DNA from: Candidatus Latescibacterota bacterium
GTDB taxonomy: Bacteria > Latescibacterota > UBA2968 > UBA8231
Assembly (NCBI GenBank): GCA_965242865.1
Contig: CBDETK010000013.1
Span: 1,920,001-1,984,000 of the forward strand
Reading direction: 5' to 3'
DNA length: 64,000 nt
Both the position numbers and the translations under genes were made by a program. Below are positions 1 through 64,000 of the stretch, piece by piece. The stretch's first letter is position 1, and each line of letters opens with the position of its first letter. The notes under the pieces are model-generated. The model did not search any database. It was not told the DNA's origin and worked only from the letters and a program-made list of their open reading frames with translations.

Positions 1-146
1 CTTCTGCGGCTCACTCCCCCCGCTTCGGCCCGATTGCCCTCGCTTATGTGCGGCGACGTGCGTGCGCCGAGGGCACTGCGCTCGACGCAGGGGGAGCACA
101 AGCCACCGTAGTCTCCCTGCCTTTTTTCTCAAATGAATCCCGCTAA
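1..146 (+). CDS. 3' end of a YgfZ/GcvT-family folate-binding (aminomethyltransferase-like) protein, partial
   Basis: Frame from nt 3 reads SPRFGPIALAYVRR...GTALD...ATVVSLPF, typical of the GcvT/YgfZ C-terminal barrel; TAA at 144-146 overlaps the next gene. Confidence 0.6.
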   Translation, partial: SAAHSPRFGPIALAYVRRRACAEGTALDAGGAQATVVSLPFFSNESR

Positions 147-1044
147 GGCCGGCGGACGCTCCAAGATAGTCCACCTTGGGATCGACCGCGGCCCGCGCCA
201 CAACACCCGAGTGTGCGCCGAATTCGCCGCGCTCCTGCGCGAATACACCGACTGGATCGAGTGGGGCGACGGCTATGCCATTCTCGACGTCACCGACAAC
301 AAGCTCGACATCCCCTTTGGCATGCGCGTCGCCAAGATGATCAAGAGCGACATCAAGCGGCAGCTCGGCTGGGGCGTCTCCGTGGGGTTGGCCCCCAGCA
401 AGTTCTTGGCGCGGCTGGCCATGGAACGCCAGCGGCCCGATGGCCTAACGGTCGTGCGGCCCGAACAAATCGGAGATTTTCTCGCCGATGTGCCCATCGA
501 CCAGCTCCCCGGCGTGGGCGCGATTACGCGCCAGCAGCTCGCGGCCATGCACATAGAGCGCGTGGGCTCGCTGGCCCGCGCCTCCCTGAACGAACTCGTG
601 CGTCGCTTTGGCCAGCGCGGCCGCAGCTTTTGGCATCTCGCCCACGGCCAAGACGACGACCCGGTCGCCGCGGCCGAACCGCTCGGCCAAATCTGCGAGG
701 AAGCCTCCTTTGCCGCCCCGCTATACTCTCGCGAAGAAATGCACAATGCCTTGCGAGAGCTAGCCGCCGCGCTCTGCGGACGCTTGCAGCGCCGGGGGCT
801 GCAAGTGCGCGCCGTGAACCTAGCGGTGCGCTACCCAGATTTTCGCACCGCCACGCGCACCGCACGGTTGGCCTCCTTTACCGACCGCGCCCCGGTCGTC
901 TTGGCCGTGGCCGAGGCGTTGCTAGACCGCACTGAGGCCCGCGACTTGGGGGTGCGCTTGTTGGGCCTTGAATTGGGAGGATTTGCCGACGAGGCGCTCG
1001 AACAGCTCGATCTGTTCGCCAGCGAAACGTCGGTTGGGAATTAG
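133..1044 (+). CDS. DinB/Pol IV-like Y-family polymerase homologue, apparently catalytically inactive
   Basis: SVGLAPSKFLARLA, PDGL, LPGVG (HhH), little-finger region and C-terminal QLDLF clamp motif are present. DMDxFY and SIDE motifs are replaced (HLGID / WGDGYAILDVT) and the finger domain is missing. Confidence 0.8.
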   Translation: MNPAKAGGRSKIVHLGIDRGPRHNTRVCAEFAALLREYTDWIEWGDGYAILDVTDNKLDIPFGMRVAKMIKSDIKRQLGWGVSVGLAPSKFLARLAMERQRPDGLTVVRPEQIGDFLADVPIDQLPGVGAITRQQLAAMHIERVGSLARASLNELVRRFGQRGRSFWHLAHGQDDDPVAAAEPLGQICEEASFAAPLYSREEMHNALRELAAALCGRLQRRGLQVRAVNLAVRYPDFRTATRTARLASFTDRAPVVLAVAEALLDRTEARDLGVRLLGLELGGFADEALEQLDLFASETSVGN

Positions 1045-1314
1045 CATGGGACGCCCGGGCCATGCCTAGCGAAACTCGAGAACCTAGCTTCTAAGAAGCG
1101 GTCTGCTCCGCAAACCCTGCTTTGGGCTACATGAATGGCCGTCCAGTGGTCTTAACAGCACCCGTTTTTCATAGGGCGAGATGTCCTTGAGGGTTGCGGC
1201 GTTTCGTCCCTTGCGTCCAACCGATCATTGCCGTAGCAGTAAGCAGGTTGCGGCTTCTGTGTTTAGGCTCTTAATTACGGCCCGACGGCAAATGACCTAA
1301 ATCAGGGGCGGCCC

Positions 1315-1384
1315 CGTTGGGGCAGGCCCCCGTGCCTGCCCGTAAGAATTATAGGCGTTGGGGCAGGCCCCCGTGCCTGCCCGT
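1315..1384 (+). repeat. Two identical 29-bp REP-like palindromes
   Basis: CGTTGGGGCAGGCCCCCGTGCCTGCCCGT at 1315-1343 and 1356-1384; related inverted copy at ~11777-11804; resembles GTAG-type REP hairpins. Confidence 0.8.
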
Positions 1385-1518
1385 TACAGCGGCAAATTTG
1401 GCACGATCGGTTGGCAAATGAACGAGACGATGGTTAAGCATTTCACATCAGGCAGGGGCCTTGCTGTGGGGCAAAACCCTGTTGAGTGCTTGGAATCGTC
1501 GTCGATTTTAATGCGTCG

Positions 1519-1562
1519 TAAGTCCTTGAAAAACAACGACTTATCCCCCCATCCCCCGAAAA
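1519..1562 (+). promoter_or_regulatory. Palindrome + poly-C element, copy 1
   Basis: TAAGTCCTTG-AAAAA-CAACGACTTA, then T-C6-AT-C5, then GAAAA; ~350 bp upstream of the ATG at 1908. Confidence 0.6.
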
Positions 1563-1907
1563 TTCTCCGCTAGCTCCAAGCACTAAACTCTCTACTTTTC
1601 TGCATAGGCCGACGGATCGTGTGCGGCTGTTGGGCGTCGCGGCGGTCTGGCAGCACGACCCCAAGCGCACGCTACTGTGCGGCCTTTGTGCTGATCCCCG
1701 TTTACTGCACCACCTCCGCAACCCGTCTGCCAAAGACCGAGGGCGGAATCCCCTCGATCTAGACGCCGCGCTACCAGCAAAGGCGCACCCACAGCAAGGG
1801 GCGCGTCCTGAGCACTCCAAGTATAGCCCTAGGGCTAGCTCTGCCTCTTTGGGTGCGTCATGCCTCTCTTCCAGTTTCCACACCATATCCATACAAAGGA
1901 GCAAAAA

Positions 1908-3407
1908 ATGCTTTCGTTGAAATCTCTCAAAACCCTGCTTGCGTTCGTCCTTTTGGGCATCGTCGCTGCTTGGACGGGCTGCTCAGACTCCGCGCCGGTC
2001 GCTTCTCGTCCGGCCGGCAAAGCCACCTGTTCCTTGTGCGAGTTCTTGGGCGACGACACCTACACCGCTACCGACGGGCTGCCCGCCCCCGAAAGCCCTG
2101 ACACCACCCAAACCGACGCCGACGCCGATAGAACACAGGCCGACGCTGACGCTGACAGCACCCAATCGGCTATCGTTGAGTTCGCCGACGCCAATCTGGA
2201 GCGGTGCGTGCGGGAGGCGTTGGACCGCCCGCAAGGGACCCTGACCCCGGCGGGCTTGGCCGCCCTGACCGAACTCGACGCGAGCTACAAAAACATTGAG
2301 AGCGTGGCCGGCCTCGAACACGCGACAGCACTACACACGCTATATCTGCGGGACAACGCGATTACGGACGTGAGTCCGTTGGCCAGTCTGACCAACCTGC
2401 ACACGCTGTCGTTGTGGGGGAATGAGATTACAGACGTCAGTCCGCTGGCGGGCCTTATCAATCTTCAGAAGCTGTCGCTGTGGGGCAACGAAATTACGGA
2501 CGTGCAGCCGTTAGCCGGCCTAACGAACCTGCAATGGCTCCAGCTAGGAGACAATGAGATTGCGGATATCAGTCCGTTGGCGAGCCTGACGAACTTGCAA
2601 TGGCTGGGCGTGATGGAAAACGCCCTCAGCCCGCACGTTGCCAACCAACAGCTCGCCGCCGCGATAGCAAGCGGCCTCCGCGTCCAATCGCATCTAGAAA
2701 AATACCCCCGCGTCGAAACCGTCCAAACGGAACCAGAACCGGAGGAACCGACGGAATCCTTTTTATACTGGACGGACTGGGGCCGGGGTAAGATTCAGCG
2801 TACCAACCTAGATGGCTTAGGCGTCACAGACCTCGTCACGGGATTGGATTCTCCATCGGGCATCGCGCTGGATGTGGTGAGCGGAAGGATGTACTGGGCG
2901 GATGAAGGCGCGGGTAAAATTCAGCGTGCCAACCTAGATGGCTCAGGCGTCACAGACCTCGTCACGGGATTGATAACACCATCGGGCATCGCGCTGGATT
3001 TTAGTGCGCGAAAGATGTACTGGACGGAGATTGACGAGGGCACTTTTGGCACCGGTAAGATTCAGCGTGCCAACCTACATGGCTCAGGCGTCAGATCCCT
3101 CGTCACGGGATTGGATGGTGCATCGGGCATCGCGCTGGATTTGGAGAGCGGAAGGATGTACTGGACGGAGAGGGGGGTGACGGATAGGATTCGGCGTGCC
3201 AACCTACATGGCTCACCGGTCGAAGGCCTCGTCACGGCAGTGAGTAATCCATCACGCCTCGCGCTGGATTTGGAGAATAGAAAAATGTACTGGGCGGACT
3301 ATGGTTCGCAAAAGATTCAGCGTGCCAACTTGGATGCCCCATTCGCTGTCGAAGACCTCGTCACGGGATTGGGGGTTCCATCAAGCATCGCGCTGGATAT
3401 TCGGTAG
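1908..3407 (+). CDS. Lipoprotein with internalin-like LRRs and LDL-receptor class B (YWTD) repeats, paralog 1
   Basis: AAGGAG RBS; lipobox-like WTGC; CSLC motif; FADANLE LRR cap; 22-aa LxLxxNxIxDVSPL repeats; five YWTD/YWAD/YWTE..KIQRANLDG repeats. Confidence 0.9.
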   Translation: MLSLKSLKTLLAFVLLGIVAAWTGCSDSAPVASRPAGKATCSLCEFLGDDTYTATDGLPAPESPDTTQTDADADRTQADADADSTQSAIVEFADANLERCVREALDRPQGTLTPAGLAALTELDASYKNIESVAGLEHATALHTLYLRDNAITDVSPLASLTNLHTLSLWGNEITDVSPLAGLINLQKLSLWGNEITDVQPLAGLTNLQWLQLGDNEIADISPLASLTNLQWLGVMENALSPHVANQQLAAAIASGLRVQSHLEKYPRVETVQTEPEPEEPTESFLYWTDWGRGKIQRTNLDGLGVTDLVTGLDSPSGIALDVVSGRMYWADEGAGKIQRANLDGSGVTDLVTGLITPSGIALDFSARKMYWTEIDEGTFGTGKIQRANLHGSGVRSLVTGLDGASGIALDLESGRMYWTERGVTDRIRRANLHGSPVEGLVTAVSNPSRLALDLENRKMYWADYGSQKIQRANLDAPFAVEDLVTGLGVPSSIALDIR

Positions 3408-3409
3408 GC

Positions 3410-3457
3410 ATGGAGGTTCACCTGCCCGGCTTGAATGGCGTTGAGGCGACGCGGCAG
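3410..3457 (+). pseudogene. Shard of a response-regulator receiver domain
   Basis: Translates MEVHLPGLNGVEATRQ, matching the MDIxMPGLNGIEATRQ segment of NarL-type REC domains; only 16 codons. Confidence 0.5.
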
Positions 3458-3539
3458 AACGGGCTAAGGAGCCGAGCACCGGCTCTACGGCTTGTTCAAC
3501 ACGCCCCAAGGTAGAATTTGCGGAGCAGACCGCTTCTAA

Positions 3540-3701
3540 GAAGCGGTCTCAAAATTAGGGTTTCCGTCTCTGCTTCGGCTTGGTCCTTTGCTGGATTCCC
3601 GCCCCGTGTCGGAGCACGGGGTGACGTTCTTTCGCGGGAAGGACAGCGACCCGCTCTACGGCGTGTTCAACACCGTCCAAGATGGGTTTTCAGACCGCTT
3701 C
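3540..3701. mobile_element. MITE family A (162 bp)
   Basis: Terminal repeats GAAGCGGTCTCAAAA / TTTTCAGACCGCTTC (14/15), TAA on both sides, internal ATTCCCGC...GCGGGAA and CCCCGTG..CACGGGG hairpins; close homologue at ~55458-55563. Confidence 0.8.
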
Positions 3702-4675
3702 TAAGGCTTGGCGAACCCACTCACAAAATTCCAGATCACCTCGTGGGTAGATACGCCGCTGATGGCGTCCGGCCATTCGTGCCCTGCTCCAGTTAGCCGA
3801 TAGTGCTCCACGCGGACTCCCCCGTCGCAGGCGTCGTGGACGATGTGAAGTGCCGATCCCGACTGCGTTTCGCTCTCATTCTGGCAGTTGTATTGCTCGC
3901 TCCAGAATTGGACGAGACCGGGAATGTCTCGCATCGTTCCGACCGAATCCCAGGCCTTCCAGTCCCATTGGCTGTCGTACGCGATGATCGGGTCGTCGCG
4001 ACCGTGAATGTGCAGGATGGGTACGTTTTCTACGAGCGCACAGGAATGGGGCGTCACCGGCATCGTGCCGGCGAGAGAGGCGATGGCCGCGAACCGAGCG
4101 TTCAAATGACAGGCCAACTCGTAGGTGAACATCGAACCGAGGGAGTAGCCTGTTGCGTAGATGCGGTTTGAATCCACGCAGTAGCGCGCGGCGAGGTCGT
4201 CGATCAACGCCTCGACGAAGGCGATGTCTTGGGTGGAACCTTCGCGGGTGTTGAGTTGCCACTCCCCCTCGTTGGGCGGCACGAGTTCGGCCAATGGATA
4301 GACCGCGATCACCTTCTCTGCCTCGACCAACTGTTCAAATTCCCGCTGCTGTGGAAACGGGTCGTCGCGGCCCCCGCCACCGTGAAAGGCCATGAGCACT
4401 GGCAGCGTCACCCCGGCGTCGGCCCGAGGGACCGATAGCCGATATTGCCTCCGAACCCCGTCCACCGTGATTTCCCTAAGCGTCTGGCTCTCAGCCGCGG
4501 CTGGCGTGGCGCAAGCATTCAGAGGGTCGCCGCTACCGCCGCCTTCGCTCCCGGTGACACTGCTATCGCCGCTCTCGCCGCAAGCGGCCAAGACAACCAC
4601 GAGTCCACACTGCACGCCGGTCCGTAGCGCAGAGTGATCATATACACGCGCAAATCGCTTCCATAGACGCTGCAT
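3701..4675 (-). CDS. Alpha/beta-hydrolase lipoprotein (PHB-depolymerase/LpqP-like esterase)
   Basis: LAAC lipobox, FHGGGG, nucleophile motif GYSLG, HGRDD, GAGHEWP. Confidence 0.85.
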   Translation of the reverse strand: MQRLWKRFARVYDHSALRTGVQCGLVVVLAACGESGDSSVTGSEGGGSGDPLNACATPAAAESQTLREITVDGVRRQYRLSVPRADAGVTLPVLMAFHGGGGRDDPFPQQREFEQLVEAEKVIAVYPLAELVPPNEGEWQLNTREGSTQDIAFVEALIDDLAARYCVDSNRIYATGYSLGSMFTYELACHLNARFAAIASLAGTMPVTPHSCALVENVPILHIHGRDDPIIAYDSQWDWKAWDSVGTMRDIPGLVQFWSEQYNCQNESETQSGSALHIVHDACDGGVRVEHYRLTGAGHEWPDAISGVSTHEVIWNFVSGFAKP

Positions 4676-4722
4676 CACGTTCTCCTGTAAAAAGAAATTT
4701 TTCTGCGGTTCCCGCTGAATCC

Positions 4723-4799
4723 GGGATCGAGGGCGTCCCGCCCTCGACGAGGGCAAGATGCCCTCGATCCTCGGCAGGCTGACCGCGGGTGTCGTGTAC
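4723..4799. repeat. Double-hairpin repeat and right end of MITE family B
   Basis: GGGATCGAGGGCGTCCCGCCCTCGACGAGGGCAAGATGCCCTCGATCC (also at ~14057 and ~55420), followed by GTGTCGTGTAC-TAA. Confidence 0.7.
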
Positions 4800-4812
4800 T
4801 AAGCTCGGCCTC

Positions 4813-6075
4813 TTAGGCCACAGCCTGCGGCAACACCGAATCTCCATAAGGCATCGCCCAGATCCGGGCCTCCGGGCCAACGACCTCGTGCGCGGCTGCC
4901 ACGGCTTGGTCCAGGTCGCCAAAGGGCACTACGCCCACGCGGCCCATAGCTTCCGCCAGCAGCGACGAGACCAAGTGGACGCGGGCCTTTTTCAGCACCC
5001 CGGCAATGGCGGCGGCCTTGTGCCCGCCCAAGACGAATTCTCGCTCTATGCGCGCGAGCACCGAGTCGGCCGAATCCGCCTCCTGCAACCAAGCGGCAAA
5101 AGTAGCGCCCCCCAGCCCTTCGCGGCATTCGGCCACCCAGACGATGACACCGCCTTCGCGCACGGCATGCACGGCGTTGTCGAGGGCCTTTTGCGCCTGA
5201 TACATATTGACGTCGAGCGGGTAGCCGCCCGCGCTGACCAGCACCATATCGGCGCGGCGCGCAATGGGCACGGCCCCGCGCTCGGCCACCCACTCGCACC
5301 CCTGGCGATGCGCGTCGCGCATGTGCCCGGCAACGGCCGCGACGATGCGGTGGCGATCATCGACGATCGCATTGAGGATGAAGTCAACCCCCAGCATGGC
5401 CGCGCCTTCTTCCAAATCTTCGCGCACGGGATTGCCCGCCAAGCACCCGGTCGTCGCCCCGGGGCGGGTCATTAGACCGTGGTTGGCCGTTATCGTCTTG
5501 GAGGAGGCACAGCCGGGCAAAATCGCCTTGGCCCCGCCGGAAAAGCCGGCGAAGTAGTGGAACTCCAAGTTGCCCAAGCAGAGCCGCACATCGGCCTCCA
5601 CCAGGGGACGGAAGAGTTCCACGGGCGTCCCGCGGGCGGTGACGCCCAGCCGCACCACATCTTGTAAATCGTGGTTGACGACCCGCACCCGCTCATAAAC
5701 GGCCGGCCCCACCAAGGCCGCCAACTCGGCCTCGGTCTGCGCTCGATGCAGCCCCAACGCCACGATCACGGTCACAGCGGCATCCGCTACGCTGGCCGCG
5801 GCCAGTTCCTCCAGCACCGGCGGCAACAGGCGGTCCGTCGGGCAGGGCCGCGTCATATCGCTGACCACGATCGCGACCTGCTGACCGGGCCGCACCAGCG
5901 CACGCAATGCTGGCGTCCCCAACGGACGGGCCAAGGCTTGGCGCACCACATCTTGTTCGGCGCGGTTGCCGTTGGTCGCGGCTTGGGGCCGCACGACGCC
6001 GAGCAGGTGCTCGGTGGACACGGCGATCGGCAGGTATCCGTCGCCATAAGGGAGCTTGAGTTCAGTCGCGGTCAT
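4813..6075 (-). CDS. larA: Nickel-dependent lactate racemase family protein
   Basis: Motifs SDMTRP, ALGLHR, NHD, HYFAGFSGGAK, GGYPLD, NMYQAQK, GGHKA, PYG. Confidence 0.9.
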   Translation of the reverse strand: MTATELKLPYGDGYLPIAVSTEHLLGVVRPQAATNGNRAEQDVVRQALARPLGTPALRALVRPGQQVAIVVSDMTRPCPTDRLLPPVLEELAAASVADAAVTVIVALGLHRAQTEAELAALVGPAVYERVRVVNHDLQDVVRLGVTARGTPVELFRPLVEADVRLCLGNLEFHYFAGFSGGAKAILPGCASSKTITANHGLMTRPGATTGCLAGNPVREDLEEGAAMLGVDFILNAIVDDRHRIVAAVAGHMRDAHRQGCEWVAERGAVPIARRADMVLVSAGGYPLDVNMYQAQKALDNAVHAVREGGVIVWVAECREGLGGATFAAWLQEADSADSVLARIEREFVLGGHKAAAIAGVLKKARVHLVSSLLAEAMGRVGVVPFGDLDQAVAAAHEVVGPEARIWAMPYGDSVLPQAVA

Positions 6076-6079
6076 TCTG

Positions 6080-6334
6080 TCAATCCCTGCTCTCGGCGCG
6101 ATGGCCGGTCAGTGCGGTGAGTTCGGAAGTGCGCCGGCCAGCGTAGATGGCTTGTTTTAACGCTTCTGGATCATGCGTTCCCTTCCACGCTCCCGCTGTT
6201 GTTCGCAACGCCTCAAGGGTGCGCCCCTGAGGCGAGGCTGCAATGGATATGACCACATCCACACCTTCTTTGAGGTCGAGCCTCTCCTGCGGTATGAGCA
6301 CGCCTTCTGAAAATTTAGCCTTGATGTTCCGCAT
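6080..6334 (-). CDS. DUF104/AF2212-like antitoxin, no cognate toxin adjacent
   Basis: IKAKFSEGVLIPQERLDLKEGVDVVI matches the DUF104 pattern. Confidence 0.7.
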   Translation of the reverse strand: MRNIKAKFSEGVLIPQERLDLKEGVDVVISIAASPQGRTLEALRTTAGAWKGTHDPEALKQAIYAGRRTSELTALTGHRAESRD

Positions 6335-6471
6335 TGTTTTTCCCTCGTCTAGATCGCGAATCTACTCAGAATTGCTGAATGCGTGTACTGAACTCGATTC
6401 AGTGAAATCGCTTCGGCACCTGCTTTGACGTTTCATATTTTGAAAATACCTGCATTCTTCTGGTTTATCCA

Positions 6472-7255
6472 TTACCTGAGCAGCATGAAACTCGAAAGCG
6501 GCAAGCGGACGATTCGGGGGTCGTCAATCATCCCGGCATGGTCCTGCGTGATCAGCACGCCAAAAGAGGCGTTGTTGACTGATTTTTCTACGAATGACCG
6601 AATGCCCAGCGTATCCCGCAAGGGATCAATCCGGCGTTGATACTTGATTTCCACCGGCACGCGCTGTGCGCCGACCATCAAGACGAAATCCACTTCGCGG
6701 TCCAAGCCGCGCTCGGGCAAGTGGGCGATGCCGTGAATGGTCGAGGCGACCGAGCCGAAAATGCTCTCGGCGAGATGGCCGGCCAGCGCGGTGAGTTCGG
6801 GCCGCTCGGCTAGGGCTTCAGCCGTCAATGGAATCTGCTCCTGTAGCCAACTCGCTCGCAGGCCGTGATCGACCAGACATAGCTTCGCGTTCCCGCGCTT
6901 TCTCTTGAGCCGGATCTCGAGCGGTGGAATCAAGCGAAGCAGCAGGGTGTCGGCGAGAAACCTCAAGTAGTGAGTCACCCGCTGGCTGCCGATATTCGCG
7001 CCGAGCGATTGACGAGCTTCGTCCGCGAGTGTCGAAACCGTCGGCGTCTGCCCGGCATAGCGACAGGTTAAGCGGAAAAGCTCTTCAAGCAACTGGGCAT
7101 CCCGCTGCCGCCCGCGGTCGCCGACTCGGAGGTCGTGTTGGATGACGCGCTTGATCACGGTTTCGTTCAACTGGTCCGCGAGCAAGGCCCAAGCGACATC
7201 CTGTTGCTTGTGGACTATGGGATAGCCGCCCCGCTCTGAAAAATGCCGAAAGATT
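6472..7255 (-). pseudogene. C-terminal half of an AAA_14/DUF4143 ATPase
   Basis: GGYP, KLCLVDHGL, EVDFV..VEIKY are present; no P-loop or start; the 5' end is cut at a MITE-B end (7258-7268). Confidence 0.8.
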
Positions 7256-7257
7256 AG

Positions 7258-7281
7258 GTGTCGCGTACTTAGAAACGCTTC
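7258..7281. repeat. Stacked MITE ends (family B right end + family A remnant)
   Basis: GTGTCGCGTAC-TTA-GAAACGCTTC-TTA; the last TTA is the stop codon of the large surface-protein gene. Confidence 0.55.
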
Positions 7282-10200
7282 TTACTTGAGCAGCAGCATC
7301 TTCTTGACGGCGTGGAACTCGTCGCCCGCCTGCAAGCAGTAGAAATACAGCCCCGACGACAAGCTGTGCCCGCTATCGTCGGTCGCGTCCCACCCCACTA
7401 AGTAGCGGCCGGCGCTCTGATGCTCGGCCACTAGCGTCCGCACCGGCTGACCGACGACATTGTACACGGTCAACTGCACGTTGGCCGCTTGCGGCAGCGC
7501 GTATTGGATCGTCGTCGCCGGGTTGAACGGGTTGGGATAGTTGCTCGTCAGCGCAAAGGCGGCCGGCCGCGTCTGAAGCAGCATGGCCGCACTCGCGCCG
7601 GTCGCGTCCGTCACCGTGTAGGTATAGACGGGCGCACCCTCGGCTTGCGGCGTCCCGGAAATCGTCCGTGTGATCGGGTCAAACGACACACCCGTCGGCA
7701 GGGCTGGCGACAGGCTGTACGTCAGCGGCTCAGTGCCGCCGGTGCCCGCTGGCAGCGCGAAGGCTTCCACCGGCTGGCCGACGACGAACTCGCGGATGGT
7801 CGCTCCGTCGGCCGACGTCGTGGGAACGATCTTGCCCAACCCAATGAACTGACTGAAAAAGTCGCCAAAATTCAACGACGAGTTGACCGCGATGGAAAAG
7901 GTCAGCGACGCGGTGGCCCCCGCCCCGTCGGTAGCCGTGTAGGTGACGTCGACCGCCTCGTCGGTGGCGGCGTCGGGCGTACCGGAAATCGTGCGGGTGG
8001 CCGCGTCAAACGACAAGCCGGCCGGTAGCCCCGACACGCTATACGTTACGTCGCCCGTACCACCCGTCGCTTCCGGCAGTTCCAGCACAGGAATCGCCGA
8101 CCCTGCGGTGTACTCTTGGGCATCAACCGCTGTCCCGTCGGCAAAGGCGAGCGGCGTGGCTTCCGGGGGCGGCGTCGTGGCAGCACCAGCGTCGGCCAGC
8201 GTGATTTGGGCGGAGCCGCTCGTCAAGCCTGCCGCCGAGCCGTGGAGCGTAATCGTCTCGCGGCCCTCGTCCTCGTTATCGGTCGTCGGGTCGAGCAGCA
8301 CGATCAGCGAACCGGAGGTCGCGCCGGCCGGAATGACCAGCGAGGGATTGAACAGTGCCGAATAATCCAAATCCCGCGTCGCCTCCGACGCCGCATCCAC
8401 CGAAATCGTTACGGTCGCGTCGGCGTCCAGCACCTTGCCGTCTAAGGTCGCCGTAACCGTAACCTCGGTCACCACCGCGTCCTCGCTGAGGGTGTGCGGC
8501 GACACCGATAGCGAGAGGGCCGTACTCGGCGTCTCATCGTCGGCGATCTTAATGTCCGTCTGCGCCGAGCCGCCCGAGGCTTTCGCCTGTACGCCCAAGA
8601 ACCGATTGCCATCGACCTCCTCGTTGTCAAGGGGCGTGAGGGTCAGCAGCGTCCGGCCCTCGGTCTCGCCCGCGGCAATGATGACCGAGCCGCCCAGCGT
8701 GGCCGTGTAATCCGCATCGCGCACGGCCGGTGTGCCCGTGTTAGGCGCGACAATCGTGAACAGCACGGTCTCGGCCTTCGCGGATGGCGCGACCAACATC
8801 GCTGTCAGGAGGATGGCGGTCGTCTCCCCGTTCTCCCGCACCGACGAATGCGTCGAGGTCAGGTTAGCGACTTTCGCCGTGGGGGCTGGGGCCGACCCGA
8901 TCTCAAAGGTCAGGCTGAGGGCATCGGTGTTGACCGGGTCCGGGGCACTGTCAATGACCGTGTAGATGACGGTGGCCGTGTCGGCCATCGTCGGCGTCCC
9001 TGACAGCGTGCGGGTGGTCGCGTCAAACGACAGCCCCGCCAGTAGGGTCGCCGACACGCTATACGTCTTGTCGCCTACGCCGCCGGTAGCGACTGGCAGC
9101 ACGAATGGCTCAATCGCCGTGCCGACCGTGTACTCAAACACCGTCGATACCACGTCAATGTCGTCTGCGAAGCGCAGGACGCCCAGCGGCGTCTCTGTCG
9201 GGTCCCCATCTTTCAGCGTTACCACCGCCGTAGTGACCGTGACGTCTTCGTCGTCCGCATTTTTGACCGGACTTTTCAGCGCGGTCAGGCCGATCTTTTT
9301 ATCGCCACCTGCCAACGGGGTGATCGACACGGTCGTCGAGCCGCTGATCTCGCCGGCTGGAATGACCAGCGAGCGCAGAATCGCCGTGTATTCGGTGTCG
9401 CGGGTGGCCGCATCGTCGTCCATGTCGCCATCGGCATCCGTATCGGTCGTGACGACCAAGACCACGGGCACATCCTCGTCGAAGACTTGGCCGTTTAAGG
9501 TGCCGGTCACCGCAACGTCCGTCGCTCCTGTGCCCGCCTTGATCTCCCCCGGACTCGCCGTCAGCGTGATCTCGGAGGTCAGCGTCTCATCGTCCACAAT
9601 GGTAATCGTCTCGCGCGCCTCGGTGACGCCCGCGCCGACCGTGGCGACTACTATGAAACTCCGCGCCTCATTCACCGTTGAGTTATCAACCGGGGTCAGC
9701 GTCAGCGTCGTCTCGGCCGAGGTTTTGCCGGCCGGAATGACGAGATCGCTCAGAGCCACCGTGTAATCGATGTCGCGCCGCCCCGCTTGCGGCTCAATGG
9801 AAAACGACACCCGCGCATCGTCCTCTAGCGCATTCTTCAAGGTGACTGTCAGGGTGATGGCTTGCTGTCCGGCCCCCTCGCGGACCGTCGCTGGCGTCGC
9901 GGTCAGCCCGTCGTCAGCCCCTTTGAGATCGACGATGGGAGCGGCCTTTATCGCAAAGAAATGAGGAGGAATCGCAACATACTGGGGCAAGAGGCTTTCA
10001 AGCAAATAAGCCGCAGAAGGAGGATCGCCCACCGTATGGACGAACTCTCTATCGGCAGCCACCATCTCGGCTACGGCAGATGTCCCGGCACTGATGTCGC
10101 GTTCCCATAGCCCAAATGCCCAATTGACCCAACCATCCGCATTAACCTCAGGAATGCTGCCATCGGCGGGTGCTGCTGGTGGAATCACCCCATCGCCGTT

Positions 10201-11379
10201 TAGGTCAATGCCGAGTCTCGCTTCCCTAAGAAGGCCGTCGCAAACCCCATCAAAGTTGACATCGTGCTGGGAAGGGGGGCCGGAGGTCGTGGGGGTGCAG
10301 CCGAGACCTGCTTCTGAGAACGTAACTTGATCGGAATAGGACAAATCAAGAGCCAGCAAATCAAGAGCCAGCGAGTCTCCTTTATCCCCATCGAGGTTCA
10401 AGTCAATGCCTTTGAGAACCGCCGTCCGCGCCCCCTTGAGCACGATGCGACCCGCCTTGCCTTTGGGATCGAGGGTAATCGTCGTCTTGGCCGACGCCTT
10501 GTTCCGGCGCAGGGTTAGAGACGCAGCCGACGCCGAGTAATCCGTATCGCGCGTCAGGATCGAGTCCGCAGTAACACCAGCCGGGTAATCATCGGCATCA
10601 ACGCCCGCAGCATTGGCGAAAACCAAGTTAAAGGTCTGGTCTGACCGCAGGGTGCCGCCGTTCAAGGTGGCGGTCACGGTGACTTGGGTCGGCCCCGCGT
10701 CCTTGCTCAGACTGGCCGGCGAAAACGAAAGGTCTAACCGACTGCTTAGCTTTTCGTCGTCCGTGACGCGAATCTCCGTCGGCTCAACGGTTTGGCCGCC
10801 GGCAAGACCCTCGATTTTGATGACCAGATCGGGATAGCGTTTGGGGTAGTCGCTGTCAATGCCCCAAGGGATGGTGAACTCGTCATAAGTATTGTAAAAA
10901 CCGCGCTCGTCATTGTCCTTCGGCGTGAGGGAGATCGTCCCAGTGGCCTCTTTCTTGCCCTTGGGAATCACGATAGTCGGCAGGGTGATGGCAAAGCGGC
11001 TGTTGATATGGGCGCGGCTATTGTACCAGTCTTTCCAATCGCTCGCTGGCCTACCGTTGGGCGGCTGGTTATAGTTGAACCAAGTGTTTCCAGGACCAGG
11101 CACAAAACGACCATTCTCAAGATCGAGACGGAAAGCACCACTGCTGGGAGTGGGACTTGTGCCTACAACCAAGGCCACAGCCGTGTTCGCTGTCGCCTCA
11201 GCGTCCATTTTGGCGGTCACTGTGATCGCGGTCTTCCCGCCCTCCTCGCGCACCGTAGGCTTATCTACCGATAGGGTAATAGCCGCTGCCGCTGCACCAG
11301 CCCATCCCAACGCCAAGCTAACGGCCAACAACCCAAAGCCGTAGAAGCGAAACGCACGAAACATTCCCATTGATGTCAT
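7282..11379 (-). CDS. Large secreted/surface protein with Calx-beta/Ig-like repeats, putative Ig (He_PIG) domains and a C-terminal FlgD-Ig tail
   Basis: GAGGAG RBS, signal peptide, repeated ITVTATL..ATRDxDY units, LPAGLSFDAATRTISGTP, NYPNPFNPATTIQY...WDATDDSG..LSSGLYFY..KKMLLLK. Confidence 0.85.
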   Translation of the reverse strand: MTSMGMFRAFRFYGFGLLAVSLALGWAGAAAAAITLSVDKPTVREEGGKTAITVTAKMDAEATANTAVALVVGTSPTPSSGAFRLDLENGRFVPGPGNTWFNYNQPPNGRPASDWKDWYNSRAHINSRFAITLPTIVIPKGKKEATGTISLTPKDNDERGFYNTYDEFTIPWGIDSDYPKRYPDLVIKIEGLAGGQTVEPTEIRVTDDEKLSSRLDLSFSPASLSKDAGPTQVTVTATLNGGTLRSDQTFNLVFANAAGVDADDYPAGVTADSILTRDTDYSASAASLTLRRNKASAKTTITLDPKGKAGRIVLKGARTAVLKGIDLNLDGDKGDSLALDLLALDLSYSDQVTFSEAGLGCTPTTSGPPSQHDVNFDGVCDGLLREARLGIDLNGDGVIPPAAPADGSIPEVNADGWVNWAFGLWERDISAGTSAVAEMVAADREFVHTVGDPPSAAYLLESLLPQYVAIPPHFFAIKAAPIVDLKGADDGLTATPATVREGAGQQAITLTVTLKNALEDDARVSFSIEPQAGRRDIDYTVALSDLVIPAGKTSAETTLTLTPVDNSTVNEARSFIVVATVGAGVTEARETITIVDDETLTSEITLTASPGEIKAGTGATDVAVTGTLNGQVFDEDVPVVLVVTTDTDADGDMDDDAATRDTEYTAILRSLVIPAGEISGSTTVSITPLAGGDKKIGLTALKSPVKNADDEDVTVTTAVVTLKDGDPTETPLGVLRFADDIDVVSTVFEYTVGTAIEPFVLPVATGGVGDKTYSVSATLLAGLSFDATTRTLSGTPTMADTATVIYTVIDSAPDPVNTDALSLTFEIGSAPAPTAKVANLTSTHSSVRENGETTAILLTAMLVAPSAKAETVLFTIVAPNTGTPAVRDADYTATLGGSVIIAAGETEGRTLLTLTPLDNEEVDGNRFLGVQAKASGGSAQTDIKIADDETPSTALSLSVSPHTLSEDAVVTEVTVTATLDGKVLDADATVTISVDAASEATRDLDYSALFNPSLVIPAGATSGSLIVLLDPTTDNEDEGRETITLHGSAAGLTSGSAQITLADAGAATTPPPEATPLAFADGTAVDAQEYTAGSAIPVLELPEATGGTGDVTYSVSGLPAGLSFDAATRTISGTPDAATDEAVDVTYTATDGAGATASLTFSIAVNSSLNFGDFFSQFIGLGKIVPTTSADGATIREFVVGQPVEAFALPAGTGGTEPLTYSLSPALPTGVSFDPITRTISGTPQAEGAPVYTYTVTDATGASAAMLLQTRPAAFALTSNYPNPFNPATTIQYALPQAANVQLTVYNVVGQPVRTLVAEHQSAGRYLVGWDATDDSGHSLSSGLYFYCLQAGDEFHAVKKMLLLK

Positions 11380-11604
11380 TTTAATACTCCTCACTTAGTA
11401 TGCGATACGATACCCAAAGGACGGAACTGGAGGGCGACAGCCTGTCTGTTGGAGGCACTAACGGTGACTCAGATCGGCGCACCGAGCGTAGGGAACTCGA
11501 TGCGACGCGCTTCCACTTTGTCGGGGGTGCTGTTGGCATACAGGCAACCAGCGGATGCCAACAGCATGAGCAAGAGATAAATCTCTCTAAGCTCGGGACC
11601 GGAT

Positions 11605-11650
11605 TTTTCGGGGGGAGGGGGGGGGTAAGTTGTTGTTTTTCAACGACTTA
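11605..11650 (-). promoter_or_regulatory. Palindrome + poly-C element, copy 2
   Basis: Minus strand: TAAGTCGTTG-AAAAA-CAACAACTTA, then C9-T-C6, then GAAAA; ~230 bp upstream of the ATG at 11379. Confidence 0.6.
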
Positions 11651-11762
11651 CAGAAACTGTTTAACATTGTTGCTATTGCGCCAAAGGGGTCCAACCGGGT
11701 GTTTGCTCTCGGTCTGCTCTAATATAAATATGTTCCCAATCCGATACCAACCCTCAGCCTTA

Positions 11763-11854
11763 GAAGCAGGAATGACGGGGGCCGGCACGGGGGCCGGCCC
11801 CCTACGGTTATGGTTTATTCAACACGACCCAAGGGGGATTTTCAGACAGCCTTC
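11763..11854. mobile_element. Degenerate MITE family A with an embedded GTAG-type REP
   Basis: TTA-GAAGC left end, REP hairpin, subterminal TTCAACACGACCCAAGG and TTTTCAGACAGCCTTC right end; overlaps the 3' end of the DUF1015 gene. Confidence 0.6.
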
Positions 11855-13157
11855 CAGAAAGCCGCCGACACTCCAAGTAGTAGCGCTTCTCTGTGGCCTC
11901 GCCCAGCGAAAACGTCTTGCGCGGCGTGGCTCCGTCGGCTGCAATCGTCTTGAACAAGTCGCGCTTGTCCATGGTCGGCAGAAAGAAGCCGATGCGGTCC
12001 GGCCCCGTAGCCAACTGCTCTAGCGCATCCTCGCCGTGAATGTAGTCGAGGCGAGCGCGGGGATGCGCGTCGAGATAGCGGTCCAAAAAGACCTGCAGGG
12101 ACGCGACTTCAAGCTGGAAGCCAGACTCGGCCATGCCCAACAGGCCGCGCTCGGCCCCGCTTATGTAGGGAATGTGGTGCCCCGGGCCGAGGGCCGCTAC
12201 GCGGCAGGCCGCTTCCCACTCGTCCCGATCGGCAAAGGTCCGACGGCTAAATCCCCCCTCTGTGTAGTAAGTCTCCATGGCCCGCAAGAGATCGGCCGCA
12301 TCTACCCCAAAAACCACCCGATGGATCGGCGTGAACTCCAGCCCTTCGTCGTGGATATTGACTAGTTCGGCCAAAGCGTAGCGCGCCGGGTGATTCATTA
12401 TCCGCTCGTCCCCTGCTGCTGCCTTGAGACGCTCCCACACCGCACGCGCGGTGGCAAAGGAGTGGTTGCCGTCGCCCAGCGCGTAGAGCAGCGGCGGCGC
12501 ACCGCTGGCGAAGCCGGCGAGGTGCCCGGCGATCGCAGCGATCCGCGTCTCATCGTCGATATGCCAGCCTCTAAGGCGGCCACCGCCTAGCATCAGCTCG
12601 ACATCGTAGGCCGGCTGCAAATTTTCTTGGCCCAGCGGCTCAATCACCGTCTGCTGCGGGTCGTCGATCAGCACGATGATGTGCGGCGTTTCCAGCGACG
12701 CCTGCTCCCGCACCTGAATCCTCGGGGGCAATCGGCTCTGGTCCGTGCCCTCGGTCGGGCGAATCAGGGTTCGCGCTCCGTCTCGGTAGTCGTACTGCTC
12801 CAAGTCCAAGGCGACGACCAGTCCCCGACGCGGCACCGCACGCCCCACCTCCCGCTCCACCAGCATAAAACCGGGCGGCTGCTCTACCAGCATGCCGCTC
12901 GTGAGATACTCCTGCATCCGCTGGTTAATGCCGGCGATGGTCTGGTCGTGGCCCGCCGCCTTGAGATAGGCTTCGGGAAAAATTAGCTGGAGCGTCGAAG
13001 GATCCGCGCCGACAATCTCCCGCACTTTCTCCCAGTATTCGGGCTGGGAGGTGTACTGATCGCAGGCAATGACCGCCCACGTTTCGAGGGAAATGTCGGC
13101 GCGCGGCAAGAGCAGGGACGGAACGTGCAGGGCGGCCTCGGGATAGTATCGCTGCAT
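11808..13157 (-). CDS. DUF1015 family protein
   Basis: WAVIACDQYTSQPEYW, LIRPTEGT, GDGNHS.ATA, PRKTFSLGEA.EKRYYLE. Confidence 0.85.
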   Translation of the reverse strand: MQRYYPEAALHVPSLLLPRADISLETWAVIACDQYTSQPEYWEKVREIVGADPSTLQLIFPEAYLKAAGHDQTIAGINQRMQEYLTSGMLVEQPPGFMLVEREVGRAVPRRGLVVALDLEQYDYRDGARTLIRPTEGTDQSRLPPRIQVREQASLETPHIIVLIDDPQQTVIEPLGQENLQPAYDVELMLGGGRLRGWHIDDETRIAAIAGHLAGFASGAPPLLYALGDGNHSFATARAVWERLKAAAGDERIMNHPARYALAELVNIHDEGLEFTPIHRVVFGVDAADLLRAMETYYTEGGFSRRTFADRDEWEAACRVAALGPGHHIPYISGAERGLLGMAESGFQLEVASLQVFLDRYLDAHPRARLDYIHGEDALEQLATGPDRIGFFLPTMDKRDLFKTIAADGATPRKTFSLGEATEKRYYLECRRLSGRLSENPPWVVLNKP

Positions 13158-13163
13158 CGCCAG

Positions 13164-13991
13164 CTAACCGAGCAACGGTCTGGCCCAAGCCGAAAAAATC
13201 GGGAAGATCGCCTCTGGAGCCGCCAGTTCGGGGTGCCAGCGCTTCTCGTGCTCAAACATGATCCAGCCGTCGTACCCGTGCTCCTTGAGCAGGGCGATTG
13301 CCTCGGCCAAGGGCAATTGGCCGGTGCCCGGCCGCACGTACCGCCAACCGTCCCGCATCGCTTCGGCGTGGTCGGGATCGTAAATGGCGTCCTTGACGTG
13401 GGTATAGCCGATGCGCGGTCCCACCGCCTGATAGGTCTGCTCCGGCGACTCCGCCCCTACGCGCGCGGTGTGGCCCATGTCCCAGAGTACGCCGAACGCC
13501 TCGTTGGGAATGCGGTTGAGCAGCAGCTTGCACTCCACCGCCTTGATCCACTCGTCGTGGGTTTCAAAAAGCCACTTGAGTTGGCCGGCCCCATCCAATT
13601 CCAAGATCTGTTCCATCGTCTCCCGCCCGATGTCGGCCAGCTCCTCCTTGGAGTAGGTCTTGGAATCGCCGCCGCCAAACACTCGGATCGCTCCACAGCC
13701 CAACGCCTGGGCCACCGGGATCGAGCGTCTCGCTTCCTCTACGTTCTCCTCGCGCTTCTCCGGCACGCAGACCCGGATGCTGGAGCTGATCCCCGAGACC
13801 TCCAAGCCAGCAGCGGCTAGCTGGCGTCGGGTGTGGGCCACGCCGCTGGTGAACGCCGGCAATCGGGTAATGTCCATCGTCTCCTGCAACCCGCGGAAAT
13901 CGACGCCGTCGTAGCCGTATTCGCGGCCCCGGCGGCAAATGGTATCCAAGTCCCAATCGGGACAGCCCAACGTCGTAAAGCTGATTTTCAT
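13164..13991 (-). CDS. Sugar-phosphate isomerase/epimerase (xylose-isomerase-like TIM barrel)
   Basis: FTTLGCPDW, ETHD, WDMGH, HVKD, EHEKRWHP; AGGAG RBS. Confidence 0.85.
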   Translation of the reverse strand: MKISFTTLGCPDWDLDTICRRGREYGYDGVDFRGLQETMDITRLPAFTSGVAHTRRQLAAAGLEVSGISSSIRVCVPEKREENVEEARRSIPVAQALGCGAIRVFGGGDSKTYSKEELADIGRETMEQILELDGAGQLKWLFETHDEWIKAVECKLLLNRIPNEAFGVLWDMGHTARVGAESPEQTYQAVGPRIGYTHVKDAIYDPDHAEAMRDGWRYVRPGTGQLPLAEAIALLKEHGYDGWIMFEHEKRWHPELAAPEAIFPIFSAWARPLLG

Positions 13992-14005
13992 GGTCTCTCT
14001 CCTGA

Positions 14006-14123
14006 GTACGCGACACTTACTTTGATTCCGCCTTTTCTGGTATTCCCGGTGCGTCCGGGATCGAGGGCGTCCCGCCCTCGACGAGGGCAAGATCCGTGAA
14101 AGGCGGAAACTGGTGTCGTGTAG
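14006..14123. mobile_element. MITE family B (118 bp)
   Basis: Terminal repeats GTACGCGACAC / GTGTCGTGTAG (9/11), flanked by TGA/TAA, with the internal GATCGAGGGC hairpin repeat. Confidence 0.65.
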
Positions 14124-14136
14124 TAAGGCATCCTTT

Positions 14137-15699
14137 TCACCGCATGAGATCGGCGATGCGCTCGCCGATGGCCATGGAGGTAATGTTGGTGTTGGCGCGC
14201 ACGCAGTCGGGCATAATGGCTGCGTCGGCCACGCGCAGGTTTTTGAGGCCGTGAACTTGGCCGTACTGATTGACGACCGCCATGGAGTCGCTCGCCGGTC
14301 CCATCTTGCAAGTCGAGGAGATGTGGTGGCTGGTGCCCACTTCGCGCCGCATCCACTCGTCGAGCGCGTCGTCCGTGGCGAGTTCAGCGTTGGTTGGGCC
14401 GATGCGCTCGGCCACGAGCGCGTCGAGCGCGTCGTGTTTGAGCAGGTCCAAGATGATGTGGATGGATTCGCGCAGGCGGGTGCGGTCTGAAGCCTCGGCC
14501 AAGTAGTTGTAATCGAGCACGGGCTGCACGTGCGGGTCGGCGGAAGCCAGTTTGAGTTCGCCCTGTCCCTCCGCCAAGTAGATGCAGCCGACCAAGTAAA
14601 AGCCCAAGGGTTTGGAATGCGACTCCGTGTAGTACCCCTCGGTCGTGGCAAAGGAGGCCGGGATAATGAACATGTCGTTGCGCCAGTCCGATCCAGTGGC
14701 GGTGTAGCGCAGGCCAATTTGCAGCCGCGGCTCCGTGCCGTCGCCGAGGAACTCGTCCTTGGCCCGCAAGGTCACGCTCACTTGCGGATGGTCGCGCAGA
14801 TTTTGCCCGACGCCAGCGAGGTCGCACACCACGTCAACGCCGAGGGCCTCCAAGTGCGCGGCTGGCCCGACGCCCGACAGCAAGAGCAGGTGCGGCGAGC
14901 CAATAGCCCCGCCGCACAGGACGATTTCGCCGCCGTGAACCGCAGAGAGGACGCCGTCGCGCTCGACGAGCAGGCCGGTCGCGCGCGGGCCGGCAAAGAG
15001 CACGCGCTGGACCCGGGTGTTGGCTTGAATGGTGAGATTGGGGCGGCCGCGAGCCGGGTTGAGGTAGCCGAGGTTAGCACTCCAGCGAATGCCCTCGGCG
15101 TTGTTGAGGGCCAAGGGGCCGACGCCAGTGGAAGCCGGGTCGTTGTGATCCGGGCAGTCGGGGTAGCCAGCCGTGTGTGCGGCCTCGTAAAAGGCGCGGT
15201 GCTCTGGGTTGAGCTCGTGGTCTTTGAACCGCCGAGCGCGAATGGGGCCGTCGGCACCGTGGTACGGGGCGTCGCCGTAGTCGGGATCGGATTCGAGGCG
15301 GCACAAAAAGGGCAACAGGGCGTCGTGGCTCCACAGATCGTTGCCAGCCGCGGCCCATGAATCGTAGTCTTCGGGCACTCCGCGCAAAAAGATCTGCGCG
15401 TTGATCGCACTCGACCCGCCGACGATTTTGCCGCGCGGCACAAAGAAGTCGGGGCGCAGGTCCGTGGCTCGGGCGCGGTATCCCCAGCCATATCGAGTGC
15501 CCACGCCAAAGGCGCGCGCCCAAATGTTGCGATCGCGCCCATAAGCGAAGCGAATCTCCGCGGGCAAGTCTGCAACCGTTGCGAAATCCGGCCCGGCCTC
15601 CAGCAGCAAGACCGACCGACTCGGATCCTCGCTGAGCCGCGCCGCGAGAACCGCACCCGCAGCACCCGCCCCGGCAATGACGACATCGTACGTGGACAT
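14137..15699 (-). CDS. GMC oxidoreductase (choline dehydrogenase-like)
   Basis: GAGAAG FAD motif, RGKIVGGSSAIN, VGQNLRDHP, HISSTCKMG, LRVADA, NTN. Confidence 0.9.
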   Translation of the reverse strand: MSTYDVVIAGAGAAGAVLAARLSEDPSRSVLLLEAGPDFATVADLPAEIRFAYGRDRNIWARAFGVGTRYGWGYRARATDLRPDFFVPRGKIVGGSSAINAQIFLRGVPEDYDSWAAAGNDLWSHDALLPFLCRLESDPDYGDAPYHGADGPIRARRFKDHELNPEHRAFYEAAHTAGYPDCPDHNDPASTGVGPLALNNAEGIRWSANLGYLNPARGRPNLTIQANTRVQRVLFAGPRATGLLVERDGVLSAVHGGEIVLCGGAIGSPHLLLLSGVGPAAHLEALGVDVVCDLAGVGQNLRDHPQVSVTLRAKDEFLGDGTEPRLQIGLRYTATGSDWRNDMFIIPASFATTEGYYTESHSKPLGFYLVGCIYLAEGQGELKLASADPHVQPVLDYNYLAEASDRTRLRESIHIILDLLKHDALDALVAERIGPTNAELATDDALDEWMRREVGTSHHISSTCKMGPASDSMAVVNQYGQVHGLKNLRVADAAIMPDCVRANTNITSMAIGERIADLMR

Positions 15700-15737
15700 G
15701 AACACCTCCTAGGTTCGGGTCTAATGTAATATCGCCC

Positions 15738-15908
15738 AACGGCCTACCCATTGCCACCGTCGAACTCAAAAACGCCTTCACCGGCCAGCGCAGTAGGCAC
15801 ACCATTCAGCAATACAAATACAAAGCCCGTGTGCCCACTTCCAAGACGCCCCTGATCCAATTCAAAAAACGCGCCCTCGTGCATTTTGCCGTCGATACCG
15901 ACGAAGCG
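15738..15908 (+). pseudogene. Shard of a type I restriction enzyme R subunit (HsdR N-terminal region)
   Basis: Unannotated frame reads NGLPIATVELKNAFTGQ...IQQYK...PLIQFKKRALVHFAVDTDE, a characteristic HsdR segment. Confidence 0.75.
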
Positions 15909-15988
15909 CACCAACTGGAAGCAGACATCCGCAATACCCTCAGCGACGCCTTGTGCAAGCAGCTCTGCCGCACGGCCCGAGAGGCCCT

Positions 15989-16017
15989 TTGACGCCTTCT
16001 TGCTCTTGGCCTACTGT
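15989..16017 (+). promoter_or_regulatory. Candidate sigma70 promoter for the uxaC-like gene
   Basis: TTGACG-17 bp-TACTGT, 30 bp upstream of the ATG at 16048. Confidence 0.45.
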
Positions 16018-16047
16018 TATGCCCTCATCCCGACAGGAGCCTCCGCC

Positions 16048-17316
16048 ATGAGCACCGCTGCCCTATCCCGCGCCCAAATCCCCGCCATCGTCGCCGAAGA
16101 GACCGCGCCCCAACGGCTGATCATCAACGACTGGCACACCCATCTCCTCGGCCCCAAAGCCGGGCCTCAGCTCTGCCTGTACGGCATCGACCACCAGCTT
16201 ACCTATCACTACGTGCGCCGCAAGCTCTTTGCCGCCAGCCACATCGACCCGGCCACCTTCTACTCGTGGAGTTTAGAACAACAAGGCGATTTTACTTGGC
16301 AGAAGCTCTTTGCCGACGCTGCTTCCGACCCATTCGACGAAGGCTGTCGCGGCGTGGTCGTCGCGCTAGCAGCCCTCGGCCTCGACCCCAACGCGGCCAC
16401 GCTGGCCGAGGCGCGTCAATTTTACGCCGACACCGCCCCAGCCGAAATACAACGCCGCTGCATGGAGCTGGCCGGTGTGCGCCGCATCGTCGGCACCCAA
16501 GACGTGTTCAACGACCTAGAGCGCGCGTACTACGAAAGCGGCGAGTGGGACGAGCATTATCTATCCGGGTATCGCCTCGACGAGCTCGTCTTGCACTACC
16601 CGCGTGCGGCCGGGCGGCTCAACGCTTGGGGCTATGCCGTCGGCAACGACCCCAGCCAGCCGGCTACGGCCGCGGCCATTCGCCGCTTCCTCGCCGACTG
16701 GTACGACAAGCTGCACGGCGTGGCGTACGGCGCGTGCTCGTTCCCACCCCATTGCCCAGTCCACGATCTCAGCGGGCTAGCGGGCGCAGTTCTCCACCAC
16801 GCAGTGCTGCCGGCCCTGCGCGAGTTTAAGCTCCCCTTCTTTATGATGCCCGGCCCCATTCGCCAACTCAACCCCGAGTGGCGCGACGCCGGCGACGGCG
16901 TAGGGCTGGCCGACATGCACCCCTACCAGCAGCTCGTGCGCCGCCATCCCGACAACGCCTTCTTCATCACGCCGCTCCACAACGCCAACCAGTACGACGC
17001 CAGCGTCCTCTCCTGCCACAACGACAACGTCCTGGTCATTGGCCACTGGTGGTTCAACTACCATCCGGGCTTAGTCGAACGGGATCTGCGGACGCGCCTC
17101 GAAATGACCGGCGACCGCTTCATCCCCTTTAACTCAGACGCGCGCGTACTGGAAAACCTCATCCCCAAGTGGCAGCGCTTCCGCGCCATCCTCGCCCACG
17201 TCCTAACCGAAAAGTACCAAGACCTGCACGACGCCGGCCGGCACGTAACTCGCGCGGGCATCGCCCACACCCTCCAGACCTTGTTCACGCCCAACCGCTT
17301 TGCCCAACTCGCCTAA
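16048..17316 (+). CDS. Glucuronate isomerase-like amidohydrolase-fold protein
   Basis: [43 protein letters not shown] match the divergent UxaC family. Confidence 0.8.
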
Positions 17317-17351
17317 GCACATCCCAATCCTCAACGGAGGTTTTACCCCCA

Positions 17352-18977
<1,626 letters not shown>

Positions 18978-19004
18978 GCTTCATGCGATACCCTGAGAAG
19001 CCAG

Positions 19005-19130
19005 CTGTATCCCAGTGAAGCAGCGGTCACTGTAGTGGGCCGCCTCAATAAGGCGATGGCCGATCAACTGACGACCGCCAGCAAGGAGCGGCTCACCAAG
19101 AAGATGGGACAGGTGCCCCGCGAAGACCTA
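19005..19130 (+). pseudogene. Shard of a PemK/MazF toxin (C-terminal half)
   Basis: LYPSEAAVTVVGRLNKAMADQLTTASKERLTKKMGQV matches the MazF 'ADQxxTxSKxRL' region; no start, no antitoxin. Confidence 0.75.
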
Positions 19131-19136
19131 CACAAT

Positions 19137-19175
19137 AAAACCCCGCGCCTTTTCGACGCGGGGTTCTCATTTTCT
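19137..19175. terminator. Intrinsic terminator between convergent genes
   Basis: AACCCCGCG...CGCGGGGTT stem with A-run and T-rich flanks. Confidence 0.65.
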
Positions 19176-19176
19176 A

Positions 19177-20154
19177 TTAGCGGATGGCAATAGGCCGTCC
19201 CGGCGAGCCAGTGCCGCCTTTGAAGCGGGTCGGCGTAAAGACAAAGAGGAACTCGTACACTTCGTCGGCCAGCACTTCTTCAAAAACCATGTTCTCCAAG
19301 TTGAAGATGCCGTTTTTGGTGATGAGTTCTTGGTGAACCGGGAAAACCAACTTGGGGTCGGGGCCGGGCACCACTTCGGTAGTCCACTGGTCTGAGCCGA
19401 TCATCGAGGGTTTCATGGCGATGATCCACTCGCTCGCCTCCATGCCGATGCCGGGCGGATTGGTGTTGTAGGTTTCGGGGTCCGTCCACAGCTTGGACCA
19501 GCCATAGTTGAAGAGGAGGGCGTCGCCTTCCTCAATGCTGCTTTCGGCGATCCCCTGCTTGGCGAGCGCGCCGCGAATATCCGCGACCGTGACCTCGTAG
19601 CTGTGGTCGAGGCGCTCGACGCCCTTGTACCCGGCAATGTCGATGAGCACTCCGCGGGTGACAAAGGAGCGCACGTGTTCAATGCCCAGCTTGGTCACTC
19701 CGTACGGACTGGACATCTCGCTGGAGGGAACGCCGTTGTAGAACACGTCTTGGGTTGAGCCGTCGGCCATCTTCATGCGCGTACCAATGTGGGCCAGCCC
19801 GTCGAATTGAGTGCCGACTTGGCCGATCTCGGCGCAGAGGAACTCGTCGTAGTACATGAGCATGTTGTTCTCGCCGAAGGGGCCGCCGGTTGGCGAGCCG
19901 GGGGTGATCATAGCGTACGTGCGCTCGCCAAACAGCGGCATGCCGCGCTCGTATATTTGGCCTAGCTCGTACATCTTGCCGGTCTGGACTAGCTGCACGG
20001 CTTTGAGGATGGTCTCGGCGGTGATGCGATTGGACGCGCCGGCTTGGTCGTCGGCCCCCCACTCCGAGGGCCACCAAGGGCCTTGTTCGCGGGTCTGGGA
20101 AAAGCACGGCAGGGACAGGGCGAGCACGAGGAGTGCTGAAGCGAGCGATTTCAT
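19177..20154 (-). CDS. Secreted cyclase-family (kynurenine formamidase-like) protein
   Basis: Signal peptide, WGADDQAGASN, GQVGTQFDGLAH, RGVLIDIA, PGIG, NLEN, GGTGSPGRPIAI; AGGAGA RBS. Confidence 0.85.
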   Translation of the reverse strand: MKSLASALLVLALSLPCFSQTREQGPWWPSEWGADDQAGASNRITAETILKAVQLVQTGKMYELGQIYERGMPLFGERTYAMITPGSPTGGPFGENNMLMYYDEFLCAEIGQVGTQFDGLAHIGTRMKMADGSTQDVFYNGVPSSEMSSPYGVTKLGIEHVRSFVTRGVLIDIAGYKGVERLDHSYEVTVADIRGALAKQGIAESSIEEGDALLFNYGWSKLWTDPETYNTNPPGIGMEASEWIIAMKPSMIGSDQWTTEVVPGPDPKLVFPVHQELITKNGIFNLENMVFEEVLADEVYEFLFVFTPTRFKGGTGSPGRPIAIR

Positions 20155-20168
20155 GGAAAGTCTCCTAA

Positions 20169-20180
20169 GAAGCGGTCTGC
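20169..20180 (+). repeat. Lone left end of MITE family A ahead of paralog 2
   Basis: TAA-GAAGCGGTCTGC, identical to the first 12 bp at 1095; no matching right end found. Confidence 0.55.
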
Positions 20181-20530
20181 GCGTTTGAGTTGGCGTACTC
20201 ATAGAAGTTTCACGACAAACTCTATGGGTACGCCGAGCGGTCAATATGCCACCGATGTAACCGCTGCGCAATGGTTTCTGAAGTAAGCAGGTTGCGGCTC
20301 CTGTGTTTAGGCTCTTAATTATGGCCCGACGGCAAATAACCTTCATCAGAGCCGTACCACCACGTAGCGTCTGGTTGTTTCGTGGTAGCCTTGTAAACCG
20401 CATTTTGGCGGCCCATTTGGGGTTGGCGAATGAACGAGACCATGGGTGAGCATTTCACATCAGACCGGGGCCTTGCTGCGAGGGCCGGGCCTCGTTGGGT
20501 GCTTGGAATCAATGCCGATTTAATGTGTCG

Positions 20531-20568
20531 TAAGTCATTGAAAAACAACGGCTTACCCCCCCCGAAAA
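20531..20568 (+). promoter_or_regulatory. Palindrome + poly-C element, copy 3
   Basis: TAAGTCATTG-AAAAA-CAACGGCTTA-C8-GAAAA; ~260 bp upstream of the ATG at 20827. Confidence 0.6.
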
Positions 20569-20826
20569 TTCTTCTCTAGCACTAGCACTCCACACTCCAC
20601 TTCTCAGCATCGGCCGACGGCTCGTGTGCGGTCGTTGGGCGTCGCGTCGGTCTGGCCGCGTGGCCCCAAACCGCCCGCGGCTGGCCGGCCTTCGTCTGTA
20701 CGCCGTGTCCTTAGGTTGGGTCCTGTCTAAGTATCGCCCTAGGATGCGCCCCGCCTCTTTGGGGCGTCATGTCCCTTCTTCCAACCTGCATACCATTTCT
20801 TCCCCAACCATACAAAGGAGCAAAAA

Positions 20827-22474
20827 ATGTCTTTGTTGAAATCGATAAAAACCCTGTTTGCATTCGTCCTTTTGGGCATCGTCGGTGCTTGGATGGGCTG
20901 CTCGGACTCTGCGCCGGTCGCCTCTCGTCCTGCCGGCAAAGCCACCTGTTCCTTATGCGAATTCTTGGGCGACGACACCTACACCGCTACCGACGGACTG
21001 GCCGCCCCTGAAAGCCCCGACACCACCCAGACCGACGCCGAAGCTGACAGTACACAGGCCGAGACCGAAGCTGACGCTGACAGCACCCAATCGGCCACCG
21101 TGGAGTTCGCCGACGCCAATTTGGAGCAGGCGGTGCGGGAGGCGTTGGATCGCCCGTCAGGGCCCCTGACCCCGGCAGACTTGGCGGCCCTGACCGAACT
21201 CGACGCGAGCCATAAAAACATTGAGAGCGTGGCCGGCCTCGAACACGCGACAGCCCTGCACACGCTATATCTGCGGGACAACGAGATTACCGACGTGAGT
21301 CCCTTGGCGAGCTTGACCAACCTGCAATCGCTGTCGCTGTGGGGGAACGCGATTACCGACGTGAGTCCGCTGGCGAGCCTGAGCAACCTTCAGAAGCTGT
21401 CGCTGTGGGGCAACGAAATTACGGACGTGCAGCCGTTAGCCGGCCTAACGAACCTGCAATGGCTCCAGCTAGGAGACAACGAGATTGCGGATATAAGTCC
21501 GTTGGCGAGCCTGACTAACTTGCAATGGCTGGGCGTGATGGAAAACGCCCTCAGCCAGCACGCGGCCAACCAACAACTCGCCGCCGCGATAACAAGCGGC
21601 CTCCGCGTCGAAGCGGTGATAGAAAAATACCCCCGCGTCGAAACCGTCCAACCGGAATCGACGGAACCACCCGTCGTACCAGTGCCCGCCCTATACTGGA
21701 CGGACAGTGGTACACCTAATATTCAGCGGGCCAACCTCGATGGCTCAAACCGCGAAGTCCTCTCCCACTCCATCCCGAGATTGACGACGCCATCGGGCAT
21801 CGCGCTGGATTTGGTGCGTGGAAAGATGTACTGGACAGACTGGAGCAGAAGAAAAATTCAGCGGGCCAATCTCGACGGTTCACAGGTCGAAGACCTCATC
21901 ACTATCACCGAGGGATTGGCTTCTCCATCGGGCATCGCGCTGGATTTGGTGAGCGGAAAGATATACTGGACAGACACTGGCACGAATAAAATTCAGCGGG
22001 CCAACTTGGATGGCAGACAGGTACGAGACCTCGTCACGGAATTGGCTTCTCCACAGGGCATCGCGCTGGATTTGGCGCGCGGAAAGATGTACTGGACAGA
22101 AATTGGCACTGGCGCGGCTAAAATTCAGCGGGCCAACCTGAATGGCAGACAGGTCGAAACCCTCCCCATCACGGGATTGAATACTCCACAGGACATCGCG
22201 CTGGACTTGGTGAATGGAAAGATGTACTGGACAGACGGGGGGACAGAGGAGATTCTGCGGGCCAACCTAAATGGCTTAGAGGTCGAAACCCTCCCCACTC
22301 CCGGGATTAGACGATCCATCGGGCATCGCGCTGGATTTGGTGAACGGAAAGATGTACTGGGTGGACGCTGTCGAGAGAAAGATTCAGCGGGCCAACTTGG
22401 ATGGCAGACAGGTCGAAACCCTCCCCATCACGGGATTGAATATTCCATGGAGCATCGCGCTGGGTACTCGGTAG
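20827..22474 (+). CDS. LRR + YWTD lipoprotein, paralog 2, with a +1 frameshift near 22298
   Basis: N-terminal/LRR half nearly identical to 1908..3407. The sixth YWTD repeat continues in the shifted frame (GLDDPSGIALDLVNGKMYWVD...SIALGTR*, TAG 22472-22474). Confidence 0.85.
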
Positions 22475-22493
22475 TTGCGGCCCTGAATCAAGC

Positions 22494-22946
22494 TCAGACG
22501 AACTTGACTACCACCAAGAGCACGATGACGATCACCAGCACCGTGGGCACTTCGTTGAGGCCGCGGAAGAATTGCTCGCTCTTCTCGTTTTCGCCGCGTT
22601 CAAAAGCCTTGCGATAGGCAGAGAGCATGCCGTGCAGGGCCGCCAGCGCGAGCACCAGCACCAATTTGAGGTGCATCCAATAGCCCGTGCCGGGTGCGCC
22701 GGCCCCGGTGGCGAGAATGAGCAGGATTCCGGTAATAAACGAAACGATCATCGCCGGATTCATAATCACCTTCAGCAACTTGCGCTCCATGACCTTGAAG
22801 GTCGCATCGGCTTCGGAACCCGGGGTGACCCGGCAGTGATAGACATAGAGGCGCGGCAGGTAGAGCATACCGGCCATCCAGAAGATGATGAAGGCGACGT
22901 GAATCGCTTTGAGCCACAGGTAGTACTCGCTTGCAAAGGCACTCAT
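22494..22946 (-). CDS. hemJ: Protoporphyrinogen oxidase HemJ
   Basis: WLKAIHV..I.WMAGMLYLPRLYVYH, MERKLLKVIMNPAM, WMHLKL, FFRGLNEVP. Confidence 0.9.
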   Translation of the reverse strand: MSAFASEYYLWLKAIHVAFIIFWMAGMLYLPRLYVYHCRVTPGSEADATFKVMERKLLKVIMNPAMIVSFITGILLILATGAGAPGTGYWMHLKLVLVLALAALHGMLSAYRKAFERGENEKSEQFFRGLNEVPTVLVIVIVLLVVVKFV

Positions 22947-22960
22947 TGTGGATGAACTCC

Positions 22961-23278
22961 TCAGGTACGCGTCGTTGCCAGCGCGGCTTCGTGGAGGGCG
23001 TCGACCGTTTGGGCTTCTAGTCCCATGTCGAGGCTGGGAATGGACTTGGACTGGCCGATAAAGAGCGTCGCGTAAAATGTGCAAGCCGCCAGATAAGACC
23101 CGGCAAGGCTGGGATGGCTTTGGTCCTTGTCGTGCAGGACGATAGCGGGATGGGCCGCTAGGCAGTGCTGCCAAGCTAGCCCCACGGGCACGACGGTCGC
23201 GCCGATCGTGCGTCCTACTTCAATGTCGTTGCGTGCGGTGAAGCTGTTGCCGATGAAAAGGACGCGGGTACTATCCAA
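22961..23278 (-). pseudogene. SGNH-hydrolase gene with an in-frame internal deletion
   Basis: Block I RVLFIGNSFT is joined almost directly to VVPVGLAW...DQSHPSLAGSYLAAC (block V); blocks II/III are absent. Confidence 0.65.
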
Positions 23279-23396
23279 GCGCACAACTACTTGGAGCTCG
23301 ACGAAACGCGGCAGGCCACAGAATCCACTGGCAAGGGCTTTTCCCGCGCTCAATAAAAGGCCACTTCTTCACCGGCCTTGACCTGATAGAGTACGT

Positions 23397-24203
23397 CTAG
23401 TACCCCAACCCGCGCAAATAGTCGCGCATCCCCGCACTCCGCCGCGCCTCGCGGACCGCGTCTTCGCCCTCGTAGGCCGGCTCGCCCGGACAACTCGTAA
23501 CCCAGCGGGCAAAGCCCCGCTCGGCGAGGGTGTTGAGCACCCCGGCAAAGTCGAGGCACTCGCCCTCGCCGACCGAAACCCACGCGGGATTGTAGCGCCC
23601 CGGCGCACGCACCGGGCAAGACGTATAGTCCTGTAGGTGGACGTAATTGAGTTGCTCCCAAAAGTCCGTCAGCGACTGCACGGGGTCGGAGCCCCACAGC
23701 TCGGCGTGTGAGACATCGATGCACAGCCGCGCCTTGTCCAACAAGCTCATGTACAGCCGCCAGTCCTCGGCCGAATCCACCAGCAAGTTGGTGTGGATGT
23801 GGTAGCTTAGCTCCAGCCCGTACTGGGCCGCGTACTCGGCCCACAGCTCGGCCCCCTCGGCCGCCCGCTCAATATCGGCGCGGTCGGTCGGTCGGCCCTC
23901 GGGCTTGCGACCACTCATAAACATAAAGCAGTCCACCCCCATCGCAGCGGCGAAATCCATCCGCCGCTTGTTCCGCTCGGTGTGCGCCCAGTCGCGGTCT
24001 TCGGGCGAGCCACTAGCCGTAAACACGCACAGCGGCATGTCCGCGTCTTCGCACACTTGCTTCAGCCGCTTCGGTGGCCCTAACCAGTCAAGCGGCAAGC
24101 GCCCCTCCCAGCCGTCCCAACCGGCCTTTTTGAGCTCGGGCAGGGCTTGGGTCAAATCCGGCTGCCGCCAGCGCAGGGTCGCGTATCCCATCTTGAGTGC
24201 CAT
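23397..24203 (-). CDS. Sugar-phosphate isomerase/epimerase (IolE-like TIM barrel)
   Basis: YHIHTN, LCIDVSH, YVHLQD, VGEGECLDF. Confidence 0.8.
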   Translation of the reverse strand: MALKMGYATLRWRQPDLTQALPELKKAGWDGWEGRLPLDWLGPPKRLKQVCEDADMPLCVFTASGSPEDRDWAHTERNKRRMDFAAAMGVDCFMFMSGRKPEGRPTDRADIERAAEGAELWAEYAAQYGLELSYHIHTNLLVDSAEDWRLYMSLLDKARLCIDVSHAELWGSDPVQSLTDFWEQLNYVHLQDYTSCPVRAPGRYNPAWVSVGEGECLDFAGVLNTLAERGFARWVTSCPGEPAYEGEDAVREARRSAGMRDYLRGLGY

Positions 24204-24297
24204 AATCTTCCTCCTTGGTCGTGATCGTGGTGGTTTAACTTACACTACGGGCAAAGTTCGTTGCCCTTTTCTGGCATCGCAACGATATTTTTTCACC

Positions 24298-26616
24298 ATG
24301 GAAAATGCCCCTTCTCTCTCGCGTGGCCAAGTGCATCGCGCCCTCCGCTCCTTCGTCGTCGCCAGCGGCTTGTGGGGTGCTTGGGGGCAAGCCTGTGGAC
24401 TGGGGACAGCCGCCTTTACCGGCTTTGCGCTGTATCTAGGCGCCGACGGGGCCTTTATCGCCCTGTTCACCTCGGCCGCGTACTTCCTCGCGCTGACGCA
24501 GTTGCTCGCGCCCCTGTTGAGCGCCCGCGTCCGCGACAAGAAGCACCTCGTCGTCGTCGGAGGGTGCGTGGAAATCGCCTTCCGCGGGCTGCCGCTGATC
24601 ATCCCCCTCCTCGTCCCAGCGCAGTACCGGCTCGCGGCCTTGGTGTCCATGGTCAGCCTCAGCCTATTCAGCGGCTATGCGATCTCGCCCTTTTACAGCA
24701 CTTGGATCGCCAACGCCGTGCCGGAAAATATCCGCGCGCGCTTTGCCAGTCGCCAGACCATCGTCAGCACCGTAGTGGCTATGATCGCCGGTTTTGCGAT
24801 CGGCCAATTCCTCGACCTTTTTCCCGGAACGAGCGGCTTTGTCTGGGTCTTTGCGGTCGGGACGCTTTTTGGCCTCTTGGGCTACGCCAATCTCCGCCGC
24901 GCCCCCTTCCCCCAACAGACAGCCGCCACCGACGAACAAAGCACGCGCCTGCGCGACCTCTTGCAGCCCTTCCACGACGCCAACTTCCGCCGCGCCGCCC
25001 TCTTTTTTGGCCTGTGGACCTTTGGCGTTGGGCTGGCCGGGCCGCTCTACAGCGTCTTTATGCTCGACCGCTTGCAGATTTCCTATACCGAGGTCTCGAT
25101 TTTTAACGCCCTGTTCATGCTGACCAGCATCGCCGGCTACCGGCTCTGGGCCGGCCTCATCGACCGCTTCGGCGCCAGACCGGTGCTGCAAATCCTGATG
25201 ACGCCGGCCGCGTTCCTGCCGCTCGTCTGGGCCTTTAACCAGCCGGGGGCCTACTCGCTCGTACCCGTGGCCTTAGTCCTGAGCGGCATCCTATTCTCCG
25301 GGATCGGGGTCGGCATCAACCCCCTGCTCTACGGCCTGTTGCCCCAAGGCGAGAAGCGCACGATGTACTTGGCGACTTGGTCGGTAACGGTCAACGTAAT
25401 GGGGGCTCTCGGCCCCTTGTTGGGCGGCCTGCTCGTCGCCCAGCTAGAGGGCCTGCGCTTTGTGGTGTTCGGCGTGCCCATGGGCGACTTGCAGGTCATC
25501 TTTGCCCTCAGCGCCTTGACCCGGCTAGCGCCCTTGTTCATCCTCCGCACCGTCCGCGACGCGCGGAGCGCGACATCGCGCAGCCTGCTCTCGCGGATGC
25601 TGCGCGGCAACGTCCTCAGCTACGCCTACAACGCCACCATCTTCAGCCTCGCCACGGCCGAGGGCACGAGGGCCCGCGCGGCCGAAGCCCTCGGCCGTTC
25701 GGGCAACCCCCTCGCCATCGAGCAATTGGTCCAAGCTCTGGCCGACGCCAGCCCCCGGGTGCGCCGCGCCGCGGCCCGCGCCTTGGGCGAGAGCCGCTCG
25801 GAAAGCGCGGCCCAACCCCTAATGAGCCAGCTCATCGACGGGGCCTCAGACATCCGCAGCGAGGCGGCCGAAGCGCTGGGTCGCCTCGGATATTCCACGA
25901 GTATCAATCCCCTAGTTGAGGCCCTCGACGACGCCGATCCCCGCGTGCGCCTCAGCGCCATCCGCGGCCTAGCCAGCATCCGCGGCGACGAAGTCCACGA
26001 GCTATTATTCTGGCACTTTGGCAGCGATTTCGACCCGCTGACGTTCCCGACGCTGGTCGATGTCCTCGGCGAGCGCCAAGACCGCCGCATCGTCAAACCC
26101 GCGCTAGACCGCCTGACCGACTTTCCCTCCCCGGCCGTGCGCTTGCAACTGCTCAACGGGGTCTGCCGGGCACTGGGCGCCGGCGATCGGTTTTACCGCT
26201 TGCTCTCGCGCGAGGATACCGACCGCGTCGCGGCCATCTCCCGGCTGTTGCGCCGGGCGACCGCCTCCTTGGGCGCGGGGTGCTGCATTGGTGCGGCATA
26301 CCGCACTCAGCTCAAGACCCTGTGTCGGGAGGTGGTCGTCGCGTATGAAGAGGAAAAGGCCGAGGCCCTAGTTGAGGCTATACGGCAGGTAACGCGCACC
26401 GTGCGCGACGGACTCGCTGCCGCCCAACCCGCCGGAGACGCTGCCACGGACGATCGAGCCTACGACAAGCTCTTGGCGTACGTCGTTGTCACCGCCATTG
26501 GCCGCTTCATCAACAGCCCGGTGCGGCAAGCGTTTCCCGTGGCCCAAGAGATTTTTCTCGCCGTGTGCCTCGCGCGCCTAGCCGCCCTAGTCCGCCAGCT
26601 CGACGACCGCGGTTGA
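24298..26616 (+). CDS. MFS transporter fused to a C-terminal HEAT-repeat domain
   Basis: About 12 hydrophobic segments with a WAGLIDRFGARP motif, then RARAAEALG / VRRAAARALG / IRSEAAEALG repeats. Confidence 0.85.
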   Translation: MENAPSLSRGQVHRALRSFVVASGLWGAWGQACGLGTAAFTGFALYLGADGAFIALFTSAAYFLALTQLLAPLLSARVRDKKHLVVVGGCVEIAFRGLPLIIPLLVPAQYRLAALVSMVSLSLFSGYAISPFYSTWIANAVPENIRARFASRQTIVSTVVAMIAGFAIGQFLDLFPGTSGFVWVFAVGTLFGLLGYANLRRAPFPQQTAATDEQSTRLRDLLQPFHDANFRRAALFFGLWTFGVGLAGPLYSVFMLDRLQISYTEVSIFNALFMLTSIAGYRLWAGLIDRFGARPVLQILMTPAAFLPLVWAFNQPGAYSLVPVALVLSGILFSGIGVGINPLLYGLLPQGEKRTMYLATWSVTVNVMGALGPLLGGLLVAQLEGLRFVVFGVPMGDLQVIFALSALTRLAPLFILRTVRDARSATSRSLLSRMLRGNVLSYAYNATIFSLATAEGTRARAAEALGRSGNPLAIEQLVQALADASPRVRRAAARALGESRSESAAQPLMSQLIDGASDIRSEAAEALGRLGYSTSINPLVEALDDADPRVRLSAIRGLASIRGDEVHELLFWHFGSDFDPLTFPTLVDVLGERQDRRIVKPALDRLTDFPSPAVRLQLLNGVCRALGAGDRFYRLLSREDTDRVAAISRLLRRATASLGAGCCIGAAYRTQLKTLCREVVVAYEEEKAEALVEAIRQVTRTVRDGLAAAQPAGDAATDDRAYDKLLAYVVVTAIGRFINSPVRQAFPVAQEIFLAVCLARLAALVRQLDDRG

Positions 26617-26620
26617 CCGC

Positions 26621-27337
26621 TTAGGATCGGCGGCGATGCGCCCAGCGGACGCGCACCAAATCCCTGACAGTGACGAGCGTCTCGGTCACCGGGTTAAAGC
26701 GACTGTCCGGGTCGAAACGCCACTTCACGGGGATTTTTGCAATGCGGTAGCCCGATTGACGCGCCAGCAGCAAAAGCTCCACGTCGAACATGAAGCCCGT
26801 GACCTGCTGCCGAGCGCAGAGGTCGCGCACCACGGCGGCCTGAAAGAACTTAAATCCACACTGAGTGTCGCCGAACTCGCCCAAGCCCACCAGCATCCGC
26901 GAGAGCCAGCTAAACGCCGCAGACCCCCACTGCCGGTAGCACCGGCGCGCGACGACGAATTCGGTCGCGCTCAGCGTCCGGTCGCCGATCACCCCGTCCC
27001 ACCCGGCGGCCAATAGGGGCATCACCTCGTCGAGCGCGGCGATGTCGGTCTTGTAGTCGCCATCCATAAAGCCGATGTAGCGGCCTTGGGCCTCGGCCAC
27101 GCCGCGCCGCACGGAATACCCTTTGCCGCGGTTGCGGTCGTTTTGCACCCAGCGGACTTGCGGATGCTCGCGGGCGCATTCGGCAATGCGGTCGACCATG
27201 CGGTCGGTGCTGCCGTCATCAACGACCAGCAATTCGCAAGACCACGGCCGCTGTTGCAGCAGCGCGAGCGTCTGCTCCAAGGCGACGAGAATCCGCTTCT
27301 CTTCGTTGTACGCGGGTATGATGATGCTCAAATCCAT
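26621..27337 (-). CDS. Glycosyltransferase family 2 (polyprenyl-phosphate hexosyltransferase-like)
   Basis: IIIPAYNEE, VDDGSTD, NRGKG, DGD, DTQCGFK, FDVELL. Confidence 0.9.
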   Translation of the reverse strand: MDLSIIIPAYNEEKRILVALEQTLALLQQRPWSCELLVVDDGSTDRMVDRIAECAREHPQVRWVQNDRNRGKGYSVRRGVAEAQGRYIGFMDGDYKTDIAALDEVMPLLAAGWDGVIGDRTLSATEFVVARRCYRQWGSAAFSWLSRMLVGLGEFGDTQCGFKFFQAAVVRDLCARQQVTGFMFDVELLLLARQSGYRIAKIPVKWRFDPDSRFNPVTETLVTVRDLVRVRWAHRRRS

Positions 27338-27367
27338 AGTAGCAGTAGCGCAATCGCGGCGGCCCGC

Positions 27368-27396
27368 TTGACGCCTCTAGCCGCCGCCCCTATAAT
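27368..27396 (+). promoter_or_regulatory. Sigma70 promoter for hinT
   Basis: TTGACG-17 bp-TATAAT. Confidence 0.7.
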
Positions 27397-27436
27397 CCGC
27401 CGCAACCCGCACCCCTAAGCCATGCGAGCAAGGCCA

Positions 27437-27784
27437 ATGAGCGAGGAAACCATTTTTAGCAAAATCATCCGCCGCGAAATTCCCGCCGCCATCGTGTACG
27501 AAGACGACGACTGTCTGGCTTTCCGCGACATCCAGCCGCAGGCCCCGACGCACATCCTCGTCATCCCCAAGGAAGCTGTCGCGGGCGTCCAACACGCTGC
27601 GCCCGAACACGGTCGCCTGCTCGGGCACCTGCTGCTCAAGGCCAGCCAGATCGCCGTTGAGCAGGGCCTAGCCGCAACCGGCTACCGCTTGGTGATCAAC
27701 GCTGGCGACGACGGCGGGCAAACCGTAGCCCATCTCCACGTCCACCTGCTCGGCGGCCGCCCAATGCAGTGGCCGCCCGGATAA
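27437..27784 (+). CDS. hinT: HIT-family nucleoside phosphoramidase
   Basis: TIFSKII, FRDIQPQAPTHILVIP, GQTVAHLHVHLLGGR, WPPG. Confidence 0.95.
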   Translation: MSEETIFSKIIRREIPAAIVYEDDDCLAFRDIQPQAPTHILVIPKEAVAGVQHAAPEHGRLLGHLLLKASQIAVEQGLAATGYRLVINAGDDGGQTVAHLHVHLLGGRPMQWPPG

Positions 27785-27817
27785 AAAAAGAGGCGATGCC
27801 GCGCTGGGCACCGCCTC
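27785..27817 (-). terminator. Intrinsic terminator for rplC
   Basis: GAGGCG.TGCC / GGCA.CGCCTC stem next to an A-run, which forms the T-tail on the minus strand. Confidence 0.6.
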
Positions 27818-27840
27818 GCAAGTGCTCTTAAAGCAGGGGG

Positions 27841-28458
27841 TCAGAGGGTCTGTATCAGGAGGTAGCCATTGGTCCCCCCCGGGACAGCCCCCTTGAGGAA
27901 GAGCAAATTGCGATCCGCGTCGATTCGCTCGACCGTCAATCCCTTTGTGGAGACTCGCTTGTTGCCCATCTGGCCAGACATTTTCTTGCCCTTCCACACC
28001 TTCCCGGGCGTCGTGCCTTGGCCGATGGAGCCGCCGTGGCGCACGGTATCCGGGGTGCCGTGGCTGGCGTTTTTGCCGCGGAAACCGTGGCGCTTGACCA
28101 CGCCGGCAAACCCCTTGCCCTTGGACTTCCCCGTCACTTTGACCCGGCGGCCGACCTCAAACTGGCTCACATCCAAGACTTGGCCGACCTCAAACTCGCC
28201 CGCTTCGCCGCGAAATTCGCGCAGGATGCGGTGCCCGCTCGCGCCGGCCTTGGCCAGATGGCCCCTTTGCGGCTTGGTCAACTTGCGCTCGGGCACTTCG
28301 TCGAAGGCAAGCTGCAACGCCGAGTATCCGTTGTTCTCTTCGGTCCGCACTTGTATCACCGGGCAAGGGCCGGCCGCGACGATCGTCACCGGCGTGAGCT
28401 CCTCGCGGTCGTTGTACACCTGCGTCATGCCCAACTTTTTGCCAATCAAGGCCCCCAT
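27841..28458 (-). CDS. rplC: 50S ribosomal protein L3 (uL3), stand-alone
   Basis: GKKLGMTQ, PVT, GYSALQL, GKSKGKGFAGVVKRHGF, SHG, GSIGQ, PGKVWKGKKMSGQMG, KGAVPG. Confidence 0.97.
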   Translation of the reverse strand: MGALIGKKLGMTQVYNDREELTPVTIVAAGPCPVIQVRTEENNGYSALQLAFDEVPERKLTKPQRGHLAKAGASGHRILREFRGEAGEFEVGQVLDVSQFEVGRRVKVTGKSKGKGFAGVVKRHGFRGKNASHGTPDTVRHGGSIGQGTTPGKVWKGKKMSGQMGNKRVSTKGLTVERIDADRNLLFLKGAVPGGTNGYLLIQTL

Positions 28459-28502
28459 AAGGCCAACTCCTTCAAATAGTTGTAGAGCAAACAGAATTGT
28501 AG

Positions 28503-28531
28503 AAATTACGCAAAAGTTTTCTAGCGAGCAA
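28503..28531 (-). promoter_or_regulatory. Candidate promoter for rplC
   Basis: Minus strand TTGCTC-17 bp-TAATTT in an AT-rich patch, with a GAAGGAG RBS downstream. Confidence 0.45.
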
Positions 28532-28557
28532 GAGAGGCCCGCGGCCGGGCGGCACCA

Positions 28558-29457
28558 TTGAGCGCGATAACCATATTTCGCGGCGGGGCCATCGGCGATT
28601 TCGTCCTCACTCTCCCCGCCATTGAGGCCGTGCGCCGGGCCTTTCCCGCGGCCGACTTGCGCCTCATCGGCCGACCAGCGACCCTAGTGCTCGGGCCAGC
28701 GGCCTCCATCCTCGATGGCGAAGACCCGCGCCTGATCGCCCTGCACCGCGCCGGGCCGCTTCCCCCGGCCACCCGCCAGCTCTTCGCCGCGACGCAGCGC
28801 GTACTAGCATATACAGTGGATGCTCAACATCACTTAGGTCCGCAACTGCGCCGAGCGGTCGCCGGTCCGGTGCTGCTATGGGACCCGCGGCCCCCGGCCG
28901 ATTTCCGCGGCCACATCGTCGATCACTTGCTAAGTCCCCTGCGGCAATGGGGCTTGCCCATCTGCGACCGCACCCCCCACATCGCGTTGCGGCCCGGCGA
29001 CGATGGCTACGTAGAAACGCTCGCCTCCGCGCCCGAAGTCGTCATCCACCTAGGCAGCGGCTCGCCCGCCAAGTGCTGGCCCGCGGCGAATTTCCACGCC
29101 CTCGCCCGTGCGCTGCAAAAAAGAGGCTGGCACACCGCCTTCCTGTGCGGCCCGGTCGAACGCGAACGCCCGCGCTCCACCGGCGGCCTACCCGTGCTCC
29201 ACCCCCCAGACCTGCGCGCCCTCGCCGGCTTGCTCGCCCAAGCCGCGCTCTTTATCGGCAACGACTCCGGGCCTGGGCACATCGCCGCGGCCGTTGGCAC
29301 TCCGACCTTGACGCTGTTCGGCCCCACCGACCCCCGGCGGTGGGCACCGCGCGGCCCATGCAGTCGAGTCCTGCAAGCACCAGCCGGCGACCTCGCTGCG
29401 ATCCCCACTGCGACCGCAATAGATGCGGCACTGGCCCTCCTCCAGCGTGCGCGATGA
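28558..29457 (+). CDS. Glycosyltransferase family 9 (heptosyltransferase-like)
   Basis: [36 protein letters not shown]. Confidence 0.9.
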
Positions 29458-30074
29458 CCTCTTACGCCGACCAACGCCGCGCTATGGTGCGCGAGCAACT
29501 CAGTCCGCGCGGCATTGACGACCCGCGCGTCCTCGCCGCGTTCGCCCGCGTCCCCAGGCATCGCTACGTCCCGGAGGCCCTGCGCCCCCACGCGTATGCC
29601 GACCACCCGCTGGCCATCGGCGCGGAGCAAACCATCTCTCAGCCATACGTAGTGGCCTACATGCTCTCGGTGCTGGGCCTGCAGGGCACAGAACGGGTCT
29701 TGGAGATTGGCACCGGCTCTGGGTATCAGACCGCCCTGCTCGCCGAACTGGCTGGCCGAGTCTATAGCATTGAATTCTTCGCCGACCTCGCCGCGCAGGC
29801 CCGTCGCGTCCTCGCCGCCACAGGCTATGGCCACGTCGCCCTCCGCGTCGGCGACGGCCGCGCCGGCTGGCCCGAGGCCGCCCCCTTTGACGCCATCGTG
29901 TGCTCGGCGGCGCCCGCTGCCATCCCACCTGCTTTAGTCGAACAACTAGCCCCGGCCGGCCGCCTCATCCTCCCGCTAGGCACTCAACGCCAGCACCTAG
30001 TCTTGGTAGAGCGCAACGCGACCGGCCTCAGCCAGCGCAAACTCCTACCCGTGCGCTTCGTGCCGATGCAGTAG
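29454..30074 (+). CDS. pcm: Protein-L-isoaspartate O-methyltransferase
   Basis: [42 protein letters not shown]. Confidence 0.95.
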
Positions 30075-30213
30075 GTAGCATGGGATCGGGCCGGAGCAGA
30101 TTTAAGCCGAGCCTGTTCTTGCTCTAGTACCGACCAGTCAATACGTTTTTTAGGCAGACTACCCGTAGCCCGTAGGTATGCACCACCTGCCGCACTAGCC
30201 CGGATGCTCCGCA

Positions 30214-32409
30214 ATGACCATTGAGACCCGTTTCGACATCCCGCTGGTTGCGGCCCTCGCCCTCCGAGAAAAGCAAATTCAGCAGCATTACCGTCCCATT
30301 ATCGCCGTTCACAAGTGGTTTGCCCGGAGGCCGGGGACGCTTTTTCGTGCGCTGGCCTTAGCCGAATTTGGCGATGCCCCCCTCGCGGACCTGTTCTTTG
30401 CCGCCAACGAATTTCGCGGTCGGAAGGTAGCCGATCCCTTCATGGGCGGTGGCACCCCGCTCATTGAGGCCAACCGCGTCGGCTGCGATGTAACCGGCTT
30501 TGATATCAACCCCATGGCTTGGTGGATTGTCCGCGAAGCGATCGAGCATATTGACCTAGCCGTTTACGAGCGCACCGTCAGCGAGTTGATCGCCGCGCTC
30601 CACTCTGAGGTCGGTCCCCTCTACCGCACCGACTGCCCTATATACGGCGACGAGAACGTTCCCGTAAAATACTTCCTCTGGGTCAAGGTGCTCAACTGTG
30701 CGGCGTGCGGCACTCAGTTTGATCTTTTCCCCGGATACCTGCTCTCCGAGGACGCACGCCACCCGAAAAACGTTCTGGTCTGCGCCGATTGTGGTGAACT
30801 AAACGAAGTGGCCGACCGCAAAGCTCCCGGACGTTGCCAGAGTTGTCGCGTCGCGCTGCGCTTGCAAGGTCCGGCGAGCCGCAGCCGTTGCGCCTGTCCG
30901 CACTGTGGTTGCGTCAATAGCTATCCGCGTGGGGCGTGTGGGCCGCCCCAGCACCGCCTATTTGCCATCGAGTACTACAACCCAGAGCATAAGGCAACGC
31001 ACAAAGGTCGGTTTTTCAAAAAACCAGACGCCAAGGATCTCGCCCATGTCCAAGCGGCTGAGAATCGCTGGCATGACCAAGCGGCGCAGTTTGCCCCAAC
31101 TCGAGAAATTCTCCCCGGCGATGAAACAAACCGCCTGCACCGCTGGGGCTACACCCAGTACCGACAGATGTTCAATGCGCGGCAACTCCTCGGGCTAGAA
31201 CTAAGCGGTCGCCTCATAGCTGAGATCGGCGACGAGCGCGTCCGCCGCGCTTTGGCGACCAATTTTTCAGACCTGTTGCGCTATCAGAACATGCTCTGTC
31301 GCTACAACACTTGGGCACTCAAATCTCTCGACATCTTCTCGGTGCATGGGTTCCCGGTGGGCTTAATACAGTGCGAGTCCAACTTGTTTGGGATCCGCAA
31401 TGGCAAAGGAGCGAACATCGGCTCCGGCGGCTGGCACAACATCGCCGCCAAGTACGCGAAGGCCAAGCGGTACTGCGACGAGCCGTTTGAGATCTACCGC
31501 AACGGGACCCGCAAATACGTCGTGCCCGTCAAAGGCGAGTGGATCGGCGAGCACCGCATCGGCAAACGCCGGCGCAACGTCACTGTTCGCTGCGCGAGCG
31601 CCACGGCCGAATCGCTCGCGCCGGACACCCTCGACGCCGTATTTACCGACCCGCCGTACTTCGGCAACGTCCAGTACGGGGAATTGATGGATTTCTGCTA
31701 TGCGTGGTTGCACCGCCTCATCGGGGATCGGGCCGCAGGCTTCCACCGTACTTCTACCCGCTCGCCTCTTGAATTGACCGGCAACGCAACCCAAGACCGG
31801 GGCCTCGAACAATTTGCCGCTGGCCTCTCCGAGGTCTATCAACGGATGGCCCGCGCCCTGAAACCGGGTGCCCCCCTCGTCTTTACCTATCACCACAACA
31901 AAATAGGGGTGTACCATGCGGCTGGCGTCGCCATTCTCGACGCCGGGCTAACCTGTTCGGCCTCCCTCTCCTGCCCTGCGGAAATGGCTGGTTCCATCCA
32001 CATCCACGGCACGGCCTCATCCATTGTCGATACCGTCTTTGTCTGCCGCTCAACGGGCACCATTCCGCGCCAATGGCTTTTTGAGACGCCGGAGGAGCTT
32101 GGCACTATCGTCGCTGAAGACCGCGATCAACTGGGAGCCGCCGGATACAAGCCCACGCTCGGCGACATCCGTTGCATCGTCTTTGGGCATCTCACCCGAA
32201 TGGCCATCTGGAATCTACGTCGAGAGTGGTGTGTCGAGCGTCCCATGTCGGAAAAGTTGCACCGCTTCGCCGAGGCAGTGGCCGACCTCGGCGACCCCGA
32301 CCGCATAAGCGAAATCCTCGCTGCTAAAAAACCCACACAATCTGCTGCCGGGCCGCTGTTTGCGGGTGGCAACCTCGGAGAGAGCAAGCGCGATGCCGTT
32401 TGCTTTTGA
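30214..32409 (+). CDS. Amino-DNA methyltransferase with Zn-ribbons (DUF1156-like)
   Basis: HKWFARRP, motif I DPFMGGGT, four CxxC pairs, motif IV TDPPY. Confidence 0.85.
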   Translation: MTIETRFDIPLVAALALREKQIQQHYRPIIAVHKWFARRPGTLFRALALAEFGDAPLADLFFAANEFRGRKVADPFMGGGTPLIEANRVGCDVTGFDINPMAWWIVREAIEHIDLAVYERTVSELIAALHSEVGPLYRTDCPIYGDENVPVKYFLWVKVLNCAACGTQFDLFPGYLLSEDARHPKNVLVCADCGELNEVADRKAPGRCQSCRVALRLQGPASRSRCACPHCGCVNSYPRGACGPPQHRLFAIEYYNPEHKATHKGRFFKKPDAKDLAHVQAAENRWHDQAAQFAPTREILPGDETNRLHRWGYTQYRQMFNARQLLGLELSGRLIAEIGDERVRRALATNFSDLLRYQNMLCRYNTWALKSLDIFSVHGFPVGLIQCESNLFGIRNGKGANIGSGGWHNIAAKYAKAKRYCDEPFEIYRNGTRKYVVPVKGEWIGEHRIGKRRRNVTVRCASATAESLAPDTLDAVFTDPPYFGNVQYGELMDFCYAWLHRLIGDRAAGFHRTSTRSPLELTGNATQDRGLEQFAAGLSEVYQRMARALKPGAPLVFTYHHNKIGVYHAAGVAILDAGLTCSASLSCPAEMAGSIHIHGTASSIVDTVFVCRSTGTIPRQWLFETPEELGTIVAEDRDQLGAAGYKPTLGDIRCIVFGHLTRMAIWNLRREWCVERPMSEKLHRFAEAVADLGDPDRISEILAAKKPTQSAAGPLFAGGNLGESKRDAVCF

Positions 32410-33424
32410 GGATACTTTTGCAGGGGTGCAGGCGAACCTCAACGTGTATGTCGATGAAGTGTTCGCCTGTCTGAAGTCGGAGTTTCTGGTCATGCCCAGA
32501 GGCCCCGGGTTCGTCGAATACTCCACCTTCGCGAGTGGATACGAGGCCCTGAAACGCGCTACCACTGGCTTTCGGGACGTAACTCCAGAAACCGTCGCGC
32601 CAGTCGTATTCAGGCTGCCGATTGCGCTGATCGTTCTCCGCTGCATGTTGGGATTCACGCCGACGGAATGGGCTTATTATGCCACGCAAGAGACCAACGT
32701 GGAAATCCCACAAGGGGCTGTGCGGACCCTCGATCGGCAAATCCGCATGGCTCCGAAAAAGCCGCTCAACCGGAAGGGCGGGACCACCGAGCAGCGCGTC
32801 CATGCTCTGATTACCGCCGCCTGCCAAATCCTCAATGAAGGTGCCCCTACCGTTGCGCCCGACAAGCTCCACCGCCTCGATAAAGCCGACACTACTGAAG
32901 GTCTCGTCGGTCTGCAGTTCCTAGCAGATCGGGGCGTTCCCTATGCCATGTTGCTCTATGAACGCTTCCTTGGGCGTCCTTTTGCCGGCCACCGGGATTC
33001 GGTCAGTGAGTTGATCGGCGATCTCGTCGAAAACGCAATTGAAGAAGTGCTCCATCGCGCCGGCATTAGTTTCCGCAAAACCGGACGCGCCGAGCGCATA
33101 CCCGGCTTCGACCAAGCCCCCGACTTTATTGTCCCCGACGAGTTCAATCCCCAGATCATTATCGAGGCCAAGCTCACCGAGGACGATGGCACAGCCCGCG
33201 ACAAGATAACGCGTATCCAACATCTCGCTGAACTCGCCGTGAAGGGCCAGCCAGCCGGTCAGCCCAAATTTGAGGTAGTTGCTTGTATTGCGGGGCGCGG
33301 CTTCAAGGTGCGCCGCGAGGATATGAAGAAGTTGCTAATAGCTACGTGCGGCAAAGTGTTCACCTTGCAAAATCTACAGCAACTCGTCGAAAGCACCCGC
33401 TTACAGGAGTTTCGCACCCAATAA
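32393..33424 (+). CDS. Putative PD-(D/E)xK restriction endonuclease coupled to the methyltransferase
   Basis: Overlaps the MTase stop; E..IE..L, APDFIVP, IIEAK, DDGTARDK; possible HTH-like N-terminal part. Confidence 0.7.
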   Translation: MPFAFEDTFAGVQANLNVYVDEVFACLKSEFLVMPRGPGFVEYSTFASGYEALKRATTGFRDVTPETVAPVVFRLPIALIVLRCMLGFTPTEWAYYATQETNVEIPQGAVRTLDRQIRMAPKKPLNRKGGTTEQRVHALITAACQILNEGAPTVAPDKLHRLDKADTTEGLVGLQFLADRGVPYAMLLYERFLGRPFAGHRDSVSELIGDLVENAIEEVLHRAGISFRKTGRAERIPGFDQAPDFIVPDEFNPQIIIEAKLTEDDGTARDKITRIQHLAELAVKGQPAGQPKFEVVACIAGRGFKVRREDMKKLLIATCGKVFTLQNLQQLVESTRLQEFRTQ

Positions 33425-33441
33425 GCCGACGGTCTATTATG

Positions 33442-33534
33442 GGTCTTGCCAACCTGACGCGGCCCGATTAGGGCAACCGCGGCTTGTCGGCCCAAGGCGT
33501 TGGCAACGATGCTATAGGTCCGGCGCGGAATCAT
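33442..33534 (-). pseudogene. N-terminal shard of an AAA_14 ATPase
   Basis: MIPRR...AVALIGPRQVGKT; similarity stops right after the P-loop. Confidence 0.7.
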
Positions 33535-33789
33535 AACCTTGCAAAATTAAAGCGAGGCTTTAGAAAAACAAGGATGCGTGAGAGGGTGTATTAGAAAAGG
33601 TTCGGTTTGGTGCTACATAAGGCGACTGTCCTGTGCGGATTCTGCTTTCTTGCGAAAGAAATCGCAATCCCACGCTATCGTACACTAAACGGGGCAGAAT
33701 TGGATAGGCTACGCAGGAGGAGATTGACGCTCTGATTTAGCGACCCGAATTGTGGCGATTGTGGCTTTTGTGTGTTCCAGCTTGGGCAC

Positions 33790-33832
33790 AAAAAAGCCCC
33801 GTCTATCTATGTTGCGCGAGATAGACGGAGCT
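33790..33832 (-). terminator. Strong intrinsic terminator downstream of LRR paralog 3
   Basis: AGCTCCGTCTATCT / AGATAGACGGGGCT 14-bp stem followed by a T-run. Confidence 0.8.
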
Positions 33833-33919
33833 TGATTAGCAGGACGCTCCTCCTCTTGGGCCGATACCGGCCAAACGCCCTGCTCCTCTTGGGTTAGTAA
33901 TCCCAATTTACCGTGACAC

Positions 33920-34813
33920 CTACGACCACTGTATCGTGACGCCTTCGGCTTTCAAGTATATGATATGATGGTCCGTTTCACCTATTAGACTGCCATCGGC
34001 GTTTCTGGCGTTTCTCAGCCTCAGTGTTTCCAACTCGGGCAGACAAGTCAACGGACTCAGATCTGAAATCCTGTTGGAGCTCAGGTTCAACGTTTTCAAC
34101 TTGGTCAGATTGGTCAGCGGACTCACATCCGTAACGCCAGCGTCGTTCACCTTCAACCATTCCAAGTTGGTCAGACTAGTCAAGGGACTCAAATCCCCAA
34201 ATTCGTTAGCACCTACCCCCAACCGTTTCAAGTTGGTCAGGCTGGACAGCGGACTCACATCCGTAATCTTGTTGATGTACAGATGCAGCCCTTTCAAGTT
34301 GGTCAGGTTGCCCAACGGACTCACATCCGTAATCTTGTTTCTGTCCAGGCTCAACATTTTCAAGTTGGTCAGGCTGGACAGCGGACTCACATCCGTAATC
34401 TTGTTGCTGAACAGATACAGAGTGTCCAAGGCCGTAGCATGTTGGAGGCCGTCCAAGCTCTGAATGCCTCTACCACTCGCGTCGAGCTTGGTCAGGGTAG
34501 CCAGATCAGTCGGTCTAAGGGGCGGCACGGTAGGGTCCGTCAAGCTGCTGGTGGGGTCCCCCCCCACCTGGGACCCCAGTGCTGTCCGCACCGCACGCTC
34601 CAGACTGGAGTCGGCGAACGTAACGTAGGTCGGTGTGCTATCGGCGTCGGGGATGCCGTCCCCGTCAGAGTCTGTCGGACTGGTCAGGGTCAGGTGGGTT
34701 TTGCCGGCAGCTTGGGGAGCTACTGGCGAGGTGTCGGACGAGCAGCCCATCCAAACACCGACGAAGCCCAACAGGCCGAACCCGAGCAGGGTTTTGAGGG
34801 ATTTCAACAACAT
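33920..34813 (-). CDS. LRR lipoprotein, paralog 3 (no YWTD domain)
   Basis: AAGGAG RBS; signal LKSLKTLL..WMGCS homologous to paralogs 1/2; AAGK; DSDGDG; FADSSLE cap; 6-7 LRRs. Confidence 0.9.
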   Translation of the reverse strand: MLLKSLKTLLGFGLLGFVGVWMGCSSDTSPVAPQAAGKTHLTLTSPTDSDGDGIPDADSTPTYVTFADSSLERAVRTALGSQVGGDPTSSLTDPTVPPLRPTDLATLTKLDASGRGIQSLDGLQHATALDTLYLFSNKITDVSPLSSLTNLKMLSLDRNKITDVSPLGNLTNLKGLHLYINKITDVSPLSSLTNLKRLGVGANEFGDLSPLTSLTNLEWLKVNDAGVTDVSPLTNLTKLKTLNLSSNRISDLSPLTCLPELETLRLRNARNADGSLIGETDHHIIYLKAEGVTIQWS

Positions 34814-34886
34814 TGTTTTCTCCTTGATATTGTTAGGAGGTAGTAGAAGGGAATGGCGCGACACTCGCTTTGAGTACGCCTTGCCA

Positions 34887-34915
34887 TGGATATTCACGCG
34901 GGCCGCTCTTGTCAA
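34887..34915 (-). promoter_or_regulatory. Candidate sigma70 promoter for paralog 3
   Basis: TTGACA-17 bp-TATCCA. Confidence 0.4.
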
Positions 34916-34965
34916 GGATGAGTGAGCATTCAGAGTATTGTGTAAAAAAAGAGCAGAGCAACAAA

Positions 34966-35379
34966 TTAGGGCGCATCGCGGTCGTCAAAGTTTTCTGCGG
35001 ACACCTCTTCTTTGCTCAGCACTTCTACGAGGTGGTAGGCGTACCGGCCTACATCTTGGATTCCCTCCCCCCGGTCCACCAGCCGCACTTTCAGCGTATA
35101 GATAAACCCAGCGGCAAAGTCGAATCCTTCTATGCTCTCATAGAACAATTCCCACCGTTGCCGCTCGTCATTGTAGATGAGGAAACACTCCTGCTCGATA
35201 AGCCCCTGACAGGTTTCGGTATAAGGGCCTATGGTGATAACCGCGGTTCGCTCGGCCGGGCGCACGCTGTTATCGCAACCCACCAGCAAGACGAAGGCTA
35301 GGCAAACCACAAAAGCCCCTTGGCCGCGGGGCGTTCTGACAACAAAAGCTCTACTCATCGTCGTCTCCTTTGAAGCCAC
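34966..35379 (-). CDS. DUF4377-domain lipoprotein
   Basis: LVGC lipobox; C.G...EC, WELFYESIEGFDF..GF.Y.LKV. Confidence 0.75.
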   Translation of the reverse strand: MASKETTMSRAFVVRTPRGQGAFVVCLAFVLLVGCDNSVRPAERTAVITIGPYTETCQGLIEQECFLIYNDERQRWELFYESIEGFDFAAGFIYTLKVRLVDRGEGIQDVGRYAYHLVEVLSKEEVSAENFDDRDAP

Positions 35380-36290
35380 TAAACCCGCAAGCTGCCCACC
35401 AGCGAGGCGAGGCGGTCAATGCCGCGCTCGTCGCAATAGGCGTGGAGGCCCTCGGCGATTTCGACGCCGGCGTTGGGGTTGGTGAAACTGGCCGTGCCGA
35501 CTTGGACAGCGCAAGCACCGGCAATCATAAATTCTAGGGCATCGCGCGCCGAGGTGATGCCGCCGAGGCCCATGACGGGCACGGGCACTGCTTGGGCCAC
35601 CTTCCACACCATGGCGAGGGCTACGGGCTTGATCGCCGGGCCGGACAAGCCACCGGTCGTGCCGCCCAAGACCGGCCGCCGCCGCTCCACGTCAATGGCC
35701 ATGCCAACGAGCGTATTGATCAGGGACACTGCATCCGCACCCGCATCCACTACGGCGCGGGCAATCTCGGCAATGTCCGCGACATTGGGCGTCAGCTTGG
35801 CGATGACCGGTCGCTGCGTGCGAGCGCGGACCGCGGCAATGGCGGCCGCGGCTGTCTGGGGCCGAGTGGCAAAATTGTCGCCCCCGGCCTCAACATTGGG
35901 ACAGGATATATTGACTTCGAGCGCGGCAATGCCGGCCAACGCTTCGAGACGCGCCGCCATCTGCCCGAACTCCTCGACCGAGAATCCGGCGATGTTCACC
36001 ACGACGGGCGCGTCCAAACCGGCCAACAAGGGCCATTGCTCCTCGGCAAAAGCCGCCAACCCGGGGTTTTGCAAGCCAATGGAATTGAGCAGCCCGGCCG
36101 GCGTCTCGACGATGCGCTGGGGCGGGTTGCCGCCGCGGGGCTGCGGAGTAATGGTTTTGGTGACCAGCCCACCCAAGCGGGCAAAATCGGTCAGCGGCAC
36201 CAGCTCCTGACCGTAGTTGCACGTGCCCGAAGCGAGCAGCACCGGGTTGCGCAGTCGCACCCCAGCAAAGTCTAGGCTCAGGTCGGCCAT
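35379..36290 (-). CDS. pyrD: Dihydroorotate dehydrogenase family 1B, catalytic subunit
   Basis: LASGT, NSIGLQNPG, NISCPNV, KLTPN, SLINT, GGLSGPAIKP, VQVGT. Confidence 0.95.
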   Translation of the reverse strand: MADLSLDFAGVRLRNPVLLASGTCNYGQELVPLTDFARLGGLVTKTITPQPRGGNPPQRIVETPAGLLNSIGLQNPGLAAFAEEQWPLLAGLDAPVVVNIAGFSVEEFGQMAARLEALAGIAALEVNISCPNVEAGGDNFATRPQTAAAAIAAVRARTQRPVIAKLTPNVADIAEIARAVVDAGADAVSLINTLVGMAIDVERRRPVLGGTTGGLSGPAIKPVALAMVWKVAQAVPVPVMGLGGITSARDALEFMIAGACAVQVGTASFTNPNAGVEIAEGLHAYCDERGIDRLASLVGSLRV

Positions 36291-37090
36291 GCGCTGCTCC
36301 ATTGTATCTGCCGCGCATCAAACGCCGGCCCATCCACGCAGACGCGGCCATAGCGGCCGTAGTCCGGGGCGCCTTTTTCCGTCTTGAGCGCGACGGCGCA
36401 GCCCACGCAGATGCCAATGCCGCACGCCATGTACTCTTCGAGAGAAACCTGACACGGCACTTGGGCCGCTAGGCATAGAGCGGCCACGGCCTGCATCATC
36501 CCGTGCGGGCCACAGCAATAGACCGCGCCCGGCCCGTTTGCAGCGAGCTCGTGTTGCAACAGATCGGTGACCAAGCCGGCGTGGCCGAGGCTGCCGTCGT
36601 CCGTGGCGCAGCGCACTATGTCCGCGGCCGGCGCGAGCAACTCGTGGGGCAGGTGCTTGTCCGCTGTCCGCGCCCCGACCAACAGCACCGTCTGGTGTGC
36701 CCGCTGCCTCAGCTCCAACCCCCAGTACAGCAGCGGCGGCACGCCAATGCCACCGCCGACCAATACGACGCGCACCCCTTCGGGCGGCGGCGCGAAGCCC
36801 TTGCCCAGCGGGCCGAGGGTCGGCAGGGTGGCGTCCGGCCCGAGTTGACGCAGTGCGTGCGTCTTAGGCCCGACCTCCTCGAACAGTACCTCGATGCTAC
36901 CGGCCTTGCGATCTACGCCGCTCACGCTCAGGGGGAGGCGCAACAAGGGAGCGGTCCCCGCGCCGACTTGGATGTTGACAAACTGGCCCGGCTCAATGCG
37001 CGTGGCAATGCGAGGTGCGTTGAGACGCGCCCAATAGAAGTCGGCCGCGACTTCGCGCTGGCTCAACAGGCGCGCTGGCTCGTCAATCAC
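36278..37090 (-). CDS. pyrK: Dihydroorotate dehydrogenase electron-transfer subunit
   Basis: PGQFV, GPLGKGF, GGGIG, CGP, EEYMACGIGICVGC, RVCVDGPAF. Confidence 0.95.
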   Translation of the reverse strand: MIDEPARLLSQREVAADFYWARLNAPRIATRIEPGQFVNIQVGAGTAPLLRLPLSVSGVDRKAGSIEVLFEEVGPKTHALRQLGPDATLPTLGPLGKGFAPPPEGVRVVLVGGGIGVPPLLYWGLELRQRAHQTVLLVGARTADKHLPHELLAPAADIVRCATDDGSLGHAGLVTDLLQHELAANGPGAVYCCGPHGMMQAVAALCLAAQVPCQVSLEEYMACGIGICVGCAVALKTEKGAPDYGRYGRVCVDGPAFDARQIQWSSAWPT

Positions 37091-39696
37091 GGCTCGGCCC
37101 CTTCGGCTTGCGCAAACGGCACGGTCAACTCAACCCAAGACTTGATCGCCGCGCCGTTGCGGCGCACCGCCGGATAAAAGCGATAGCCATAAGCGGCTGC
37201 GACCGCGCGCTCCACAAACGGGGGGTCGCCGCGAAAGACTTCTACTTGCTCGGGCCGCCCCTCGCGGTCGATCAGCACGTCGAGCAATACCTCGGCCGAA
37301 TCCGCGACCGTGGCCGGATAAACGGGTCGCACCACTTGCCGGACCAGCGGCCAATCGCTCAGCGACAGGTCGCCCTCCTTCCACCCGAGCTCGTCGGCGG
37401 GGAGCGATAAATCGAGCGCGATCATCGCTTGGATGTCCAAGTCTTCGCTCGCCTGAAAATCCGGGTGCTCCTCCACCAAGAAGCGAATTTGCGGGCTGTT
37501 GCGGTCGCGCCGGGCGACCTCGCGCAGGTAGTGGTTGGCCGAGTCCGCTAGGCCCTGCTCGGTAAAGGAGTGCCAGAGCCGGTAGTAGAGGCTGAGGTTC
37601 CGCTGGTCAAAGGACAGGGCTTGGCGATAGAAATCAATGGCGTCGTTGAAATAGCCTTCCTCCGAGTTGATGGTGCCGAGTTGATACAGGGCGCGCGGGT
37701 TGGTGGCCTGCTGGTCGATGCTCCGCTCGTAAAAATCGCGGGCTAGCGCAATGTCCCCGCGCCGCTGGGCGCGCTCGGCAAAGCCGATGTACTTGCGCGC
37801 CAAGGACACGGAGTCGAGCGTGTCTGGCTCCAAGGCGAGCAGCTCAATGTGCTCCCCCGGGGCGAGCTGGCCGCCGACCGCCTTGAGGCTGCGCTCCAGC
37901 TTGTCGATGAGCTTTTCCTCGCGCACTTCCCACCGCTGCTGGGCCAGCTTGCCAAACCGCGTCTCAGCGAACTCGGCGCGCAACAATTGATAGCGCTCCT
38001 CGGCCGCGGCCGTATCCCCTACTACATTCTCGTAGGTATTGGCCGCCAAAAACGCCGCTTGCCCCCCGGTATGCGTACCGGCGAAGGCCCGGCTCAAACT
38101 GTCCAACAGGGGGATGTACGCCGCGGGGTTTGTCGGCTGCGCTAGGCGCAAGGTCTCGATCCGCGCAAACGCCCGGGCGGCCAGCTCTTCGGCGGTGGCC
38201 TCGGCTTCTCGCCCCAGCAGGCGGCGGGCCTCATTGGCGTGGGCCGAGGTGGGAAACTCCTCGATCAGCCGCAGCAAGTGGGGCCTAGCGCCCGCTTCGT
38301 CTCCGCGCTGGTGCAATTCGATCCAAGCGAGGCTGTACACCGCACGGGACAATTGGTCGCTGTCCGGGAAGCGGCGGATTACTTCCTCGTAGTACGCGCG
38401 GGCCGAATCGGCCTGCCCGATCTCGTCGCGGTACAGCTCGCACGCGCTGAACAGGTCGTCTAGCACCGCCAAACTCCGCGCCACGACCACGGTGTCGGCC
38501 GGAGGCGCTGCGGCCGGCCACAACAGCGGCCCCTGCACTGCGCCGAGCGAGTCCGCGTAGAGCGAATCCGCGCGGTGGATCTGGCGCTGGAACTGGTGCA
38601 GCCGCCGCAGATGCCCCAGCATCTCCTGCGCCAAGAGCACGCCCTGCGCCCCCGGGCTCTCGCGGCTGCTCTCTTCGAGATAATCGCGCGCCCGCTCGGT
38701 ATCCCCGTATTCCTGCAGATGCAGCAAGCCGCTGCGGTACAGGGCCATGGCCGCAGAGGGGGTCTGGGGAAAGTCGTTGCGGACCTGCTCGTACTCGGCG
38801 AGGGCTTGGTCGAGCAAGCGGCGGTCCTGATACCACTCGCCGATGAGGAGCCGGGTGCGGCCCTCAAAGCGGCGGAAGCGGCCCTCGTCGAGCAGGCTGA
38901 GATACGTGGCGAGGGCCTCGTCGGCCGCGCCCAGAGCGTAGAGGGTGCGGCCCCTGTTGAGCAGGGCGCGATACTTTTGGTCCGCGCTCGGACCGGCCTG
39001 CAGTACCTCGTCAAAGGCCGCGAGGGCCTCGTCGAAGCGGGCTGGCTCCGCTAAGGCCATCAACGCCTCGCCCAAGCGCAACCACAGCTCGGCGCGCACC
39101 GCGCTTTGGGGAAAGGCCGTTAGCACCGCCTGATATGCCCGCATGGCCGCGATGTAATCCCCGCGGTCGTGCGCCATCTCGGCCAAGTGCAGGCCGGCTT
39201 GGACGGCGACCTTTTCTTGGGCCTCGGCAAAAAGCACTCGATAGAGGGCCTGCGCTTGATCGTCGATCCGCTGCCCCGCTAGGCAGCGGGCGCGCCAGTA
39301 GCGGGCTCGGTCGAAGTACGGACTGGACGGGAAAAAGGTCTCCAAGTCGCGGAAGGACTCTTGGGCATTGAGGTATTCGCCGCGCCAGTAATAGGATTGG
39401 CCAATCAGAAACATGGCGTCGTCGACCAAGTCGCTCTCCTTGTACTCGTCGAGCACCTTGGACGCCTTGCGCACCACTTTGTCGTAGAGTTGGTCGGCCT
39501 GCGGCGAGCGCTGCCGCTGCAATTCGGGACCGGCCCGGTCAAAGGCCCAGTCGGCGTAGGTCTCTTCGTGCTTGCGCCGTTCCTTCTCGGCTTGGCGGAA
39601 GAATTTTTTGGCGTTGTAAAACGTGTTGAAATAGACGCAGGCCGAAATCGCCAGACAACAAGCCAGCAGCAAGCGGCCGGTGGGCGCGATCCGCAC
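37087..39696 (-). CDS. TPR-repeat lipoprotein with a C-terminal TonB-C-like domain
   Basis: ISAC-VYFNTFYNAKK, many TPR/BamD-like repeats (FPxS), C-terminal PVYP..VLIDREG..RFYPA.RNG. Confidence 0.8.
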   Translation of the reverse strand: MRIAPTGRLLLACCLAISACVYFNTFYNAKKFFRQAEKERRKHEETYADWAFDRAGPELQRQRSPQADQLYDKVVRKASKVLDEYKESDLVDDAMFLIGQSYYWRGEYLNAQESFRDLETFFPSSPYFDRARYWRARCLAGQRIDDQAQALYRVLFAEAQEKVAVQAGLHLAEMAHDRGDYIAAMRAYQAVLTAFPQSAVRAELWLRLGEALMALAEPARFDEALAAFDEVLQAGPSADQKYRALLNRGRTLYALGAADEALATYLSLLDEGRFRRFEGRTRLLIGEWYQDRRLLDQALAEYEQVRNDFPQTPSAAMALYRSGLLHLQEYGDTERARDYLEESSRESPGAQGVLLAQEMLGHLRRLHQFQRQIHRADSLYADSLGAVQGPLLWPAAAPPADTVVVARSLAVLDDLFSACELYRDEIGQADSARAYYEEVIRRFPDSDQLSRAVYSLAWIELHQRGDEAGARPHLLRLIEEFPTSAHANEARRLLGREAEATAEELAARAFARIETLRLAQPTNPAAYIPLLDSLSRAFAGTHTGGQAAFLAANTYENVVGDTAAAEERYQLLRAEFAETRFGKLAQQRWEVREEKLIDKLERSLKAVGGQLAPGEHIELLALEPDTLDSVSLARKYIGFAERAQRRGDIALARDFYERSIDQQATNPRALYQLGTINSEEGYFNDAIDFYRQALSFDQRNLSLYYRLWHSFTEQGLADSANHYLREVARRDRNSPQIRFLVEEHPDFQASEDLDIQAMIALDLSLPADELGWKEGDLSLSDWPLVRQVVRPVYPATVADSAEVLLDVLIDREGRPEQVEVFRGDPPFVERAVAAAYGYRFYPAVRRNGAAIKSWVELTVPFAQAEGAEP

Positions 39697-39706
39697 GAGC
39701 CGCCTC

Positions 39707-42700
39707 CTAGCCCCGATGGTAATCCTGCAGGGATCGCACCCCTAGTTCGGCGCGTTGCAGTGCTTCGATGCCCGCGGCCGCGGCGCGGGCCCCGGCCAAG
39801 GTCGTCGTGTAGGGCACGCCGGTTACGACCGCGGCTCGCCGCACCGCAAAGTCGTCGTAGTGCGAAGGCTCGTCGAGGGGGGTGTTGATAATCAGGTCGA
39901 TCTGGCGGCTGCGAATGGCGTCTTCGATGTGCGGACGCCCTTCGTGGATTTTGCGCACCCGCTCGGCCGCGATGCCGTGCTGGCCGAGAAAATGGCACGT
40001 GCCCTGCGTAGCCACCAACTCAAACCCGGCCGCGCACAGCCGGCGGGCCACCGGCAAGACCTCCTCTTTGTCGCAATCGGCTACGCTGATAAAGACCCGA
40101 CCGCGCGCTGGCAGCAGCGAACCCGCTCCCATCTGCGCCTTGAGGAAGGCCGTGCCAAAGTCGGGGCCGATGCCCATGACTTCGCCGGTGGATTTCATCT
40201 CCGGCCCCAGCAGGCTATCGGCCCCGGGGAATTTTATAAAGGGCAGCACGGCTTCTTTGACGGATATGTGCGCCGGCGCGACCTCCGCGGTAAAGCCCTG
40301 TTCGCGCAAGCTCATGCCCACCATGGCCCGGGCCGCGATCTGGGCCAGCGGGCGGCCAATGGCCTTGCTGACAAACGGCACGGTGCGCGAGGCCCGGGGA
40401 TTCACTTCAATGGCATAGACCTCGCCTTGATAGACCGCGTATTGCACGTTCATCAGGCCGACCACGCCGAGGGCGCGCGCCAGCGCGTGGGTGTGTTCGC
40501 GCATGGCCTCGATGTGCTCGGCCGGCGTGTCGTAGGGCGGCAAGGTACAGGCGCTGTCGCCCGAATGCACACCCGCGTGCTCGATGTGCTGCATGATCCC
40601 GCCGACGACCACGTCCGTCCCGTCGGCCACGGCATCCACGTCAAATTCCTCCGCACCTTGCAGGTAGCGGTCGATGAGCACGGGCCGCTCGGGCGCGACC
40701 TCAATGGCTTCGTTCATGTACGTTTCAAGGCCCCCGACATCGTAGGCGACGACCATGGCCCGCCCGCCGAGCACGTACGAGGGCCGCACCAAGACCGGGA
40801 AGCCGAGCTGCTCGGCGATTGCGCCGGCCTCGGCGCAACTGGCGGCCATGCCGTTGGCCGGCTGGCGGATGCCCAGTTCGTCGAGCAGTTGGCCAAAGCG
40901 CCGGCGGTCCTCGGCCCAGTCGATGCTGCGGGGCGAGGTGCCGATGATGGGCACGCCCTCGCGTGCGAGTTCGGCGGCCAAGTTCAGGGGCGTCTGGCCT
41001 CCGAACTGCACGATGACGCCGTCCGGGGCTTCGCGCTCGACGATGTGCAGCACGTCTTCGATCGTCAGCGGCTCAAAGTAGAGCTTGTCGGCCGTGTCGT
41101 AATCGGTGCTGACCGTCTCGGGATTGGAGTTGATCATGATGGTTTCGTAGCCGATTTCGCGCAGCGCGAAGCACGCGTGTACGCAACAATAATCGAACTC
41201 AATCCCTTGGCCGATGCGGTTTGGCCCCCCGCCGAGGATGGCGATTTTCTGGCGCGACGAGCGCACGACCTCGTCCTCGCGGTCGTACGTCGAGTAGTGG
41301 TAGGGCGTGTGGGCTTCAAACTCTGCGGCGCAGGTATCGACCGTTTTGTACACCGGGCGAATGGCCAACTCGCGGCGACGGCGGCGGACGCTCGCCTCGT
41401 CGCAGCCGCGGAGATGGGCTAGCTGGCGGTCGCTAAATCCCCACTCCTTGGCGCGGCGCAATAAGGCCGCATCGGCCAAGGCGTCTTCTCGCGCTAGCTG
41501 CTGCTCCAATTCAAAAAGCTGGTAGAGCTGGTCGAGAAACCACGGATCAATGCCCGTGAGGCCGTAGATCGCATCGTGGGTATAGCCTTTGGCAATGGCC
41601 AGCTTGAGGTACGCCATGCGCTGGGAGTTGGGACGCATCAATTTTTCGCGCAGTTCCTTGTCGGCCACCTTGGCCGCGCTGAGGTCCTTGCCGTCGGCGC
41701 CAAACCCGGCGCGGCCGACCTCCAGCGAGCGCAGGCCCTTTTGCAGGGACTCCTTAAAGGTCCGGCCAATGGCCATGGTTTCTCCCACCGAGCGCATCTG
41801 GGTGTCGAGGGCGTCGGGCGTGCTGGGAAACTTTTCAAAGGTAAAGCGCGGAATTTTGGTCACTACGTAGTCGATGGTCGGCTCAAAGGAGGCCGGGGTC
41901 TCGCGGGTGATGTCGTTGCGGATTTCGTCCAGCCCGTACCCCACGGCCAGTTTGGCGGCGATCTTGGCGATAGGAAAGCCCGTTGCTTTGGACGCCAGCG
42001 CCGAGGAGCGCGAGACCCGGGGGTTCATCTCGATGACGACCATGCGGCCGTTGGTGGGGTCGACCGCGAATTGGATGTTGGACCCGCCGGTATCCACCCC
42101 GATCTCGCGCATGATGCGGATGGCCGCGTCGCGCATCTGCTGGTATTCCTTGTCGGACAAGGTCTGCGCCGGCGCGACCGTGATGCTGTCGCCGGTGTGA
42201 ATCCCCATGGGGTCGAAGTTTTCAATTGAGCAGATAATGACCACGTTGTCGCGGTGATCGCGCATGACCTCCAGCTCAAACTCTTTCCACCCGAGCACTG
42301 ATTCCTCGATCAGCACCTCGTCAATCGGGCTTAGGTCGAGGCCGTGGCGGACGATCCGCTCAAATTCCTCGGCGTTGTACGCCACGCCGCCGCCCGAGCC
42401 GCCCAGCGTAAAGGAGGGGCGGATGATCGTGGGGTAGCCCAAGTCGGCTTGGTGGGTTTGGGCCTCTTCGAGGCTGTGGACGAAAGCCCCCCGGGGCATG
42501 TCCAACTCGGCCCGGTCCATGGCGGCTTTGAAGAGCTCGCGGTCTTCGGCCATCTTGATGGCGTCGAGCGGTGCGCCGATCATCTCGACGCCGTGCTCGG
42601 CGAGCGCGCCGCTTTCGGCCAAGGCCACCGCCGTGTTGAGCGCGGTCTGGCCGCCGAGCGTCGGCAGGAGGGCCTGCGGCTTTTCCTCGGCCATGATCCG

Positions 42701-42925
42701 CGCGCAAATCTCGGGCGTAATCGGCTCAATGTAAGTCCGGGCGGCCACTTCGGGATCGGTCATAATCGTGGCCGGATTGCTATTGACCAAGACGATGTCG
42801 TAGCCTTCTTCGGCCAGCGCCTTACAGGCTTGCGTCCCCGAATAGTCAAACTCGCAGGCTTGGCCAATGACGATGGGGCCGGAGCCGATGAGCATTATTT
42901 TTTGGATGTCAGTGCGTTTGGGCAT
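39707..42925 (-). CDS. carB: Carbamoyl-phosphate synthase large subunit
   Basis: [64 protein letters not shown]. Confidence 0.98.
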
Positions 42926-43021
42926 GGAGTTTTAGTGGAGACGAAAGGAGAGGGCTATGCAGCTTTGCTCGGATGCCGCATCTGCACGGTCCAGACCCCA
43001 GAAAGCTGAAAATCCCAAGAT

Positions 43022-45946
43022 TTACATCCTTCGTAGCGCAGCTTGGTTTGACCCATGCACCGACGGCTCGCTGCACCACAGCCGCCGCAAGTCTTCGAGT
43101 GCCTTCATGGTGCTGTGCGGCAAGCCCAGCAGGCGGACAACGACCTCGTCGATGGCGATTCGCGTTGGATCGACATGCGCTTGGCAAGCCGGCAGCAGAT
43201 CGGTTTTGGACAGCTTGTCAAAGTCAGCTATCCCTTGATCCAGTGCCGGATCATCTAGGCAGTCTAAACGCGGACACGGGACCCGCTTCAACGCCCCAAT
43301 CTGCGTAGTAGAACGACCTGCGTGTGTGCGCTGTCCTTTTGTCCAATGCATCACCATGCCAAATGTCGAGTTCGCCCACAACGCAAACGCCTTGAGGACT
43401 CGTGCATCTTCGTGGCCAAGCGTTGTCCAAGCGCGACCGCCCAGTGCCGATCTCCTAGTCGTCGCGGCAAGGAGTGCTTGTGACGTCCACCGCATGTTAC
43501 GTGCGTAGAATAGAGTGCTCTGACACGCTCGCATGGCCTGCCGATCGCGATCCGATCCGACGTTAGCTGGGGCACTTCCTTTGTGTGTAGGCAATACCAC
43601 GAGCCTTCGCTGCTTCTCACCGTTTGCTTCCCACAGTGCCCGATCCTTGCCAATGGCATCCGTGGAGCTTATCACCGGGTGGAACTCGAAAGCACCTATC
43701 TCATCGCCGCCATGCAAATGGCCAATCAGATGATGCGTAGGCCCGACTTCAAACACTTCCCCGATGGTGGACATGTCCACGCCGAGGGGTATGAGTGCAT
43801 CCCCAAGGTGGGTAAGTTTCCCCGTCGTCAGTCCGTCCGCAGCAAAGGCAAGCCCCGCATGCTTAACCCCAAGCGGACTCCACGGCGCACCATTCCCACC
43901 AGCATCGAACACCGCCACCTGACCCAATTCGTCTTCACCAACCCTGATGGGCCGGCTTGTGCCTGCTCCGCCAATACCTTTGAGGGCTGCCCCAATAGCA
44001 CGGGCAATTTCTCCGGCCTCCCCGATCCGGATAGGCGGGCTATGGAGCGTCACGCAGTGAATGGGGGCCGCGTTGCCCTCATCTTTCATCGGACGCCGTG
44101 TTGCCACCAGCAACATTTCTTCCATATCAGTGTCCGCGGACAGTGCTTCTTGTCCCAATGCTTGGCCAGCGGCCACCGCGATAGCGGTAATATCCGTGAA
44201 TTCTCGTTCGATCATCTGCCGCGTAACCGCCCACGAATCGGCGAATGCGGCCGTCAGCGGCAGCACAAACCCGATGCGCCCATTGCGCCTAACTTTCCTT
44301 CTTGCCAGTGCCAGAAACGATGCTGCCATGCCGGCCTTATTATTAACAGGCTCGTTCTTCACCAAGCGGCCCCACCTCTTCTGACATGCCTTGCGTTCAC
44401 TTTCGGTCAACCCGGCAATGTCAAAAGCACTTTGCCCTCCTCTAGTCCGAGAATACGGCGGATTCATTAGAATCCAGTCAACGCTCTCTGCACCTATGAC
44501 GACAGAAAGAGCACCGCTTCCACCGCCCGTAGCTCGACCGGCAACATCTTCAAATAAGTCTCTCACCTCGTCGGTATGAAAGTACTCGAGTGCCCCGGTC
44601 AAGCCGACGCCCCCCACAGCTACCCACCCAATCTGCGTGTCGCCATACGGTTCGCCCGAACCGAGGGCTGCCAAGGAAGATGAAGTCAAATGTGCGGCAA
44701 TAGGGCTGACATCCGTTCCAATCAGGCCCGACTCCATAGCGGTACGATGAAGTTGACGGACGGTCTCCTCCGTGCCCCCGGCTTGTTCATGTAATTCGCT
44801 AATACGCCGGTATCCGGCCCGCAATAACGTCCCGGTTCCACACGCTAAATCCGCTAGCCTACAGCGTTCAAACAATCGACCCGATCGCCATTGGTTGCGC
44901 CGTAGTGAATCAGCCCGGATCGTCAAAGCAGCAAGCAATTCCGCGGTAGCGGGTTGCGTGTAGAAAGCGGCAGCCCGCTTTCTGTCTTCACTTAGCTTAG
45001 GAAACAACTCCGCCCCGACGTTGATATATAGCCCGAGGCGGGCCAGTTCGATTTTTTCTACCGCACGAATGAGTTGCTTGAGTGCTTGTCCGGTCGCACT
45101 GGGATGGATGTTCCCCAACTTGCTAAGGACGCGAATAGCCGGATCGAAAATCGAACGCCAGTTCTCTCCAAGAACGGCCTGCCACACCTCCACTTGCTTG
45201 GAAGGAACAGGCAACGGAGAGGCACTAAAATCTAAGGGGGGTATCTCCTCCACTCCCTGCATGGAAAGCCGCTGTTGGGTAAGTAGCGCATTGAGCCACA
45301 GTACCATCGTGGTCCGCAGACCCTTCAACGGCGTCCGCTGCTGTACGAGGGCCGCAACCTGTTGAAGTTGCTTTGGCGACAACGCCGTTTCGAGCAGGTC
45401 AGCCGACTGATTCACCCGCTCGGCGATATCTGACGCAACCTGTTCCACAGACTCTCTCGGCAATGCCGCTGCGGACAGGAGCCGCGCTATGTCATGGACG
45501 GTGCCTCTTATGAATCCCTTCGTAGGCCAGCGCCGAAATTCCTCATTGTCGATCCGTTGGTGGAGCGCATACTGCATCTTCTTACCGCTAACCAACGCCT
45601 CCTTGATTTCCGGCAGCGCAAGGGTTCGGTACTTCGGGTCAATATACAGTGCCAGCGTGGTGTCAACTTGGAGGCCGCGGTCCGCGGTCCGTGCTCCTAG
45701 GCGCGCCTTGGCATCCTTATCCGCATCGGCCTTGCCAAACGATGTCTCTATGATCACCGGCGGCGATAGGGCATCGACGATCAAAATGTCGGGCCGCTTG
45801 GCCCTGTTGCCCGCACCCGCCAGCGTCTGCGTTTGCTCCACTTGAACGATACTGGACTTCGCCCGCCAACGTGCAGTTGTCGCAACAAGAGCCGCCCCTA
45901 ATGCTTGGTTGAAGGTTCCTTCAACGCTTTTGCCAGTCTTTGCCAT
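43022..45946 (-). CDS. Fused restriction-modification enzyme (type IIG-like)
   Basis: N-terminal PDILI..IIETS nuclease-like motif, FYTQP, DLACGTGTLL, MNPPY, C-terminal target-recognition-like region; lower GC than flanks. Confidence 0.8.
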   Translation of the reverse strand: MAKTGKSVEGTFNQALGAALVATTARWRAKSSIVQVEQTQTLAGAGNRAKRPDILIVDALSPPVIIETSFGKADADKDAKARLGARTADRGLQVDTTLALYIDPKYRTLALPEIKEALVSGKKMQYALHQRIDNEEFRRWPTKGFIRGTVHDIARLLSAAALPRESVEQVASDIAERVNQSADLLETALSPKQLQQVAALVQQRTPLKGLRTTMVLWLNALLTQQRLSMQGVEEIPPLDFSASPLPVPSKQVEVWQAVLGENWRSIFDPAIRVLSKLGNIHPSATGQALKQLIRAVEKIELARLGLYINVGAELFPKLSEDRKRAAAFYTQPATAELLAALTIRADSLRRNQWRSGRLFERCRLADLACGTGTLLRAGYRRISELHEQAGGTEETVRQLHRTAMESGLIGTDVSPIAAHLTSSSLAALGSGEPYGDTQIGWVAVGGVGLTGALEYFHTDEVRDLFEDVAGRATGGGSGALSVVIGAESVDWILMNPPYSRTRGGQSAFDIAGLTESERKACQKRWGRLVKNEPVNNKAGMAASFLALARRKVRRNGRIGFVLPLTAAFADSWAVTRQMIEREFTDITAIAVAAGQALGQEALSADTDMEEMLLVATRRPMKDEGNAAPIHCVTLHSPPIRIGEAGEIARAIGAALKGIGGAGTSRPIRVGEDELGQVAVFDAGGNGAPWSPLGVKHAGLAFAADGLTTGKLTHLGDALIPLGVDMSTIGEVFEVGPTHHLIGHLHGGDEIGAFEFHPVISSTDAIGKDRALWEANGEKQRRLVVLPTHKGSAPANVGSDRDRQAMRACQSTLFYARNMRWTSQALLAATTRRSALGGRAWTTLGHEDARVLKAFALWANSTFGMVMHWTKGQRTHAGRSTTQIGALKRVPCPRLDCLDDPALDQGIADFDKLSKTDLLPACQAHVDPTRIAIDEVVVRLLGLPHSTMKALEDLRRLWCSEPSVHGSNQAALRRM

Positions 45947-46030
45947 GAGGTTTCCTTGGTGGATAATGTCCTATTCCTTTTCCCAAAAGGCTGGATTCAG
46001 CCCCATTTTGAGTTTTACACGGAATAATAA

Positions 46031-46162
46031 GAGGCTGTCTGAAAACTCTGGTTGTCCCTTGCGTCTAAACGATACCGGCTGGATTCCCGCTTTCGCGGGA
46101 AAGACGAAGACCGTCTGTATAGCTGGTTCAACATGTCCCAAGGTGGGTTTTCAGACAGCTTC
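46031..46162. mobile_element. MITE family A (132 bp)
   Basis: GAGGCTGTCTGAAAA / TTTTCAGACAGCTTC (14/15), TAA on both sides, internal ATTCCCGCTTTCGCGGGAA hairpin. Confidence 0.85.
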
Positions 46163-46297
46163 TAAGTACCGTAAGTCTCTTTTTTCTCCGCTTATTTTTT
46201 ATTCTCTTGCTCATCAGGTACGTCATTGTGTATGCGGAACAAAGTTACGCCATAAGGTGCCGGCACGTTATGGCGGCAGATTAGTCGGCCAATATTC

Positions 46298-47422
46298 TCA
46301 TGCTCTTTCGCCGTCCATAATGGCGTCGAGGTCTTCCCAAGTGACATTGGACAACTTGGCCCCGGTGGCCTTGTACTGTCGGCAAGCCTCAATATCTGCT
46401 TCGGTTATGTGGGGATAGCTCTGCATAATGTCATCTACGGTGCTGCCGTTTTCCAACAGGTTGGTTATCAGTTCCACAGAGATGCGAGTGCCTTGCACCG
46501 TGGGCTTGCCCGCCAGTATCTGCGGGTTGCAGACGATGCGTTCCTTATAGAGTGTAGGCGAGATTTGCTCTTTGTCGGGCCTAGCGCGTCTTCGCACACG
46601 GACCTGCCGTGCCGCTTGTGCTTCCTCGCGCCTTCTCGCCAAGACCCTATCAATCGTCTCTTGGATGATGGCCTCGCGGTTCCGAGCGGTGATCTTTTCG
46701 ACGTACTCCTCGCGGACGCGCTGGCGGATGCGCTCGCGGACGCGCTCACGGATGCGCTCCATGCGCTGCTCGCGGATGCGCTCCACGCGCTGCTCGCGGA
46801 TTATCTGTACAAGTTGCTCGTATTGACCCTGCAAGTATTTCTCTTGTATTCGCTCGCCATCCCATATATTGAAATCAGCAATGCCCGAGGCGGCACGTAC
46901 TCTGTTAATTAAATCTTGATCGTCCTCATAATCGCCACAGTGGAATCGGCGGTAAAAGACAGAGTAGGCCAACGCAATGTCCGGGATCGTACCGTCGGCG
47001 AATGATCCCGCGATCCATTTATAAGGGAGCTTCTCTCGGCGAATGACCATTTGCACACCATGCGCTCCACCGCAGCACGACATACACACGCCCAGGCCGC
47101 CATTGAGGATTTCGTTAATGGGCCGAATATAGTCGGCGAGGTCGGACCAAAGGAGCTCTTCCTGATTGGTAAGCTGAATGCCCTGCTCGCTCCTGTGCGT
47201 GCTCAGATGCAGGATTGGCGGTTTGTGGAATTCGTCTATCGCCTCGTCCACCTCAGCGGTCATGGCGATGTGGAACTCATCCAAGTCAACGGCGAGGCTG
47301 TACCAGTATGGAATTCCGGCGATGTCGAGAACCGAGCAAAGCGCTTGGCCCTCGGTGCGGAGATCGCGCAGTTCTGCTGGCGCTGGCGATTCGACGATGT
47401 GGACGTAGAAATCGGCGGACAT
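46298..47422 (-). CDS. Caspase/CHAT-like domain + charged helical repeat + DUF433 fusion protein
   Basis: ILHLSTH and CMSCC segments; repeated RIRE(Q/R)R; C-terminal IVCNPQILAGKPTVQGTRISVELI..SYPHIT.ADI (DUF433); AAGGAG RBS. Confidence 0.65.
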   Translation of the reverse strand: MSADFYVHIVESPAPAELRDLRTEGQALCSVLDIAGIPYWYSLAVDLDEFHIAMTAEVDEAIDEFHKPPILHLSTHRSEQGIQLTNQEELLWSDLADYIRPINEILNGGLGVCMSCCGGAHGVQMVIRREKLPYKWIAGSFADGTIPDIALAYSVFYRRFHCGDYEDDQDLINRVRAASGIADFNIWDGERIQEKYLQGQYEQLVQIIREQRVERIREQRMERIRERVRERIRQRVREEYVEKITARNREAIIQETIDRVLARRREEAQAARQVRVRRRARPDKEQISPTLYKERIVCNPQILAGKPTVQGTRISVELITNLLENGSTVDDIMQSYPHITEADIEACRQYKATGAKLSNVTWEDLDAIMDGERA

Positions 47423-47493
47423 TTCAATCTCTCCTTGACATAATACCGCGACGGATCAACTAAAACCCATCCCTCGCGGCCCCATGCAGGCGG

Positions 47494-47979
47494 TTAAAGC
47501 CTTAGATAAATGAGGAGCAGGGTGAGCGCGATTACGGCGGTGATGCTGGCTTGGAGCGCGAGTTGGCCGCAGCGCTCCCAATCGAGGCTCGGACGGACGT
47601 TGCGCTTGTGGACTTCCCTGAGATCGACCTGAAAGCGCTGCTCGTTGATGAGGCGGACGAGGTGGGGGTCGTAGTCGGCAATGGCCTTTAGGACCATGCG
47701 CTTGCGGCGCGCCGCTTTTTCAGCGCAGACCCGCTGGGCGTCCTGGGCCGCGACCTGGGCCAGCGGGACAGCGAGGTCGGCGTCGCGCGTATTGGTTTTC
47801 TCGCGCGCCAAATTCTCGGCCAAGCGGCTGAGCGCTTCGCGGCTTTTTACGTTGTCTTCAATAACGGTGTAGCAGGTATCGATAAAGCGGCTGAAATCCG
47901 CGAGGATCTCCTCTTCCGAAAGCCCCAGCAGGTAGGACTCTTCGATCATTTCTTCAATGGCGTCTTTGACGTCGGCCAT
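47494..47979 (-). CDS. Hypothetical protein with a C-terminal transmembrane helix
   Basis: 161-aa ORF with host-like codon usage; helical, hydrophobic C-terminus. Confidence 0.55.
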   Translation of the reverse strand: MADVKDAIEEMIEESYLLGLSEEEILADFSRFIDTCYTVIEDNVKSREALSRLAENLAREKTNTRDADLAVPLAQVAAQDAQRVCAEKAARRKRMVLKAIADYDPHLVRLINEQRFQVDLREVHKRNVRPSLDWERCGQLALQASITAVIALTLLLIYLRL

Positions 47980-48080
47980 AGTGCAAGCCCTGTAAATTAA
48001 ATGTGCAAAAGCCAAGAAGCACCCACAGCGGCACCTCGGTTCCATTTCCGTTTTCAGAGTACAGCATCGCTCCAAACATG

Positions 48081-49643
48081 TCAAGCAGACCGCGCCGCAT
48101 CCACCAAAGCCAAGGCGATTTCGTCGGCTATATCGCCCGCCCGCATCCCCCATTCCCCCAGCCGCTCGGCCGCCCGATCCCCGGCCAGACCGTGGACATA
48201 GACTCCGAGACAAGCCGCCTCATCCGCGCCCAGCCCTTGGGCCATCAGCCCGGCGATGACCCCGGTCAGCACGTCGCCCGCGCCGGCCGTAGCCATGCCC
48301 GCATTGCCCGTAGGATTGACGGCCATGCGCCCATCGGCCAAGGCCACGACGGTCGGGGCGCCCTTCAACACGAGCGTCGCCCCAAATTCGCCGGCAAAGT
48401 CGCGGGCCACCGCCATGGGCGCGGCGGCAATCTGTTGTTTGTCCAACCCGCTCAAGCGGGCGAACTCACCCACGTGGGGCGTGAGAACCAGCCGGGCCGA
48501 GCGGGCCTTGAGCGCGTCGGCCCGCCCGGCAAAGGCACTCAGCCCGTCCGCATCCAAAACGAGGGGTTGCTCGGTGCGCAACACCAGCCGTCTCACCAGC
48601 TCTGCGGTCTCTCGATAGCGGCCCAAGCCCGGCCCCAAGGCCAAGACATCGGCCCGCGTCAACATAGCCTGCACTTCGCCCAAGGCCCGCAGCGACAAAC
48701 AGCGCCGCTTGCGTACTTCGGGCAATGGCCGGGTCATCACCTCAGAGAGCTTGACCTCGACGATGTCGTTGAGACTGGCCGGCACCCCTAAATGGACGCG
48801 CCCCGCCCCGCTTCTGAGTGCAGCATCTGCCGTCAGCGCGGCCGCCCCGGTCATGCCCACCGATCCCGCGATCACGACCGCTGTTCCACAACTTCCCTTG
48901 TGCTCGTCGCCGCGGCGGCGCGGCACGAGCGGCCCAAGCCCCTCGGCCGCAAGCAGCAGGGCTGGGGCGGTCGCGTCGCGCAGGATGGGTTCGGGGAAGC
49001 CGATATTGGCCAAGTGCAACGCCCCGCAATGCGCTCGGCCGGGATAAAAGAGGTGCCCGACTTTGACCAACCCAAAGGTGACCGTCAGCACGGCTTGCAC
49101 GGCCGCGCCGTCAACCCTTCCGCTGTCGGCTTCGACCCCCGAGGGAATATCCACCGCCACCACGGGTCGCGCACACTGGGCGAGGCACTCAATGACCCGG
49201 GCCATAGCGGGACGGGGTGCGCCGCGCAATCCGGTTCCCAACAGCGCGTCAATCGCCAAGTCGGCTTTGCGGAGGGCCGCGTCGAGCGGGGCCAAGTCTG
49301 CGCCGAGCACTTCGACCGCACAGCCGGCCTGTTCGCAGCGCTGCAAGTGCTCGGCCGCTGCTCCTCGCATGGCCGTGCGATCGGCCGCGAGGAAGACGCG
49401 CGCCGAGCCGCCGCCACCGTGCAAGAGCCGGGCCGCGGCCAAGCCATCGCCGCCATTGTGGCCCTTGCCGCACAGGACTACGGCCTGCAAACCGGCCAAG
49501 CCATCCCAGCGCGCCGCAATGGCCGCGACCACCTCGGCCCCCGCCCGCTCTATGAGTTCAGCACTGGAGATGCCGGCCTCGGCCAGGGTGCGCCGATCGA
49601 CCTCGGCCATTGCGCGGCCCGTTATCAGTTTGGGCAAGTCCAT
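48081..49643 (-). CDS. nnr: Bifunctional NAD(P)HX epimerase/dehydratase
   Basis: CGKGHNGGDG, DALLGTG, VDIPSG, HKG, GPGLG, DADGL, TPHVGEF, LKGA, GAGDVL. Confidence 0.95.
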   Translation of the reverse strand: MDLPKLITGRAMAEVDRRTLAEAGISSAELIERAGAEVVAAIAARWDGLAGLQAVVLCGKGHNGGDGLAAARLLHGGGGSARVFLAADRTAMRGAAAEHLQRCEQAGCAVEVLGADLAPLDAALRKADLAIDALLGTGLRGAPRPAMARVIECLAQCARPVVAVDIPSGVEADSGRVDGAAVQAVLTVTFGLVKVGHLFYPGRAHCGALHLANIGFPEPILRDATAPALLLAAEGLGPLVPRRRGDEHKGSCGTAVVIAGSVGMTGAAALTADAALRSGAGRVHLGVPASLNDIVEVKLSEVMTRPLPEVRKRRCLSLRALGEVQAMLTRADVLALGPGLGRYRETAELVRRLVLRTEQPLVLDADGLSAFAGRADALKARSARLVLTPHVGEFARLSGLDKQQIAAAPMAVARDFAGEFGATLVLKGAPTVVALADGRMAVNPTGNAGMATAGAGDVLTGVIAGLMAQGLGADEAACLGVYVHGLAGDRAAERLGEWGMRAGDIADEIALALVDAARSA

Positions 49644-49645
49644 GC

Positions 49646-50386
49646 TCAAGCCTCCCAAGGGCGAACCAGTTCGCGCAGCCGGCGCGGGGCTTCGCGGGGC
49701 AGGGGTTGGCCGGTGTACTTGGGCAAGAGCGCGCGAAAGCCAACGCTGATCCACAAGGCCCACGCCGACAGACCGCCGCAGAACAAGCCCAAGCCCGAAG
49801 CCACGCTCAGGCCCAAGGCCAAGACAGCGGTCAGCAGAAAAACCAACGACAGCTTTACGTTATCAATCGACAGCAGAAAGCTGTAGCGCACCGTGCCCCA
49901 CACCGACCCCTCTTGGGTGACCAGCACCGGAAAAACGTACATCGCAACCATGCCCACCAGCAGCAGGAACCAAACCATCAGCCCGCCCAAAAACACCCCC
50001 AACCAACCGCCCAGCCGCTGGTAAAAGACCACGTTGACCAGCACCAGCGCGACTGCCGAGACCACCAGCAAGCCCAGCGCAAGGGCGCGCCAAAAGAGCG
50101 TGCGGCCAGCCGCCCAGCCGGCCCGCAGGCCAAAGTCCCGGCCCCGCGCCCAAGCCGCTCCCGCCGCGAAGAGCACGGCCGTGGCCGGCGCACCCAATAG
50201 CAAGGCACCGGCTAAGACAGCGGTCCCCACCAAGCCCAAGCCGCCCAGCCCAAACCCCAGTTGCAAAAGCAGGTAAGCCCCGCCGATCCAAGGCAAGCTC
50301 AACGCGCTCCATAACAAGTTGTAGCCCACCAACCCTCCCAAGCGGTCGTACGCCGTCCACAAAAAGCGTTGCAGGTTTTCGCTCAC
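49646..50386 (-). CDS. DUF624/YesL-like membrane protein
   Basis: NLLW...GAPATA motif and multiple TM segments; GTGA overlap with the upstream gene. Confidence 0.65.
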   Translation of the reverse strand: MSENLQRFLWTAYDRLGGLVGYNLLWSALSLPWIGGAYLLLQLGFGLGGLGLVGTAVLAGALLLGAPATAVLFAAGAAWARGRDFGLRAGWAAGRTLFWRALALGLLVVSAVALVLVNVVFYQRLGGWLGVFLGGLMVWFLLLVGMVAMYVFPVLVTQEGSVWGTVRYSFLLSIDNVKLSLVFLLTAVLALGLSVASGLGLFCGGLSAWALWISVGFRALLPKYTGQPLPREAPRRLRELVRPWEA

Positions 50387-51615
50387 TGGGCCTCCAAGCC
50401 GCGCAGCATAAACTCGGCGTACGTGCGGGCCGTCAACACCAAATCGCGCACCCGCACGCGCTCATCTACTCCGTGAATGCGCTCGCCCTTTACGCCATAG
50501 CCAATGCCGGGCAAGCCCCCGGCGACCGCAAAGTAGTGCAGGTCCGTAAAGCCAGAACTGAGCCGGTAGCTGGCGGCGCGGCGACGCACGGCTTGCACGG
50601 CCCGCGCAAAGGCTTGGGGCAGCGCGTGATTGGCAGCGACGACGCACGGCTCAATCCGCAAGGGCGCGGTCACCCGGCAGGGCGACGGCGTGGCCACGGC
50701 GCGTCTCAGCCCGCGCTCAACAGCCGCGATTTGTTCGCCGGGCACTAAGCGGCGGTCCAGCGAAAAGCGGGCGCGGGCGGGCACGGTGTTGATTTTGTCG
50801 CCCGCCCCGCCCGAGAAGGTGCCGCCGATGTTGAGCGTTGGGTTGCGGGCCTCGCCATCGGAGTCCACATAGCGGTGTTCGGCCGCGTTGAGGCGCGCCT
50901 TGTAGGCTCGCAGCTTTTGCACCACATCCACCATGGCTTCAAAGGCATTGACCCCTTGTTCGGGCCGAGAAGCGTGTGCGGCCTTGCCCGTCAGCTCGAC
51001 CTCCAACCACAACACGCCGTTGTGACCGCAGCCGACCTGCGTCCCGGCCGCCCCCTCGCAGACGACCGCGAAATCGGCGTTCACCAGCCCCTTGTGTACG
51101 ATCCATCCCGCGCCCAATTGGCCGCCGGTCTCCTCGTCGGCCGTGAACGAACACTCGACGTTGAAAGCCGGCTGCACATCCTGCGCCTTGAGGGCCTCCA
51201 CCGCCATCAGCAACGCGGCAATTGAGCCTTTCATGTCGCCGGCACCGCGACCGTAGAGCGCACCGCCGGCCAGCCCCGGCTCAAAAGGGCTGCCGAACCG
51301 CCACTGCCCAGCGCAGGGCACCACATCGTAGTGGGCGTTGAAATGCACGGTCTGCGGCAGGCCGGCGTCCCAGCGAGCGATTAGGTTGTAGCGCGGGAAC
51401 TCGGCCGAGCCGAGCACGCGGCGCACCTCTGGGTCGGGGACGCGGTGGACTTTGGCCGACATGCCCAAGCCCTGACAGCGTTCCAAGAGCGCGTCGGTCA
51501 TCGCTTGGTAGTTGTGCCCCGGCGGATTGACCGTATCCACGCGCACGAGTGCCTGCGCGGTGCCGAGCAACTGCTCTTGGTGCTTTTCGATGTATTGATG
51601 GACCTCGGCCTTCAT
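50383..51615 (-). CDS. M20 peptidase (ArgE/DapE family)
   Basis: TVNPPG, NAHYDVVP, GRGAGDMKG, DEE.GG, GKAAHAS.P..GVNA, HGVDE. Confidence 0.9.
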   Translation of the reverse strand: MKAEVHQYIEKHQEQLLGTAQALVRVDTVNPPGHNYQAMTDALLERCQGLGMSAKVHRVPDPEVRRVLGSAEFPRYNLIARWDAGLPQTVHFNAHYDVVPCAGQWRFGSPFEPGLAGGALYGRGAGDMKGSIAALLMAVEALKAQDVQPAFNVECSFTADEETGGQLGAGWIVHKGLVNADFAVVCEGAAGTQVGCGHNGVLWLEVELTGKAAHASRPEQGVNAFEAMVDVVQKLRAYKARLNAAEHRYVDSDGEARNPTLNIGGTFSGGAGDKINTVPARARFSLDRRLVPGEQIAAVERGLRRAVATPSPCRVTAPLRIEPCVVAANHALPQAFARAVQAVRRRAASYRLSSGFTDLHYFAVAGGLPGIGYGVKGERIHGVDERVRVRDLVLTARTYAEFMLRGLEAQ

Positions 51616-51626
51616 AGGTGATTCGC

Positions 51627-53108
51627 TCAGAACGTGGTCTCCTTGGTCGTCATGGGGCACCAGCGCGCCGTGGTCAGGTGGTGCAGCAAGACGCCTTGGG
51701 ATTGGGGCGTGCCAATCTGTTGCAGGGCGGCCGTGCTGTGCCCTTGGACGTAGCGATTTTCGTCGCTGAGAGCCTCGGCCAGCGCATCCGTGGCCGCGGC
51801 GGCCGCCGGGCCGAAGTGGGCCAGCGCGTACGCGGCATTGAAGCGCACCTGCTCGTCTTCGTCCGCGAGCAGGGCCGCCAACGCCGGCACGGCTCCTTCG
51901 GGATGCAGCTCAATGGTTCCGAGGGCCTCGGCCACGTTGCGCCGCACCCATTCGTCCGGGTCATCGCGCAACGCACACAGAGCGGCCGCGGCCTCAGCAC
52001 CCGCCCGCGCTCCCATGTCGCCCAGCGCATACGCGGCAAAACCCCGCACATGGGCGCGCTCGTCGCCGAGAGCCGCGATCAAGGCCGCCACTGCGTCCTC
52101 CCCCACGACCCCCAGCGCATACGCCGCGTGTTCGCGCACGGATTCGCGCTCGTCGTCGAGGGCCGCAAGCAACGGGCCTACGGCGGCCGCACCGATTGCA
52201 CCCAGCGCATACACGGCGTTGAGACGCACAGGTTCGGCCTCGTCGCCCAGCGCGTTGAGCAGCGCGTCGAGGGCTGGGGCGGCCTTTTCCCCGGATGCGC
52301 CGAGGGCATTGGTCGCGGCCAAGCGTTGTTCCAATGTCCCGTTAAGGGACTCGCGCAGTTGCTCGATTGGCCCGTTGGCCTCGGCGCGGCGCGGCCCACC
52401 CGCATGCCAGTCCCATATCCGCGACCACACGACTCGGTGCTTGGCAGAGGGCGCAGAGCCATTGGCCGGCCACCCCGGGGCTTGGGCGTTCCAACTGGGC
52501 CGGCTCGGCTCGCTGAGGCGGGTAAATTGGAACTTCATCATGTAGCGGTTGGCGGCCGAGTGATTGGGCATGGCCCGGTGCCACAAGTCAAAATGCACTA
52601 GGGTACAGGTGCCGGCTGCGCCGCAGACGGGCAAGTGGTGCTCGTCCTTCTCGTCGGCTGCGCGGTCGTTGTAGTAATGGGTGCCGGGCATGACCGCAGT
52701 GGGGCCGTTTTCCACGGTGACGTCTTGGGGATAGTAGAAGATCATCACCCAGCGATTGCGGTGATAGCGCACCTTGTGGTAGCCCCAATAGCTGTCCTTG
52801 TGCCAGCCGCCGCCTTGGCTGCCGGGCGGGTTGATGTGGCAGTGGCGGTGGGCGTGCATGATGTAATCCGGCCCGACCACGGACGCGAGAGCCCCGCGGA
52901 TGACGGGATCGTCAAAGACTTGTTGCAACGCCGGGATGCGGGGCAGGATGTTGTTGCCGGGATTGCCCTCCTTGGCAAAGACCGCTTCGGTGCGCTGGTA
53001 GATGGCTTGGTGGAGGGAGGCGGGCAGGGAGGATTTGAGCGTGAGACAACCCTCGGCTATGAACTGCTGCATCTCCTCGTCGCTGAGAAGGTACTGAGGG
53101 TCTAACAT
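51627..53108 (-). CDS. PhyH-family dioxygenase fused to HEAT repeats
   Basis: WHKD, NGPTAVMPGTH, DLWHR, then VRxxAAYALG repeats; AGGAG RBS. Confidence 0.85.
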   Translation of the reverse strand: MLDPQYLLSDEEMQQFIAEGCLTLKSSLPASLHQAIYQRTEAVFAKEGNPGNNILPRIPALQQVFDDPVIRGALASVVGPDYIMHAHRHCHINPPGSQGGGWHKDSYWGYHKVRYHRNRWVMIFYYPQDVTVENGPTAVMPGTHYYNDRAADEKDEHHLPVCGAAGTCTLVHFDLWHRAMPNHSAANRYMMKFQFTRLSEPSRPSWNAQAPGWPANGSAPSAKHRVVWSRIWDWHAGGPRRAEANGPIEQLRESLNGTLEQRLAATNALGASGEKAAPALDALLNALGDEAEPVRLNAVYALGAIGAAAVGPLLAALDDERESVREHAAYALGVVGEDAVAALIAALGDERAHVRGFAAYALGDMGARAGAEAAAALCALRDDPDEWVRRNVAEALGTIELHPEGAVPALAALLADEDEQVRFNAAYALAHFGPAAAAATDALAEALSDENRYVQGHSTAALQQIGTPQSQGVLLHHLTTARWCPMTTKETTF

Positions 53109-53187
53109 GAGCGGTCTCCTGAGAGGATGGGAACAGAGGCGAGTTCGGCCAAAAGTATCGTTGGAGGCCGGATAGGGCAATCCTACG

Positions 53188-53748
53188 CTAAACCCACTGG
53201 GGCAGTTTATCCAACAGGTGGCGCAGGGCCGCCGCTGGCGTCATCTCGTCCATGTCCAGCGTCACGTGAGCTCGGTCAAAGCCGCCTTGGCGCTCGGCCA
53301 ACAACGGCCTGAGCTGGGCCGTACTTTCGGGCGGTTGCAGCAACAGCGGATGTGGCCCCAAGGCTTGGTGGCGCAGCTTCCAATAGATGCTGGCCAGCGA
53401 CAACTTGAGGTACACCAAGGTCGCTTTGGCCAGCACCTGCCGGAGATTGGCTTCTTTGAGCAGCACCCCATCGCCCAAGACGACGACTCCGGGCGGACGG
53501 GCGACCAAGGCTTGGGCGAGAAAGCGGTCCTCCAACTGGCGCAAAGCCGCTAGGCCCTGCGTCTGCACGAGCCCCACCAAGGACTGACCAGCCGCGTGTT
53601 CGACCCAGCGATCCACATCGATGAGGGGCAGGCCGCTCAAGGCGGCCAAGTCGCGGCCCAACCCGTGTTGATCAACGCCTGGGAAGCCGATGAGGACCAC
53701 CGGACGCCGCAACAGGACGAGCGGCCCCGGCTCGTAGTAATTGGACAA
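53188..53748 (-). CDS. Shikimate-kinase-like protein with a degenerate P-loop
   Basis: LIGFPGVDQH instead of GxxGxGKS/T; DVD..VE, R.LE, LGDG, VYL retained. Confidence 0.65.
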   Translation of the reverse strand: MSNYYEPGPLVLLRRPVVLIGFPGVDQHGLGRDLAALSGLPLIDVDRWVEHAAGQSLVGLVQTQGLAALRQLEDRFLAQALVARPPGVVVLGDGVLLKEANLRQVLAKATLVYLKLSLASIYWKLRHQALGPHPLLLQPPESTAQLRPLLAERQGGFDRAHVTLDMDEMTPAAALRHLLDKLPQWV

Positions 53749-53827
53749 GGCGTCAGCGGCTTTCTCGATTGCCGTCCGTGGCGATAGCGGAGATGAGCAC
53801 GGATTAGCTCCTCAGTATGCGCCCTAA

Positions 53828-53838
53828 GTACGCGACAC
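53828..53838 (+). repeat. Left end of MITE family B
   Basis: TAA-GTACGCGACAC, identical to 14006-14016. Confidence 0.5.
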
Positions 53839-54069
53839 CAGCCACCTGCCTTCCATCCCGGATGCAGCGGGAACCGCCGAAAACGCGTACGCAAAGTAGG
53901 GACACGGCATAAGTTCCTTGGACAATGACAATTTCCCCTAAGCCTGCATCAACGTCAAAAGCGAAGATTTGTACACCGGATCGCCGCCCAGAGAAGCCGG
54001 GGCGCGTTGTGATTGTTCATCCGCCCCTGTATTATTTAACAACTTTTCCAATAACAAAGGAACGCCTCC

Positions 54070-55077
54070 ATGCTGACCATCGGCCCCGGTCCCGATCCCT
54101 ACTTTGCCTACAAAATCCACCATGTTGAACGGGCCAAAACCGCTTGGGTCCTCTCCGAGGAGTTTGGCCTATACGAAGCACTGCGCGACGGACCGGCGAC
54201 CATCGCGCAAGTCAGCCGACGGATCGGCCTACAGGACCGGCCTACCGCTGTGCTCCTAGCGGCCAATGCCTGCCTCGGCGTTTTAGGCCTAGCGAACAGC
54301 CGGTACTATATCTACGACGTGATGCGCGAAATGGTCCTAGAAGGGGGCCGAGCTCGCACCGTGCCCCGTCCTCCCGACCCGGAAAAAGACTGGTGGTATC
54401 GGGTCATGAAGCAAGCCCTGCACACCAACGCCCCGGTGCCCGAAGCCCTGCCAGCGTGGCTGACCAATCCCCAAGGCAATGAGGACACCACGGCTTTCGC
54501 GCCGAGCCGCCACGGCTGGCGCATTCTGTGGGGGCAGGCCCTAGCCGAGGCCCTAGACTTCCGTCCATTTCGCACGGTGGCGGATCTGGGCGGAGCCACC
54601 GGCGGGGTGCTGGTCGGCCTGACTGAGCACTGTCCGCACCTGCAAGGCATTGTCGTGGACCTGCCCTATAGCCAAAAAACGGCCGAGGCGGCCATTCGGC
54701 AGAGCAACGCACAAGAGCGGGTGCGCTTTCACGCCGCCGACTTCTTCCGCGATCCCCTTCCGGCTGGAATCGATGTGTTTTTCATGTCCCACGTGATCCA
54801 CGATTGGGATCCCGAACACTGCATCGAGTTGCTGCGCCGCTGCTACCAAGCCTTGCCCGTAGGCTCGCCGGTACTCGTGCAGGAATACCTGCTCAATGAG
54901 GACAAAACCGCAGGTCTGATCGCGGTGTTTCAGTGGTTCGGGCTAATGTACGGAACGATTGGCGACCAGCGCACCGGGCCGGAAATCGAAACGCTGATGG
55001 CCCAAGCCGGCTTCCGCGAGACGGAGTGCCGCCCCCTCGACCACGAGCAGGGAATAGTGATCGGCTGGAAGCGCTAG
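54070..55077 (+). CDS. SAM-dependent O-methyltransferase (Methyltransf_2 with dimerisation domain)
   Basis: ADLGGATG, VDLP, ADFF, SHVIHDW. Confidence 0.9.
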   Translation: MLTIGPGPDPYFAYKIHHVERAKTAWVLSEEFGLYEALRDGPATIAQVSRRIGLQDRPTAVLLAANACLGVLGLANSRYYIYDVMREMVLEGGRARTVPRPPDPEKDWWYRVMKQALHTNAPVPEALPAWLTNPQGNEDTTAFAPSRHGWRILWGQALAEALDFRPFRTVADLGGATGGVLVGLTEHCPHLQGIVVDLPYSQKTAEAAIRQSNAQERVRFHAADFFRDPLPAGIDVFFMSHVIHDWDPEHCIELLRRCYQALPVGSPVLVQEYLLNEDKTAGLIAVFQWFGLMYGTIGDQRTGPEIETLMAQAGFRETECRPLDHEQGIVIGWKR

Positions 55078-55317
55078 ACGTTAGCGGTCCGGCAACGACT
55101 TTCATGCGAGTAGCCTCCTTGTTATCCCCACTGGTAATGCGGGCCCCAAGCCCCTGTATCGGTTCGGAGCGACAACCGAGCGTGAGGGGGGCTTACTCCC
55201 GCCCGGTGCCGGCGGCATGCCCGTGCCCACTCATCCAATGACGCACGACGCGCCCCTCACGCATTCCTTTCAGATTGGCCAAGCTAACAAGGAATCGGCA
55301 ACATACAAATGACCCCT

Positions 55318-55563
55318 AGAGGCGTCAAGCAAGACGATCCAAAAGCAACATGAGTTTTCAGAACGCTTCTTAGGCTTACGCGACACGTACTTTGCGTCTG
55401 CATTTTCTGGTGCGTCCGGAATCGAGGGCAAGATGCCCTCGATCCTTGGAAAGCTAGAATTCCCGCCCCGTGTCAGGGCACGGGGTGACGTTCTTGCGGG
55501 AAGGACAGCGACCGGCTCTATCGCTTGTTCAACACGACCCAAGGTAGGTTTGCAGACCGCCTC
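55318..55563. mobile_element. Stack of MITE A and B pieces
   Basis: TTTTCAGAACGCTTC-TTA (A end), TACGCGACAC..TACTTTG..GATCGAGGGC hairpin (B), then a ~105-bp homologue of 3594-3701 ending TTTGCAGACCGCCTC-TAA. Confidence 0.7.
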
Positions 55564-55573
55564 TAAGAGGGGC

Positions 55574-56446
55574 CTATTCTGAGTAGTCGTATTTCCGGTT
55601 GCGGCTGATGTAGTCGATTGGGCCATCGACAAATTCCGCCACCGTCTCCAACGCACTATCCGCAAACAGGGCTTCTGTCCCTTTGGGAAACAAGAGCGGC
55701 TTTCTCGCATGCCACCAGCGCACCCAGTGGATCATGGCGATCATCGGGCGGGGCTGGTCTGTGCAGTTGGGCATGCCGCGATGCCAGAGACGTATGTCGC
55801 GGAGCAGCACGCTGCCAGCAGGTACGCTCGGCTGTAGAGGGTTGCACTCGGCGCGGCGTCTTTCGACTGCGGGCGGCAGCTTGATGTCGCTGTCGTTCAC
55901 GGCGCGGGTGTCGTCGTTGATGGCGCGGGTGGTGTCTAGGTGGGTTCCGGGCCACAGTTCGGTGCTGCCGTTTGCGGGTGTGGCATCGACGACCGGCACA
56001 TTGACGACAACGCCATAGGTCGGCGTCGCCACTTTGAGGTTGGGCCAGAGCTGACCCGCGTCCACGTGGAGGGGTTGCTGGGTGGTGTTGGGTAAGCAGG
56101 TGTTGCCGCTGTAGAAGGCGTTTTTGACGCCCGCGCCGAGTACGGCCTGCGTTACTTCGACGACGAGGTCGTTGACCAGCACGGCGCGGAAGAGGTACGG
56201 CGGGAAGGGCGGCGGGTCCTGCTGTAAGTGGCCGTTGTTGAACTGATAGGGGACATCTGCGAGGTCGAGGATCGGTTCGACATCGGCGAGCATGCGCTCG
56301 CGCAACACTTCGATATGCGCGGGATCAATGGCGCGGTGCAGGACGACAAAGCCATCGTCGCGCAGGGCGGCAACCGCCTGTTGCAGGTGCTCTGGTTTTA
56401 GCTTGCGGGCGCAGTGTTCGGCCGCGCTCAATTCCAACTCGATCAT
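55574..56446 (-). CDS. PhyH-family Fe/2-OG dioxygenase
   Basis: DGFVV, QPLHVD, NGSTELWPGTH, RLWHRG, PRPM. Confidence 0.85.
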   Translation of the reverse strand: MIELELSAAEHCARKLKPEHLQQAVAALRDDGFVVLHRAIDPAHIEVLRERMLADVEPILDLADVPYQFNNGHLQQDPPPFPPYLFRAVLVNDLVVEVTQAVLGAGVKNAFYSGNTCLPNTTQQPLHVDAGQLWPNLKVATPTYGVVVNVPVVDATPANGSTELWPGTHLDTTRAINDDTRAVNDSDIKLPPAVERRRAECNPLQPSVPAGSVLLRDIRLWHRGMPNCTDQPRPMIAMIHWVRWWHARKPLLFPKGTEALFADSALETVAEFVDGPIDYISRNRKYDYSE

Positions 56447-56451
56447 AGCAT

Positions 56452-57441
56452 TCAGGCGCAGGTTGGGTCTTCCAGCGGCCAGCGATTGAAGGAAGGCAAG
56501 TTTTTGCCCGTCAGCTTTTCCCGGGCGTCATACCACGATTGCGCCCAAGCCACGGGGTCGCGCAGTTCGCTTGAAGGGTCTTTGCGGCTGCGGGCGACAA
56601 ACCCGGGAAAGAGCGGGCGGCCGCTGGGCTGGCCAGTGGGATTGTAGCGGAGATCAAAGCTGATTCGCACCTGCTCGCTGACGTTGGGCAACGACGAATG
56701 GCAAGTCCGCCGGTGCATGAAGAGCACATCGCCGCGCTTCAACTCGGCGGTGACGACGCGGTCGAGAGCGAGGTCTTGGTCGCGGATAAAGTGGCCGACG
56801 CCCCTGAGTGAGCAGTGGTGCAACAGCCCGTCGCGGTGGCTGCCGGCGACGACTTCGATGCAGCCGTGCTCGCGAAAGGCATGGGTCAGCGGCACCCACA
56901 CGGTGAGCATGTCGGTCGCGTCGGCTTCGGGCAGAACCACGCCGTTGTCTTGGTGCCAAGGCGTAGCGCCGACGGCAAAACCGGCGATGCGGCCATGGTG
57001 GTCTTTGGGGATGCCGGGCAAGTACTGCTCGGGCGGTTTGATGCGAATGTGCTGGACGGGGTTGGAGTAGATTTCCGGGCCGATGAGATTTTCGATGATG
57101 TCGAGGAGCTTTTCGTTGCGCAGCATCGCGAAGGTGGCCGGGCCTACCGCGATGGGCGAGTCCGCGCAGATGCCGCCTTGAGGCAGCGAAATGTCGAAGT
57201 GCTGGGCGTAAATTTGGCCGGTTTCGTTGTATATCTGGCAGAGCCGCTCGTCAAAGCCGAGGTCGGCGTAGGTGGAAGCGAGCTGACCTGCGGCGAAAAG
57301 CTCGTTGGCGAGGCTGTCGAGGACTTCATCGTATTCGGCCAACACGGGATCGATGTCGGCCGCGGGGTCGAGGAGGTCTTCGACGAGAACGAAGCCGCGC
57401 TCGCGGTAGTGGTTGAGTTGGAACGGGGTTAATTGGGGCAT
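56452..57441 (-). CDS. PhyH-family Fe/2-OG dioxygenase
   Basis: RGFVL, TPWHQD, TVWVPL, GCI..GSH, H.S.PN.S..R.SFDLRY. Confidence 0.9.
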   Translation of the reverse strand: MPQLTPFQLNHYRERGFVLVEDLLDPAADIDPVLAEYDEVLDSLANELFAAGQLASTYADLGFDERLCQIYNETGQIYAQHFDISLPQGGICADSPIAVGPATFAMLRNEKLLDIIENLIGPEIYSNPVQHIRIKPPEQYLPGIPKDHHGRIAGFAVGATPWHQDNGVVLPEADATDMLTVWVPLTHAFREHGCIEVVAGSHRDGLLHHCSLRGVGHFIRDQDLALDRVVTAELKRGDVLFMHRRTCHSSLPNVSEQVRISFDLRYNPTGQPSGRPLFPGFVARSRKDPSSELRDPVAWAQSWYDAREKLTGKNLPSFNRWPLEDPTCA

Positions 57442-57453
57442 GGCCGGACTCTC

Positions 57454-57675
57454 CTACAGGCCGAGATGCTTGATTTTCTGAAGTTCCTTTTGAATTTCAG
57501 GATCCGCGGCCATTTTACTCAATTGGGCATCGACATGAGTATCTATATCCGTTTTACCAGAAGAAATATCAGTTCGCATCCGGTGGCTCACTCGCTCAAT
57601 AAGCAGCAACCGCTCATCTAAAGACAAACGACAAATGTTTTCTTCTAATTCAGCAAGAAGAGATGGCTTAGACAT
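57454..57675 (-). CDS. Small antitoxin-like hypothetical protein, possibly truncated
   Basis: AAGGAGG RBS; LSLDERLLLIE..MAADPEIQKEL pattern seen in small TA-associated proteins; lower GC. Confidence 0.5.
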   Translation of the reverse strand: MSKPSLLAELEENICRLSLDERLLLIERVSHRMRTDISSGKTDIDTHVDAQLSKMAADPEIQKELQKIKHLGL

Positions 57676-57696
57676 CCCGTTCCTCCTTGATATAGC

Positions 57697-58230
57697 ATCG
57701 CCCCAGTGTAGATGCGACTCGTCGACAAAAAAGGCACTCAGACGCCCCGCTTGGAGATCTGGCATATACGCGGCTAGTTTTTTTTACTCTCGGCGCGCCG
57801 TGCGACCCCCTGGCGCGGGTCGGCTTGGGGCGAACGGGCGTGGGGCTTCTTCCGACGATAGCCCGCCTGCGAGAGCAGATCATAGTAACGCTGCGAGGAG
57901 CGATAGACCACGCCAAACTGCGTTTGGATATAGGAGGCCAACGACGCCACCGAGGGCTGTGATGGGGTGGCTAACCAGCGGGTGATTTGCGCTCGCTGAG
58001 CGGCCGACAAATAGGACGGCGAGCCTTTATAGCCTAAGCGCAAGCATTCGACCCCCTCAGATAGATACCGCTTCTTCCACGTACTGATGAACCCCGACGG
58101 AACGCCGAGCACCGCTTGAATCATACCTTGTTTGACCCCCAACAGAGTCATCTGAACCGCTACTGCACGTTTGAGTTCGCGGGCGTCGGGGTTGCTGGCG
58201 ATAAAATCGGATAAAGAACGATCAGAAACC
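57697..58230 (-). mobile_element. IS630-family transposase remnant
   Basis: ELKRAVAV, WKKRY..G...L.LGYKG, FGVVYRS..YYDLL; A8 slippery run (57778-57785) leads into FFVDESHLHWGD (first DDE Asp), then truncated. Confidence 0.85.
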
Positions 58231-58315
58231 AGCTGAAAACACTCCTGAAAAAGGGACGATAGAAAACGAAACGACAATATAAAAAGAAAACCTTAACCTT
58301 TCAAGGCATTTCGGA

Positions 58316-58777
58316 TTGCTATATCTACGGATTATTAACCCCCGCGTGGCGGAAATCGCGGTAAGTGGCGACAAAGCCTACTTGGACATCGGATTGAAGA
58401 AAATGATGCCGCTGAATATGTTCGGCAGTGGCATGATCCGCGCCGCAACCATTCTCTCGCTATCCATTTTAAGGGCCGAACAAATTCTCCTCATCGATGA
58501 ACTCGAAAATGGCCTTCACTATCGAGCCATTCTGCCGCTCCTAAAGACACTTCTCGAATTTTCTCGCGAGCAGCACTTGCAGATTTTCGTCACCACGCAC
58601 AGCCGCGAAATCCTCAAAGCACTGAAAGATGTGCTGAACTCGCCCGAATTTTTCGGTTATCGGCAGACGACAAACTGCTACGTATTGCAGAGAGATAAGA
58701 GCGGATTGGTGCGTTCCTATAAGTACGAGTACCATCAATACGAGCACAACATTGAGCACGATATAGAGATCAGGTGA
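58316..58777 (+). pseudogene. C-terminal part of an AAA_15/AAA_21 (ABC-type) ATPase
   Basis: FGSG signature, LLIDELENGLHY, QIFVTTHS; no Walker A; 5' end lost next to the IS630 remnant. Confidence 0.8.
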
Positions 58778-59077
58778 TGAGTAGCCAATGGCAGATATTC
58801 GTCGAAGGACCGGACGATCGAGCCTTCCTCAAGGGCCTGTTACAACACCTGAACATTTCCAACGTCAACACGTCTATCATCGGCGGCGGTGTGGCGGAGT
58901 TTGCGAAACCTCAACACGCCATATAAACTTCCCAATCAAAAGGCGCGAATTTATGCTTACTGCGAAGCACTCGGCATTGAGACCCGTGCAAGTACGCGGA
59001 AATACGTGAATTCACCATATTGGAACCTGAATGCGCCCGATCTGAAACCGCTGAAAGAGTTTCTTCGCGCCCTGTAA
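58777..59077 (+). pseudogene. DUF3226-like TOPRIM partner of the ATPase, internally deleted and frameshifted
   Basis: MSSQWQIFVEGPDD..FL...IGG (TOPRIM N-terminus) joined out of frame to KARIYAY...YWNLNAPDLKPLKEFL. Confidence 0.65.
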
Positions 59078-59093
59078 ATCGCCCTTCCGAGTA

Positions 59094-59903
59094 TTAAATT
59101 AGTGCCCGCAACGCCGCGGCATATTGCCCCAACACCGCATCGGCCCGATCTCCACTCCCCCGCTTGTAAATCACTTCCACCGAGCAATACCCAGCAAACC
59201 CAGCGTCAGCAAGTAAGCGCAGCGGCTCGGCGTGATCAAAGACGCCCGCGCCCAGCACCTCGCTGACCTGCACCTTGCCAGCGACGATCAGCCCATCGTG
59301 GGCGTGGATGTGGCGCGTGTGTGTGCCCAACAGCCGGAAGCTCTCGGCGGGAGCTTCCAACATCCGCTGCGTGTGCATAAAATCCCACAGCACCTGCAAA
59401 TTTGGGTGCCCAGCCCGCTGAATGACCGTGCACACCGGGACCGAGCAGCACCAGTCGTCGTGCGTCTCCAGCAGCAAGGTCACGCCGCGTTCAGCCGCGG
59501 CCGGCAATACCTGTGCAAAGCCCTCGACCACGTAATCGACGACCGCTGTCCACTCGCGGCTCCGGTCGCGCGGGCCGCCGAAAACCCGCACCAAGCCACA
59601 GCCCAAATCAGCCGCCAAGTCAATGTACTTTTTCACGGCCTCCACGTGCCCAGCCCGCTCGGCCCCATCGGGCGCAGCCATCCGCGCCCCGGTCGCAATG
59701 CAGCAGATTTCTAGGCCCTCGTCCTCCATGCGCCGGCGAATGTCCCGCCGCTCTTTGGCCGCCAGCGCAGCCTCAATGCCGCAGGCGTGATCCCACTCGA
59801 CGCGCGGCTCAAACCCCTGATAGCCGTGCCGCTTCATGCCAGCGACGACCTCGGCCAAGGTCCAGTCTGGACACGCGCTGCTCATAGTCGCCAATTTGAT
59901 CAT
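59094..59903 (-). CDS. Sugar-phosphate isomerase/epimerase (TIM barrel)
   Basis: CPDWTL, VRVFGG, ETHD, WDFMH, HAHD. Confidence 0.85.
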   Translation of the reverse strand: MIKLATMSSACPDWTLAEVVAGMKRHGYQGFEPRVEWDHACGIEAALAAKERRDIRRRMEDEGLEICCIATGARMAAPDGAERAGHVEAVKKYIDLAADLGCGLVRVFGGPRDRSREWTAVVDYVVEGFAQVLPAAAERGVTLLLETHDDWCCSVPVCTVIQRAGHPNLQVLWDFMHTQRMLEAPAESFRLLGTHTRHIHAHDGLIVAGKVQVSEVLGAGVFDHAEPLRLLADAGFAGYCSVEVIYKRGSGDRADAVLGQYAAALRALI

Positions 59904-60016
59904 GGTACTCGCTCTCCTTCGTAGCGTTGCGAATTTAACCAATGGACGGGATAGACGGGATTGTATTGTTTTATTCCATCCCCTGTCAAACACTCCCAAC
60001 GGATGCAAGGCCCCTC

Positions 60017-61006
60017 ATGCAAATCGGCACCACCCTCACTCGCTTCGTCATCGAACAAGAGCGGCAGCACCCCGAAGCCACCGGCGAATTCACCGGCCTA
60101 CTCACCGACCTGACTAGCGCGGCCAAAATCATCTCCCGCGACGTAAACAAAGCCGGCCTCGCCGAAGTAATGGGCCTGACCGGCCGCACCAACATTCACG
60201 GCGAAGCCGTGCAAAAGCTCGATGCGTTCGCCAACGCCACCGTCATCCGCACCACCGACCACACCGGGCGACTGGCCGGCATGGCTTCCGAAGAGATGGA
60301 CGACATGTACCCCATCCCGGCAAGGCATCCACGCGGTAACTACATCCTCGTCTTCGACCCGGTGGACGGATCGTCCAACATAGACGTGAACGTCTCCATC
60401 GGCACCATCTTCTCCATCTACCGCAAGAAAAGCACTGACGGCGTTACCCACGCAGACTTCCTCCGCCGCGGCCGCGAGCAAGTCTGCGCTGGCTACATTA
60501 TCTACGGCTCCAGCACCATGCTAGTCTATACCACCGGCAGCGGCAGCCACGGCTTTACCCTCGACCCAAGCCTCGGCGAATTCCTGCTCTCCCACGAGCA
60601 CATCCAGACCCCGGAACGCGGCCGGTACTACAGTGCAAACGAGGGCAACTATCTCAAGTGGGACCCGCCGGTGCGCCGCTTTGTCGATCAGCTAAAGGAA
60701 GGGCCGCACCCCTACTCGGCGCGCTACATCGGCTCGCTCGTGGCCGACTTCCACCGCAACCTGCTCAAAGGCGGCATCTTCCTCTACCCAGGCGACAGCA
60801 AGGCGCCCAGCGGCAAGCTGCGGCTCTTGTACGAAGCCGCGCCTCTCGCCTTTGTCGTCGAACAGGCCGGCGGTGCAGCCTCCAACGGAACCCAGCCCAT
60901 CCTAGACTTGCCGGCGACCGAGTTGCACCAGCGAACTCCCCTGTTCATCGGCAGCCGAGACGACGTAGCCACACTAGAGCAATTCATACGCGGCGAGCGG
61001 GCGTGA
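60017..61006 (+). CDS. fbp: Fructose-1,6-bisphosphatase class 1
   Basis: QKLD, ASEE, FDPVDGSSNIDVN, RYIGSLVADFHRNLLKGGIF, GKLRLLYEAAP. Confidence 0.97.
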   Translation: MQIGTTLTRFVIEQERQHPEATGEFTGLLTDLTSAAKIISRDVNKAGLAEVMGLTGRTNIHGEAVQKLDAFANATVIRTTDHTGRLAGMASEEMDDMYPIPARHPRGNYILVFDPVDGSSNIDVNVSIGTIFSIYRKKSTDGVTHADFLRRGREQVCAGYIIYGSSTMLVYTTGSGSHGFTLDPSLGEFLLSHEHIQTPERGRYYSANEGNYLKWDPPVRRFVDQLKEGPHPYSARYIGSLVADFHRNLLKGGIFLYPGDSKAPSGKLRLLYEAAPLAFVVEQAGGAASNGTQPILDLPATELHQRTPLFIGSRDDVATLEQFIRGERA

Positions 61007-61088
61007 ACGGTATCGCTTCTGCATAAAATTTCAGTAGGTTGCGGACAGACCCTTGCCAAATGGTATCATATCCGTTACCTAATTGTCG

Positions 61089-61193
61089 ATGATCGAGATC
61101 AGGGAATACATCGATCCCAAAGGACGTAGTCCCATCGAGACTGCCCAGGAGTTCTGGCGAGAATACAAACGACGCAAGCGACAGGAGGTTTGA
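61089..61193 (+). pseudogene. RelE/HigB-type addiction toxin with an in-frame internal deletion (34 aa left)
   Basis: MIEIREYIDPKGRSP|IETAQEFWREYKRRK: both termini of the ~100-aa killer-protein family, with the core absent. Confidence 0.75.
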
Positions 61194-61198
61194 AAATC

Positions 61199-61516
61199 AT
61201 GGCTCTGACGCGAAATTTCAAGGAAACGATCCAAGCGCGCATGGAGCGCGATCCAACCTTCCGCGAGGAACTGCTCAAGGAAGGGGTCGAGTGCCTGCTT
61301 GCGGGCGATGTAGATACTGGCAAGGCGGTATTGCGCGACTACATCAACGCAACCATTGGTTTTCGGGAGCTGGGCGGGTTGACCGCGAAGTCGCCCAAGA
61401 GCTTGATGCGCATGTTCAGCCCCAACGGCAAGCCCCAAGCCCGGAACCTGTTTGAGGTCATCGGATGGCTGCAAAAACGCGAAGGGTTGCACTTCAAAGT
61501 CCAAGCCGTTCGCTAA
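61199..61516 (+). CDS. Addiction-module antidote / HTH antitoxin
   Basis: MALTRNFKETI.AR..RDP.F, LRDYINATIGF, KSLMRM.SPNG.P.ARNLF. Confidence 0.85.
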   Translation: MALTRNFKETIQARMERDPTFREELLKEGVECLLAGDVDTGKAVLRDYINATIGFRELGGLTAKSPKSLMRMFSPNGKPQARNLFEVIGWLQKREGLHFKVQAVR

Positions 61517-61534
61517 GAACAGAACGGCTCGTTC

Positions 61535-61609
61535 CTACAAGCCGACGGAACCCAGCCTATCATGGGCTTCCTCCAAATCGCGGACGTTCAGGGCCAATTG
61601 CAAGCGCAT
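61535..61609 (-). pseudogene. Shard of a CadI/ArsI glyoxalase-family gene
   Basis: AAGGAG RBS + MRLQLALNVRDLEEA|HDRLGSVGL*; the N-terminus matches the CadI 'QLALNVxDL' motif. Confidence 0.55.
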
Positions 61610-61677
61610 AACTCGCTCCTTTCGTATTTTCTCTTTACTCAGTAAGACGCAAAAAATTCTGCCAAATTGCAATTATC

Positions 61678-62817
61678 GTGAAAATCGCGGCCATCAAACT
61701 CTCGGTTTTCGAGCTGCCAGCCACCACTTCCCCCTTCGATCTAGAGCGCGTCCCCTACGGGCACCGCACCCGCTGGCAGCCCTGCGGCCACCGCCGCGCC
61801 AACGCCCCCATCCACGTGCTCCACGTGCTGACCGACGAAGGGCTGGAGGGCATCTGCACCGTCGGCGACGCCCGCTACCAGACCATGCGCCGCGAGGAAT
61901 TGGAGGCTCTGCGAATCATGGCTGTCGGACGCGACCCCCTCGACCGCGAGCGGCTCGACGACAAGCTGCGCTGGGCCACCCGCTCGCTGTTTGCGCGCCC
62001 GGGCTGGCACGGGGCTTTTGACAATTGCCTCTGGGACATCGCCGGACAAGCCGCCAGTCTCCCCGTCTGCGCTCTAATTGGCCGGGCGCGAGCGCGTTGC
62101 CGGGCCTATTACAACGTCCCTTCCGGCGCTCTCGACGCGGCCATAGAAGGGGCCGACCAAGCACTCGCATCGGGCTTTGTGGCACTCAAAGACCACTGGT
62201 CCGGTCCCCCCGACACCAATATCGCGTGGTCGCGCACTATCCGCGAGCGCGTCGGCCCGGATGTCGATCTATTGCACGACGCGGCCGGCAGCCCCTACAA
62301 TCTGCGCGAAGCCCTGCGCGTTGGTCGCGCCCTAGAGGAACTCAACTACGGCTGGTTTGAGGAGGCGATTTCCGACCGCGACCTCCAGGGATTGCAAACG
62401 CTGTGTGCCCAACTCGACCTACCCGTCATGGCCCTTGAGACCCTGATGCACGACTATGAACTCTGCACCGCTTGGGTCCGCGCCAGTGCTACAGATCTCG
62501 TCCGCGCCAATGCCCGCCACGGCACCACGGTGACCCTCAAACTCGCCGCGCTGGCGGCCGCCCACCGCACCACCATCGAACTCAACGGCCCGGGCGGCCT
62601 TTTCGGCCTAGTCCACGCTCATCTAGTCTGCGCCCTGCAAAACACCACGTACTACGAGTATTTTCCCGGTGGCAGCCGCGACGAGATCGGCCGCGCGATC
62701 GGCCTGCTCAATCCCCCACTTCCCGTCAACGGCCACATCGCGCCGCCGACTGGTCCCGGCTGGGGAGCGGAGTGGGACCGGGCTTATTTTGCCAAAAAGC
62801 GCGTGGCCGAATGGTAA
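61678..62817 (+). CDS. Mandelate racemase / enolase-superfamily enzyme
   Basis: TDEGLEG, DNCLWDIAG, K.H, HDA, WFEE, PTGPGWG. Confidence 0.85.
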   Translation: MKIAAIKLSVFELPATTSPFDLERVPYGHRTRWQPCGHRRANAPIHVLHVLTDEGLEGICTVGDARYQTMRREELEALRIMAVGRDPLDRERLDDKLRWATRSLFARPGWHGAFDNCLWDIAGQAASLPVCALIGRARARCRAYYNVPSGALDAAIEGADQALASGFVALKDHWSGPPDTNIAWSRTIRERVGPDVDLLHDAAGSPYNLREALRVGRALEELNYGWFEEAISDRDLQGLQTLCAQLDLPVMALETLMHDYELCTAWVRASATDLVRANARHGTTVTLKLAALAAAHRTTIELNGPGGLFGLVHAHLVCALQNTTYYEYFPGGSRDEIGRAIGLLNPPLPVNGHIAPPTGPGWGAEWDRAYFAKKRVAEW

Positions 62818-62834
62818 GCTGCCATTAGATCCCC

Positions 62835-64000
62835 GTGAAAATCCAGTCTAAATTCCAAAGATCGCTCGTCGCGCTGCTCCACCGGGCACCGATACTTCTG
62901 TTCGCGATTGCGCTGATGTTAGCGGCATTTTTAGGGGGCGTGTATGTCACCGTAAAAAGAGCGTTTCCGTACGATCTTTTAAGAGGTTCCTATAGGACGG
63001 GTAAAACGCTGTACGATTCGTATAAGGAGAAGGATAAGTCCCGGTTACTTAATTATAAATTAACCTCCGCGGATGTCAGCCTCGACAGTTTGGCTGCGCG
63101 TCGCTTTGAATTCATCGGCGCAGATGAACTCGCCGATCCGATCCTCGTTTCCGGCGGGCTGGATTATTTCGCCGAGTATTGTCCCAACGCCAGCGGGTGC
63201 CTCGCGATCGAATACGACGGCCGAGGAAACGTGCGGCACGCCTATCCATTCCACCCCGAGCAACTAAAGACCGCACCCCGCCTCAGCGACTTGCCGCACG
63301 AACACTTTGGGGACTCGTTTGTTCCTTATGTTCGCCTAGTAGGTATATCCACCTACTCAAACGGCGATCTGCTGACCGTTTTCCATCTCCGTCATAGTTT
63401 TCCATTTGCCGGCGGCGTGGCACGGGTCAATCGCCAGGGTCAAGTACGCTGGTTCCGCCGAGACTATAGCCATCATATACCTTATGTAACCGAGGGCGAT
63501 ATTGCGCTGGTTCCAAGTCTGAGGATTGGCCAAGGACCTATCGACATCAAGCTCATCAACAACCGAACCTTTGCCTATACTTCAACTTTCCCTTTTAGAA
63601 GAGCGAGAACCTTCTATACGGACTTTGTCCACATCATTGACGGAAATGGGCGGCGGCTCAAAGCGATTTCCGTGCTGGACGCGATCCTCGAATCCCCGTT
63701 TGTACCAGCCCTGCGTTTCGCCAACATCGACGACCCGACCCATCTCAACTTTGTCCACCAACTGCGGGACGATGCCGGCGGTGTGGCCGGTATTGCACCG
63801 GGCGACCTCGTGGTTTCGCTTCGGGACTTAGACGCCTTCGGCATTCTAGACGGCGAAAGCTATCGGTTGAAAAAGTTGGTGCGCGGCAGCTTCTTTCGCC
63901 AACACAGCGTCCTGCATCTCGAAGGGGCTACGTTCCTCCTGTTCGACAACTGGGGAGGCGATGGCATACACGGCCCCTCTCGACTGCTCATGGTCGATCT
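62835..64000 (+). CDS. Arylsulfotransferase-family protein, running off the window end
   Basis: Frame open from GTG 62835 to the end (absent from the ORF track): N-terminal TM, NGDLL, SHH, DPTHLN, GDLVVSLR, RQH, LFDN. Confidence 0.75.
   Translation, partial: MKIQSKFQRSLVALLHRAPILLFAIALMLAAFLGGVYVTVKRAFPYDLLRGSYRTGKTLYDSYKEKDKSRLLNYKLTSADVSLDSLAARRFEFIGADELADPILVSGGLDYFAEYCPNASGCLAIEYDGRGNVRHAYPFHPEQLKTAPRLSDLPHEHFGDSFVPYVRLVGISTYSNGDLLTVFHLRHSFPFAGGVARVNRQGQVRWFRRDYSHHIPYVTEGDIALVPSLRIGQGPIDIKLINNRTFAYTSTFPFRRARTFYTDFVHIIDGNGRRLKAISVLDAILESPFVPALRFANIDDPTHLNFVHQLRDDAGGVAGIAPGDLVVSLRDLDAFGILDGESYRLKKLVRGSFFRQHSVLHLEGATFLLFDNWGGDGIHGPSRLLMVD

Follow-up and report, generated by a model that had tools for sequence, protein, structure and literature searches.

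The stretch at 1095–3536 of the window (the whole 64,000 nucleotides of Latescibacterota DNA analysed here) is, on balance, best explained as a mobile insertion cassette (MIC) whose movement would depend on a trans-acting transposase of the IS5/PIF type, encoded elsewhere. Its 2,442 bp include 2.2–2.3 kb of cargo, in which lies an intact gene of 499 codons. Read directly, the left terminal inverted repeat GAAGCGGTCTGCTCCGCAAA (1095–1114; + strand, as for all features below unless stated) is complementary at 20 of 20 positions to the right repeat at 3517–3536, the exact reverse complement of GAAGCGGTCTGCTCCGCAAA. The trinucleotide TAA stands before the left repeat (1092–1094) and recurs after the right one (3537–3539), where it is common to the right end of the cassette and the left end of the next MITE. 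A repeat search extends the inverted pair to 40 nt at 88% identity (1087–1126 and 3505–3544); by our estimate, about 5 × 10−6 perfect 20-nt inverted repeats are expected by chance in 3.2 kb.

Inside the repeats, the left arm (1115–1239) is subterminal MITE sequence up to 1126, continuing into ~79 nt that match nothing (1127–1205) and a stretch (1201–1225) that resembles the left interior of a 132-bp MITE near 46050–46073 (23/25 identical with a 2-nt gap, a score reached in 3 of 500 shuffles). The left arm has no other match within the window. At the other side, a gap of 69 nt separates the stop codon from the recognisable right arm (3408–3476, containing a TAA at 3465–3467, with no match elsewhere). 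The right arm itself lies at 3477–3536, with a subterminal motif at 3494–3511 located by motif matching. A family profile that drew on the four other copies alone, the cassette being left out, recovered 3477–3542 at E = 2.8 × 10−14 and scored the cassette left end at E = 0.021. Both arms carry a 6-nt insertion within the repeat that occurs in none of the other ends of the window, and thus derive from one element or one subfamily.

The cassette repeats are the ends of a TAA-duplicating MITE family that is present in the window in about four further copies, besides two solo ends; about 11 ends occur in the 64 kb. The cassette ends are of the GCTCCGCAAA type. The core GAAGCGGTCTG has 11 matches at one mismatch or fewer against 1.69 expected, a count reached in 0 of 100 shuffles. 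We take eight of the 11 as element ends, and those at 12205, 39034 and 52978 as chance, as they lie within ORFs and lack any other family feature. The subterminal motif GTTCAACACGCCCCAAGG has four matches at up to three mismatches (3494, 11817, 46126 and 55527; 0.06 expected), all just inside a right end, and GTCCCTTGCGTC has three at up to one mismatch (0.57 expected). A sequence-only reading of this DNA had described the perfect repeats with TAA on both sides enclosing the gene and its upstream region, had noted GTCCCTTGCGTC as common to the left arm and the 132-bp MITE and GTTCAACACGCCCCAAGG as the right subterminal motif, and had seen the unit as one MITE split by cargo. The observations are confirmed and the view of a split MITE is supported: the left likeness is longer than noted, the right motif recurs at the other right ends, the ends are genuine and the cargo sits in a slot that varies among copies.

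That slot is the MITE centre. An ordinary 162-bp MITE adjoins the cassette (3540–3701, with TAA again at 3702–3704), and an empty 132-bp copy lies at 46031–46162 with TAA on both sides; both are small and non-coding, which the cassette, by size and coding content, is not. The right half of a further copy (55440–55563, TAA at 55564–55566) continues leftward into half of an element from a second MITE family, giving a chimeric copy at 55373–55563, and a solo right end followed by TTA lies at 55331–55369 (profile E = 0.036). A degenerate copy at 11706–11854, without TAA flanks, has a different GC-rich hairpin in its centre. The centre is thus variable—a REP-like hairpin in three copies, another hairpin in one—and the cargo occupies the position that this hairpin has in the other copies. 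The REP-like hairpin is also found without the ends in locus L001 of another Latescibacterota species and in unrelated bacteria. TAA or TTA adjoins each of the nine family ends whose terminus is intact, and neither adjoins the pair of degenerate ends in the ~11706–11854 copy. Since every recognisable family end has such a flank, the matching TAAs of the cassette alone cannot prove joint arrival of its two ends.

TWA targets are typical of the IS1031 group, and TAA or TTA at all nine intact ends is the 3-bp duplication expected of IS5 and PIF/Harbinger elements. Such 3-bp duplications are described in the consulted part of PMC4122938, in line with the earlier assignment. A literature search for IS1031 with MITE and TAA found nothing. 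No DDE transposase occurs in the 141 window ORFs scanned (46 + 95), those of the cassette included, which bears out the description of the unit as transposase-less. Of the cassette ORFs, the LRR + YWTD gene is the sole long one with a Pfam match, and none of the remaining ORFs of 70 aa or more within 1095–3536 matches Pfam. An autonomous IS with like ends was sought among plasmids and none was found: blastn with the MITE matched only the central REP-like hairpin (28 records), and blastn with the left arm gave three weak matches at chance level, nothing meaningful. The end consensus GARGCKGTCTG occurs once each in three of the 25 loci of a related-genome scan (two Methanothrix, one Poriferisodalis) and is absent from both Latescibacterota loci among the 25.

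A DDE transposase of the IS5/PIF-Harbinger kind, encoded elsewhere in the genome, would bind the 20-bp terminal repeats and move all DNA between them. The unit would insert at a TAA (C-TAA-G at the esterase stop codon) with duplication of the trinucleotide, and a second, ordinary MITE of the family would have used the neighbouring TAA, afterwards or already before. The cargo would stand in place of the small variable centre of a MITE, and we infer that the cassette moved as one piece. Against this reading are the single complete cassette and the want of a cognate transposase in the window: neither the window nor the 25 loci hold a second complete cassette, and no excision product was seen. The left arm, with its ~79 unmatched nt and a modest likeness to a MITE interior, also counts against it.

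The cassette and the adjoining MITE occupy a short spacer between convergent DinB-like and esterase genes. The last base of the MITE and the TA of TAA 3702–3704 form the esterase stop codon (minus strand). The esterase C terminus (FAKP, then stop) agrees with four of the six relatives aligned, so the inserted DNA starts exactly at the esterase stop codon. The best esterase match (P0124, 95%) and a DinB-like match (P0246, 94%) each belong to one contig of 18,889 bp, and in a second relative P0155 (75%) and P0249 (82%) are both on 8,254 bp; that each pair shares a contig is deduced from equal contig size rather than from sequence, and does not imply adjacency. None of the best 120 LRR-YWTD matches lies on the 18,889- or 8,254-bp contigs. 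As relatives thus seem to carry both flanking genes on one contig without a member of the family, we read the cassette as an insertion, and close relatives indirectly appear to lack the gene between the same neighbours. For the empty site expected in relatives, this is an indirect sign; no true empty-site sequence was seen. As a further point against, paralog 2 of the passenger likewise has no close ortholog among the matches, and the family may therefore be poorly represented or fast-evolving.

The same junctions bear on an assembly artefact, in which the gene came to stand between MITE ends through misjoining at the repeats. The region is repeat-rich and the genome is probably metagenome-assembled, but the junctions are clean, the flanks rejoin into a credible short spacer with the esterase stop intact, and there is no sign of a join; we consider an artefact extremely unlikely.

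Whether each arm of the cassette, or of paralog 2, might be a complete MITE in itself depends on its inner edge. Hidden inner ends at the TAA of AGTAAGCAGG were considered and rejected: scanning the whole window with either right-end sequence placed neither these sites nor the inner edges of the cassette arms (before 1240, after 3467) among the 12 best-scoring positions. The inner edges show no ends, and the cassette therefore does not have the two complete flanking IS or MITE copies of a composite transposon. Chance flanking of the gene by two unrelated MITE remnants (or by a decayed two-MITE composite), the gene having arrived otherwise, might be entertained since ends are frequent in this window, solo ends and half copies exist, TAA flanks cannot separate one event from two, and TAA is also present at the inner arm edges (1240–1242 and 3465–3467). 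Yet those edges are not end-like above background, both arms carry the repeat variant seen at no other end of the window, and, the gene not being ancestral at the site, at least three or four events would be needed. This makes the account very improbable.

The passenger gene (1908–3407; ATG at 1908, stop at 3405–3407, 499 aa) encodes, in order, a signal peptide, an Asp/Thr-rich linker, an LRR domain and five YWTD repeats (Pfam LRR_4 at 3.6 × 10−38, Ldl_recept_b at 1.2 × 10−24). Repeats were counted in the translation; paralog 2 and most relatives have six. A hydrophobic N terminus and a lipobox-like WTGC at residues 22–25 (read by eye), whose cysteine at position 25 is nearly invariant across 19 aligned relatives, suggest a putative lipoprotein. 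The predicted structure has a mean pLDDT of 77.3, with the YWTD half mostly at 83–95, and this half matches the propellers of LRP6, LRP4 and LDLR (E ~1 × 10−16, RMSD 1.7–2.0, 29–32% identity over ~215 columns). The passenger is thus akin to these receptors by Ldl_recept_b and by fold, and differs in its five repeats against the canonical six, its lipoprotein-type signal, its LRR domain and its lack of EGF modules. Among the best 120 LRR-YWTD matches, the best that covers at least 90% of the protein is 71% identical.

Together with the gene, the repeats enclose an 813-bp upstream region, 0.67 kb of which is the passenger's own leader. The cargo starts with a 62-nt block (1238–1299, with TAA at 1240–1242) that is identical at 58 of 62 positions in paralog 2 (20282–20343), a conservation above that of neutral sites (P = 0.0009 to 0.008). 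The family upstream leader follows (1300–1907), defined by alignments to paralog 2 and L001. It contains inserted small GC-rich hairpin repeats (1318–1344, 1359–1385 and ~1738–1812) and a C tract (1545–1557); 1389–1665 is 72% identical to L001 9529–9800, from another species. Locus L001 is the one close relative among the 25 loci found with the protein family in the related-genome scan (70% over residues 1–265). A structured RNA in the leader was rejected as a candidate, the RNAalifold covariation term of +2.14 giving no support from three sequences, which are too few to decide. Rfam at gathering thresholds gave 0 matches in the whole window. Sigma-70-type promoters and terminators in the cassette were no more frequent than in shuffles; the phylum may use other promoters. 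No tRNA or tmRNA was found as an integration site.

The second leader-bearing gene in the window, paralog 2, is preceded at 20166–20180 by TAA-GAAGCGGTCTGC, a TAA followed by 12 nt of left end (motif matching), just as the sequence-only reading had it. That reading went on to see the cassette as a vehicle that duplicates host-interaction genes with their promoters; applied to the LRR-YWTD family, with paralog 2 as a decayed copy, this is not supported. The idea draws on the two of two leader-bearing YWTD paralogs with TAA and a left end at the outer upstream edge (we estimate the chance of one such stretch at ~0.013), on the nearness of both ends to a neighbouring gene (the cassette left end 47 nt past the DinB-like stop codon, the left end at paralog 2 preceding the cyclase start codon at 20154–20152, minus strand, by 11 nt) and on the size of the family, with at least 14 matches, among those listed, on one 5.61-Mb contig. 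The homology between paralogs 1 and 2, however, starts at AGTAAGCAGG (1238 and 20282) and finishes at the stop codon, with limits other than the repeats; nothing past the stop codon is homologous, and a right end is missing at paralog 2. Left arms that were diverged but homologous were tried and rejected: 1107–1237 against 20181–20281 scores 18, below the average of 19.5 for shuffled sequences (18 or more in 333 of 500), although 149 of 191 four-fold degenerate sites (78%) are identical between the two genes, so that arms of common descent should still align. In a quick tree of 22 rows the two paralogs are old and not sisters (end branches 0.29 and 0.23, path 0.63). L001 has the conserved leader without the ends, and paralog 3 has neither leader nor ends. 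We therefore hold a duplicating vehicle to be improbable: on the preferred reading the cassette relocates a gene, but the data give no support for its copying genes or building the family. Given how far neutral sites of paralogs 1 and 2 have diverged, the repeats would match at 20/20 with a probability of 0.007 to 0.019; they are preserved much better than a gene of this age would permit, and the cassette ends are thus younger than the split of these paralogs.

How the gene came to lie between the ends can be approached from the same comparison. Both leader-bearing paralogs sit 113–143 nt inside a left end, and the arms differ. On one account, capture in place, an ordinary MITE inserted at the esterase stop, its central hairpin later received a copy of the gene unit (for example through template switching during break repair) and the composite never moved as a unit. 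The constant boundaries of the unit common to paralogs 1 and 2, unlike the repeats, agree with this, as do the differing arms, which fit separate insertions into separate MITE copies, and the variable slot of the MITE centre with its chimeric copies. It would nevertheless take two events at one site, against a single transposition, since the split from a relative whose flanking proteins are 94–96% identical; no known mechanism yields an identical cargo boundary twice; and paralog 2 has no right arm. We regard capture in place as possible but unlikely. A further alternative makes the gene family the active partner, its unit from AGTAAGCAGG to the stop codon having entered, as copies and time and again, the central parts of various TAA-type MITEs. 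Because the arms are unrelated, the left boundary is common and the 62-nt block is over-conserved, we keep it in view as a doubtful candidate.

Compared with described MICs, the cassette is alike in its inverted repeats of an IS/MITE family, its target duplication, its unrelated passenger without transposase and its presumed movement in trans; the direct repeats (TAA/TAA) are uninformative here, the family always lying in TAA. It differs in that its ends are TAA-duplicating (IS5/PIF-like) and not of the IS231 or Aeromonas type, its passenger encodes a surface protein of eukaryote-like kind and comes with its own 0.67-kb leader, its mobility is presumed and its host is an uncultured relative of sponge-associated bacteria. 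MIC231 of Bacillus cereus is reportedly one such element. MICs are named with MITEs and solo IRs in the consulted part of PMC3129680, and the qnrS2 cassette of the Aeromonas plasmid pAC3 is a case (PMC5444012, in part). MITEs of the IS5/PIF-Harbinger kind resemble the cassette in short repeats, 3-bp TWA duplication, many copies, a hairpin interior and intergenic location, but at 2,442 bp with a 499-codon gene it is neither miniature nor non-coding.

Tourist-like plant MITEs belong to that same IS5/PIF-Harbinger kind. Among plant DNA transposons, Pack-MULEs and other non-autonomous elements that capture genes usually carry gene fragments; they share with the cassette transposon ends around captured host sequence and the lack of a transposase, whereas the cassette holds a whole gene with its regulatory region, in a bacterial host and as one complete case. 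MITE pairs flanking integrons are known beside composite transposons, and in both the cargo is mobilised by two outward-lying ends, as in the cassette, which differs from composite transposons in lacking two complete flanking elements. Composite transposons in general are treated in PMC1676026 (consulted in part).

Eukaryote-like repeat proteins, with LRR, YWTD/NHL and other repeats, are a hallmark of sponge symbionts, and a transposase-less cassette carrying a whole surface-protein gene with its leader would give such genes a concrete route within and between genomes. These proteins are reported in sponge-associated Latescibacterota in PMC12993501, the available part of which contains no word starting 'transpos' or 'mobile'. 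Within the titles and abstract openings returned by a full-text literature search, we found none that ties such genes of sponge symbionts to MITEs or insertion cassettes; the one paper that contained every term sought deals with giant viruses. As it stands, the cassette is one well-formed example of a described element class, not a mechanism for expansion of the LRR-YWTD family. If the gene family were the active partner, MITEs would be carriers of surface-protein genes, a bacterial counterpart of the Pack-type gene capture of plants, and such capture would move host-interaction genes around and between genomes.

The cassette spans window positions 1095–3536, exactly as the sequence-only reading had placed it. 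Read directly, a left target TAA (1092–1094) is followed by the terminal repeat GAAGCGGTCTGCTCCGCAAA (1095–1114), whose perfect reverse complement (3517–3536) runs into a second TAA (3537–3539); in a repeat search this inverted pair grows to 40 nt at 88%. Enclosed by the repeats is one long ORF (likely start ATG 1908, stop 3405–3407, 499 aa), and the 813 bp upstream of its ATG hold no credible ORF (four of at least 70 aa, none with a Pfam match). Directly abutting the cassette is a 162-bp element whose ends are of this type (3540–3701, closing TAA 3702–3704).

These ends are shared by a family of MITEs. The 11-nt repeat core has 11 matches in the window at up to one mismatch (1.69 expected), eight of which we take as element ends, the other three sitting in ORFs without a further family feature; the subterminal motif GTTCAACACGCCCCAAGG has four matches against 0.06 expected. 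Besides the 162-bp neighbour, the window holds a 132-bp copy with TAA on both sides (46031–46162), a degenerate copy (~11706–11854), a right half (~55440–55563, closing TAA 55564–55566) fused to a half element from a second MITE family, a solo right end (55331–55369, then TTA) and a left-end fragment consisting of TAA plus 12 nt (20166–20180). TAA or TTA flanks all nine ends with an intact terminus.

A family profile built from four other copies, the cassette excluded, matches the right arm at 3477–3542 with E = 2.8e-14 and, read as the mirror image of a right end, the cassette's left end with E = 0.021. The left arm agrees with the left-hand interior of the 132-bp MITE at 23 of 25 positions (a score reached by 3 of 500 shuffles), while ~79 nt of it (1127–1205) match nothing. 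In both arms the repeat is longer by six bases, GTCTG-CTCCGC-AAA versus GTCTGAAAA in ordinary copies, an insertion seen at no other end in the window. The family centre is variable, with three copies using a hairpin, GGATTCCCGC...GCGGGAA (3595–3644, 46074–46100 and 55459–55506), and one a different GC-rich hairpin. Given this variable centre and the matches of ends and arms to the family, the sequence fits the proposal that the cassette is a single MITE whose centre is interrupted by cargo. TAA also lies at the inner edge of each arm (1240–1242 and 3465–3467), bracketing the cargo itself; this may be chance, because a TAA turns up roughly every 200 nt on one strand, and a nested insertion would also fit.

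The central hairpin resembles a REP-like module of its own, nested inside the MITE. It is present without MITE ends in L001, a locus of another Latescibacterota species (19778–19831), and matches intergenic repeats in plasmid-collection records from Neisseria (at least 40 places), Azospirillum, Ralstonia and others. The second MITE family, whose ends resemble GTACGCGACAC...GTGTCGTGTAG, is TAA-flanked too and common to the window (14006–14123, 55373–55450 and, partial, 4699–4797) and L001 (3985–4087 and 11316–11441); at 55373–55563 its left half continues into the first family's right half as a chimera. Dispersed in intergenic DNA (window 1318–1344, 1359–1385, ~1738–1812, 4721–4770 and 55423–55446; L001 9873–9925) are small GC-rich palindromes, which fall into at least two kinds (GGGGCAGGCCCCCGTGCCTGCCC and CGAGGGC...GCCCTCG).

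The cassette's size and coding content exclude a strict MITE, and a composite transposon is excluded, no inner ends having been found in it. The family's ends may be of the IS1031 group, as the sequence-only reading had suggested. The 3-bp TAA duplication fits the IS5 and PIF/Harbinger type, for which target duplications of this length are described (PMC4122938; PMC12730594). In structure the cassette corresponds to the mobile insertion cassettes, described as a named class with IS-type ends and passenger genes but without transposase (PMC3129680), a qnrS2 element being one described case (PMC5444012). No DDE domain was found in the window, either in 46 long ORFs or in 95 further stop-to-stop ORFs (at least 70 aa, with no single Pfam-annotated ORF covering more than half; shorter ORFs excluded). 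A minus-strand ORF (57774–58277) contains HTH_23, HTH_32 and HTH_33 domains without a catalytic domain, a set typical of IS630-type transposase N termini; IS630 target duplication is TA, not TAA. The surrounding 57450–59090 region looks, by eye, A+T-richer than its flanks and includes the C-terminal part of an AAA_21/AAA_15 ATPase (58283–58774). The region probably holds what is left of mobile or defence genes.

The insertion lies between convergent genes for a 303-aa DinB-like protein (133–1044) and an esterase (minus strand, stop 3701–3703), whose stop codons would be ~50 nt apart with 1095–3704 removed. The esterase stop TAG (minus strand) is made from the last MITE base and the TA of TAA, and the left flank, GCTTC TAA, would supply an identical codon; the esterase C terminus, FAKP, is also found in four of six relatives aligned. 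With this end kept and the same codon available from the flank, the inserted DNA starts exactly at the stop codon and leaves the gene unaltered. In the DinB-like protein, the IMS domain match begins at profile position 74 of 148, and proteins equal to it in length and 75–96% identical are encoded on many large contigs, some of them under the name Gemmatimonadetes. It resembles a short form of Y-family polymerase.

The best match to the esterase (P0124, 95%) and a match to the DinB-like protein (P0246, 94%) are each on a single contig of 18,889 bp, and those of a second relative (P0155, 75%; P0249, 82%) both give a contig size of 8,254 bp. None of the 120 best LRR-YWTD family matches (down to E = 1e-102) lies on a contig of either size, a check that would miss copies shorter than 274 aa or unpredicted. 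From the equal contig sizes and the lack of a family match on either, we conclude that near relatives have both neighbour genes on one contig without the passenger gene, equal sizes implying one contig and not adjacency. Among the same 120, no match covering at least 90% of the cassette protein exceeds 71% identity. L001 is the only close locus among the genome contigs searched (esterase ortholog P0131, 86% identical).

The sequence-only reading had also cast the cassette as a trans-mobilised vehicle that duplicates host-interaction genes. For the one examinable pair, the cassette gene (paralog 1) and paralog 2, the evidence says no. Homology between them runs from AGTAAGCAGG (1238 and 20282, respectively) to the stop codon; the arms from left end to AGTAAGCAGG (131 and 101 nt) are unrelated by local alignment. 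Four-fold degenerate sites are identical at 149 of 191 positions (104/127, 82%, in the N-terminal half; 45/64, 70%, in the YWTD half), a level at which arms derived from a single cassette should still be ~75–80% alike. No right end was found at paralog 2, whose stop codon lies 20 nt from that of the next gene. A quick 22-row tree, drawn from 20 of the 120 matches and both window proteins (with paralog 2 truncated at residue 478), does not make the paralogs sisters (end branches 0.29 and 0.23; no starred branch with either). At neutral identity, a 20/20 repeat match has P = 0.007 to 0.019, by which the perfect repeats are younger than the paralog split. The wider idea, that such a cassette explains repeat-protein expansion, is unsupported here.

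Both paralogs bearing the leader, the family's conserved upstream region, have TAA and a left end 113–143 nt outside the common unit, near a neighbour gene; we estimate the chance of this at one such stretch as ~0.013, given ~11 ends in 64 kb. The first part of the unit, a 62-nt block (1238–1299 versus 20282–20343), is identical at 58 of 62 positions, exceeding neutral sites (78–82%; P = 0.0009 to 0.008). The left ends and this excess conservation keep alive two alternatives: different MITE copies may each have captured the unit, or the arms of a cassette lineage may have been replaced. The block, a candidate promoter, operator or recombination site, is absent from L001, whose leader (72–73% identity to both paralogs over ~280–340 nt) likewise has no MITE ends. 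Leader indels between paralogs 1 and 2 are accounted for by the small GC-rich palindromes. A leader C tract varies in length (6 + 5 C, 1545–1557; 8 C, 20556–20563; 16 C, L001 9677–9692); C tracts upstream of surface-protein genes in other host-associated bacteria can switch expression.

Within 20152–20168, the paralog 2 left end lies just past a cyclase ribosome-binding site, GGAGAC, and 11 nt before the start codon of the cyclase, whose product begins with a signal peptide. At that distance the cyclase promoter would be either lost or supplied by inserted DNA. A UPF0093 gene beyond paralog 2 shares the cyclase strand, and the two genes may once have been parts of one operon.

The cassette protein matches LRR_4 (3.6e-38) and Ldl_recept_b (1.2e-24) in Pfam, and its N terminus, read by eye, looks like a lipoprotein signal. 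An AlphaFold model (19 aligned relatives; mean pLDDT 77.3) gives both domains with high confidence, the low-confidence parts being the signal peptide, linker and inter-domain segment. For the C-terminal half, the YWTD propellers of LRP6, LRP4 and LDLR are matches at E ~1e-16. The family is large, with 4,040 proteins at E ≤ 0.001 among 8,000 candidates scored and at least 14 members on one 5.61-Mb contig among the 120 matches listed. Sponge-associated Latescibacterota with LRR and NHL proteins have been described (PMC12993501). Paralog 1 has five YWTD repeats; paralog 2 (20827 to TAG 22472–22474) and most relatives have six. Paralog 2 shifts frame at ~22295–22305, between the fifth and sixth repeats, placing the sixth and the stop TAG in another frame (the listed ORF extends to 22617, into the next gene); it is either a pseudogene or carries a sequencing error within a C run. 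Paralog 3 (ATG ~34814, minus strand) is LRR-only and has no leader. Signal, linker and LRR, which make up the N-terminal half, hardly vary across 19 aligned members, and the YWTD half is widely variable; paralogs 1 and 2 (1908–3404 versus 20827–22299) share 89% amino-acid identity in the N-terminal half and 58% in the YWTD half. The two gene halves differ in history or constraint, a pattern that suggests 5′-half homogenisation or propeller swapping.
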